Below are positions 1 through 64,000 of a DNA stretch of 64,000 bases, in pieces (positions within the stretch are counted from its first letter, which is position 1; each line of letters begins with the position of its first letter). The position numbers and the translations under genes were made by a program. The stretch is from Mytilus edulis. Its lineage: Eukaryota. The notes under the pieces were generated by a model. The model searched no databases, had not been told where the DNA came from, and saw only the letters and a list, made by a program, of their open reading frames with translations. The DNA lies in assembly GCF_963676685.1 (NCBI RefSeq), contig NC_092349.1, positions 80,538,001-80,602,000 of the forward strand. The letters run 5' to 3'.

Positions 1-260
1 AATGTGTCCCTAGTACACGGACGCCCCATGCGCACTATCATTTTCTATGTTCAGGGGACCATGAAAATGGGGCAATAACTCTAATTTGACATTAAAATTA
101 GAAAGATCATATCAAAGGGAACATGTATAGTATTATATTTCAAGCTGATTGGACTTCAATTTCATCAAAAACTACTTTGAACAAAAACTTTAACCTGAAG
201 CATGACAGACGGACAAATGAACAGACCAGAAAACATAATGCCGTCAATTGGGCATAAAAA
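1..260 (-). mobile_element. Helentron-associated (HINE/DINE-like) non-autonomous element, family 1
   Basis: Reverse complement of 13476-13780; ends gggcataaaaa; contains a (GACA/GACG)-type microsatellite. Confidence 0.7.
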
Positions 261-409
261 GGTTTTTATAAAAATTAGGAAATTTGGTATGATTGCTAAT
301 GATATTAAAGACCCTGACATGAAAATATGAAGCAATTCAGTTAAGAAAACTAAACCTCTCTTACAGAAGAAGATATAGAAGATAAGACCGTTTTTAATTT
401 CTCATATTA

Positions 410-625
410 CTGTAAAGCGGGTATTATCTCCGGGTGTAAATTTTCGCCTATTTTCGCAGATAGAACAAAATTGCCAAAATAAATTCCGCCAATTTAAAAG
501 TGCACATGCAAAGGTATTGATAAAAGTTTTAAATTCCTCGAAAGAATTAACTGCAAAATATTTTGTATACCTTATTTAATGAAAATAACGAAATTTTACA
601 CCTGCAAAAATAACCCTCTATACAG
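410..625. mobile_element. TA-flanked MITE (Tc1/mariner-type target site)
   Basis: TA|ctgtaaagcgggtattatctccgggtgtaaattttcg ... cgaaattttacacctgcaaaaataaccctctatacag|TA; imperfect ~37-bp TIR. Confidence 0.7.
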
Positions 626-631
626 TATTAA

Positions 632-1302
632 CCCTTTCGCCGATGAGTCCCGGTTTACCGGGATTCACGCTTCAGACAGCTGACGATGAGTCCCGTTTTA
701 CCGGGATCGGAATACCTCTTTTATGTTTCCCGCTTAAAACAGTGCAAACATGAGTTATCTTTCTTTGATGAATACCCGGATGAAAGTGTAAACATGACGC
801 TTCCGTTTGTTGAAAACCGTGTCAAAATCAGAGGAAATTTACGGAATTTACGAGAATTTGAAATGAGGGAACATTTTTTTTGAAAGAATATGGAAGAATT
901 GAAGCGAAACTAGTATACTTTTTTGACATAAAATGTCGTTTTAAGTACAAAACACTTGCAATGGACATCGTTCAGTGTGAGGAATTTGTACAGCCTCATA
1001 AAAATTTTCAAAATTTTGCCGTTTTGGGTTAAAAAATTACGATTTGGGGTCAAAGAGCAGAATTTTGAGAATTTCACCTAGAAAATGCAGAAAATTTGAA
1101 AATTTGAATATTTTAAGAAGAAAAAATTATTAAAACATGAATAAAACTGTGAACATGGTGTTAGTGAATGAAATAAATACACAAATAACTACAAACAAGT
1201 TTTTATTGACATTTATTATGAAGATCTCCCACTTGAGTAATAGTAGCCAGGGAAGCCATCGTCTCAGTGTAGCTTCTGTCTGGGCAGCAATCGGTGAAAG
1301 GG
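632..1302. mobile_element. piggyBac-like non-autonomous element
   Basis: TTAA|CCCTTTCGCCGAT ... ATCGGTGAAAGGG|TTAA (13-bp TIR, 1 mismatch, 5'-CCC end); subterminal direct repeat gatgagtcccg(g/t)tttaccgggat x2. Confidence 0.85.
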
Positions 1303-1574
1303 TTAATGATATAATGCCATTGTGCACCTTCTATTTTTTTTTAATTCTGTTTTAATTTGGAGGTTTCCCTATTTTTGTAAATCATAGAATTTGAATTTGT
1401 TATATTTAGAGGTTGTGAGTATCAATTTGTAAGCTTTGCTTCAGTTCTTCTAGTATTTTTAAGAGTTTCTGTCCTTTATAACTTAGACAGGAGCTTATAG
1501 AGGGGTTAACATTTAATGTTTACCATATATGTTTGTTATAGGACTTTGCTACTTTTGCTGTGAATGTATTGAAT

Positions 1575-1710
1575 ATAAAAAAGATGATGTGGTATTATTG
1601 CCAATGAGACAACTCCCCACATGAGACCAAATGACACAGAAATTAACAACTATAGATCACTGTACATCCTTCAACAATGAGCAAAGCCCATACCGCATAG
1701 TCAGCTATAG
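1575..1710. repeat. Short interspersed repeat (gatgtggtatgattgccaatgagacaact family)
   Basis: Related copies at ~7175-7260 (rc), ~29190-29290 and ~39880-40000 (rc). Confidence 0.75.
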
Positions 1711-1799
1711 AAGACTTTTTTGTCAAGAGATGATGTACATCAACTTACTTTCACTTTCTTTTTTAAGTTTCACATATATATTAATATAATATTTTACAG

Positions 1800-1899
1800 A
1801 TTGGATTGTTGGACAGACACAGGATTTTGAGTTTGTTTGAGAATTTCTGGGATACAGTCAAAGATAATATAAAGATGCATATGAGAAATCCTAGGAGAT
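1800..1899 (+). CDS. EFCAB5: EFCAB5-like exon a ([33 protein letters not shown])
   Basis: tttacag|ATT acceptor, T|gtaaga donor; the split codon T+GG gives the W of NPRRWP. Confidence 0.85.
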
Positions 1900-4800
1900 G
1901 TAAGAACATGTTTACTTATTTAAAACCAACATTATATAAATCAACAATTTTCGCTGTTGTCTGCTGTATGGTTGGGTTGTTGTCGCTTTGACACATTCCC
2001 CATTTCCTTTCTCAATTTTAATTGCAATTCTTGAAAATAATTTTGTGTCTTGATTATTACAGTCATCATTTACCTATTTCTGTATATGATTTAAATAAAA
2101 CTTAGTTTTTGAAAAAAAAAAGCACTATTAGAAACAATGGCAATTCAGGTTGTCCCATTCTATTTCAAAACATTTAAGGATAACAACATTATTGTCTTTT
2201 TTGCAAATTTTCTTCAAATGTTATGTTGGGCAATAAAATAAAATTTAAAAGTTGAAATGTGCATTTAATAGGGAAAAACATGTTAGAGGCCTACAGTACT
2301 CAGCTAATTGCAAACGTATAAAAAATTTATTTCATAATTTTACAGGGCCTGTGGTTGAAGTAGATGAAGTTGAGGACACTTACAACGATGATGAGGACAT
2401 TAAACCTGTAGAGGAGACTGAACAGAAATCTGAGGTGCCTGCACCCTCGAAAGAGACAACAGTATCAGAGTCACCAGAAGGTATGTCATATTGAATTGGG
2501 AGTATTTAACTTATATTTAACATTAATAATTCTCTTGGTAAAAATCATTGTAACAGAAATTTTCTTTGTGATATTTTTACTACACAATCTGCTATAGTAA
2601 TTGTCTTTTTAAAAGTAAAGATTCAGTGAACACTTTGTTCCTCAGTGACCCTTTATCTAAGCTGCCAAAAAGTACAAAACAAGTCTTAAGAACTCCAAAA
2701 CAATGACTGAGGCATAATAGAAACTACCTTAAATAGTTTTAAGATCCAACAACTGTTGTGCAATTTACCAAGAAAGGAATCTACAAATTAAAGTTCCTTT
2801 TACAGTTTAGAATTTTACTTTGACCAGCTCCAAGGAAAACATATGCCTAGACATTATGATGATTTTGATTATTTCCCTGTACCTCAGAATTCACACACAT
2901 TTAAATGTATTTTTATAAGCACTGCGATATGAAGATTCCACACATTCTATATGTTAAAAACTTTCATTTAAAGATTTTGATTAAATTATCAGTTTATTTC
3001 ATTTCGTAATTTTGTTGGCATGAAGTTTATATTTTCTTTATTTTTGTTCACTTTATTTTGCATGTTGTTTATTTTGTTTTTGTTATTTATTATCATCATC
3101 AGTTAAAACTGAACAAAAGCCACAAACTCCACCTCCTCAACAGGAAGAAGTACAAACTCCTCCCAAACAGGAGGAACAAAAACCCATAACACCTCCACCT
3201 CAAGAAAAAGAAAAGACTGAAGAAGCACTTAAACCTGAAGAAAGTAAGAGGGATGAAACTAAACCAACAAAAGAAGAAGTAAAACCAGAAGAAACTAAAC
3301 CATCTGATGCCTCTACAGAGGAAACAAAACCCACAGAAGAGGCCAAGCCTACTGACACTGAATCATCAAAGCCTACTGAAGAGGTCAAAGGTGAAGAATC
3401 AAAGCCTACTGAAGAGGTCAAAGTTGAAGCATCAAAGCCTACAGAAGAGGTCAAAGTTGAAGCATCAAAGCCTACAGAAGAGGTCAAAGTTGAAGAACAA
3501 GCACCTGCTGAGCCAAAGACTGAGACAGAGAAGTCTGAAGTTAAACCAACACAGGAACAGGAAGTTGTTAAAGAACCTAAAACTGAAGAGACCAAAGAGA
3601 AGGAGCCTGAAAAGTCTGCTACTGAAGGAGAAAATGCAAAAACAGAGCAGACAACAGAAGAGTTTAAGTCTGAGGACAAAAAAGTGGAGGAAGCAAGTGA
3701 AGTTCCAGAGGAAAAGAAGGAAGAGGAACCAAAAACAGACAATAGCACTGATGTTAAAGAGGTGTCTAATGTTGAAAAAACTGAGGAGGTTAAACCTTCA
3801 TCGGAAGGTAATGAGTAGATTGGATAGCCCCATAGAAATTACTACATGTATTAACAAATGATTTATTGGATTTATGCTCACAGAAAATGCATATATTTTA
3901 ATCAAAGTAATCAACTTGTCCAAATTAAAGAAAAACAATTGTCCAAGTAAAAGACTTGTACTGCAAGATTATTTTCCTGAAAACACTTTGCATGAGTTCA
4001 TTTTACTGTTTGTTTTTTATTTTGATTTATTTAATTTTTGCATGAAGTTTTGTCGTATTTTAAGTTGAAAATATCCTAATTATAAGTTATCAATGTATAA
4101 TATATTGTATATATAAGTGGAGTGCTATTTTATCAAGTTGCAATATTGCTGCATAACTTTTCAATTTTACAAGTTCCGCCTATATATAGATATCAATACA
4201 CATTATTAACTTGATGTGTTGATTATTATTTGTATAGATATCAGTGTGAGTAGAGAACAGTCTAAGGAATCCATCCACTCAGAGACAACAAATCAATTAG
4301 GAAGTGTTAAGTTTGCTGAAGGAACCACCTTTGATAGGGAGAGAACTGGTAGGTATTATTTTATATATTATAGTCATAAATTAAACTATAGCCAAGGGAG
4401 ATAACTGGTAGATGATATACTCTACAGTAGAACCACCTTTGATAGGGGTAGAACTGGTAGCTATTATACTCTATACGGTAGAACCACATTTAATAGGGGT
4501 AGAACTGATAGCTATTATACTCTACAGTATTGAATTAAAGTCCAATAGACAACTTTCGAGTTCAATGCATTTCCGTGAAAACTTTTGTTTTAGTGAATAT
4601 CATTTGTGTGTTGAGGGGCTTAGTTTTAGTCACTTCTGTTCCAATGTTGAACGAGTGGTTGAATAACTGTGATGCTACATTGCGCTATTTGGCAAATTGA
4701 ATTCTCTTAATTGACAATCAGCACTGCTGTCATTAGGGAATTGTGATTAAGTACCTACAGAACAAACATTTTTTCTAGTTTATCCTGCACAATGACGATC

Positions 4801-7800
4801 ACAAAGAAGCTTGATGCATGTTAATAGTGCAGGGATACAATCGATCCCCTCTATCTGGTAAATGACATCATAAAGGCATGCATAATTGACGAGTTTTATC
4901 CAGGGACGGACACTATTAGTCTACATTATTCCCTATAGCAAACGGAGACAACTGATAGGTATAATACACTATCGTCCTTCCCATTGGCTATATCTCACTG
5001 CTCTGGTGTCACAGCTTTGAAACATGATCAGAACTTACCAGCTTATAGAAGACCTTATCCCACTTTCTCTTTTTAAGCGTAAAACTGCCTAAGGGAAGGG
5101 TGAAAAAGACCAGAAATAGAAAAAAAAAGCCAGTTATCAACACAACAATATATTTTGGAAGTTTTTAGGAATTATTAAGCAGGGGAATTTCTTGGGTGTA
5201 TTTATAAATAACACTTGTTTAGACTACTAAATGACTTATGGTTTTGATGGACATACTTAACCATCTTGAAATAGAAGTTAAAATAGTATTTGAAACTAAA
5301 GTATAAATATTCACCTCAGTTAACACAGGTGTTTTTATATGGTTACTTGATACATTATTTATGTTTATTTTTGTGTTTTAATTTTCCAGTAATGACAGCA
5401 CGTAGTCAACAATCAGGAACCTCAGCCTTTGATGAGAATGTCTTGAATGTATCACAGTTTGTACAGCTAACAGAAACATTCCTCAATAAAGATGAAAAAC
5501 CAAAACAAGAGGCCTTCGTTATGTTGGCTAAGTTTATCAAAGAAGGATATGAAGAGACAGAAGAAGAAAAGATGGACAGACTTATTAAGGTACCATGATA
5601 ATTCAAATTGTTGTAAAATAACAGAACATCATTCTTGTAGGACAATGTCAGATTTTGTTGTTATTCTGTAATAATTTAATTTTGGATGTAACGCGTCTTC
5701 TGATTGGCTGACGTTATTTTGTTATGAGCCCATATACATAATTTAGTCATGTGACCGTGACGTCATCAACGTTTTTTCATGGTTTTCTATGGTTTAAAAT
5801 GGAATTTAGAATTAAATTATAAGAAATAACTGTAATATTTTTTCTGTCTATTTGCGCGTTATTCAGTGTGCACCAAATTTTTTATGCTATTTCTTCATCG
5901 ACAGAAAAAATATTACAGTCATTCCTTAATTATTGATTAAAGTTTTCTTATTATGGTTCATCTAAATCCACTCAGTAAATTTCCCAATCCCATCCTTTAT
6001 TTGCAAGACAAAGTTTTTTAGTTTTTTAGAAAACTCTTTTTACATTTTGATTGAATAAATAAATAAATAAATGATTACACTGGGCAAGATTTTATTTGGA
6101 TTTATTAGTTTTTCGCATTGATTTTGTCTTTTGCCTGGTCAATCTTTCAAAACATTCAAAGAAAACTTGGAGTAACCTGAATATGTTGTCTGTGTACTTT
6201 CTATGAAACCTATCCATATAAGGAATCATTACTGCAAGTAGTAACTTTATGAAAAATATGAGTATATTTCATCCTATTTGCTGACAATATGTCTGGACAT
6301 TTTATTTTTAGGCTCGTAAAGAGGCATTGTCATCACAAAGGAAACATATGATGGATCAGCTGTTTGAGAAATGGGATAATGATGGGTCAGGCTTCTTGGA
6401 TCTAGAGGATGTAGAGGGCATTATGGTTAGATATAAAGATGGACAAGAGAATGAGGCCATTAATAAGGGTAAGTATTTGATTAAAAATGGGATGTTAAGC
6501 TTCCATGAGGCAATTTTTCATGAGTATTTGTAATTGTGATATAAAGATAAAAGAAAATGCACATTCAATTCTTGAGTTTCTTACACCAAGAATGAATTGA
6601 TGTTTTAGGATATGTCTCAGAATAAAACAAGAAAAATACAGGCACACACAACACACATATGTATCAAATAATCAAAAACATGTCTCAGGTATGAATTTCT
6701 TTCCATTTGTCAATAAATGAATAATATGTATAAGTTCTGTTTATTTTAGCCGTTGTGCCAGAAACTAAAGAACTTAATCAATCAAATTCATGTAAGAGTT
6801 GTGTAAAAATGTTGTTACATGTATTTAGAAAGGAATGGGTTTGTAGTTAGAATTCACATAAAGCTTGTGTTATTGTTAGGGATCAATAGATATTAGTTTA
6901 TTCTTTACTCCAAGGACTAAAGGAATGTAATTATATAGCTGCAATAACCACTAAACATAATTACTTCATATTTGGACTGCAGCATGACACAGTGGGTTAT
7001 AAAATGTGAGCACTTTTTTTAGGATCTGTAAGACACAGATTTCATGATTGTTGATACTTTGAATTTTTCAATGAACTTAAATTTGTCATCAAACATTCCT
7101 CTATAACAACTCCTTCATAGTTGGCATTGATTATTTGTTTCAGAATTGATTGTTTATCGACAATTGTTTTACTTACCTATAGTTGTTAATGTCTGTATCA
7201 TTTTTGGTCTCTTGTGGACAGTTGTCTCATTGGCAATCATACCACATCTTCTTTTTTATATTAACACAGTTCTCAATGATTATTTAGGACTTGTACAAGT
7301 TAGAATTAGTTTGGAGAAAAAAGCTTTAGGTTATTTGCTTTGGTGATTGTCTGCTATGATAAAAATAAACATAAATATAATTCATTAAATATTATCATGA
7401 AGTACAATATATGTGTTAGCTACTGAATAGAACTTGTCAGTCTGAAGGAAAATAATTTCTTTACAAAACATCTACAATCTACAATTTACAATCTATGCAT
7501 TGAACTTTATTTTCTATTATGCATAAGCATGACATGATATCTTCTTTTTTCGTTTATATGTTACTTGTAATGCTATCTCTGTATTTAAATGTTATGTTTT
7601 TTCTTCTTTTCTCCTGTTTGTACAAGGATTTAAAAATATATATATATATATATATATAAGGTAGATGTATGTTTAATAGCATCCAACACATTTTTATATA
7701 AAAAGAGTACAAAAGGGTTTTTTTTCAATATTTTTTTTTTAAAGTGGTGGCTGAGTCAACTAAGGTAGTAAATTGTGTTATATATTGTTAAAATGTAAAT

Positions 7801-10800
7801 TTAATCAAAATGAGTATTAAGAAGTAGGCACAGTTTGCCCTCAATATATCTAGATGTAAATATTATGTTGGAGAAGTTCTACTGAAACTTCAAGTCAAAT
7901 TACCAATAATATTTAGAAATCACCTGTTCTTATAGAAGACAAAAATATAATGAGACTTATTCATGACAGAATAAACAATATGGGAAATATATTCTTCAAG
8001 GTAGAAATACATTGTATACTTATCAAAATTGAAGTAGTCTCCAGTATTTTTTATAGTCTATCCTGTTTTAGAAAATAAACTGTTTCTCTGACTTGCTCAA
8101 TGCTCTCCAGCTTTGTACTGGTTTGGCTTAATAACTATTTTGATCTGATGAGTCGTATGTAGACGAAACGCTTGTCTGGCGTATCAAAATTATAATGCAG
8201 CATTATTGCTGGTACCTTTGATAACTATTTACACCACTGGGTCGATGCCACTGCTGGTGGACGTTTCATCCCCAAGGGTATCACCAGCCCAGTAGTCAGC
8301 ACTTTGGTGTTGACATGAATATCAATTATATGGTCATTTTTATAAATTTTCCGTTACAAAACTGAATTTTTCGAAAACCTAAGGATTTTCTTATTCCAGG
8401 AACAGATTACCTTAGCTGAATTTGGCACAACTTTTTGGGATTTTTGGGTCCTCAATGCTCTTCAACTTTGTACTTGTTTGGCTTTATAACTATTTTGATC
8501 TGAGCGTCACCGATGAGTCATATGTAGACGAAACGCACGTCTGGCGTATTAAAAATATAATCCTGGTACCTTTGATAACAATTGCTGCTATTTTGTAGTC
8601 CATGTATTGTCAATATTATTAAGCTCTCTTTTGACTTTACAGCTAAAACTAGGTTAAAGAAGACTACTAAATATGCACAGGACAACAGACTCAGTAAGAG
8701 AGAATTTAGAACATTTGTCCAGGCTGTTACAGATGAAATCTCTGGTGCTGATTCATTTGATTATTATATAGATTTCCTAACCAATAGTGTGGAGGTAAGA
8801 GTTATGTGCCCTTATATAAGATTTTAGAAAGAGTTTATATGGGAAATGAAATCTCTGGTGCTGATCCATTTGATTACTATATAGATTTCTTAACCAATAG
8901 TGTGGAGGTACAAGTTGAAATAAGAGTTATACAAATTTATCAAAAAGGTAACTTGAACTATTATTTTGTTTGAAAAAAAATGGGAATAGGAGGAATATAA
9001 GCAATCATTTTCATATAATGATTTGTTTGTTTTCTCACATACCGGTATTCATCATTTTCCTGAAATCGCAATAATTCATCTCACATTTTTCCAATTTTTC
9101 AAAAATTGCAATAATAATTTTAATCAAAGACAATTATTTCTGGATTTGCATAGAAACATTGTGGGAAATGGAGTTATAAATTAAAACTTTTGACGTTAAG
9201 AAACATATTGTGACCCTTGGTGCTCAGGCAAATTGAGAGGCCAAATAGATAATGATACAATATGAGCATGAAAACCAAATTAAACTTTCAAGTATAAAAC
9301 TAAATTATATTTTATCTTTTACCTTTTAATCTTACAGAGAACCTATGCTGAAAGAATAAGAGGAGAGGCAAGAAAGAAATGGTTACAACAGGTTGTCAGT
9401 GCTGCAGAGACAAGTGGGGCCAGTATGGAACCAGTTTACAAGAGTGTCTTCCAGGCTTTATATAAGGTATGCAAATGAAATCACTGTAACGTTATTTTCT
9501 ATTTCCATTGTTGACAAAGACGTTTTCAATAAAGTACTCCTTGTACCACAAAAGCATATGAATTCTGAAATGAAAATATTTGTAAGATGTCTGTAAAGGT
9601 TTGACTAGGAAATATTGTTAACATTGTAAATATTCGATGAGATTTGAATTTTAAACAATCATTGAAATGTGGCAATTCTTAAGACATCATAATTGCTTTT
9701 ATTTTGATTGTGGTGCTTTTACCCAGATTTCATGGTTTGCTGTACATGGAAATGGGATAGTGCTAGTAGGACCCGTTGTCCTACGAACACATATTCTCAT
9801 TATCATTTACTTTAGACATTGATACAAATTCCATGTATTTCCTAAATGTATTTGTAGTTTTGTTATTGTATGATTAAACTATTTCCTATTTTAAAGGACT
9901 CTGAAGCCCATGGAAATGGTAAGAAGATAAGCTCCAATATTGCTATGTTGGAGCGTAATCGTTTTGATCAAGAACGAGGTGAAGTTTGTCTCCGATATGT
10001 GGCTGCCACCATTGATGATGCTGACTTCCTGCTCGGTAAAATACTCTACAAGGACATGAAAGGAATTAGGTAAAATATTATACTTACGATGGCTAGATGT
10101 TTCATAAGGAATAAAGAAAAAAGATTATCCGTTAAAAAACCAAACATCATCAGTTAAAGAGATTTTTTGAGATTTTTTGCTTTTATATTTATTTTTGTTT
10201 AACTTTCTCATCCTTCATTTATCCTTTTGGTATCAGACCAAACGAAAGAAATATTATTTGCTGTATGTTGAATTTTTTTATATTCTTATGAACCCTTTAA
10301 AATCAGATAAAAAAATGTTAGTAAAGGGAGATAATTTACTTGCAGTTTTGCATCTGTTGAACGAGGCCAACCAATACATGTACCCAGAGTGGCAAACCAT
10401 GGTAATGTACAGTTCTGGAATCCATACAGACTACCAGAGGTAAAGTTATCTTCTTATAATGAAAAATTGTTACAATTAAAAGGAATGAAAATGTTAAAAA
10501 GCAGGTACTTTCAAAATGGTTTATTGATGTATGTTAAGTAATGGACAATAAATCAGTCATGATAAATAAGCAGCTCTGAAAAAACTATTTTAGTTTAAAT
10601 GACATTAACACTACAAATTTTACTGCACCATTTGAGCATTTGACAATAAATTCTACTATATCTTTAGACTAAAAAAGGACTATTTATGAAAAATACTATT
10701 TTCACAATATATTTTTTTATTGTTTGCACAGAATTGTATACTGTTTATATATTTTTACCATATTTTATGTTTTATAGGACCGTGAGGGATCCTTCATCGT

Positions 10801-13800
10801 AGTACCATTAAAGGACAAGAGAAAGAGAGTGTTTGGATTGATTGGAGTAGACACACTCAACGACAGACATTCTAAGACTATCTTTATCACTCATGAAATA
10901 CAGTACTTCCAGGTAATTTAAACTAGTCATTGCAGTGTGTTTCATGGAATATCTATATATATGTTGGACTAAAAACAAAAGCTTCAATGCCTTGACAAAA
11001 TTAAAATTTCAAACTTCAATAACCCAAGTGAAAACTTTTTAAAATGAAGGATGTTTACTGTTCATCATTACACTTGTTTCTGGTTGGTTAAATAGACCAT
11101 TAAAAATGATTATTATTCAGTCAATTAACATTTTAGTAAAACATCATTTTGCCTAATTTGAAATTTTTTCCACCATACAAGTAGACAAGCATATATGAAT
11201 TAAATTTTAAAATGTAGAAATCTGTAAACTGAAATACAGTAAAGACAACACTGTAGTTGGTTCACAAATATTTGTTCTAATGCATATTCTGCAAAAGTCA
11301 TGAATTTATTCTACATCTCTTCTAAGGCATTAAGTTCTCACTTTATCACTCTGTACAGACACTCCGTCTTTCTCCACCAATAAAAACTTGCCTCCATGAT
11401 TAAGGGAGTTGGCTTCTCAGTTTCAAAATAATTAAGTTTTCAAAACACTAGCATATATTGATATGTGATTAATAAAGAAATCAAAAGAGCAAAAAAACTA
11501 TATAGGTCACCGTGCTTGTTTTAGAGATATAAGCCATTGAAATTTTGGCAGGTAAATGTTCTCTCTTGACTTTTCATAGCTTTATCATTGACAAGTTTAA
11601 GTCCTCAAAAACTTTTAAAAAATAATTTAAAAATTTTATCAGATTTTAACAGACAGCTTATCATTATACACGTAAAAGAATTATAAAAAGAAAAAAGGGG
11701 ATCACCGGGCAAAATTTTTTAAGGCATTCAAATGGATAAAACCAGAGGATTCCGAAAATCTGACCAAAATTCCAAATGACAATCGAGTGTCCTTAAGCTC
11801 ACAATGCTAAAAGTGGAATGAAACACCAATTAATGAATTGATAACACTATACCACAGTACTGTTGCAAGCTTTTGTTTTTGCTTTTCTTCATGAATGAAA
11901 ATAGATATAGGGTATACATCAACGAGTGGAAACCTATGATCCAAAGCCAAAAGACATCTTTGCTTCATGAGGCTGCAAAGATGTGCTAAAGGGTGGCATT
12001 ATATTTTAGTTCTAACTGATTACTAACAATAATAATATTGCTTAAGTTTTATCAGTAATTGTACAATTTATAATTGGATACAATTTGTTGCTGTAGGGTG
12101 TTGCTAAAGCCTTCAGTATAGCCTACCACCACATTGACATGAGAAAGAAACTCTTACGTATCACAGAAAGTGCTGTATCTTGGATCCACCGTAGAAATCC
12201 ACATGTTCATGAGATATCCACATACATGGTAGAACCAGATGGTAAAGAGAAACAGGATTATGTCCTCAGGAAGATGATGAACACAGATGCTAAAGGCAAT
12301 GTTCAGAACTTAATAAATCCACCCAGACTGGAAAGGAAGGATAATCTTTTCAGGTGGGTTATTGGTTATATCTTGGGTACTCTATCTGACTCCCAATCTG
12401 GTGTCCTTTTCACATGGACTTAGCTGTTAAATTTGTCAGATTTTATCTCTTGCTTGCGCTTAGAATACATAAGAATATAACAACACAATTAATGAAATTC
12501 TACCAAGTCTATGGCTTGCATGAATTTTTTCTTAAATGTAACTACTGAAATCAGTTTCAGTTTCTCCAAAACTTTAAAGTACTTTAACTATTGCTTCAGG
12601 TGATGAGATGGAAACACCAAAGTTATCAGTCGAGCCTGCCATATTTACACTGTTAAATTTGTTCTGTGTCTGAACTGTATGAATATAACTAGATAATGAT
12701 TTTCTTTGAAATTTCTGAAACAAAACAAAACATGACATTATTTTTACAATATGATAAGCATTCTCTTCACAATAATTACGATACCTTATTTTATATTGTA
12801 GGGATTATTTGTTCAAGACAGTAGACACATCAGAGAGTATATCAGCAGATGCATACGGGGAAAGACATTTAGCTTTTCCTCTTCGTGACGATAATGGCAA
12901 AGCTATAGCTGTAGTAGACATCAGTATAGGAGAGACAAAGATATTACCAACACACGAAAACAAAGAAGTTCAAAGAATGTTACGTCTTCTACAACAAGCT
13001 CATAAGGAAATTACAAGAGAATTCGCTGGCGATGATAAAAATATAGTGCTAGGTAAGTCATAAAAAGAGCCTTAAAACTGATTATAAAAATGCAGTGATA
13101 GGTAGGTCACTTGTCACTTTAGAGCCCAGTTCAGTGCATTTGAATGGATAATAACTGGTGTTTATTTGGTAAGAAAGTTTCTAAGATATTTCTTAAATGC
13201 TGTCATCTTAATTATTTATTAGACAAGACAAGAAATAAAAAACATACGCAAAACAGAATCCATTGATCAGGAAGTACACCTAATGCACTATTATACACAA
13301 TTAAATTCATACACCTTTACAATAGAATGAAATCTCTGATCGACCTAATGTTAGTGCAATTGTTTCGTTACAAATATTGCAAAATTGTTTGGTCAAGTGT
13401 TTTAGATATATATACTGTAAATTCAGAAATTATTTTGATGTTTTTATTATTGTGAAAAATCACATTTAAGGAAGTTTTTTTATGCCCCATTTATGGGCAT
13501 TATGTTTTATGGTCTGTGTGCCGTTTGTCATTTGTTAGTGTGTACATCCTTCTGTCCATCCATCTGTCCGTCTGTCCCACTTCAGGTTTAAGTTTTTGGT
13601 CAAGGTAGTTTTTATGAAGTTGAAGTCCAATCAACTTGAAACTTAGTACACATGTTCCTTATGTTATGATCTTTCTAATTTTAATGCCAAATTAGAGATT
13701 TTCCCCCATTTTCACAGTCCACTGAACATAGAAAATGATAGTGCAGATGGGACATCCGTGTACTGGGAAACATTCTTGTTCATAAAAGATTGGACATATG

Positions 13801-14085
13801 GATTCTTAGAATGCATAAAAATTTAAAAATTATACAAAGATTTTTTCCAATCTTGCAGAAGCAGAAAGAGATGATGAGAACCGAATGGATATAATGTTTG
13901 ACAGACTCATGTTGATGGAACTTCGTGAAAACGTTTCTAAGATTGATGCTAAAGCCTTCGCTGAACTGAGAAGTTATAATGACCCACCAAAGATTGTAGT
14001 CAAAATAGTAAAGGCTGTTAGTGCAATATTCTTCCTTGAAAAAGTACAGAATGGTGAACTGGATGACTGGACAAATCTTAGAACA
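1800..14085 (+). CDS. EFCAB5: EF-hand calcium-binding domain-containing protein 5-like; partial (5' exons upstream of window, 3' exons missing at the N-gap). join(1800..1899,2346..2480,3103..3807,4238..4348,5390..5589,6312..6468,8643..8794,9338..9466,9897..10069,10346..10439,10778..10912,12097..12353,12802..13052,13859..14085)
   Basis: All 13 internal introns are GT..AG with matching phases and give 2826 nt with no stop. Peptides such as [36 protein letters not shown] (EF-hand loop), [58 protein letters not shown] and [24 protein letters not shown] (GAF-like) match my recollection of vertebrate EFCAB5. Orthology not confirmed by a search. Confidence 0.88.
2346..2480 (+). CDS. EFCAB5: EFCAB5-like exon b (phase 1-1, acidic)
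   Basis: tttacag|GG ... GAAG|gtatgt; 135 nt. Confidence 0.85.
3103..3807 (+). CDS. EFCAB5: EFCAB5-like exon c, 705-nt symmetric E/K/P/T-rich low-complexity exon
   Basis: T-rich tract + catcag|TT ... GGAAG|gtaatg; open Met-less frame ([16 protein letters not shown]...KPSSE) absent from the ORF track; phase 1-1. Confidence 0.8.
3366..3497 (+). repeat. Coding minisatellite, 4 x 33 bp (SKPTEEVK[G/V]E[E/A])
   Basis: Units start at 3366, 3399, 3432 and 3465: tcaaagcctac(t/a)gaagaggtcaaag(g/t)tgaag(a/c)a. Confidence 0.95.
4238..4348 (+). CDS. EFCAB5: EFCAB5-like exon d (DISVSREQ...TTFDRERT)
   Basis: tgtatag|AT ... ACTG|gtaggt; 111 nt, phase 1-1. Confidence 0.8.
4395..4530 (+). repeat. Intronic 51-bp-period repeat copied from the exon d 3' end plus donor
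   Basis: 4430-4467 matches 4322-4359 at 35/38; further copy at 4481-4518, partial copy at 4395-4418. Confidence 0.9.
5390..5589 (+). CDS. EFCAB5: EFCAB5-like exon e (VMTARSQQ...KMDRLIK)
   Basis: ttttccag|TA ... AAG|gtacca. Confidence 0.85.
5820..5928. repeat. Inverted repeat (29-bp arms) at the end of a probable non-autonomous DNA element (~5670-5930)
   Basis: taagaaataactgtaatattttttctgtc (5820-5848) vs rc of 5900-5928: 27/29. Confidence 0.7.
6312..6468 (+). CDS. EFCAB5: EFCAB5-like exon f, EF-hand ([12 protein letters not shown])
   Basis: tttttag|GCT ... AAGG|gtaagt; 12-residue EF-hand loop with D1, D3, S5, G6, D9, D12. Confidence 0.9.
8145..8182 (+). ncRNA. Hammerhead ribozyme motif (core intact, stem I 5' arm deleted)
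   Basis: CTGATGA-gtc(gtatgta)gac-GAAA-c(gctt)g-TC-tggcgt. Confidence 0.75.
8504..8547 (+). ncRNA. Hammerhead ribozyme motif (stems intact, core U4->C)
   Basis: gcgtca-CCGATGA-gtc(atatgta)gac-GAAA-c(gcac)g-TC-tggcgt; stem I gcgtca/tggcgt. Confidence 0.8.
8643..8794 (+). CDS. EFCAB5: EFCAB5-like exon g (AKTRLKK...FLTNSVE)
   Basis: tttacag|CT ... GAG|gtaaga. Confidence 0.87.
8846..8910 (+). repeat. Intronic copy of the exon g 3' end plus donor
   Basis: 62/65 identity to 8733-8797. Confidence 0.95.
9338..9466 (+). CDS. EFCAB5: EFCAB5-like exon h ([18 protein letters not shown]...FQALYK)
   Basis: cttacag|AGA ... AAG|gtatgc; this frame is not in the ORF track. Confidence 0.88.
9897..10069 (+). 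CDS. EFCAB5: EFCAB5-like exon i ([10 protein letters not shown]...KDMKGI)
   Basis: tttaaag|GAC ... AG|gtaaaa. Confidence 0.88.
10346..10439 (+). CDS. EFCAB5: EFCAB5-like exon j ([32 protein letters not shown])
   Basis: cttgcag|T ... GAG|gtaaag. Confidence 0.87.
10778..10912 (+). CDS. EFCAB5: EFCAB5-like exon k, GAF-like ([13 protein letters not shown]...HEIQYFQ)
   Basis: tttatag|GAC ... CAG|gtaatt. Confidence 0.88.
11404..11792. mobile_element. TTAA-flanked non-autonomous DNA element (Kolobok-like), inserted in a SINE-like 3' remnant
   Basis: TTAA|GG ... CC|TTAA with a degenerate TIR. The flanks rejoin as ctccaccaataaaaacttgcctccatga-TTAA-gctcacaatgctaaaagtggaatgaaacacc, which resembles a mollusc SINE tail (from memory). 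Confidence 0.55.
12097..12353 (+). CDS. EFCAB5: EFCAB5-like exon l ([12 protein letters not shown]...RKDNLF)
   Basis: ctgtag|GGT ... AG|gtgggt. Confidence 0.87.
12802..13052 (+). CDS. EFCAB5: EFCAB5-like exon m (DYLFKTVD...DKNIVL)
   Basis: attgtag|G ... CTAG|gtaagt. Confidence 0.87.
13476..13780 (+). mobile_element. HINE family 1, complete copy
   Basis: T-run + atgcccc..gggcat 5' hairpin, (ctgt/ccat/ccgt) microsatellite, 3' end gggacatccgtgtactgggaaacattcttgtt; inverted copy at 1-260. Confidence 0.75.
13859..14085 (+). CDS. EFCAB5: EFCAB5-like exon n ([19 protein letters not shown]...WTNLRT)
   Basis: cttgcag|AA ... ACA|gtaagt; last exon visible before the gap. Confidence 0.87.
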
Positions 14086-14302
14086 GTAAGTAATTTTAAT
14101 TTATCCTTTACACAGTAACTACATGTATCAATGATGTTTGGGGTAGAAAATGGACAAGTCTCAGAACAGTAAGTCAGATTTAATTAGTCATTTACACAGT
14201 AGACTTTTAAAAAAACAAACAAATCACAGATTTCCTTAGTTGCTGAAATTCAAATAAAAAAAAATAGAACCTGCTTTGAAAGTTCGGTTGCATGATTTCA
14301 AC

Positions 14303-14402
14303 NNNNNNNNNNNNNNNNNNNNNNNNNNNNNNNNNNNNNNNNNNNNNNNNNNNNNNNNNNNNNNNNNNNNNNNNNNNNNNNNNNNNNNNNNNNNNNNNNN
14401 NN
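14303..14402. other. Assembly gap (100 N, probably of unknown true size)
   Basis: Run of exactly 100 N. Confidence 1.
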
Positions 14403-14937
14403 GGAGATAATTTTATTATACATGCAAAAAAGTTTGAAGTTATGCAAAATGCAGAGTATTTTCTCTTACATGCAGCTATCAAAGTTTATACTACAGTATA
14501 ATAATTATATTATAACAAACATTTCTTCTAAGAAAAAGTGTTCTTTATTTTCTAAAACAAATAATTGTTCATTTTGATGTCAGTTTTTGGTCTTGATATT
14601 GAGATACATAATCATTTGTTCTGCATGAAACATAATGTAGATTTTCTACATCAATTTGAAAATTAAGAGTTATTTTATTTTTTGTTATATATTTTTTTTT
14701 TACGTTAAAGTGATATTGGAATAAATGCTATAAACAAATTTAAATACATACTGCCATAATTACACGGGGCAGGATTTGTTGATGGAGTGATTGCTGACAA
14801 TGTAGTAATTTATTTGTCATATGACTCCTAGTGTTTAGTTTTGACATTATCTGTGATATTCTATATGTGATTTCAGTTGTATTTTGTTTTTTTTTTACTT
14901 TTATAATGTACACTAACAGCATTCTACCTGTTCTTGA

Positions 14938-16780
14938 TTTTTAGCTCACCTGGCCCGAAGGGCCAAGTGAGATATTCCCATCACTTTGCGTCCGGCGTCC
15001 GTCGTCGTCGTCCGGCGTCCGGCGTCCGTCGTCCGTCGTCCGTCGTCGTCGTCCGTCGTCGTTTAACTTTTACAAAAATCTTCTCCTCTGAAACTACTGG
15101 GCCAAATTTAATCAAACTTGACCAAAATCATCATTGGGGTATCTAGTTTAAAAAATGTGTGGCGTGACCCGGTCAACCAACCAAGATGGCCGCCACGGCT
15201 AAAAATAGAACATAGGGGTAAAATGCAGTTTTTGCTTATAACTCAAAAACCAAAGCATTTAGAGCAAATCTGACATGGGGAAATATGTTTATCAGGTCAA
15301 GATCTATCTGCCCTGAAATTTTCAGATGAATCGGTCAACCTGTTGTTGGGTTGCTGCCCCTGAATTGGTCATTTTGAGGAAATTTTGCTGTTTTTGGTTA
15401 TTATCTTGAATATTATTATAGATAGAGATAAGCTGTAAACAGCAATAATGTTTGGCAAAGTTAGATTTACAAGTAAGTCAACATGACCGAAATGGTCAGT
15501 TGACCCCTTTAGGAGTTATTGCCCTTTATAGTCAATTTTTAACCATTTTTCATAAATCTAAGTAATCTTTTACAAAAATCTTCTCCTCTGAAACTACTGG
15601 GCCAAATTAATCCAAACTTGGCCACAATCATCATTGGGGTATCTAGTTTAAAAAATGTGTGGCGTGACCCGGTCAACCAACCAAGATGGCCGCCACGGCT
15701 AAAAATAGAACATAGGGGTAAAATGCAGTTTTTGGCTTATAACTCAAAAACCAAAGCATTTAGAGCAAATCTGATGTGGGGTTAAAATGTTTATCAGGTC
15801 AAGATCTATCTGCCCTGAAATTTTCAGATGAATCGGTCAACCTGTTGTTGGGTTGCTGCCCCTGAATTGGTAATTTTGAGGAAATTTTGCCGTTTTTGGT
15901 TATTATCTTGAATATTATTATAGATAGAGATAAACTGTAAACAGCAATAATGTTCAGCAAAGTAAGATTTACAAATAAGTCAACATGACGGAAATGGTCA
16001 GTTGACCCCTTTAGGAGTTATTGCCCTTTATAGTCAATTTTTAACCATTTTTCGTAAATCTTAGTTATCTTTTACAAAAATCTTCTCCTCTGAAACTACT
16101 GGGCCAAATTAAATCAAACTTGGCCACAATCATCTTTGAGGTACCTTGTTTGAAAAATGTGTCCAATGACCTGGCCATCCAACCAAGATGGCCACCACGG
16201 CTAAAAATAGAACAGGGGTAAAATGTAGTTTTTTGCTTACAACTCTGAAACCAAATCATTTAGAGGAAATCTGACAAGGAGTTTAATTGTTAATCAAGTC
16301 AATATATATCTGCCCTGAAATATTCAAATGAATTGGACAACCTGTTGTTGGGTTGCTGCCCTCCAATTGGTAATTTTTAAAGAAATTTTGCTGTTTTTGG
16401 TTATTATCTTGAATACTATTATAGATAGCGATAAACTGTAAACAGCGATAATGTTCATCAAAGTAAGATCTACAAATAAGTCCACATGACCTAAATGGTC
16501 AATTGACCCCTTAAGGAGTTATTGCCCTTTATAGTCAATTTTTAACAATTTTCATTAATTTGGTAAATTTATGTAAATTTTTACCAAATATTTTTCTCAC
16601 TTACTAATGGGCAAAGTTCATTATAGATATAATTGTAAGAAGCAAGAATGTTCAGTAAAGTAAGAACTTCAAACACATCACCATCACCAAAATACAATTT
16701 TGTCATGAATCCATTTGTGTCCTTTGTTAAATATGCACATAGACCAAGGTGAGCGACACAGGCTCTTTAGAGCCTCTAGT
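14938..16780 (+). mobile_element. HINE family 2 with three ~500-bp internal tandem units
   Basis: 5' ttttagctcacctggcccgaagggcca hairpin, (GTC/CGT)n microsatellite, units starting at 15067, 15567 and 16069, subterminal IR gctcacct/aggtgagc, 3' hairpin aggctctttagagcct + ctagt. Confidence 0.85.
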
Positions 16781-18061
16781 ATACCACTGTTGGCAAAATT
16801 ATTCATTTATTAGATTTTATCCACTAAAATTTGGTAAATTATTCTTTTTTAGCAATTTAAAATGTGTGTATATTTTCCACTTGTTATAACATAAAAACAA
16901 TTATAATTTCTATAGTTATGCACATCATATGGCCAAAATTTACTCCAGCATTGAAACCATTATAAGAGAATGATACAACTGCCATATTCTTTAACAGTGT
17001 TGTAAGAAAAAACGTATGCCTTAAATAGTATGCCAAATATAATTCATTATTATATGTTTATTGTTGAATGTTGAAGTATCAGATTTTATTAAATATGAAA
17101 AAACATTATCTGTTCTGTTTTGTATTTGTCTTGCAAAATTATTCAATACATTGTACCTTATGATTTATTGATAACAGGCTCAAAAATTTATAAAAGGCTC
17201 AGATTCTCCCATTCTTAAAATAATTTTCAAAAATAAAATCCATTAGATTAAAGCTTGTTCAATTCAAATAGTTCTCTTGAAAACAGTCATTCTTATTTGC
17301 AGTCATTTATGAGGATAGTTTTATTGCCATTGAATACCACAAATCATTATCCAACTAGGGTAGAACCACAAGTATTGTTTGTATTAATGTTTCAAAATGT
17401 TTATTAAAATCAAAAACAATTTCACAATAGCATTCTTTTTACAGATTTTATTGCCTTGATAACTTAGTATTAACAGTTATCTTCTAAAGAAATATTTTTC
17501 ACTCATATTTGGTTAAAGAGAACATAAAGTTTCAAGAAGTTAATTTAGGAAACAAGCATTATGACAGTTTCTGTCTACTCAGCTGCCTTAACTCCAAATT
17601 TAACTTTTATAGGATATAAAGACCAGACATATCTCTGTGTGAACAGTTTATTGACAATTTTAAGTCTAGTATATCTTAGATGCCATAAGCAATACATCAA
17701 CTACATTTAATGTATTGAATGGTTGTAAAGTGCACATGTCAGTCTGGCAAAGTTAATCTAGCATGGTTCATTGGCAGAAGTTTAGTTTTTGTGGTAATGT
17801 TCAGTTCCCAGATCCAATAAGCACTAGGTTAATTAAATCTTTATCTGCTGTATGTGATCAAATTCCGGCAGTATTTATCTGACCTTTATATTTTCCTGGT
17901 TCATTGGTCGGTGGTTGTTTTTTCGTGTGTAAGATATCTCAAATACTTTCAGCAATAGGTCATCTAATTTTGAATATGGAATGATTGTGACGTTCTGTAT
18001 CTGTATGTATACGTTGAAGACACTAATTCTGGCTTTTACTCAACGGGAGAGAGAGAGACAC

Positions 18062-21000
18062 CTATTGGCGGTGTTGGAGAGCAGCCTTGAAGCTCTCAAC
18101 TGTATCTGCGCATACAGTACGGTCTTCCAGTTGGTTCCAGTGTAGTATGCTCTTGACAAAGAAAGAGTTCTTATATGGATCGGTGTTGCTAGAAATAGTT
18201 TCTAGTGCCTTCGTATTGTTCTTCACTGAATTTGTCACTATATTGGCACTTACACAATTGTCAAATGTTTTAGGTTTCATTTTTCTCTTCGGTTGACTTT
18301 TAACAAGAAAATCTTCGGGATTAATAGCTGGGACCAACCCCTCAATCACTTTGTACAGAAATACCAGCCGTTGACTTGTTCTTCTCGTTTGTAGGTTGTC
18401 TAGTTCTAACTCGGGTAGCATTTTGGTGACCGACCTCTCTTCTCTAGACCTATAGTCACCTGTAATGAATCTAGCTGATCTGCGTTGTATTCTTTCCAAT
18501 TGATTTATATCATGTTGTGTATATGGGTCCCATATTATGGCACCATATTCCATAGTTGATCGTACTAATGATATATATGTTGTCTTTTTGCAATCTTTTG
18601 GGAAGAAGCGTAGATTTCTTCTTAGAAAGCCGAGTGTCGAATTGTCTTTCTTGGCTATATGTAAGATAATATTGCGTGGTCCAATTTAGGTCTTCTGATA
18701 TTATTTAGCGTAGGTATGGGTTGTGTTGGACTTGTTGTAGTACATGTCCGTCTAGGCTGTACATCTTCTGGCTTTTGTTCTTAAGGCTAAGTATATATCA
18801 CTTCTTTGCATTGAAGCGCATGCCCTAGGTATTGGCCCATACATCTGGGTTTTGGAAGTCTCGCTGTAGGAGTGTGTGGTCATGTTGGATATTTATGTTC
18901 CTGTACAGGAGGCAGTCATCTGCGAAAAGTCTGCACGATGATTGTACGGCATCTGGAAGGTCGTTAATGAGGCAGAGAAAGAGAAGGGGTCCTAGTACTG
19001 TACCTTGTGGTACACCGGAGTCAACTGAAGCTTCTTCTGACTCCTCCCCATCTACGACAGCTTTCATTTTCCTTTGGGTTAGGAACACTTCCAACCATTT
19101 GTTCAGTGGTCCTCTTATACCGTATTCATTCATTTTGTGCAGCAGTTTGTTGTGTGGCACAGTGTCAAATGCTTTGGAGAAGTCCAGGATAGCTACACCA
19201 ATTTGTTTTCCTGCGTCAAAGGCTTTCATGAAGTCATGTAGTGTGACTAGCAGTTGGGTTTCACAGGAATATCCTGGCCTGAAGCCATGGTTTAGTGATG
19301 TAAGTATTATGTGCTTCTCTAGATGTTTAAGTATATGTCTACAGATAATATGTTCCAGTAGCTTGCATGGTACAGATGTTAGTGATACTGGTCTGTAGTT
19401 TTGTGGTGCATGTTTATCTCCCTTTTTGAAGACACTTGATAAATTTGCGTTTAGCCAGTCTCTTGGTAGTGTACCAGTGTTGGATGATTTTTTGGAATAT
19501 CATTGTAAGTTGTTTTGAGCATTCTTTCAATATAAGGTTTGGTATGCCGTCTGGTCCTGATGCCTTGGATGTATTCAATTTTTTCAGCAGCTTTTCGACT
19601 CCTTCTGATCTTATGTCTAAAGGAGGTATTGTGCTTTTTATATGCTTTGATGTTGCTGGCAGAGTTTTGTCTTTATCTCTTGTGAATATTGAACTGAATT
19701 GTTTAATCAGTAATTCTGCTTTCCCTTTGCTGTCATTGATTAGGTGTCCATTGCTTTTAAGGGGTGTTATTCCTATGTTGTCCTGTTTTCTTGATTTAAC
19801 ATATTTCCAGAAGGGTTTTGAGTTGTTGTTTTCTAGCCCTTCTAGGATTGTGGTGTTGATGTAGTTATACTCAGCTTTCCTGATTTGCCTCTTACATTCT
19901 TTTTGAAAATGTCTATAGTTGGTCCAGTTGTTAGTTTTCTTTGCCTGTTGATATAGCCTTGTTTTCTTTTTAAACATTTTCCTGGTTTTATGATTGATTC
20001 AGGGTAGACTGTTTTTAGATCGGATGAGTTTTGATGGTATATGGCTGTCAAGGTTCGAATAGAGGTCTGTCTTGAACTTGTCCCATAGTTCCTGTACTGT
20101 GGCGCCTATGTGGTATTTCAATGATGTTGGTTGAAAGGATAGTCAGGTCTTTGTGTAGATCTTCCCATTTTGCTTTGGAGTATATATAGCATTTGCGTGG
20201 CTTCTTACTCTAATAATGTGGGTTTGTGTCGCAGTCTGTTACAATCATATTGTGGTCAGATATTCATGGAGCATTAGAAGATGTTTTAATAAGTGACGGG
20301 TTTGAAGTCGGTACTGTGTCCAGTAAGTTAATTATTGCCTCTTGTTGGTGTTTCGTGTATCTGTGTTAGTGAATGTGATATGATAACTTCCATTAGGGAT
20401 ATTTGGATTCCCTTTTCTTGTGAATTTTGGTTTACTAACATGGTGTTCCAGTTTATGTCTGGGCAGTTGAAATCTCCAGTTAGCATGGTGGTTTGATTTT
20501 TGTTTAAAATATGGTCTAATGATTTATCTAATTCCTTTATGTGTTCCATATTACGGTGTGGCATATAGAATGAGCCTATTGTGAGATCTCTTTTGTCTTT
20601 CAGTTGTATCTTTACCCATTCTATCTCACATTTTGTTACAAACTCTGGTTTTTCAATTGCAATAATGTGTCGTTTTGTACAAGAATGAAAACACCGCCTC
20701 CCAGTGTACCTCGATCATTTCTGTGGGCTGTGTAGTTTTCTGGAAAAACTTCAATAGATTTAATTGCATCTTTAGTTGGTTTTTTTCCAGGATGTTCTCC
20801 TTTCAACCATGTCAGGCTTGATGTAGTTGACTGCAGCTGAAAATTCAGATGTCTTGTCCTTGATGCTTCTACAGTTCAGTGTAAGGATTCTTAAGTTTTG
20901 TTTCTTTGGTATATTGAATACTTTGCTGCTGTTTGTTCTGTTTTTGCTTTTATTACTCTTTGATGTGTTGTTATTCATTGAATTATTTCCCTTTGGGCTG

Positions 21001-21542
21001 CTGGCTTTTAGTGGACTGAATGCATTTGACGTAATTGATTCAAATGTGCTGTTGTTGGTTAAAGGATCATAATAGTTTGAAGTGTTCAATTCGTAATTAT
21101 GAAAAGTGAAATTAGGAACGTTGATGCTTTCACATTTACAACATAGCCAGTGTACATTAGATCTTTGCAGTAGGTCGTAGTCTGCACATCATAATTCTAT
21201 ACATGTTTTGTGATGCCAGATGTGACAGTCGCCACAACATACTCCTTTGCAGTTCCATGTGACTGGGTGTTCACAAAGTCCACATGGGTAGATACTTTGT
21301 TGTTTTGTTCTTGGTCCAGGGTTTTGCTCTATGTCCCCTGCAAGGAGGAGAATAAGTATGACCATTGCATAGTTCTTATTCGACTTAACAGGTAGTGTCA
21401 TTGGTTTACGGCCTGATAATGACCATTTGTTGTTTAATAGATTTGTAAGTATGTGACGATGGTCCCATGATTTTTCATTGAAGATGGATTGCCCAATGTC
21501 ATATATCAGAGTCACTGCTATAATCAAAGTAAATATTTTCAT
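18062..21542 (-). pseudogene. LINE ORF2 (leader-2A-PHD-APE endonuclease-reverse transcriptase), disrupted
   Basis: ORF-track pieces 21189-21542, 20772-21089, 20328-20564, 19414-19977, 18825-19229 and 18062-18553 are collinear parts of one pol. Confidence 0.9.
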
Positions 21543-21650
21543 CTTGTATGATATTCTGTGAGTATCAAGCTTTTATAAATGTTGGGTTACTGTTGATGTC
21601 TTCAGTTTAGTTCATAAGAGCCCGTGCTGACTGAAACACAACAACAGCAA

Positions 21651-22440
21651 TTACCAACAGTTAAGTTAAGCTTGCACAGTGATCTTCTTTAACCAGGTTT
21701 TCGCTAATAGGTTGTCTGTGTGGATTCCGTCAGCGTATAAGTTATAGTTATATGATGTTTGTTGATGTTCTATGGTCTCCTTTTTTATATTTAGATTTTG
21801 TCTGTAAATCGTTTGAAAATTTTGGAGAGTGACTATTTATGCTGGTATTTAGTTCTTTGATTTTGAAGTTTAGTCTGATGACTTGATCTGCAAGTATGTT
21901 GTTCTGTTCTTTAAATTCTTCAGGTATTTTGTGTTTAAGATGGCAGTTCCAGCGGTAGATTGAGTATACCGGTGTTTCAAGTATTGTTATTTTGCAGTTA
22001 TCGTATTGTTGGACTAATTCAATAATTTTATTGTAGTAATCTATCAGATGATTTATAGTTTCATCAGTGTAGGTGTTGATTGAAATATATTTCTTGTTAT
22101 AAGATGTTAGGTCACAAGTGCCTAGCCAGACATATATCCATATAGCTCCTAATTCTCTAGTTTTAATATTTAGGGTTGTTTGTAGTCATTTAAGTCGGTC
22201 GACTATTTTAGCGCCACTCTTGCACCACCAGATAACTTCTTTTTCTACTGTGTGGGATCTTTTTACATGGTTTTTGAGCCAATTTCATTTACTGTCCGAA
22301 AATACTACAGGTGTATATTTCTTTTTGGTAGTTTGCTGTTCCTTGATGATGTTCAGGACTTTTACCAGTTTAGAGTTTGACATTTGCTAGTTGACAGTTG
22401 TTTCTTTTGTTAGGTTCTGTACAAAGCGATATATTTGGAT
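21651..22440 (-). pseudogene. LINE ORF1, SGNH/GDSL esterase-like, disrupted
   Basis: Hand translation of the minus strand: VVFSDSK (FSDS at 22291-22302), WLGTCD (22111-22128), YADGIH (DGIH at 21720-21731), i.e. SGNH blocks I, III and V. Confidence 0.7.
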
Positions 22441-22999
22441 GATTTACCAGATAATTAATTTAATGCACCATAATTACTTTTTACGGTTCCGTGATAAATA
22501 ATATTTTTTTTTTTTTTTTTTGTAAACAAAGATGGCGGATGAAAATTTCGCTCACAGTTCAAGTTCAAGTAAATGTGACAATTAAATTAAATGCACACTT
22601 TTAAATCGGTATCAATGGTGCGTATCAATGTTTTGAAGTGTTTTGGTATGAAAAATGTTCAAATGCAATGTATATTCCTGATAATATCTCTATTTTTCTT
22701 CTTTCTTCGTCGCGATTGGAAGATTCAGTGGCAACGTCCTTTCTCTGGTACTATAAGCGATAGGTAAACTGTATTTTGTTTATGAAACGATTTACAGGTG
22801 TTCACAATTTGATGGGGTAAATCCGATCTTGACCTTATGTTCATGTTCATTGGGCAATAGTAAGGTTTTATGATCATGTCTATATCTGAAATACTTAAAT
22901 GAAAATAACTTTTTATGGTGTGTCTGGCATGGCTCATAAGCTGACATTGACTTCATTTTCCGTATTGCTTTAATCAACAATCTGATACTATAAGATCCT

Positions 23000-23180
23000 A
23001 TAAATAAAGGCAACAGTAGTATACCGCTGTTCAAAACTCGTAAATCCATGGACAAAAAACAAAATCAGGGTAACAAACTAAAACTGAGGGAAACGCATTA
23101 AATATAAGAGGAGAACAACGACACAACATTAAAATGTAACACACACAGAAACGGACTAAGCATTAGACAAAATCCGATGA
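23000..23180. repeat. Short interspersed repeat (aaaggcaacagtagtataccgctg family)
   Basis: rc copies at ~50140-50300 and ~45300-45395. Confidence 0.7.
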
Positions 23181-23689
23181 GCTATATATGTACTATATTT
23201 GTTGTATGGGATGATTCTGTCAGTAAATGTTCATTTCGTAGGGTTAACCTGACAACGGCATGACATTATGAAGTCGAGGCATTGTAGCGTGTATATTTCC
23301 ATTGATGGCCTTCGGCTGTTTGGTCGGGTTTTAGTCTACTTGACACATTCCCCATTTTCATTCTTAATTTTACAATACATGTAATTGTTTCTCAGAATAT
23401 TTTGTTCTGCTGGTGTTTTTTTTTTAAATTTAGATCTAATTTCACCCTTTTACTTATGGTAGCATGGTCATGTCCCATTTTCAAACTAGTTAACCTATTT
23501 TAAAGTTTTTTTTTAAAGCAGACAATTCTGTAACATGGGCGAAATTTACTTCAGTTGCGGATGTGCTATTTTATTTTATTTTAATGATTATATAGCTGAT
23601 GAAATATTTGGACCACTGACAACATCAACTCTTCTTAATGGGAGACTACTGAAAATAAACTTATCATAAATACTAGATTTGAATTTTTT

Positions 23690-23830
23690 ATTTACGCTAG
23701 ACGCTTGTTTCGTCTACACTCGAATCCAAAAGAGTTAAAAAGGTCAAATAAAGTACGAAGTTGAAGAGCATTGAGGACCAAAATTCCTAAAAATTTTGCC
23801 AAATTTTGCTAAGGTAATCTATTCTTAAGA
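23690..23830 (-). mobile_element. Retrozyme fragment (same family as 8097-8580), ribozyme core deleted
   Basis: rc contains tcctcaatgctcttcaacttcgtacttt...tgtagacgaaacaagcgtctagcgt; further relics at ~42850-42960, ~48470-48565 and ~49812-49930. Confidence 0.65.
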
Positions 23831-24108
23831 CAGAAAAGCCTTGAATTTACTGCAGTTATATATTTTAGTTATGAAAGAGTCAAAAACTAGGTGTACTGAA
23901 TAACTCATTATAGAAATAGCAAAAACAACTATCGGTTTTATAAATGAAACTGTCACACAGGAACCCAAACAGTCAATTCTTACGATAATTACTATGTTTT
24001 CGCCACATGTGCCTACTCATTTAAGCTAGCTTTGCGAATTAAGGTTGTCCTAGAAAAACTATGAAACTACATATTTGTTCAGTAGAAATTATGAATGCGT
24101 CAAATTAA

Positions 24109-24707
24109 GGGCATACGATACAGTTTTGATCCAATAATGTAAATTTAATGAAAATTTGCAATTAGGCTATTTTTTACCTGATTAAATCGAATATGTAATA
24201 CAAATATACCTTTATGTGGTACATTTTGAGTACAATGAAGACAAAATTTCAGTTATTTGCTCAAAATTCGAATTTGTGGACGTATTTTTCCTTCCGTCAG
24301 AAATGCCTAACTTTTTTGTTTTAAGAAAACACAAGCTTTTTTTCTTATATTATTGGTAATTTCTCTTTTATATAAGTATCCTATAAATTTATGATTTTTT
24401 TGGTTTAGAAATAACTCAAATTTATCAAATGTTCACTAGTGTAGAAAAATACGTAATTTTGTGCTGTAAATATATCAATTTTCAAAAAAAAAAATTGCAT
24501 TATTTACGATTTCATGAAAATTGGGACAATTATTTTCATATGTAATCGAATGTTATTTTAAAAAGGGGTCCATGAAGTTAAATCAGTTTGAATGTCAAAA
24601 AACAGTCGAAAATGCATCTTTCCTCGATATGTCACAGGTTGACGTCGCGAAAATAACATTTTACGTTAGTAACGTCATTACATCCCCTGTAACTGTATCG
24701 TATGTTC
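24109..24707. mobile_element. TTAA-flanked MITE (Kolobok-like)
   Basis: TTAA|GGGCATACGATACAGTT ... AACTGTATCGTATGTTC|TTAA (17-bp TIR, 2 mismatches). Confidence 0.8.
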
Positions 24708-24998
24708 TTAAGAAAATACGTCTGTTTTATTTCAATTGATCTTGACTTAATTTTCATTGGTCGGCGAGCGCCATACAACTATTATGTTATTGTGATGCTG
24801 GCATTTTGAGTAATTGGATCCCTATATGTGTGTTGGATTCATGCAAGACATGCAAGGTCTAGATGTCCATCAGACAGAATTCAACTGACCTCCACCTCAT
24901 TTAATGGAACAGTTATCAAGGTGAGTTTTTTGGTTAGATTCGTACCTTAAATGTTATTATCAGTAGGTCAATTATGTTTGGTGTTTGGAATAATTGTA

Positions 24999-26486
24999 AA
25001 AGAAGGACGAAAGATACCAAAGTGACAGTAAAACTCATAAATCGAAAATAAACTGACAACACCTTGGCTAAAAATGAAAAAGACAAAAAGACAAACAATA
25101 GTACACATGACACAACATAGAAAACTTAAGAATAAGCAACACGAACCTCACCAAAAACTAGTGATGATCTCATGTGCTCCGGAAGGGTAGGCAGATCCTG
25201 CTTCAAATGAGGCACTCGCCGTGTTACTTATGTGATAACAAATCCAGTAAATAGTCTAATTCGGTAGATCACATCCATGAAAGGGAAGGGGATTGTAGGT
25301 ACGACGTAAGGAACATATCCGATATCACTTGTGAAACGGTTATTACATAACGGTCAACCAGCTCAAGATGGAGTCTGAAAAATTTACGAAGGGATAATTT
25401 TAACTTCACCATTTGGAACGCTTGGTTTAATAGCTTCCTTGTGAGCAGCAACCCTCTAGCAAGAAAATCATGACAGGAAATGCAAGCACGGGAATATCGT
25501 ATCACTTAGGAGATATATACCCCGTATGCAGGTGCTGCTGGAATGTTGCTACTTAGAAATGGAAAGTTCATAATTGGAAAGCTGAAATCATCTCTTTTGT
25601 CGTAAAGTTTTGTTTTCAACCGACCCTCATTGCCAATTTCTAGATGTATGTCAAGATATGAGGCCACTTTAACTGTATCTGTTGTATCCTTCATCTCTGG
25701 TTCGATGGGATAGATGCGTTCCACATAGTCACCAAATTTTGAATTATTCAGTGAAAGAACATCATCTTTATAGCGGAAAGTAGAGTTAAAGGATATTGCT
25801 AACTTCTTATCTTTCTTCCTTTATGAAGTCAGCCTCATAATAATAAAGAAACAAGTCGGCAAGAAGAGAGGTACAATTTGTTCCCATTGGAATGACGACA
25901 GTCTGTTGAAAAATACGTCCTTCGAACGTAACAAATATTTTGTCAATCAAGAAATCAAGCATCTTGTTAATGTCACTTTCAGAGAATTGTTTGTTTGAAT
26001 CAGAGTGATCCTTTGCAAAGTAGGATTTATTCCTCCCTAAGACAAGATACTTGTATCTACGTTGGCCATTCTTTTTTTATGAAAAAATCAATACTAGCTC
26101 TTTCAATTTGTCATTTAGTTTGGAATGTGGAATACTTGTGTAAAGTGTAGAAAATTCAAATGTTTTAATACTATTACAAGATGAAAGAGAGTTAGATTGT
26201 ATGTATTCTAAAAGATCTTTGGAAGTTTTTAGTATCAACATCTGATTCACTCCACCTATAGAATGGGCAGTTTCACTATAACTTTGAAGCCCGTCTTTGA
26301 TTGCTGATAAAAAGATGTAAATAATTTAGAAAGAGGTTTCGTGGAGCACTTGGAAGACCCAGCAATATTCCGTTGTTTGTAAGGACACTTATGTAGTTTA
26401 GGTCTTCATCTTTGGTTGAAATTCCAATGGAGCATAGAACAGACCCATGATTATCCAGGATTCCCTCTTTGGTAAGTGTCGTGAGA
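24999..26486 (-). mobile_element. Penelope-like retroelement RT (3' half plus tail), decayed
   Basis: IPMGTNCTSLLADLFLY, FRYKDDVLSLNN, LYDKRDDFSF..FPFLSSNIPAAPAYGVYIS..IRYSRAC; the tail is repeated (rc) at 38187-38357. Confidence 0.85.
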
Positions 26487-28935
26487 CAAACGTCTTTATA
26501 GCAGGTTTAGTTTGAACTTGACCTCATTTTCCTAATGTTCCTGATTCATTAGTTAAGGTATTTTTTTATACTAAATTCTATTAGCAATAAACCAAAACCT
26601 TTTAGTATATGCATTGCTTGTCAAGTGTACAAGTCTGTCTGGTAGAATTGTATTTTTCAAGGTTAAAAGGCAGCTCAAAAGGTATAACATAAATACTGAG
26701 CTCCAAGGTTAATTCCGGTAGAGAAGGTCCATAAAACATCAACGTTAAAAATCAACAGAACGAGAAAAAACAAATGTAACATTCCATTTCTTTGTATAGG
26801 CATTTCTGAAGAAATTGTTTAATTAAACCAACTAGCTGAACCTCCTACCTATTTGACAGTTTGATTTGTTTTTTTGACAAAATTTGGTGAACAACCCGAA
26901 AAGGCATAACAGGTAAATATGGGACAATAATTTGGATCTAGTAGTCAAATTTAAAAATGTTAAGATACTAACAAAAACTGACTTAAACATTCTAATAAAG
27001 ATACAAATAAATCGAAGAGGGCAACACAAAACGTGTTGTTGTTGAGAGTATTTTGACAAAGGTGCCAACGATAAAATTTTTGCAGTTGAAAATGTAGTCA
27101 TGGCAAAGTTCGTTTCTCAGATCCATACTAATAATATGAGCAAAAGGATAATATTTGTGTTGTATAGCATGACTGCGATTTGATCATGTCTATCTGATAG
27201 AGTATATCTGATTTACACGGTTTGTTTGTCAAATATGTTTTTCTTGGTTGGGTCTGTTTCGTAGATACCATAAACCATTGGTTAACTTTATATTGGTGTG
27301 TGGGATGATTGCAATGCGAACATGATCGTTTGATAATTGATAACTGATAATGTGATTTTATGTAATAATTGATATATAAGATTTTTCACCTAGACTTTCA
27401 ATATAAATTTAGTCATGATCGGAAGAGAAGGTGCCACATTTCAGACTGTGCAATTTTGAAATATAGTTTAGATTTTACAAAATTAAGGATTTGATTTGAA
27501 AAAAGTAATGATCTCCGTTATTCATTTTCTCGATTCCTTTTCCTGATTTAGTTTTATCTTAAGCCTGTTTGGTTATTTCAGATTTCAACGTTTTTATACG
27601 ATATTGGCTTTTCCTCCTTTTGTAATCCGGAATCATTCGGAACAAAATTGATATTTCAAATACAAATCTTGAAATAAAATTGATCCCGTTAATGTTTTAA
27701 CAGTCTCTGATGGTATAACCAGACCATGGGCTTAGTATTTTGGATTTATCAATTTTGTGCAGTAAAATTGGTTCCTCAAAATCGATTGCAGTCATTCTAT
27801 TTATATCAAAACAAAAACTATTCCACTCATAGATTGCATCAATACTATTTTTATCAAAACAACGTTTTATTGACTCAAAAATGTTCAACTAGAATATTTT
27901 TGAAAAGCAGAGGACATAACATTACTTGTATAGGACATGAAGTGAAGAGTTTTGAAAACCTTCAAAATAAAATAACTTACGGTAAGAAAAACGCTTTCCA
28001 ATTTTAACTTTCACAATTACTACATAGCAATTAGTACTATGACTTCCCAAAACTATTTCCAGTTAATGTTGATTTTCTGTAAAATACGTTTTCTCAACTG
28101 GATTACAGAAGGATACTAACTATGATATCCATAACATATATATATATATATAAAGTTATTATTATACAGTGTCAATCGATGCTAAATACTCATGATAATG
28201 TTTTGAAAACGCTTTAACAAGTGTACCGAATATTTCTTTTCAACTATTCAACGTCTGTGATATGATTTAGAGTTTTGAATATTTTTGACTTCAAAATTCA
28301 TCAATAAGATATTGATAAACAAAATGCAAATCCAGTGCAATAAAATGTGTACTGTGAATGTTTGTTCAGGGAGCAAAAAAAATATAGTGGAGTGAAAACA
28401 TGAGCCCAAAATTTGTACGTGTCAAGTCAGGGCACCATGTTTAGCAAATCTAAAGCCCCAATATCTAGACTAATATAATCACGTATGTCGTGATAACAAA
28501 CAAGACACAATATCTATACAACTATTTCAGTAAAGATGCAATACAAATACAAAGCTGAACCTTTGTTCATTTACTTTTGGAGTTGTTTTTTATATTCTAA
28601 ATTACGAAGACTGTAGTTATATCTTCTCATTGAATTGACAATATACTTTTATTTCGATTTCATCCCTCTTTACATAATGAAACTATTAAAGTAATAACTA
28701 ACACAATACACGGTCGAGATGAACAGTAATAATCTCTTGACTCTGTTATGTTTCGTGCAACATTAATCAAATCACATGCTTCTAACCAACCAGTAGTGTA
28801 AGACCAAATAATCTCAATCGACCTCTAGTTATTATAGCATATCAAGCATTTTCTAAAAATAAATATATCTAATTTAAATAGACTTTCCATAACATCTAAA
28901 AATAATATAAGAAATAACAATAGCTGTTTGGGTTA

Positions 28936-28979
28936 ACCTGATAGTGGATAGGCCAGTACCTGATAGTGGATAGGCCAGT
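28936..28979. repeat. Perfect 22-bp tandem duplication
   Basis: acctgatagtggataggccagt x2. Confidence 0.95.
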
Positions 28980-30852
28980 ATTATATTATATATTATTCCC
29001 AATTGTAAAGCTAGGAATGGAAAATGAAAGGTAAGATTATAGCTGTTTTCAACACGTTCTGATTCTATATATATAGACAAACATTGATCTATGACATCTA
29101 TTTAGCCGCAATTTTTATAGTGTGTTATTTCTTTTATTAAAGGTATCTTGTTTGGAATATATTTCTGTGAGCTTTCTTTTGATACAAAAATAAGAAGATG
29201 TAGTATGATTGCTAATGAGACAACTACCCATCAAAGTTCAAATAAAGTGGGTTTCAGCAATTAAAGGCAACCAACCGTACGGCCTTCATGTTGATTTAAA
29301 CTTTTTTTTTACTATGAAATAAATCATAAAATATAATAGAATACAGTATACATGGTATACACAAATAATATCCAGAAGCAAGCAACATTGCTTATTCTTA
29401 TCTGTCTCTCTTGTAATGTTATTGTATCATTTTGTGTTTTTTTTTTTATGATATATAGTTAATCAAGGAAAAACCCACACTTGTGAATGTTTCCTCTAAT
29501 GTAAAACCTACATTTCCAAAACACAGTAACGTTCATCCGCTTGAAAACCTGTAAATTTTGAGGAAGATATAAACGCTTTCTACTGATTATTTGGACTAGA
29601 GAGGTAACATTGTTATTATTAATTTTATATGATTGACTTACACATTTTATTTGTCATCGTAGGTTTTAAAATACATGAGAAAATAATTAGGAAAATTGGA
29701 AACACGGATTAAAAAAACTGACATATGACTTGTTAGAACTAATATCTGAAATGTCAAGACCGTTAGGTTTATAATTTGAAAAGAATTCGTTTAGTTGTAC
29801 AGATGCTGAAAAAGCAGGATTTTGCGCTATGCCAAATTGTTTGTATCTACAATCTCGCAAGACCAGGCATCTTTATTCAGATGAACAAACTGCCATACAT
29901 GTCTAGTTGTATAACAAACATTAGAAAAACAAAAATACCAAGAAAAATTCAAAACGTAAAGTCGCTTAATCAAATGGAACAAAAGCTCAAACACATCAAA
30001 TCATATTTCTGACTTTGTACAGATATTTTCTCAGAAATAAAAAAAATAGTCAATTGGAGTACTCATAAAAATTATAATCAAAGATCGTGTATTTGTGGTA
30101 ACGAAATAATAATATTTTCCTAGCTACTGATCGATTACGTTCATTGAAATTTAAAACATCTCAACTCATTTTACAAATACAATTACAAAATCCATAGAAC
30201 AAAAAGATGGTAAATGAGTTTTTTGCAGGTTTTTTTTTTTGTGTGTGTTTCAGTATCTTTTTTTTTTGTCTCTTTTTGATTTTGATGTCCTTGTTCCTTA
30301 AAAAAAAAATCGTGAAACTGAAATCGATATCATTTGTTTATTTTGCTTCATATGTTCTCTCCCCCCTTTATTGATAAAATATGCTACATATGAATAAAAA
30401 AAAACACCTCTATTTTGTGCTGTAGTGAATAGTTGTCTTATATGTGATATTTGCGAATCATGAGTGGAAATATAGAGCCACTTGCTTAAATAATTTTACA
30501 AACTTTCAACTGTGTACATATACACATATACTGCTGATGCTACCACAACGTTTGTTACGTTAAAACAATATGCCATTATACGTTTTCAAAATATCAAGTT
30601 TTTTATAAGCATCGATTGTAGACATATGCTTTCATTCAAAAACATATCCATCTATTTCAATGATGTTTTATTGATTGCATTTTTTTAAAAGTATAAATGC
30701 TACACATTTTATTTACGTTTAGTTATATTTAAATGGTGGTAAAAGAGTTGTAAATTTGACCGAAGCACCTGAGGATTTGGGTTGTGATCATGTAACTCAG
30801 TCTTAAGTTATCATGGTCATGTTTTGTAGACCGTTCTTTTACTTTATGTTAT

Positions 30853-31430
30853 ATTTACATAACTTTGTTCTACTTATGGTCTTTGCATTGCTTCATTGGT
30901 TTTTTTTCTGCCTCCATTTGATCTATTGGAAAACTTTCAGTTAATTCAAGAAAATAGTAATGGGAATTTCCGTGAATGTTTTAAATAATTTTAAAAGACT
31001 ATGTTATACATACCTGAACAAATGACAATAATAGTAAACGGAACAATGATTGACATTGTATGTTTACCTGTATATAAGTAGATGTTAATATATCACGTTA
31101 CATATAATATTCCTTTTGAAAACCTATGTGTTTCATTTACATAACTTTGTATGCATATTCTTCTACTTATGGTCTTTGCATTGCTTCATTGGGTTTTTTT
31201 CTGCCTCCATTTGATCTGTTGGAAAACTTTCAGTTAATTAAAGAAAATAGTAATGGGAATTTCCGTGAATGTTTTAAATAATTTTAAAAGTCTATGTTAT
31301 ACATACCTGAACAAATGACAATAATAGTAAACGGAACAATGATTGACATTGTATGTTTACCTGTATATAATTAGATGTTAATATATCACGTTACATATAA
31401 TATTCCTTTTTGAAAACCTATGTGTTTCAT
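30853..31430. repeat. Recent tandem duplication, ~282-bp period x2
   Basis: Units start at 30853 and 31135, near-identical, with attt microhomology at the junction. Confidence 0.92.
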
Positions 31431-31825
31431 TTTAGATCTTGTAATTTCGAAAGTGACGGGGATTTTATTTTACAATCCTTGTCCTGCTTTGATATTCCTT
31501 TAGTTTTTTGTTTGCTTCTATTTTGTTTTGTTATTTCATTGTTTGAATTTGTCTATAGTATGTATATTTTCAGTAGTACAACTAAAAAATCAAAGGAACT
31601 GTGAATGTTTTGGCCTGAACTTGTTTCTCATTTGAAAATTATGAAGGTTTTGTCTATTCTTAAATATAATTAATATTTATAGGACGTATAAATCTGAAGC
31701 GTTTTCAAGTTAAAACTTATCGAAAGATTAAAAAGATAAAGCATGACATGGAATGTATATCAATGACAATTGTGTTTTCCTCTTTTCGGCACATATATAC
31801 GTACTTTAACTTCCATTGGTTATTT

Positions 31826-34800
31826 TGTATGCATGGTTCGAAATCTTTTTCCGAGTTAATCCGGGGATCTATTACTTCAGAAATAAAGCTACACCTGTAA
31901 TTTCATATAATAACATCAGGTCTATTGCATCTAAGATTATCAACCATAAGAGGGTTTTACAGGCCTTTAACCTCTGGATTTCTACTGTGCATAGTCAAAA
32001 TACTATTAAAGTTTAGCTGGTCATGGTGTTACGGGCCACAGAGGCATCGTTAACAATGAACAGCTAAGGGAGTTGTTGACCGAGGGGCCAAATTACAGAA
32101 ATCCCAAGCCACTCTTCTGGACAAAGAACTTCAGATTCTTGATGGAAGCAGTTGAGAACTATCATAAAAAACTACTAAAACTCAAACCAGACGAATCAGA
32201 ACTGGACACTTTGTCTGAATGGGTCAAAGCTATTCAAGCATGCAATCCTAAGCGAATTCAGAAACTACGATCTATAATGAGCACATGGATGTCTAACCCA
32301 TTCATCCATTGTGGATGCTTTATCCTCTATTCATGACAAAAATGTCCTTGTTCTTGCAGATAAAGCCTCAAATAATATTGTCTTCGTATGTTAAAACCAT
32401 TATTTGCATTGTCTCACAAAAGAGCTTGGAATAAACAGCACAACTGGTATTCCTTCATGTCCTTTGACATCATATACAAAGGATGAAATTTTATAAAATC
32501 AGAAATCTGTCGGTATTTCATTTGGTATAAACATCAAAGAAAATGACGAAAATCTCCCGTCAACATATTGGATACCAAAACTTCATAAAACTCCGTGTAA
32601 AGATTGATACAAAGTTAATCATCTGTCTGAAGAAATTATTACTATTCTTTCCACAGTAAAATATATTCTTCAAAAAATATTATGATGCGATAAATTCAAA
32701 CAGTGGTGTCAATCAGATGTGGATTCTCAGAATTCTAAAGATCTAATGAAAAATTTCAGATCTCAATCTCTGCAATTTTGCAGCAACATTTTAAAAGACC
32801 TTTGATTTGTCTCCGCGTTACACTTCTATTTCTCATGCTCGATTGAAAGATCGACTTCACTATCTCATTAAAAAGAGCTTTTTCTATAAAAATGGGAATC
32901 ACAGATATCAAGTTCTTATTGTGGGTTATAAAATTTCTAATTTTGTGAAGAAGCACACTGATTCTTTCAGATAATATAGGGCAGGTGATAATGTCAAAAT
33001 GATGGATTTTTAAATCGGCATTTTTTTTATTTTTTTAGTTTGGAGGATTGATATTTCAACAAACAGTCGGTATTCCAATGAGTATTAATTGTGCACCCCT
33101 TTCTAGCCGACTTGTTTTTGTAGTCGAATGAAGCAGAATTCATTCAAAACCTTCCAAAAAAGACAATAAGAAATAACAACTTGCAAAGTTCTTTAATTTT
33201 ATTTTCAGATATAGTAATGATGTCCTATCTCTGAATAACCTTTATTTCAGTCAGTACTTGCATCTCATATATCCTAGTGAACTTGAAATTTAGAATTCCA
33301 CTTATACAAGAATGATTGATTTATACCTAGATCTTTCATCAATATTGGCACATATGGACGACTTCACATTAAAGTCAATAACAAACGGGTTCAATTTCCC
33401 ATTTCTCTGCACTATTCCGACTTTATATACAGAAGTGTGCTCCTTACGCAGAAACTGCTCCAACAGATTTATGAGGACAGATTAGAAAATAAAAATACAT
33501 AAATTTTATAGACAACATCCAGAATTGGTTGATCTGTGTCAAAACTAACTAATGACATTTTTACCACGTCTAATATTGTGGGTTTTCGTCTTTTCGTACA
33601 GTTTTCTTTGTCTATGTTGTCTGTTTGCTAAGTACCGAAAGTGACCTATTCCCGAATATGACAGTTATACCGAGAGTGAATTTACATTGCTATATGACGT
33701 GTCTCAGTATTTTGTACATCCAACATATCCAGAAATCAACGCCACTTTGCTTATTTGAATATTATACTAAAGAAATCGGATACGGGTCACGGAAATTACA
33801 TTAAAATGATAGGGAATTTTGAAAAAATGTCTGTTGTAATTTTAATTTAAGTGATAGACAGGTTGCCGGGGCAGAAAATGAATATACACAACAATATACA
33901 CCATTTAAACGAAACATAATGACTGTTGTTGCAAAAATACAGGTTCCTGAGCTATTTTAAAAATCGAAGCGAGAGGCTTTTAACATTGCAGTGTAAAATA
34001 CAGGCTAAAATGGCTGAAACGTCAAATTTGCAAACTTCGTGTTGAAAATTGGCTTACAAGGTCATTACAAAAACAGGTTGCCGGGGTGAAATATGAAACT
34101 TGAATTTCCAAAGAATAAGCAAGTCCAAACCTTGTATGTGTAGTCATTGAACTTTAGGTTCCCACGTAAAATTAAAATGTCACTATTTCAAGATGAATAA
34201 ACTCACGAAAGCACGAAAAATTCACTAAATTCGCGTTCATTGTTTTGATTTTGACCGCCTGACAACTTTACGGAAATATCAAAGTGATTGTAAATAAGGA
34301 CTCTCTGACGGGCAACTTATAATATCCGTGTTTTAAAGATTTTAATGATATCAAGCCTATCAAGACAGTCCAGTTCAAAGTACTATCACGTGGTACAATT
34401 CTCATTTACATATTATGAATATTAATTAGCAAAACCACTACTAATTTCTGGCTATGATATTCATGTATTTTTTTTTTATGTTTTTGATATAAATTCGGTT
34501 GAATTATGTTATGTCATACTGTTTGTTGTCAAAATAATAATAAAATTTCTTTTCAATACCAGCCTTTTCATCTTTTCCCGAATATGACTGTGAATTTGCG
34601 CTGCTGTGCGGCATGTTTCGGTGTTTTTACATCCTACATTCATAGATTTATTTTTTATGTTTTTATAATGGTTCCGTTTGGATAATCTGTTGTCTTATCG
34701 TTTGCAGTTCGAATAATTATACGATTGCCTTTCCATACCATTATTGTTATGAAAATTATTCGAGATTATATGTAAGTTACGTAATAAAGCGCGTAACTTT

Positions 34801-35070
34801 TTTTATATGCTGTGTTTTTTGTCCTTGATGGAATTTCTTAGTTGTAGTTCTGTGGTTTGTAAGTTGTGTGACTATTATATTTTTTGTGTGTGTGTATTTC
34901 TTTGTTATGAATGTTATTGCATGTGTTTGTGCTGTATTTCTGCTACGCAGTGTTTTAGCGATATTTTTTAAACATTGTCATAAGGTGGGGGGTTTGGCAT
35001 GCCATTAAACCAGGTTCAACCCACCATTTGTTTTAAATGTCCTGTACCTAGCCAGGAATATGGCAGTTCG
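31826..35070 (+). mobile_element. Penelope-like retroelement (RT plus long 3' tail with an internal ~190-bp duplication), decayed, interrupted by a MITE
   Basis: PVISYNNIRSIASKI, LLTEGPNYRNPK, YWIPKLHKTP, VGIPMSINCAP (~33066), FRYSNDV (~33204); the tail is homologous to 36900-37600 and to the rc of 55545-55880/57682-58215. Confidence 0.8.
33724..34455. mobile_element. TIR element inserted in the Penelope tail
   Basis: catatccagaaatc..tttgcttatt vs rc end catagccagaaatt..tttgctaatt; the host catccaac/attcatg rejoins across it. Confidence 0.6.
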
Positions 35071-36899
35071 TTTCTATGTGTGTTAGCTTTTGTTTTTGTT
35101 AAAGCAAAGAGATGAATAATGTCTCCCCTTTAGGAGGTTACATTACTCAGTAATTAACACACAATAAGAAGATGATAAAATGAAGTGTCATATCTCTGAT
35201 TTAATTGTTTTTAGTCCTGCTTTAGATTATGTTGAAATTAATTTTGGTCTATTCATAGCTTCTGCGACCACGACCCTCAACAACGTTAAATCTAAAGTTG
35301 ATAAGGATCTTTTGTTTGGGTTAAGTCTGAATATGTTACATCTAAATGCCATCTTGCCTTAAATGCTTAAATCAATAGATTTGCCTTCATTCAGTGTTTA
35401 TTCATGATTATAAATGCTAACAATACAAGGCTTTCAATTATTGGTTAAACCCTTGCTTTTTATATATTGTATAAGTTTACCTAAAAACTTTTCTTCCAAA
35501 TAAAAATCGTTTCAACAATAAAACATATGAGGATGAATAAATGCAGATTTTGTTTATTCATCATTGAGACTTCCACCAATAACGCACGGACGAGGATGAC
35601 TTTTAACAACCTTGGCTACAAATGAAGGTTTTGCACAGACAGTCTATAGCACAAGTTACACACACATACATAAATATTTAATGATCAGCATACGTTATAC
35701 TGTTGTCTCTTCAGTATTTCGATCTCCAGATCTCTCAAGAAGACAAATAGTTATGCATCAATTTATCAGGACTAACATTTTCTTTATTACTTGAAAATAT
35801 CTTCCACTCATCAATTTTATCAATACCTTTTTATCAATAAAAAAGAGTGAATAGCAAACTATGGGACACAATGCAATAATTTTGTGAAACAATCCGAAAT
35901 ATAAAAGAAAAGTATGACAAAACACTAGCTTTTTATTGGTAGTTCCCCAAAGAGTTACATACAGTTTATCATTGATAATTGTATCAAACAAATCGTGAAA
36001 TTCCCTAAATTAATGCCGTTTAATGTTGCTATTAATAAACTACTGTCTTGTAATAACAAAAATACCATCCATATACAATTTTCATCTATTTACATTTATA
36101 ATCAGACATTTAAAACCCAAGTATGAATTCAAAATAGTTTCGGGAAATTTCTTCTCCTTAAATATAATCTTCACCTGTTTGTTTTGTATGAGGTCGCAAC
36201 AGTAACAATCATATCAATGCATTTATAGTCTCTTTCTAAAAGAAATATTTGTCTATGGTAAAGAAATAAAGAATTCTGTGCGAGTGTAATTAGGAAGGAT
36301 TTTAGTTCCTCCTTATTTCGAGTATACATATATTAGGTAAGTAGCAACCTTAATCATGCCAAATCTTGTTATGTCAATTTGTGTAAAGTGATTTTAACCA
36401 GTAAAAAATAATTAAAATTTGTGTTTGCAATGTGTTGATAATCTGTATCAAACATTTATAATAATAATACTTTATTCCGAAAGCAATACAGCTTATAGGA
36501 TGCATATACACAATTTTACACCAATATACGAATTTTACAAGAGATATATAATATAGCATATATATTTAGCATGCTTAGATAAAGCAATCGAACAAATACA
36601 ATGAAAAGATCAAATCAAATCTCCATGATAGGCAAACTTTTGCATCAAATGGAAAGTTTAAGTAAAAACTATAGCAATCCCGGAGTACAAATTCCGAATT
36701 AATGCCATCCCTTTTCTCGATCTGCGAGTCTACCTGTAGTGAAAAATCCATAACCATCGGATATGAAACTTCATTTTAGTCAACATGCATTACAATTCTG
36801 AGCCATAACTCCTCATTGTTCATTGGAATAGGTCATAAAAACCATTGTGCTTCTTACATATAACATGTGTTTTTAATGTCCTATTGAGTTTGGAATGTC

Positions 36900-37600
36900 A
36901 TTTTGTACATCCAAAATTCATTAATGTATTTTTATGTTTCTGTTACGTTTTCGATTGAACAGTGTGTTATGTCTTATCGTTTGTAGTCCTAAAAGTTATA
37001 AAAATGCCTTTCAATACCATCATTGTCACGAAAATGTTTTAAACGAGTATTGTCAAAATAATTAGTATAAAGTTCGAGATCGCATTCTAAATACGTAAGC
37101 GCGTCACTGTTTTTGATATCCTATAGTGTCCGTCGTTGATGGAATATATTCGTTGTTGTTTGTATGTTGTGTCGACTATTATTGTATCAGTTTGTACATT
37201 TCCCTCTGATAAATGTTCTTTCGTGTGTTTGTGCTGTATTTCTGTAATAACATTAACGGTACCAACTTTTCTGCACCAGATGCGCATTTCGAAAATACAT
37301 ATCTCTTCAGTGATGCTCGTGGCCAATATATTTAAAATCCAAAGCTTATCTAAAAAGTGATGAGCTATAATTCAAAAGGTCTAAAAAGAATAGCCAAATC
37401 CGTGAAAGGAATCAGAGCTTTGCATGATGGAGATAAATTCCTGAATTCAACTGTAACGTAGAACTGCCATCTTAGCGGTATTTCGTAACATTGTCATAAA
37501 GGGGGAGGTTTGGCTAGCCGTAAAACCAGATTAAATCCACTATTTGTTCTTAAAATGTCACTTACCAAGTTAGGAATATGACAGTTGTTATCAAATAGTT
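36900..37600 (+). mobile_element. Penelope-like 3' tail fragment interrupted by a retrozyme (~37250-37450)
   Basis: Collinear with 34620-35070 on both sides of the insert. Confidence 0.65.
37273..37316 (-). ncRNA. Type-I minimal hammerhead ribozyme (second retrozyme family), catalytic core intact
   Basis: Minus strand: gcatca-CTGAAGA-gat(atgtatt)ttc-GAAA-t(gcgc)a-TC-tggtgc; 6-bp stem I, palindromic loop 3, weak stem II. Confidence 0.78.
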
Positions 37601-38186
37601 CGTTTCTATGTTGTAGGTCGTTGATATTGGGATTATACGGAATCACTATCAGTGGAATAACTAACAATACATGAAAATGAACTGTACAAAATAAATAATT
37701 TCAGAGAAACATCTTAAACCAATGTTTTAGTTGATCGCCATTTTTAATCAGTATAATATGATTGGGAACACAAACTACCTTTTCCCTTGATATACCAGTT
37801 TACCTTCAGTGAAAGTTCAATAACCAACGTTATCAAAACTATTTAAGTCAAACGTATTACGATTTTCTTTACATTAAAATTCGCTGTTTATCTAAATAAA
37901 CCGTTTTTTTTCTTTTATCAAGATCATACATACACATTAGTAAAAAAACAAAAACAAAATATGTATAATTATATTAACATGAGTTGTGAATGTCCTTATA
38001 AATTTTGAATGCCCTTTTGAGTTTTGGATGTCACCTTTGATATTTTCTATTTCTTTTTTAATTAGACAATATATTTTTTTCTTTTGTCCTTTTGATTTTA
38101 ATAGTGCAGTCAGTATAAAAATAATAACAGATTTCTAAGTGGATGAAACCTAGATTATTTTTTATATTAAGTTATATAACCCAAAA

Positions 38187-38357
38187 CTCATCCCCTAGTT
38201 TTTGGTGGGGTTCGTGTTGTTTATTCTTTAGTTTTCTATGTTGTGTCATGTGTACTATCGTTTTTCTGTTTGTCTTTTTCATTTTTAGCCATGGCGTTGT
38301 CAGTTTGTTTTAGATTTATGAGTTTGACTGTCCCTTTGGTATCTTTCGTCCCTCTTT
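38187..38357 (+). repeat. Solo 3' tail of the Penelope-like family seen at 24999-25200
   Basis: rc match to ~25000-25165. Confidence 0.75.
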
Positions 38358-39431
38358 TATATATTTAAAAATATCAGGTTGCACATACTATATTTTCGTA
38401 TGCACAAAAAAGTTTTTTTTTTTATAAGATATAGAACCAATATTCGGGTAAGAAAAAGAAAAGCATATTTTAAATAGCATAGTTCTAAAGCATAACCGTA
38501 CCTTTATAAATGAGTAAGATCTGTTTGAATAGTTTTGGTATCAAATGAAAGTGAAAGGGCTTTTGATGACTGTAGAATACTTGTTCAAAGAATCTTTTAC
38601 AATAATAAACATCTAAAATTTAAATATGCTGGCACATTTTGATTGTTGCTCTGAACAGACAAACTTGTTTCACACAACGAAACATCCGCAGACCGTATAA
38701 GAATATATCATTTTTTTTTTAAACAGATCAGGATATAATCCGACAAAGATATGCTGTCATTTAAAAAAAAACTTAATACAAAATAGCTAAGAGTACCTAA
38801 CATTATGGAATGTAGCACAGGTGCGTATTCCATATTATACATAAGATATTCCCAAAAATAGGTTTAATAAGTTTCCACACCTTTTGTTTGGAAGCGTTGG
38901 GCCAATCGGGGTATTACACCATTCAGATAAGGATTGGCAAAAAATGATTTCAAACAGACTTTGAATCCAAAATACAGAAATAGAAAGAGGAACTAAAATG
39001 ACTATTTATTTAGATAATATTTAAACCTGTGCATTTTATAGGAATGTTTTATATCTACATTAAATATATAACTCCAATTTATAGAACCTACACTATGACG
39101 GAAGAATAAAGGTAGAATGATATTTCAGGTATTATTGACATATTATACCATGTATACGTGTTTAAAAGTAATCATTTATAAGGTACGTTGCGTGTGATTT
39201 GTGTGGTGTTTTTTTTTTTATTTTCTAATTTGAACTGTTCCTTCGTTTAGTTTTTATATTTTTGTTTACCTTGTACGTAAATCTAAAAATAAACCGGACA
39301 TGTAACATGTGTAAATAGGGCATGTTTTCTGTAAAAATATCGTTTGATCGATCATCTTTTGTGGAAGTTTGTATATTCTGAAGAAAAATTACTTTCGTCA
39401 TTGAAGGTAGCATAAACATGAAAACACTATT

Positions 39432-39457
39432 CCCCCCCCCCCCCCCCCCCCCCCCCC
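39432..39457. repeat. Poly-C tract (C26; G26 on the minus strand)
   Basis: Direct count. Confidence 0.95.
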
Positions 39458-40142
39458 ATCTAATTTTACTCTGAATAAGTAAAAATATTGCGAATACTAT
39501 TTCTCATTATTTTTAAAACTACTATAATATGCGTAATTTTATTTTGTTTTGTGACACCTGGTTTAGAAATTGTATGATTTGTCTGAGGTAATACCACAGT
39601 TGTTAGAATGGGTTTTTTGTCAAGAAAACTAAAATTTGGAAATGCAATCTACATATTTATTGATTCATCAATGACTAACAAGCTTTTATGTTTTTGGGAA
39701 ATATGATTTTCGTTTGTACTAGCTTACCATGCTTACCTACAAACCTTAACTATACGATCGATTTTGTATCAAACAACAGATACACTGGGATTTTATGTAA
39801 ACATTGATGAATTAGTAGCTTGTTTATGGAAAATTTTAAAACATAACGAAATACTTTCGATTGTGTTGGATAGACCTAGTATAAGCTTTGCTCATTGTTG
39901 AAGGCCGTACGGTGACCTATAGCTGTTAATGTTTGTGTCATTTTGGTCTTTTGTGGATAGTTGTCTCATTGGCAATCATACCACATCTTCTTTTTTATAT
40001 TAGATTCCAAACCGCTTTCAAAATATGAAATACTAGTATCGCAATTGCAACAATAAGAAAAGCTTTTACTTGTAACTTCACGATGATTTTCCCAACTTTT
40101 GCATATTTGCGAACTACATTATCCCATACTTCGGAATCGCTT

Positions 40143-40755
40143 TTAAAGTATCATTAGCTGTCAAAAGCGTGTACAGCGAAACATACTCATATTTTGTTTA
40201 TAACATTATCAAAATGTAAATTTAAATAACAATTTACATTGCATTGGCCTGATATATACATCAATATTTCATGTTTATTTGAGTCGAGACGTCATCTGAT
40301 TAAATATCAAGGTGACCTCCGTAGACTGCCGACAGTCATATTATCCTATATAAACATAAATATAGATATGAATAGCTATCAAACTCGTTCTTTTATATTT
40401 TTGTCAAGTTTTTATTTTATTTCATATTTTAGGTTAAAAGTGTAAATTAATCATCGTTTATTCTTATACAATTGATATTGACTTCTGTTTCGCTTTCAAT
40501 GTTGACAATTTCTTTTTTTTAATAACGGAACATGCTTTACATTTTTCTATCTAAGGGGTTGAATTAAAGGTCGCATGCATATGGATTCAATGAGGCCGAA
40601 TTATTCATTTGATAGTGACTTATTCATAATCAATGTTTCTTATTCTGTTTTGTCAAAATAGAAGCAAACCTGCTGCTCAAAACGATTTATAAATGAATTA
40701 AAAAAAAAAATCATATATCAATTTTGTTATATATCTCGTAGCTAATGGCTCTTTC
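40143..40755. mobile_element. Degenerate TTAA-type MITE (ttaaag..tagctgtcaaa ... gtagctaatggctcttt)
   Basis: Homologous to the element split at 59968-60212 / 61680-61810. Confidence 0.5.
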
Positions 40756-43700
40756 ATTCGGATTTTATTTTAGTTGAATACAGTCTTGTTTTCCTGGAAT
40801 CTGGAACACGTGTTGTCAATTATCATTCTGTATTTTACGTACGTCTTCTTTTCCAAAGGAGGTCTACTTTTTCGAATGTAATCTACTTGTTCCTATAAGT
40901 CATCTGTAAGTGTGGTATGTTGCATTGTCTACTTGGTTGCACCATCTTACTGATGCACAACCTAATACATGACAAATGGTACATATGCAACTATTAGTTC
41001 ACTAGCAATTTAATGGTAATGATACAAGTTGTAAGTAACGACCATGGACTGCTAGACTATATACCAGAAACGACCAATGGTTTTAATTTTAGGTACATCT
41101 TTTTCTCATTGATATATTTTCTATTTTTGTTTTGGTTTTAGAAACAGACTCTTTCAGATTAAGCTCACATATCTAAACATCGTTTGACAATGTTAAATGA
41201 TTTAGCCTTCATCGTTATTGCCTGGCGGCAAAAAAGGAATAAGTATATTCCTGTTCCTAGTATTATATTCATTTGTTGTTACTAAGACGGACAATCTTTA
41301 TATACATATCACATAGGTTAAATTATTAGGGAAAATAAAGGGAAACATAGCATAGAAATTTTGCTATTTTTTCTGTATGTGGGTCCATTACTACAGTTTT
41401 TTCTTTATTCTTTCGGATTTTTCTCTATGGATGTACTACTAATACGAGTTGCTTCTCTCATACACAACAATTTGACTATATCAGTACTCAAAACAAATTG
41501 GAAGTAATTTCAGTAGAATCGATCTAATTCGGAACGGTTTGAGTGGTGATCAAATTATTTTTTATGCTACATTTGCATTCTCATTGTAAAACAACCGAGT
41601 AAATTGCGGAATAAAACAACTGTTTATGTCAATAAATTGACTGAAATAAAAAAAAATTAAAAAGGTTATGAAGTTAAAAGAATATGTCTTAAAATGCTTT
41701 TTGAGACAAAAATCGACTCACATATCTACATCGTTACTAAATATACATTGTCAAGATCAACAACAGGATGAAAGAACTTAAAAATTGTGTTAAGTCTGTA
41801 TTACTAAGATTAATAAGTATCTGATAACATATAACATAACAGATGGTGGAAATAACAGTCACTATTTTTACAATCTATATTTGTACCAGGGAGTTTCTTC
41901 AAATATCACATGGTTTATTATTTTATTACCCCTACTTTATTAGTCTTACTCAAGGTATGTTTTCACTGTAGGGTAGTCACTTGCATTGATTAGCACATCC
42001 GAAACTTTCACTTGTTCTAGCAGCTACACTTGTAGGTAAGCTTTTTCTTCATAATCCTTTCTTCAATTTGCAGTCTTTATTTTTCTATGCTGTGTTTTGT
42101 GTAAGGTTGTTTGCCCGTTTGTCTTTGTATCCAAAGCTTTGGCAGTTTATTATTAAACTCATGAGTTTAGATGTCCCATTGGTATCTTTCTTTTCTCTTT
42201 TTTAAGAAGTTTGAGCTCTTATGAAGCTGTACATTTGTATTTTTCTTGATGACTTCATCCGCAGAGTACCCGCTTAGAGTATATCTATTTCAAGCTGTTA
42301 ACATATCGATATAACTGAATCTGAGTGTAGACAAAAAATGTGAAGTGGTCACTGTGGTCTGATACAATGATATGTTTAAGTAAACTAATATGATTAATTG
42401 ACGGGAATACAAGATTATTATTTTATATGATTGAAAATCAGTTCCGTCTAGAAGCCTGTCTATTACTCTTGTTTTTATCATGACCTTATATCGTTGATAT
42501 ATATGATTAGCCTAAAATGATGAAATGACCAATGTTTATATAATTGACAGAAGAAAGTGTTTCGAAAATTATTTGTATATATAAATTTAAATGGAAATCC
42601 AACAATAGAATAATTCGAACATAAATAACAGGATTAACAGCCATAAACATCGACGAGATACAAGGACTAGGACAAAGGTATTCATTCATTTGTTACTTCA
42701 CTTATGAACTATCATCTTTGTCCATTTTTATTGCATGTTTGGGTCTCTATTACATGCAATTTATATACAATGTTCACACATTTGTTTTGCACCTTTATTA
42801 AGATATTTCAAAAGAACCTTCACACCTAAATAAGTATAATCTACAAAATACTCATCATAGATAGTAGGATTGAAATGTATATTTGCGTTTCTATCAGTGA
42901 TGCTCGAATAAAAAAATTAAAAGGCAAAATGAAAGACAAGTTGAAGAGCATTTCGAACCCAAAAATTGGCTTTTTGAAGTCATAAGATTTAATAGGCATA
43001 TAAATAACATATTGTTATTTAAGATGTCTAACATTAACTTGCGTTTAAAACTCATCAAAGGTACGCAACGTATTCATGGGTTTAAGTTTACTAAAATTTT
43101 GAACTTGTGATCAGTTGTTGATCGTTATTTTTTTATAAGAAAGTAGAAAGTATTGAGTACCCATCCTTTGCCTATACTACAAGTCAAATAAGTACAACCA
43201 AAAAGAACTTCATCGTGATGAATCAGTATATGAACAGAACAAAACAGAATAAAGAAAACAACTATTGAAATAACGCATGCAAAAACAATATAGAATAATA
43301 CAAAAATGTATGAATGAATAATAAAATTGAGGAAGGCATATAAAGCTTGATTCGCAGACACGAATTACCAGATTTTGTGCATCCAACGTTCCGGTAACAA
43401 GTATGGTATGATGTGAGTTAGTAGTATACTGATCCCGTCCTTATTATATAAATGTTTGGAAGTGGAAAATTTAACGTGGATACGTATGGGGACCAATGAT
43501 AGGTGATTGTTTCAATTTTCAGTATACAAACATGTCTAAAATTGAGAGTGGTGTTGGACACATAAGACAAATTATCTCAAGAATAATCACTATAGCTTTA
43601 AAAATACAGTAGAGCATGCACAGCAGCACGGTGAAACTGTCTTCATACACGTTTAATTTTTTTTTAAATAGTCTAGAAAATTTATGAATTCAAATGAGCT

Positions 43701-44007
43701 GAAATTGATAGGTTGCACTATTTGAAAAGGGTTTAATAGGAACAGCTCTTTACAAATGACACATTTGAATGAGAGATAAAGATACCTGATTATCTGTGTT
43801 TTGTTATATCTTTGGGGTACTTTTCTCCTTGTAAGCATTATCAATTAACTGTCGTGCTAGCACAACTTCTGTCTTTCAGAGTTGAGTATTTGGGATCAAA
43901 TCTCCATTCATAAAGATAATGATATTGATTAGAATATGAGTTTATACTTTTTTGGACCCTTGCATATTTAGGGCAGTTAAACCCCAAATAGATTTCACTC
44001 TCATTAA

Positions 44008-44600
44008 GGTAGATCATAAGTAAATATTTTTTGAGACAGAATTTTCTTATACTAAGCCAGAATGAAGATTTTAATATGCTCTTTTCAAAAATATAATAAA
44101 AAGGAGGGGTCACCGTGCTATTTTTCAAGCTATGAGTCGTTGAAAATTGCCTAAATTTGGTAAGATTTTTCATGGAAAAACACATTTGTGTGCATAAAAA
44201 AAAATCTATGAGATAAAATTTTGAAATAAATTGTGAAAAGATAGGTTTTGTAATATGTTTTAAGAAAATAAAAAGAAAAAATGGTGTCACCGAACTTGTT
44301 TTCTTGCTACAAGTAAAAAGAAACAAATTCCTTATCTGTCCAGTATAATTTTTTTACTAAAAGAGTTATCTTCCCTTAAATGACTCATTTGAAAAAAATG
44401 ATTCTAAAAGCAAGAAAAATGATATTTGTTTAAATGTTTTGGATTATACAATAAATTGCCAAGTTTTCTTTATATTTTTGAACAGTCTATAACCATTCAA
44501 TTGCAAATCTGTCTTCAAATTTGCAGATTTAGGCAAATAACTAGACCGATTTTTTACTGTGATTGTTCAATCCAAGATGGCGGTATACAATGAATCTACC
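44008..44600. mobile_element. TTAA-flanked MITE (Kolobok-like)
   Basis: TTAA|GGTAGATCAT ... ATGAATCTACC|TTAA. Confidence 0.75.
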
Positions 44601-46569
44601 TTAAACAAAAGCAGATGTCACATACATAATGTATCTAAAGCCACCAGTTAATAGTCATTTTTTTCAACCTAGTATTGTTGATAATAGAGCAAACCTTTGG
44701 TAATTCATATTTTGTGAATCAGTCAGTTGTATAAAGAAGGGTAACTCTGTAATTTGTTCTTGGAAACCAAGTATACAAGAATACAGTACACAGTTCTTCT
44801 TGTTTGGAATACTATTCCATTGTAAAAATATATTTTCGGTTTTTCTAACTGTTCCACTAAACGTTCTACGCATAAAGATTCACTAATGTAGTTTAAAAAA
44901 AACTATGTTATTCCATACAGAAAATCACTGACAAATTATCCCTGTACAGTTAACCTAACAATAATTGTCCATGCCATCGGTTTGTATTTCGCATCGATAT
45001 CTCACTATGCAGAGACTATTGTTGCTTAAGCAGTATCTAGAAACCATAAAGATTTATCTCAATATTTGATATCAAGATAATTCTTAGATTCCGTATTTAT
45101 AGGTATTTAAAAAACTTTTGACCGAGAAAAAGTCAGGAATTTACTATGCGCAATTGTCGTTTGAATTAAAGGAAATGTGCTATTTATATCTTATTCATTA
45201 CATTTTTTTTTTACAAACATTGATTATGAAACAGGTTTAATTAATTAGATTCTACATACGAAAATACCCAAGTCAGGAATATAATACTCATTATCTTCGA
45301 TGTGTTTCTGTCGGTTTTAGTTTGTAACCCGGATTTGTTTTCTCTCAATCGATTTATGACTTTTGAACAGCAGTATACTACTTGTTGTCTTTATTTATCC
45401 ATCTGGTTGATATGTTATAAGCTTTCAATTTTGTCATTGCTTATGGACTTTCCGTTTTGAATTTTCATCGGAGTTCGTTATTTTTGTTATTTTGGTTTTT
45501 AATATTACTGGTATTCAAACATTTCCAACTTTACCAATAAGGGAAGGATTTCTGGGTATTGAAAAATTATCAGAATTTTGATGAACTTATTATAAATTTA
45601 TAAGGAAATGACTACTACCATAACATATAAATGCTACACTTGCCACTTCCTTTAAGAATAATGACAATATAAGTGGTCATCTTTATATATCGCTACTGCT
45701 ACTCTTAAATAAGAAAGATGAACAGGAAAATGAAACTTTAAAATGTTTAAAGGAATGTCTTGGCAGGAATAGTTAATATTGATTCTCCCGGAATTAGTAC
45801 TTTTATTTATGCTAGACCTGTTATAATTGTATTTACAAGAAATGAATATACTTATTACAAATGCCTCATCCTTAACTAGGATAACACAATGTAGTGTTGA
45901 CGTTTAGAATCTGAATGAAAATAATCATAATTATAGGAAAAACAATGTTTAAGTACATGCTGAACTTACAAATTGAGCATGTAACAGAAAAAAGTGTACG
46001 GTATCGAAAACGAAGTGTGACGGTTCCTCTTGCGATTATAGGTAAATGTATGTTATTGATAATACATATCTACATTGATACATTTTCTCTGCTGCTAATA
46101 CCAAAAATTATAACTAATTAAATTAGGTCCTGACGTTTTCATCAGAAGTGAAATTTCCAAGACTTTTGTTAATTTCAAGCTAAGCTGTGTTTTTTTCATC
46201 AATTACACCTTTTTTAAACTCATTTGTATAAGCATCCACATAATTTACCAGACTATGTGAATAAAAGTATCACGGACATTAATAAAGTGAAAAACTTTTT
46301 AAAAGGAAACTTACGAATTAAATTTACTCCAATATATGTCAAACGTCAAGAGGATGTTTTTGATCTGATAATGAACAAAGTTTAACTTTGGATGCTTATA
46401 AGTAGAAAAGTACGATACCACAGCGTCTTTTAGAGGACAACCAGAATATGAGTCAGTGGTTACAATAGCACAGCAATGTTTAATACCAAATGAAAGCACT
46501 GTTCACAAATTTACATATTTGGTCTTGTGTACTAGTGTAACGGAAACTGCTTACTTTCCTGGAAAATCC

Positions 46570-47045
46570 AAGGTTTGTTTATTAAACAATCGCTATTTCA
46601 AACGAACCTAGCTGTACTGCTCTTCTTGTCGACGTGTTTCTTTTTCATATCAGAAAGATTTTAATCAAGAGGATCTGAGGGATAATACAAAAAGGTAGTA
46701 TATTCGCCTATATCTATATTTTTACAACGAGTGTTGATTGATTAACAATCTATACAACAAAAGAGATGATTTCAGCTTCCAAATTAAGGCAATTAAAAAC
46801 TTTCCATTTCTGTCACAATTAGGCAGCTCCTGGATATATAGAATAAATATGTACCAGTTAAAACGGTATTTCAGAGCAACAATTCCTATCATAAATTCCT
46901 TAATAGAAATCTGCTGCTGACAAGTATAACAAAGGGTTTCAAGTGGTAAAGTCAATCATTAAAAAGTTTACAGACGCCATCATGGTTTGGTTGACGGTTT
47001 CGAAAAGTCAGTGTCACAGATGACGATAGGTATTTTCCCACTGTC
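46570..47045 (+). mobile_element. Penelope-like RT relic
   Basis: LYNKRDDFSF..NFPFLS and downstream agacgccatcatggtttggttgac (RHHGLVD), collinear with 24999-26486. Confidence 0.65.
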
Positions 47046-50000
47046 TTTTAAGGCACGGTTGACATCAAAACTTTGGAAAGTCCATATACGTTTCAAAGCA
47101 TAAAACAGTTATGGTCCAAACAAAGAACCATACATGTGTATGTAAAACTTTGTCTGAAGGGATTTTAGTACACAGTAGTTAAACTAGAAAATGCAAATGA
47201 AACTTTCTACATTTGATGCGTTCTAAGCACTTTTCTGTAGTTACTTTCCTCCATAATGCTCCAACCCAGAATAAAACAAAGGTTTATAAGACAAGAACAC
47301 AAGAAATTCTACAAGGGAGTTTAAAAAGAGCAAAATGCATTTAATGTGAAACTTTCCTGTTGGAGTATTTTTTTTTATTTATCAACGTACAATTTATTGG
47401 AAACTTTGCTGTATATTTAAACCGAAGCACTCCCTACTAAGTCCATCTAATGTATGCTTTTATCCAAATAATGTGTTTTTTAAATATTTTTTGGAAAATA
47501 AGTAGGACAATTACTTCGGAGATTGTATATTTTATTATCAAAGGTTGTCCAATTATTTTTTTTGTGTATATAATACACTGACTACAACCTCTACATTCAC
47601 ACAGTGACAAATAATATAAGTGGAAAAGATATCAGAAGAAGAAAAAACTAAGAAATAGTGTTAATAGGGTTATTACGGCGAATTTATATTGATGTTATCA
47701 TGTGTTACAGTAAAGTGTGCATGGGAAATAACCGTTTCTATTTTTACTCATCTCATGTTATATATGTAGTAGGGAATTTCCTCTTACATAACAATGTGGC
47801 TTCTGTGATAACAGCTGGTTTGAAAGATATAATTATATTCATATCATTCAAGCTACATTTTAAGGTACGTTGTCTACAGTTGTTTTTCGTCATTAACTGC
47901 CTCATCATAAACCTTCAAAAATAGACACTAAGGTAAAACGATGTAACACAATCGATATTCCAAGATGTCAGAATGTGTATCAATGATTGGCAGTGTTTCT
48001 TTCTTGATAAATATTTCCAGCACTCCCCCTTGTTTATCCATTTCCATTTGCATATCAAAATATTAGTGTAGACATGAAATGATATCAATGATGTGTATCT
48101 GTATATGTTGTCCATTCGTTTTTGATGTGTTTTGTCATCAGATTTTGCCATGTGAGTAGGGACATTCCGATTTGATTTTCCTCTGAGTTCAGTATTTTTG
48201 TGAGTTTACTTTTTTATAGTTTGTTGACAGATACTAAGACATTTTGATCTGATCTAATATGGAAATTGGCTATTATTTTTATGTTCCTTTTGGTCACATT
48301 GCTCCTAACGTTTCTACATATTTTTACATCGATGGCCTTCAAACCTGATGATATGTGCATTATTTACGATCGGACTCACAGGATGTATAAAGTGTTGTTA
48401 TCATGGTTTTGAGAGATAAATACCACTAAATCTGCCGTCAGGTTTTGATTTAAGCTTGGTATAGTGAAAAAGACTCATCAAAGATGGTGGGTCTCAATTG
48501 TGTACGCCAGATTCACGTTTCATCTGCAAAAGGTTTAATATAGAACAAATTTGAAGAGCATTGAGCAAAAGCCATAATCCTTCTGTTCTTATCATCATAA
48601 TTGTAACATCACCAAAAAGCGACATATCAACGACTTTTGTCACTACTTACCATGCATTCTAGACCACCTCTAACGAACACATATTTCTTTGTTAGTGTAA
48701 ATGTTGCTCAATCTTCAGTATTCTGTGTAGTGTTTTGTAGACTGTTATTTGTCTTTTCTTCTTTTCTAAAAGAGGTTTTCCATATTAGGCTTCCCTACCC
48801 TTTATATCAGCTTTTCTTATTTAAAACTTATCTAAAGAAAAAAAGCTAGAATTTAGTCACTTCAAATGGCATGAAATCTCTGGTGATAGATCCTATAGAT
48901 TTACAGAAAGCATTGCAAATGACTACTGGTTTTTAATTTAAAATTCAATTTATAATTCACACTATGATTGATCATGTTATAATGGCTAATTTTGTTTTTT
49001 TCTTTGCAGCGTACAGGAGTTCATCGTTGTGTCAATGGTGTATAGCCAACAATATCTAGCTTGTGGTGCATTACTATGCAGCGGTAAATATAACACCATA
49101 TTGTCACCTCGTTGAAAGTATATTTGTTTGACTTGTCTATCATACCAAACTTCCCTTTCACCTTGCGCTTAACATAATCTTAATTTGGTTATTTCCAAGA
49201 CTTTATATATTTCTCTCTAAATTTCAATGGATAAGTTAACGATTTTGTTGTTTCAGGTGCATCATCTAACTACAATTTTGCCAATCAACACAATTAATTG
49301 TTCAAAAACGAGTTTAAATGGACTCAAAGATCAATATATAAATTCCCTAACAACAATCAAAGGCAAAGAACAGTAAATTCAGAAATGTTTGCAAATATTT
49401 TATTATTATTAATTCCGATAATGGAACTTGCATTTCACATAATCTCAAACGCATCTGGCTGATAAATTTCAGACAAAAACTTAAACTGTGATCAGACTTC
49501 ACAGACTCACAAGTCTGATTTAATTGAAAAATTGAACCAACGCTTAACGTATATAATGTACTAGTAGCCCAAATATTTCTAGTTGGGATAGACATCGGAA
49601 TTCTGGTTGAAGCATATTCTAAAATATGCATAATGTTGACTAGCCTTCAGAAACCAAAACTGTCTCAAATCGGTACGTTTGGTCTATATTGGGTTTTTTT
49701 CAGTCGTTTTTGTACTTCGTATCGATCTAATGAGTCACACCCTTTTCATAATATTTGTATAGTATGTTTTATGTTAGGCTATTACAACACTATCCCTATT
49801 ATTACAACTCTGTCCTCAATGCTTTGTACTTGTTTTTGCTTTCGAACTTTTTTCATCTGAGCCTCCCCGTTGGTCTTGTGTGTACGAAACACGCGTCTTG
49901 CGTATTAAATTTTAAACCTGGTACCTTTTGTTAGCTATTGTTCGTGTGTTTCTCTGTCCTATATGTTCGCTCATTTATTTGTATTGTAGTCCTGTCATGT

Positions 50001-50509
50001 AATATTGTCATTTTAATGTTATATTTAACATTGCCATAAAAGCGGGAGGTTTTGCATGCCCCAAAACCAGGTTCATCCTACCATTTTTATTCTTAAAATG
50101 TCCTGTACCAAGTCACAAAAAAGCCATTATATCATAGGTCTTTTCTGTGTGTGTTACATTTTAATGTTGTGTTTCTGTTGTGTCGTAGTTCTCCTCTTAT
50201 ATTTGATGTGTTTCCCTCAGTTTAATTTTGTAATCCGGATTTGTTTGTTTTTTCTGAATCGATTGATGAATTTAGTACAGCGGTATACTACTGTTGCTTT
50301 TATTGATTTAGACCGAAACAAGGAATCTGCCAACACGTATTGCATGTGCCATTTCCAAGTCAGTAACCAGTAATTCAGATGTTATCGTTTGTTTTGTATA
50401 TTTATCAGGCCATTGGTATTCTCTTCTAAATTGTTTTACATTTTGTCATGTCGATGCATGTTATACTAACAATATTAACGGTATCAATTGCTCAGTTGCA
50501 GAAGTTCTA

Positions 50510-50975
50510 TTCGACTTGTTTTTGTACTCATAAAATTTGAAGCAGAATTCCTACAGAACCTTTTTACAGACAAAGGGAAAACATCTCTAAGTTATTTGAC
50601 TGCACTTTAAAATGTATTGGTGATGTTTTTTCAGTCAATAGTCCATATTTCAATGATCCCATACATCTTAAGTACCCTTGTGAACTTGAGTTAAATGATT
50701 TAACGGAGAGTATAATGATCTGCATCATACCTTGATCCTTTCCTCGATATTGACAAAGATTGACAACTTCAAAGTATAATCTATAACAAACGTGATGATT
50801 TTATTTTTCTGATTGTCAACTACTCAATTCTTAGCAGAAACAAACTCTCTAGACCATTGTATGGAGTTTACGTATCGCAATTAATACATAACGCTGGTAT
50901 ATATAAACACAATATGATTTTGATTTCATTAACAGGAGTTTGCTCTACAAAATACTGCTCCAACAGAAATACAAC
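50510..50975 (+). mobile_element. Penelope-like RT relic
   Basis: gacttgtttttgtactca (DLFLYS), tatctataacaaacgtgatgatttt (YNKRDDF), tatggagtttacgtatcgcaattaata (YGVYVSQLI). Confidence 0.65.
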
Positions 50976-51939
50976 TGACATCATGTTTACTATTGCGACA
51001 ATTTGACTAGAGTGTGAATTCCAATTTTAAGCTATGAATGCAAAGCACTCATATCCTGTAGACGCACATGGTCTCGCTCCTTTTGGAATTCATGCGACTT
51101 CTATGGTTTTTATTCGTCACGTTGATTTTCGTTACGAGATTTGAGCATCTGTAACCTAACCTTCTGTCACTTTAACTGGATGGGCAAGCACTACATGTAT
51201 CTTCTTGTTTTGGTTTCTTATCATTTGACTTGATTGACAGGATCTATTGCATTATTTACTACTAGTATCATGTTTTAATTTTGATCAAAAGTAATGATCT
51301 ATAATTTTTCTGACAAGTTTCATTTACTATTAAATGACCCACCAATTATACTTTAAGTCATGAACTTGAAATGTCTTTTCTGTATATTTTTGTGGGTACA
51401 ATTATCAGTCTGCAGGGACATCAGTGGTCTCCATTTTCTCATCTTAATTCCTGACTTCTTATAACAACATACATATAATATATCAACCTCAGTTTCATGA
51501 TCTGCTTGCTAAGTATAACGGATAGTTTTTTTTATCATTTTCTTGAGCTGTTTTAAGTTTTTCGTAAGCCAATAAGTGTTTCCGATAAATTCAATTAAGC
51601 ATGAGAAGTTTCAAGTTTGCTTTCATTGTTACGTATTGTCATAGCACGAGAGAAAAAAATCCCGCACCCAGAGCCGTGCTTCAACTGGCCCCTAAACAAA
51701 AATGTGTACTAATGAATGAATAAATGAATGAATTTTTTTTCAAAAAGAATTACACGTTATGGCAAACAAAACATATATTACATATATGACACAATGATAA
51801 ACAGCAGAAATCAACAAACATGATACAATGTTAAGTACTAAAAGATGGGTGAAAGATACAAGAGGGAAGTCATACTCTTAGATCGAAAACAAAAACTCTA
51901 ATTTGACAACTCATTGTCCATGCTGCCTTTAGCATAATT

Positions 51940-52350
51940 ACATTATTTCATAGTCAGAGCTTTATTGGCAGATACACAAATGATCTAGTTTATAAATATT
52001 TGACCAAGAATACAAGTATTTTGGTAAAGAATGTAACCTTACATATCTGTATATACAGAACAAACTAAAACAAAATGATGTTCTTCTGCAACAACGTTCA
52101 TATTACAACAAAGAAATAATCATAATAATCTTGGAGTAATGGTATATCTACCAACTTCGATATTTAATTGAAGTGTCCGACTATGTAGTTTTTCAAGTAA
52201 TTGAACATCACAAAATAAATTTAAGTAATTATCAAGACAAAAATCTGTCTGAATTCTTTGATGCATACAAAGTTTTTCACATTCAGATAAAGATGCTGAC
52301 CACTCTTGTAAAACTTTATCATTAATACGTTTTTTTACAATATCAAACCT
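51940..52350 (-). mobile_element. RTE-X-like LINE 3' fragment, inserted in a copy of the 58730-59263 repeat
   Basis: Minus strand VKKRINDKVLQEWSASL, QLNIEVGRYT (52141-52170), EEHHFVLVC = C-terminal Cys/His motif; host pieces at ~51655-51710 and ~52398-52541. Confidence 0.6.
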
Positions 52351-54157
52351 ACATTAGTTATATCATGTGAATTCCACAAAAAGTTCAGGCCAAGATTATA
52401 CTAGATCAGCAATAATGCACGTCATACTAAAATCCGAAATATGTAAATGAACTAAAACTAAACATCATACAAGATTAACAAAGGGCAGAGGATCTCGACT
52501 TGGGACAAGGGTTGGGGTTAAACATGTTTTGTGAGATCTCAGGGGTACATCCCTCCTGTTACCGCTGGGTTTTTTTCCCACCTGTTGTACCGTTTGATAG
52601 ACCAAAAATTTATTTCTTGTAATGTAATGTGAAGAGCATCATTTCCTGAATGTATGATCCATTTGTTTCGGTGAATAGCAGCCAGCTTATAAAACTGAAC
52701 TCCCCAAAGATCAGAATTTGGAGAAAAATAATTTTGTTGTTCTCTCCTATTACAGCCTTTTTGTGTACCTCCTGAGAATATTTCATTGTCAGCACTATAA
52801 CAGTACATGTGTTTTTTATAGTATCTTATCAAATTGATATGTAGATGAAAGTAAACTTCCACACAATTCGAGTAAATGAACAAAAAGTACTGCGTAATTC
52901 CTTTCTGTTAAGTTCTGTCATATTATCTGATAAAATGTAACAGCATAGCCATAAACAGTAACAGGAAGGATGTTCAAGACAATTTCAATGATGAATCAAA
53001 AAGCTAATCTATTATATGTCAACCATTTCATTTAATATAAGATATCAACACCATATTAAATACATTTCAAAGTAATATACAGTATATTGAATGAAAAAAT
53101 ATGTTTTTTACTTTTGATAACAGCAGAGAACATTGTGCAATTCTAGTGTAGTAGATAGTAACAGAACGGAATTTATTTTAGAATTTTTCATTTCCTAGGC
53201 AGATTTTTCATCTGGCAAATACAGTTTCGAAGGATAAATGACATTGTTGTGACCAATCTGAAATGATGTATTTTTCTTAAACTATAAAATAAAGCATTTT
53301 TTTTCAGAAAAAAATCCTTTCTGTTACCAACTCTGTGCTGTTGCCGTTGTCCTGTTACTCAAGATTTTTTCATGTTACCAACATCTCTGACTATATTTTA
53401 GTATATTTCTAAACCTTTTGTATTACAAATGCTAAAATCAATAATTGGCCTTCACTAAACTATTGCAGGATATACAAGTAAACCACAAATAGTGTTTTAA
53501 ACTTATTCCTTATTCCCATTAGAAACTTTTTAAAATTGATTCATTTTGGTTACAGGAAAGAATTGGAATTATTTTGTACCGTTTTTGAAATTGTAATTGT
53601 TACCACATTTAACAATTGTTTGATTTACAGACAACAGTTCCTAGATCTCCAATGTGTGTTCTTCGATTTGTGCTATTAAAATACCGGGTCTAAAGACTGT
53701 TTTTATATTTTTTCTTATTGCCAAAAATTTGATTTTTTCAGATATTGTCTCATTTACATGTCAGCTCCACGCCTCAATTAAACTGATTGAAAGATTATGT
53801 CTTCATCATATGAATGTCAAGCACAATCCATCCCATGAGGGGTTAAGTAGTATACCATCATAAAATATATGACAAGAACATAACCCGTATTATGCCAACT
53901 GGTTTTAAAATATTTTTGTATTTCCGATGCAGACACTATAACATGTATAAGTGAATCAATATTAAAGCCAAAATATGGAATCTTCAAAGACCTGACAACA
54001 GTATCGTAACTAAATTCCTGCTTAACAAGCCTGTTTAAAGGTTTTGTAAGTTTTTGAGGTTAATGCCGCCATTTGTGTGCTTTGTAAAGAATACTGTCAT
54101 AAAAGATTGGATGTGTATTACATGAACGTATAAGATGTCTGCATGTTGATTTATATT

Positions 54158-55484
54158 CAGACTTGGGGTAATTGTAATTGTAATCGTTAATCAGCTGTAA
54201 TTGATTACAATCAATTTTTCATGTAATCATTGTTATCATTAATCAGCCAAAAATCAGTTTACATGTAATTTAATTTAATCAATTACTTTTCAAAATACCC
54301 TGTAATCCTGATTACTTTATGATTACATTCTGATTACAATGAAGAAAAAAATCTAAACTGTGTTTATGGTCAATAAATGAACAATTTTGTTATTCTTATT
54401 TAATAAATGTTTACATGTTAAGATAGTTTGGTTTACTTTATAAAGCTTGTTAATTGATTTGTATACTTCAGTAAAAAATAAACTGTTACAGTATTGAAAA
54501 GTCATCATTTATAGCCTAAGAAGAGACATGTAATAAAATTAGTAAAATATATTTTACTGGCCTTATTAAAAGATATTGTACATATATTCACAATTTAAAG
54601 ATGTACATATATATATTTGATAATAACTGTTATATTCAAGTAATATTATACTTTTCTTTAATCCTGGATTATGATCCTTTGTTAATATTGTGATTTTTGT
54701 CAACTTTGAATTGACATGTAGGTAACCAATTAAGGTTTGTTTTTATTGAAATTTCCAATTGAGTATAGCTGTAGGACAATGAATACGTTAAAAGATTAAT
54801 TAGACATGTGAAAATTTATCTAATTAGCACAAACTAAATTAAAAGTTGAACAAATATCTTGTTCAAGATAAGCAAATTTTTGTATTTTCTTAAACTGGAC
54901 ATGTAAAATGCAATGATTTATAGGACTTGTATTTTGTTTACAATTTGATTAAACAATTTGATTAAAATTTTACATAGTTTTTATCTGGTAACTTTATTTC
55001 ATCCATATTTTAATTTCCATAAACTGCACCTTGAAATACATATAAAGTCTCAAAGAGGTCAGAAGACAAACAGCAAACTCTTTATAATGCCATATTCAAT
55101 GGAGGTCAAAATAATTCAGAGATCAATGCTAATAAAGTGTAATGGGTCATAACCAGTGACACAATGTTCATGTATGTATGTTGTGAACTTTTGTGGTTTA
55201 ATAAATAGATGAAATTTGAAGTTATCATTTTCTAATGTATAAAACAAAATGCTTTCTAAAAAGTGCTTTAGTTGTATCAAATGTTAATTCATTCATATCA
55301 TTCAAAATGTTTTTTTTTTAAATTCATTGTAATCAGATGTAATCATGATTACTTTGCTAATGTAATCATTAATTTAATCAGACACTTTCAGAAATGATGT
55401 AATCATTAATTTAATTTAATCGTACAAATGACAAAGTAATTGTAATTTAATCAATTACATTGAAAGTAATCGGACCCATCTCTG
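54158..55484. mobile_element. hAT-type non-autonomous element
   Basis: Perfect 8-bp TSD tttatatt (54150-54157 and 55485-55492); TIR cagacttggg / cccatctctg; dense subterminal GTAAT/ATTAC repeats at both ends. Confidence 0.88.
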
Positions 55485-55544
55485 TTTATATTTACGAATG
55501 ATTTCATTGTACCGATGATAAAATTCAATAAATGTTTTTGACTA

Positions 55545-58215
55545 GTCGACACAATATGCAAACTACAGAACAACAACGGATATATGCCATCAACGACTAT
55601 CATGCAGGATATCAAAAAATAGTGACGCGCTTACTTTACTAATATGCAATCTCGACATTTATACAATTATTTTCACAATATTCGTCCAAACAATTTTCAT
55701 GACAATATTATTGTACATGTTGTAGTGAAAGACAATTTTATAATTAATTGGACTACAAACGATAAGACATAACACATAATCGAATTGAAACCATAACAGA
55801 AACAGAAACAATAATTCCATGAATGTTGGATGTACAAATCACAGAGACACGCCGCACAGCAATGCAAATTCATATTCAGTAAATAAATTAATAAATAAAT
55901 AAATAATCTTTATAGTTTTTCATCAGCTGAACGTAAGTTATAATTTTGATTATCAGTAAAATGAAAATTTTCTTGTAAATAGTTAGGAACCATACCATTT
56001 AATGATTTAAATACAAGTATTGCCTTTTGGTATTGAATGCGTTTTTCCACATTTAACCAGCGTAAACTATTAAACAATAAACTGGATGATGTAATTATGT
56101 CAGCTTCTACTATAACCCTAGCAGATTTCTTTAATAACTTATTAAGTTTATTTATTCCACTTTCACAACAGCTTCCCCATATATTGCAACAATAATCAAA
56201 TAATGGCAGAATATAAGCATTAAAATAGATAATACGTATATGCATAGGTAAATATTTTCTTATCTTTTGTAATAAATTGATTCTGTTTGATATAGTACAT
56301 GACATTTTATCTATCTGCTGATTCCAATTTAGGTTTTTGTCAATATATAAACCAAGAAGTTTTTCACAATCTACATTTTCTATTTGTTCATTTGAAATAT
56401 TGATATCTAAACTGTTTCCAGTTGAACAAAGTCTTTGTTTTGAACCAACAATCATTGATTTACACTTTTTGGCATTTAATTTCATACTATTTTGCGAACA
56501 CCAGTTTTCAATTACATGAATATCATTTTGAAGGTTAGAAGTTAACTGAAGTAAATTATTACCTTTACAATGTAATGTAGAATCATCTGCATATAAATCT
56601 ATTAATGAATGTTCTATATTAAGTGGTAAATCATTGATATATAAAATAAATAACAGAGGGCCCAGGATAGAACCTTGTGGTACCCCAGTTTTTATGCATT
56701 TAGTATTAGACATGACGTTATTGACCTTAACTTGTTGGCTTCATTCAAACAAGTATGACTTAAACCAGTCTAGTGTACAATTTGAAACATTATAATATTC
56801 AAGTTTTTTCAATAAAATTATATGATTAACCAGATCAAAAGCTTTCTTTAAATCTAAAAATATAACTCCGTTTATCTCTCCATTATCTATATTTGCCAAC
56901 CATTCATCTACTAATTTAGTAAGTGCAGTAGTACACGAATGTTTAGGTCTGAAACCTGACTGTGTAGTATTAAGAAGGTCATTACTATTTAAAAATATAT
57001 ACAAACTATTAGCTATATGTCGTTCTATGATTTTTGAGGGACAAGGCAAAACTGCTATTGGTCTATAATTATCAGGATTACAGGCATCGCCACTTTTAAA
57101 AATTGGGCAAACTCTTGCAGTTTTAAAAATACTTGGAAATTTACCACTTTTGATGCTTAGATTAAATATATATGTCAAGGCTGGTGCAATGACATCGCTG
57201 CACATACTCAAAATATTTGGTCCGACATCATCTAAACCAGTTGCTTTAGACTTGTCAAGTTTTTAAATACATGTTTACATCTAAAATACTCATTTCTGGT
57301 ATAATGAATTTTTCACTACCCGTTTGTAACTTTAATTTTACAAATTTATTGAGTGCATCAAATCTGGCACCATCATCATTATTACATAATTTGTCATCAA
57401 CTATACTTTCAGCAATATTTGTGAAATGCACATTAAATGTATTTGCTATATCAACATCATTTTGAATTACACTATTTTTATATTCTAAATGCGTGATATT
57501 ATTATGTACTTTTTTAGGATTTAGACTTTTGACATACTTCCAAATAGTTTTACTATCTTTACAATTTGAAATAGCATTTTGGAAATATTTTTTCTTTGCC
57601 TGTTCTACTAAAAATGTAAACTTATTACGCCAAATTTTATAATTATATATATCACCAATTCTTTGAAAATAATCTCTTTGGAGTATAACAGTTATATTCG
57701 GCAATATGACAATGATGATATTGAAAGGCAATTTTATAATTATTTGGACAACAAACGATACGACATAATACAGTATTCCACCGAAACCATGGCAGAAAAA
57801 CATAAAAAATAAATACATGAATGTTGGATGTACAAAATATCGAGACACGTTGTATAGCAATGTACATTCGTCCTCAGTATAACAGTCATATTCGGGAAAA
57901 GGTCACGTTCGATACTTATCAGATAACGACATAGATGTTAAACCACAATCTAAGACGTAGTAAAAATGTCATTAGTTAGTTTAGACACAGACACATCGTA
58001 TATATCAACCAATTCGAGATGTTGTATATAAAATTTACGGAGTCAGATTTTTAAACTTTCCTCCTCATAACCTGTTAGGGCAGTTTCTGCGTAAGGAGCA
58101 CACTCCTTTATATGAAGTCAGGAATGTTACTGTAGAGAAATTGATAATCAGGAAGTTGAAATCATTCCGTTTGTCATAGATTTTAGTGTGAAGTCGTCAA
58201 TTTGTGTCAATATTT
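55545..58215 (-). mobile_element. Penelope-like 3' RT end plus tail (host of the LINE at 55882-57681)
   Basis: rc of 57682-58215 matches 33340-33720 and 34456-34580; 55545-55881 matches the downstream duplicated tail unit. Confidence 0.7.
55882..57681 (-). mobile_element. CR1/L2-group LINE RT fragment (5'-truncated), nested in a Penelope tail
   Basis: [47 protein letters not shown]; (TTTA)n tail at 55882-55906; agta duplicated at both junctions. Confidence 0.88.
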
Positions 58216-58729
58216 GTTTGACGTGTTTGACCATTTCATTTTAACATTTGATTGCGACTTCCGTCCTGAATTTTCCTCGAAGTTCTGTATTTGTATTAGT
58301 TTACCTTTTCGCAGTCTATGTCAATTTTTAAAAGTAAACAAAATCAAATACAATGATTTGACATAATAAAAAAAAAAGAAAGAACTATAATATGTAAAAG
58401 ATTGAATACGACTGGCTGTATGAAGTCAGGAATATTGCAGTTGTTATCTATTCGTTAAATGTGTTTGACCTTTTGATTTTTTCCGTTTGATTAGAGACTT
58501 TCTGTTTTGAATTTTCCTTGGATTTTGGTTTTTTTTGTTATTCTATTTCTTGAGTATAAGTGTATGAAATTTAAGCACAAGGTTTCAAACCACAATACGA
58601 ATGTTGGGACAGATTTAGGGTGGTATTGTCGTAGCTGATTTGTAATTATGGGTCAAAAATGTTAAAAACACAAGCATTGTTACTGGTTCATGGAAAATAA
58701 ATTGCTTTGAAGACAATAGATTGAGTATA

Positions 58730-59263
58730 CATATTCATATGATGAAATCATAATCTTTCAATCAGTTTAATAGAAGTCTGGAGCTGGCGTGTCAGTTAAC
58801 TGCTAGTAGTCTGTTGTTATTTATGTATTATTGTCATTTTGTTTATTTTCTTTGGTTACATCTTCTAACATCAGACTCGGACTTCTCTTGAATTGAATTT
58901 TAAATGTGCGTATTGTTATGCATTTACTTTTCTAAATTGGCTAGAGGTATAGGGGGAGGGTTGAGATCTCATAAACATGTTTAACCCCCGCCGCATTTTT
59001 GCCCCTGTCCCAAGTCAGGAGCCTCTGGCCTTTGGTAGTCTTGTATTTTTTTAATTTTAGTTTCTTGTGTACAATTCGGAAATTAGTATGGCGTTCATTA
59101 TCGCTGAACTAGTATATATTTGTTTAGGGGCCAGCTGAAGGACGCCTCCGGGTGCGGGAATGTCTCGCTACATTGAAGACCTGTTAGTGACCTTCTGTTG
59201 TTGTTTTTTCTATGGTCGGGTTGTTGTCTCTTTGACACATTCCCCATTTCCATTCTCAATTTT
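58730..59263. repeat. Abundant interspersed repeat ending ...ttgacacattccccatttccattctcaatttta
   Basis: End fragments also at ~1950-2020 and ~23305-23372; split rc copy at 51655-52541. Confidence 0.75.
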
Positions 59264-60212
59264 ATGTATGGATCTGTATGAAGTTTTAGCTCAAGGATGG
59301 TGGATGTTTTTTTAAGTGTTGTCGTAGTTATTTTGTAATAAGGGACCAAAAAAGAGTCCCAAAACTAATATATTTCCGGTTTGCATACAATCATTTGAGT
59401 CATATCCAGCTTTGTTAGACATCACGTGACTCTTGTGACGTAGCAGGCCGCCCTTTTGGACTCATTTTGTTCCAATTAAAATGCATAGGTGCTTCAATGA
59501 AGTTCAATTTTCCCATACTCTGACCCATTTTCTAACGTTTGTAACTACATCCTTGCTATTTGAAAATAAGTCTGCCTAGAAATGTTGGTTCTGACAGTTT
59601 AATTGTCCTCATTATTTCCCAGCTGCCTCAATGTTTAATATAGAGACCCCAAATCTATCTGTACGTCAAATACAAAAATTCTGTAAATAAAAATAATACT
59701 TTGCAACTCTGAGAATATAAAAACATACCACTGGCAAAATATTCTAATTGATTTATATATGAAAAAAATATTTTCTCAAGTGTGAATTGAAAATAAATAG
59801 TTAACACTGAAATTTATAAGGAAATGTTTTTCATTTTTTTTTCTTTTTTTTCCCTTTTTACTTCATTTAGAAAAAATATATATATTTTCTTTTTAGAACG
59901 ACAAAATTGTGTTCGTCTCGAAAGTTAAAAAAATAATTCCCAGCAATACATGAATTCTCTGTACATTTTAAAGGGGCCCTAGCTGTCAAACTCGTGTTCA
60001 CCGATTTGACACAAAATCTCAAATTCTCATATTGGACTTATAACATACTAAAACGAATATCCTAATATAAAGGGTCTAAAATAAACAATTATAGGTGCAT
60101 AAACTCTAATTTTGTATCAGCATGCTGTGTGAATTTTAGTAAAGAAACCATCTAATTAACAATCAAATTGACCATCCGTTATATAACCCGTTGTAAAGAT
60201 AAACACAGATAT

Positions 60213-61683
60213 AAACTAGAATTGCCATTGCAAGCAATAGCGGATGTCACCCTGGTTCCCCAATTGCCACTAAACGGCAGCCATTTTGATTTTTTTTACA
60301 TCAGTGAATGCAGATATATGTATTACAAAAGATCTTTTTTGACGGTTTTCATAGCGTTATGTACGTTTTTCAATTTTCAACAATTGTGCTGTTTCCATGG
60401 CAACGGCGACCATTTTGAAAATCTGAAGGTAAAATGCAACATCTTTGTTTGATGTTAACCATTTTTGTACAGTTTCACTTAGTTTTGAGCATTTCGATAT
60501 TTTTGCCTTGTTTCCATGGTAACGGCAGCCATTTTGGAAATTCCAAAGTTAAATGCCACATCTAGATTTAACAGACAACATTTCTGTAAAAGTGTTATAC
60601 ATTTTAAAAGAATTTTCAAATTTTTGATATTTTTGATCAGTTTCTATGACAACATCGTAGTTCCAATGAATCTCAAAATCATCCACAGCATGTTTATAGA
60701 GGACAGCTATATTGTATAAAAATATGATGATTAAAGCTTCTGACAATGGTTATTAACATTCTGGTATAGTTCCATTACAATTGGTCCATAAGATTCCGAG
60801 AAATAGTATGGACAAAATGTGTGGAATAATAATAACTAGAGGCTCTAAAGAGCCTGTGTCGCTCACCTTGGTCTATGTGAATATTAAACAATGGACACAG
60901 ATGGATTCATGACAAAATTGTGTTTTGGTGATGGTGATGTGTTTGTAGATCTTACTTTACTAAACATTCTTGCTGCTTACAATTATCTCTATCTATAACA
61001 GTACTTTCTGTGGAAAATTTTATTGAAAATTTTCAAATTTTAAGAAAATTGTTAAAATTGACTATGAAGGGCAATAACTCCTTAGGGGGTCAATTGACTA
61101 TTTTGGTCATAGTAACTTATTTTTAGTTCTTACTTTGCTGTACATTATTGCTGTTTACAGTTTATCTCTATCTATAATAATATTCAAGATAATAACCAAA
61201 AACAGCAAAATTTCCTTAAAATTACCATTTCAGGGGCAGCAACCCAACAACGAAATGTCCGATTCATCTGAAAATTTCAGGGCAGATAGATCTTGACCTT
61301 ATGAACAATATTACCCCCATGTCAGATTTGCTCTAAATGCTTTGGTTTTTGAGTAATAAGCCAAAAACTGCATTTTACCCCTATGTTCAATTTTTAGCCA
61401 TGGCGGCCATCTTGGTTGGTTGGCCGGGTCACCGGACACATTTTTTAAACTAGATACCCCAATGATGATTTTGGTCAAGTTTGGTTAAATTTGGCCCAGT
61501 AGTTTCAGAGGAGAAGATTTTTGTAAAAGTTAACGCAGGACGACGACGGACGACGACGACGACGGACGCCGGACGCCAAGTGATGAGAAAAGCTCACTTG
61601 GCCTTTCGGCCAGGTGAGCTAAAAATAGGAAAAAGAATCGTACAATAACAATATCACCCGACCTCCGTCAGGATGACATAATA
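60213..61683 (-). mobile_element. HINE family 3 (host of the HINE family 2 copy)
   Basis: Minus-strand 5' ttatgtcatcctgacggaggtcgggtgatattg; 3' gggtgacatccgctattgcttgcaatggcaattctagtt (subterminal IR plus hairpin); internal tgtttccatggyaacggc repeats. Confidence 0.7.
60835..61625 (-). mobile_element. HINE family 2, single-unit copy
   Basis: rc of the ends of 14938-16780 (actagaggctctaaagagcct ... ggccaggtgagctaaaaa) with one ~500-bp unit. Confidence 0.85.
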
Positions 61684-63182
61684 AATAGCGAACTCGTGCT
61701 ATTGGATTTTTCTAGTTCTGTTGATTACAAATTATACATGTTATAGGTAAGAAAAACATTGAATCAATCAATAAACCCTTAATTGTTTCACTTTCAATGG
61801 CGACATTCCACTAGCTGATCACGCCTTGTTCATCTCTAGCTGAAAGTTGAACTTTTAATTCCTTGCAAGTGAATTGATCTAGTTGATACATTGTAAGGAT
61901 CACTATAAAATTTTAGCACAAGGTTTCAAACCACATTAGGATGTTTGAGATTTATTATTGTTGGGATTGTCGTAGCCATTTTGTAATTAGTTGTAAAAAA
62001 TAAACGTTATTCATGTTTCCTGAAAATGCTTTTTGTATTTTGTTTGATATATCATCAAAAAATGAATGATTTTTGTTCTTTGATTTGCCTAATCTGACAT
62101 ATTATATTTCGTTTTTTTTTTTTTAATTTTTGGCCCGGTTTTAAACTTGTAGAGATTATGGTCCAAAGTGTCCAAAATTAAACTTATTTGATGTCATCGA
62201 AATAATTGGGTTTCTTTAATATGCTGTATCAACAATGTATTAAGATTTTGGATGTTGGAACATAAAAAGGTGTATGCATGTCCAATTTTGAATTTGTATG
62301 TTCTAAGCCGTAACATTCATTCTGGGTCAGAAACTGATGCTATGTCAAATATCTAATTACAATCCAAATTAAAGAGATGTACTGCACAATTAATAAAAAT
62401 AAAAGTTAGAAGCATTGTTAGGTGGATTTTCTTCAAATAAGAGAAATTGGCTGTACTTCTTTTAACTATTTCATTGCCCTATTCTCGTCCTTAAAGATGT
62501 GTCACGCCTACAGATTTCCATAGCAATTCCTTCCTGTTGCTTAAGTTCGATTTCGCGACGTAATACATTTTTTATTTTAACAATTCGAATTCATCCGATA
62601 AGGCCTAAATTCTATTAATTTGTATGGGTTTGGTTTTAGTAAAATGTCAATTAGAGAAGATATATATATATACATTTGAATGATACTATATTTTTGTAGT
62701 GGTTTCACATATACATGGAAAATACCAAATTTCTTTAATAAAGATTGGATAATAATAAAAATCTGTTATACTAGTAAAGCAAATATTATTTGAACAGCTT
62801 CTTCATGATAAGCATTTGCTACAGTCCAAAATTCGTCAAAAAGTATTTGCATATTCAGTATTTAAAAAAAAAAAGCTGATGATATGGGGTAGGTAGTGAC
62901 TTAGTAGATCGAAACGATACCCCGTCCTGGAATGTTCGTTTACGGGCCCTGATTAACCGTTTGACTCATAAAAGGATTTTTTTTGTATTTAATTCAGTTT
63001 TTAGAATTTTATTCCATCCGTTGCTTTTCTTTCGTCACGTTTAATTTATATGTTACAGCAGATGTAAGGATGTATTGCCAGTGGCAACCGTCAATTCCAA
63101 AAATAGTTTGTTCTGATAGATAGAGACTAAATAAATAAGATATTCATAAGAATAAAATCGAAACGATCGGATTGGTACTTAA

Positions 63183-63733
63183 GGGGGTTTGCGGGTCTAA
63201 ATCATTTATATAGGATTTCTCTATATTTTTCTATAAATGAACTTTATCTTATAGTTAACAGAAAAATAAAATAAAAAAGTGGGGTCACCGTTCATTTGCG
63301 CTCACAGTCTGCCTTCGAAAGAAGCATACATTTTTGTAAAGGTGTTTTTTTTTCTGTTGAAGTAATAGGAGAAATAAAGGTAATATCGAAAAAAAAAGAA
63401 AGAAATTTATTACAGAAATCGCTCAAATTTTACAATAATTTAGTTTAAGTACAGCTTATATATTATATTAAAAAATATAGGTCACCGATGAGTTAAAAAA
63501 GATATTTAAATTTTAAAGCCAAAAAATGGCATTTTTCCACCAAAGGGAGATAATTTGGAACTTTTTCAATGATGTATACATTTTAAAAGTCCTCTGGGGC
63601 CAACACGAATTGTTTGTTTTGAATGATTTTTGTACCATATGATAAGTAACAATTCTACAAAAGGTAACAAATAAAATTTGAAATGAAAAACAAATAATTT
63701 TTTTTTCTGAAATTTTTATACCCTCGAGCCTCC
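63183..63733. mobile_element. TTAA-flanked MITE (Kolobok-like)
   Basis: TTAA|GGGGGTTTGCGGGTCTAAA ... TTTATACCCTCGAGCCTCC|TTAA (14/19 TIR). Confidence 0.75.
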
Positions 63734-64000
63734 TTAATAACACAAATAAACATGTATCAATTACCCGCAAAAAAAGTTTGTTTATAAAAATTAACTCACA
63801 CAATATATGTTGTACCTGTTTGTCTGTTATCAATATATGGTTTACTGATTGACCAGACATATAATCTGGTTCTCTTACCTGTACCACAACTACTAGTATT
63901 GCTCTCCTCTTTAAATAGAACCAGTATTCAACAGCCTCGTTTTAAAACTAGGAAAACACCTTTTCTAATTATAACTTTTGGAAGAAGATAAATTTATTCT

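Follow-up and report, generated by a model that had tools for sequence, protein, structure and literature searches.

Exon-end echoes at splice junctions of Mytilus edulis genes: probable retention of ordinary tandem duplications

Why should the end of an exon and its splice donor be copied repeatedly into the intron that follows? The question is raised by a 64,000-nucleotide stretch of the Mytilus edulis genome (NCBI RefSeq assembly GCF_963676685.1, contig NC_092349.1, positions 80,538,001 to 80,602,000; hereafter the window). A preliminary description had noted that 4 of 14 splice donors there are followed by a degenerate copy of their own exon end and 5' splice site, called an echo, and had proposed an undescribed, junction-focused duplication process.

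Four echoes in an EFCAB5 gene

The gene was identified as EFCAB5 by one exon that is 100% identical to three Mytilus EFCAB5 clusters. Its part in the window corresponds to about amino acids 354-1293 of a 1348-residue Mytilus model (tblastn map), and the spliced frame stays open through 13 exons; an EF-hand Pfam match stays under the cut-off. Positions are those of the window, and donor scores of echoes are given against those of the true sites.

1800..14085, + strand: EFCAB5 gene, 14 coding exons within the window, further exons upstream
4238..4348, + strand: exon d; true donor CTG/gtaggt, GT at 4349; Mytilus models read FDRERT/VMTARS
4395..4429, + strand: echo d1, a partial copy with an intact GT at 4408; donor score 4.2 against 6.6
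4430..4480, + strand: echo d2, 51-bp unit; GT kept at 4457; donor score 3.8
4481..4529, + strand: echo d3; GT lost, AT at 4508
8643..8794, + strand: exon g; true donor GAG/gtaaga, GT at 8795; copied part 8733-8803; models TNSVE/RTYAE
8846..8916, + strand: echo g, lying 113 bp downstream, with an intact GT at 8908; donor score 3.5 against 7.3
12802..13052, + strand: exon m; true donor TAG/gtaagt, GT at 13053; copied part 13031-13060; models NIVL/EAERD
13080..13109, + strand: echo m, lying 49 bp downstream, with an intact GT at 13102; donor score 6.0 against 7.1
13859..14085, + strand: exon n; true donor ACA/gtaagt, GT at 14086; copied part 14068-14117; models WTNLRT/YMNNDL
14151..14201, + strand: echo n, lying 83 bp downstream, with an intact GT at 14169; donor score 4.3 against 4.7

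The echoes lie where they had been placed, and all four span the junction between exon and GT. The end of exon d (4322-4359) matches the sequence from 4430 at 35/38 positions and that from 4481 at 32/38, with a partial copy of 4336-4352 at 4395 (16/17), in a head-to-tail arrangement with a 51-bp period. Exon g (8733-8797) matches the sequence from 8846 at 62/65 positions, exon m (13031-13060) that from 13080 at 25/30, and exon n (14068-14117) matches 14151-14201 in 43/51 columns with one gap. The donor windows of d, g, m and n gave z=19.4, 22.0, 8.7 and 12.1, with 0/200 shuffles as high; none of the acceptors of the 14 in-window exons reached 0/200, the best standing at 3/200. GT is present in 5/6 echo copies. 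Homology of the intron half is clear for echo n (z 5.8), with z 0.6 for g and 1.4 for m; echo g combines a 95% identical exon half with an almost unalignable intron half. As g and m have not kept their intron homology, we infer a tandem origin for both. The window echoes are decayed cases with two to four copies. At four additional EFCAB5 exons upstream of the window, whose ends are approximate, a donor echo is absent, so the gene-wide count is 4/18.

Tandem exon duplication, or mutually exclusive exons, was considered and rejected: merely 19-62 exon bases are copied in the window, exon-echo differences are flat across codon positions (13.2, 9.0 and 13.5%), unlike coding constraint, and stops lie before or inside echoes d, g and m, with a frameshift for n. 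At 4/4 echo sites, the exon junction in three Mytilus protein models falls at the first donor, these being models rather than RNA reads. We regard it as barely credible that the echoes are assembly artefacts. An N gap does lie 100 nt past echo n, an independent contig bridges the exon-d array only, and no piece spanning echo g was found among those listed from other samples. However, the copies are 5-20% divergent; the bridging contig (X3, from another sample) covers 4100-4608 unbroken, differing by 16 substitutions and 9 gap letters, and contains the entire exon-d array with variants of its own; and a myosin array from the survey described below occurs on different chromosomes with gene-specific variants.

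Echo rates and unit structure in dynein and myosin genes

The survey sample consisted of introns of dynein and myosin genes at other places in the same genome, verified by homology. Events were counted by the first copy at donors and the last copy at acceptors, with other array copies masked in the gene models; these counts replaced all-copy coverage profiles, in which long arrays had raised the intron baseline and so seemed to leave no enrichment. Echoes are carried by 54/917 donors (5.9%) and 22/880 acceptors (2.5%; Fisher p=0.0004), against an expectation from unique intron DNA of about 1.2-1.4%, giving ratios of 5.0 (bootstrap 3.5-7.0) and 2.4 (1.4-3.7), respectively. The claims that donor echoes recur, differ in age and are commoner than in unique intron DNA or at acceptors are thus borne out, and the window's 4/14 is a high draw against the survey rate. 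The claim that acceptors have no equivalent holds for the EFCAB5 gene but fails for the genome; the enrichment at exon ends is real, acceptors included. At donors, 41-130 bp units numbered 40 against 5.9 expected, and clear units whose end falls no more than 29 nt from the donor numbered 19 against 1.4, on a background of 20 events.

Is there, nevertheless, no true enrichment, complex and GC-richer exon sequence being merely easier to see? Cover by duplications in non-coding DNA does climb with GC content, from 0.94% (25-30% GC) to 1.95% (40-45%); the myosins alone, with uncorrected gene models, give a ratio of 1.8 (0.4-4.1); and echo rates vary among dynein regions (p=0.024). Against this, a GC-matched comparison expects 11.7 donor echoes where 47 were seen, uniform scoring gives the same ratio, 3.2, in the uncorrected set, and a hold-out set replicates the result (7/101 donors). 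This explanation is highly improbable, and it is largely refuted for the dynein and myosin families.

The echo units are blunt, mostly head-to-tail and about 40-125 bp long, and occur at donors, at acceptors and within introns; many have grown into minisatellites, with copy numbers from 2 to 87. The unit aligned over at least 85% of its length in 30/47 donor and 14/22 acceptor events (clear tandems), and at least three copies were present in 29/47 donor events. Array ends were blunt in 11/11 examined, with 0-2 matching bases past whole units. Clear tandems with at least 18 nt of intron are equally frequent at donors (11/917) and acceptors (11/880), the cut having been picked post hoc, and the donor excess therefore comes from units with less than 18 nt of intron. 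The intron part is at most 20 nt in 21/28 clear donor tandems, against 9.3 under uniform placement, and in 5/6 of the hold-out; breakpoint uniformity is rejected (p=9e-6; n=30, short-intron units and hidden arrays included). An earlier uniform-breakpoint result (p=0.40, n=17) was discarded; it had omitted hidden arrays and units with less than 14 nt of intron. Units that begin just beyond the donor and extend into the intron are unenriched (1 seen, 1.4 expected), so a two-way break hotspot is absent.

Splice signals are mostly kept, with GT in 44/47 donor echoes and AG in 19/22 acceptor echoes; among older donor echoes GT is retained in 19/20, where a rough estimate predicts 12.9, an excess to which a detection effect probably contributes in part. 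Unit length is divisible by three in 18/47 donor events. Three myosin-II paralogues carry a common 60-nt unit with identical edges, in arrays of 2, 3 and 17 copies; their echoes agree with their own exon at 3/3 diagnostic sites, and the paralogues differ by 0.31 at 4-fold sites.

Proposed retention of ordinary duplications and its rivals

We propose that echoes probably arose as ordinary short tandem duplications of exon end and donor, and that they probably persist because their first copy is locked in a working exon. A duplication ending a few bases past the GT would spare the first donor, and the spliceosome would take that donor, by a human F7 precedent that we assume for mussels. An acceptor copy would be tolerated only if its unit included at least about 18 nt of intron, to supply the pyrimidine tract; fewer acceptor copies would then survive, which could account for the donor excess. 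The exon copy would be shielded from deletions and insertions, allowing exon-rich units to outlive intron-only duplications several-fold, and unequal exchange with it may refresh and expand the echoes, which would themselves be silent, decaying DNA.

In a deletion-only model, a limiting case with assumed rates, lifetime ratios were 4.7-7.1x when 60 of the unit's 70 nt were exonic, 2.5-4.8x with 40 exonic nt and 1.7-3.3x with 15, and a free unit from +15 reached 1.3-2.2x; these modelled ratios are of the same order as the observed enrichment. Substitution-dominated simulations of retention yield 1.2-1.6x only, against 4-5x observed overall, and a factor of 6x still leaves p=0.001 for units within 29 nt of the donor, background error ignored. 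The surplus of intact GT among older echoes and the contrast between the two halves of echo g also speak against retention. A selection ratchet, in which unequal exchange is combined with selection against harmful collapse, tops out at 2.1x and was rejected. The neutral alternative of the preliminary description, that random duplications are tolerated and easier to see in exon sequence, came nearer than its donor mechanism; detectability alone gives 1.2-2.1x, however, and protection of the exon copy against deletion has to be added. The donor mechanism itself is not supported: acceptors are enriched too, and parity is reached at 18 nt or more of intron.

A different account places the bias at birth, in a mutation process that favours exon ends with an edge 4-20 nt past the donor, for example through RNA-templated or exon-chromatin-directed break repair. 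It resembles the R-loop or template-switching idea of the preliminary description. The 21/28 skew and its hold-out speak for it, as does an excess larger than substitution-based retention models yield; the identical edges in the three myosin paralogues could mean recurrence, and a 2x baseline fits the acceptor rate (p=0.38) but not the donor rate (p=8e-6). However, the acceptor gradient is identical after short-intron units are dropped, a 10-11 bp periodicity is absent in 45 unit lengths, CpG at exon-side edges gives no signal (4/40 against 2.3 expected), and the microhomology usual for template switching is absent, neither it nor exon-end GC nor exon length being associated with echoes in the survey. 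Moreover, the skew is reproduced by a model with retention only. We consider such a birth bias unlikely, and a donor-specific mutation process, likewise doubtful, is not needed for the observed pattern. In its full form, an exon-end-directed process would generate blunt duplications of 50-110 bp, with their end 4-20 nt beyond the donor, at several-fold the intron rate, for example by repair templated by unspliced RNA, and together with exon-copy exchange would stock about 6% of donors with spare sites that stay fresh for long; to this, too, we give a low probability.

Selection for spare donors, whether they serve as additional U1 sites, as backups or in NMD-coupled regulation, is very unlikely. 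The retention of GT fits this reading, and use of the echo would introduce a stop in 41/47 donor events. Yet stops are expected in any AT-rich intron piece, the echo donor is stronger than the true donor in only 2/47 (weaker or equal in 45/47), decay affects all codon positions, copy number is widely spread, database gene models show no use of echoes, and echo introns are not longer than others (median 401 against 505 nt, echo length subtracted).

Mirages, human repeats and what the mussel adds

The mussel echoes belong to an already known type of repeat, and the claim of an undescribed mechanism is weakened by the published record of such structures. Two reports on amphioxus (PMC3087553, PMC3902484) describe 'mirages' in Adh3, troponin C, the globins BflGb6 and BflGb9, and PGBD5: minisatellite-like tandem duplications over exon-intron boundaries, 5' and 3', with units of 10-160 bp. 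Their splice signals are mostly intact, they leave splicing unaffected, and the copies within an array evolve in concert. They were proposed as seeds of new introns, and their origin is termed unclear in PMC3087553. As in the mirages so described, mussel units span the boundary, have the authentic exon copy as the border of the array, and keep their splice signals in window and survey alike. Unlike these single-gene reports, the mussel survey measures rates in a mollusc relative to an intron baseline, and adds the skew towards exon-rich units and a donor:acceptor ratio near 2.4.

In humans, PMC1557585 describes junction-spanning VNTRs in F7 IVS7 (37 bp), 6-16, CBS IVS13, LMNB2 (100 bp) and PDGF (81 bp). 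The donor lies within their first unit, the copies further downstream are functional yet silent pseudo-sites, and the most upstream site is chosen, as experiments in mammalian cells found for F7. Mussel echoes likewise have a donor-spanning first unit, and database models pick the first donor, a choice that is experimental for F7 and assumed in mussels. The human cases in that source concern a handful of genes, with four exon bases in the F7 unit, whereas the window echoes are old remnants of two to four copies. The Rogers model and Gao and Lynch 2009 (as cited in PMC3087553) derive intron gain from internal tandem duplication; echoes resemble this in being small internal duplications bearing splice signals, but the mussel genes keep their original exon-intron structure. 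The human splicing-associated repeats of PMC10078293, as far as its accessible text goes, have no bearing on echoes.

Mirages have so far been single-gene curiosities of unexplained origin. What is new here is the measured rates, the breakpoint skew and the myosin paralogues with echoes tracking their own exon; no genome-wide enrichment test was found in the literature searched, most subscription journals and bioRxiv supplements being outside reach. If the sampled rates hold, about 1/12 of mussel introns have one of their two splice junctions duplicated, and Mytilus would be a natural system in which to test how the spliceosome decides among identical sites and whether copies seed new introns. 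Retention also yields a population-genetic prediction distinct from that of mutation bias. Finally, echo arrays mislead gene finders: our first models took a later copy as the exon at about 15 junctions, and these uncorrected models hid events, with 31/827 donors showing an echo.

Donor echoes in the EFCAB5 gene

The four echoes claimed in the preliminary description, each a degenerate copy of an exon end and its 5' splice site inside the following intron, are all present with the identities it reported and lie far above shuffled sequence (0 of 200 shuffles reach each). The gene that carries them is Mytilus EFCAB5, with one exon 100% identical to three Mytilus clusters and 13 exons giving a single open frame. 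In Mytilus EFCAB5 protein models, the exon junction falls on the first donor at each of the four echo sites. GT is kept in five of the six echo copies, every one weaker than the true donor, and splicing at the echo donors of exons d, g and m would run into a stop, while at n it would give a frameshift.

Exon d forms a four-copy array with a unit of ~50 bp, which is bridged by one contig from another sample. Because the base of the echo at position 8777 is found in 12 of 15 RNA reads and in contigs from other samples, one of the three differences between exon g and its echo probably reflects an allele private to this assembly. Echo n retains intron homology, echoes g and m have mostly lost it, and the echoes of the window represent the decayed end of the range seen in the dynein and myosin survey described below. 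A 100-N gap (14303-14402) lies shortly after echo n. In the Mytilus protein model P0391 the C-terminal 47 residues had no tblastn match in the window, and the final EFCAB5 exon may sit in this gap. In L216, another sequence of the same genome, the third EFCAB5 exon is preceded, at ~8752, by a weak acceptor-side match with a score of 29 (z 4.1, 0/200 shuffles), possibly an old acceptor echo.

Echo frequency and unit structure in dynein and myosin genes

The survey covered two large gene families only, the dynein heavy-chain and myosin genes of the same genome (1.8 Mb), with models built from homologues; later array copies were masked, since exons were otherwise placed on them. Introns were accepted only if both sides aligned gap-free to at least three homologues (562 of 1,021 junctions for dynein, 265 of 515 for myosin); the myosin homologues included further myosins predicted in this genome. 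Repeats were scored locally within 300 nt at a threshold of at least 24 bits, excluding simple repeats, and three extra dynein loci were held out and analysed once the pattern was fixed.

Echoes were found at 47 of 816 donors (dynein 36/552, myosin 11/264; 48 donors under a looser rule), a tally that counts one event shared by three myosin genes as three cases and includes a few calls depending on weak sites, and at 22 of 787 acceptors, one of which, a double count of a donor array, was dropped. The baseline in unique, repeat-masked intron DNA was 1.17% (1.18% under a stricter definition), and the GC-matched expectation was 11.7 donors and 9.7 acceptors. Donors exceed both acceptors and intron DNA (5.0-fold over the intron baseline, 3.5-7.0), as the reading in the preliminary description requires, but acceptors are also enriched (2.4-fold, 1.4-3.7). 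The hold-out gave 7/101 donors and 1/93 acceptors, and with the survey 54/917 versus 22/880 (p=0.0004). The window rate of 4/14 is high against the survey (p=0.007; 4/18 counting upstream exons, p=0.019), as expected because the case was chosen by eye. Dynein regions also differ in echo rate (p=0.024).

Repeat units are mostly 47-125 bp, blunt and head-to-tail, with at least three copies in 29 of 47 donor events and a maximum of 62 (87 in the hold-out). Very long dynein arrays occur at donors (62 x 74 bp, 87 x 64 bp and 13 x 100 bp) and at an acceptor (75 x 78 bp, 5.9 kb).

Dynein junction arrays (G000, same genome as the window)
C5, ~10106704: junction array
C8, ~41770079: junction array
C3, ~43853952, minus strand: junction array
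C1, ~98722430: junction array

With unit edges uncertain by a few bases, 21 of the 28 clear tandems at donors have an intron part of at most 20 nt, versus 9.3 expected (hold-out 5/6). At acceptors, which require a pyrimidine tract, units hold more intron (at least 18 nt in 11/13). Units with at least 18 nt of intron are equally frequent at donors (11/917) and acceptors (11/880), and the difference in shape varies with the cut (15, p=0.045; 18, p=0.003; 20, p=0.049). Units beginning just past the donor and extending into the intron showed no excess over background in the survey.

Origin and persistence of the echoes

A donor-spanning 60-nt unit with identical edges is common to three myosin-II paralogues, which lie on two chromosomes; a fourth paralogue is without it.

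Myosin-II donor-spanning 60-nt unit (other sequences of the same genome)
L143:2421-2540: two copies
L145:1442-2424: 17 copies
L139, ~8390-8705, minus strand: three copies

The 4-fold sites of these paralogues differ by 0.31, and the intron past the array is homologous among them and strongly diverged. Each echo agrees with its own gene's exon at three diagnostic sites, and one of the genes has a common repeat of 129 nt between its donor and the first echo. The simplest reading is a single old duplication, held in step with the exon by exchange; the alternative is recurrent duplication at identical edges.

For the echoes in general, we favour as the probable explanation that ordinary duplications would be tolerated and their exon copy shielded, because a deletion model together with the GC effect covers the overall 4-5-fold enrichment, under assumed rates. 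Models with decay mainly by substitution gave only 1.2-2.1-fold enrichment. A deletion-only model with an immune exon copy gave 4.7-7.1-fold for exon-rich units, 1.7-3.3-fold for intron-rich units and 1.3-2.2-fold for free units beside the donor, the same ordering as observed; indels are abundant between samples (for example, 35 gap letters and 24 substitutions in one 1.26-kb piece). Shielding and the GC effect may be too little for the sharpest class (19 seen versus 1.4). That duplications arise preferentially at exon ends is a bias that we consider unlikely. Choice of the first donor is described from experiments on F7 (PMC1557585), and by analogy the first donor would be chosen in the mussel echoes too.

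The echoes are real, common and of a known kind. Amphioxus 'mirages', repeats across the exon-intron boundary (PMC3087553, PMC3902484), and human junction-spanning VNTRs (PMC1557585) have the same structure; a new mutational mechanism is possible but not required. The literature searched yielded no genome-wide enrichment test of such junction copies; to the papers found, the present analysis adds a measured enrichment, the skew of the breakpoints and the myosin-II paralogue case.

Other features of the window

3365-3497: four copies (96%) of a 33-bp coding repeat within a large acidic exon (3103-3807)
5670-5928: high-copy 260-nt repeat
14944-16770: element containing three 500-bp tandem units and a CGT-rich microsatellite
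~18000-21600, minus strand: long GC-richer stretch
30868-31432: tandem duplication, 293 bp, 97% identity

The element at 14944-16770 is presumably a common mussel mobile element, and we take the minus-strand stretch, with a reverse-transcriptase-like motif seen by eye near 19150-19200, to be a likely LINE-type retrotransposon. The 260-nt repeat is an insertion polymorphism, because a contig from X6, a sequencing run of another sample, joins both flanks without it.
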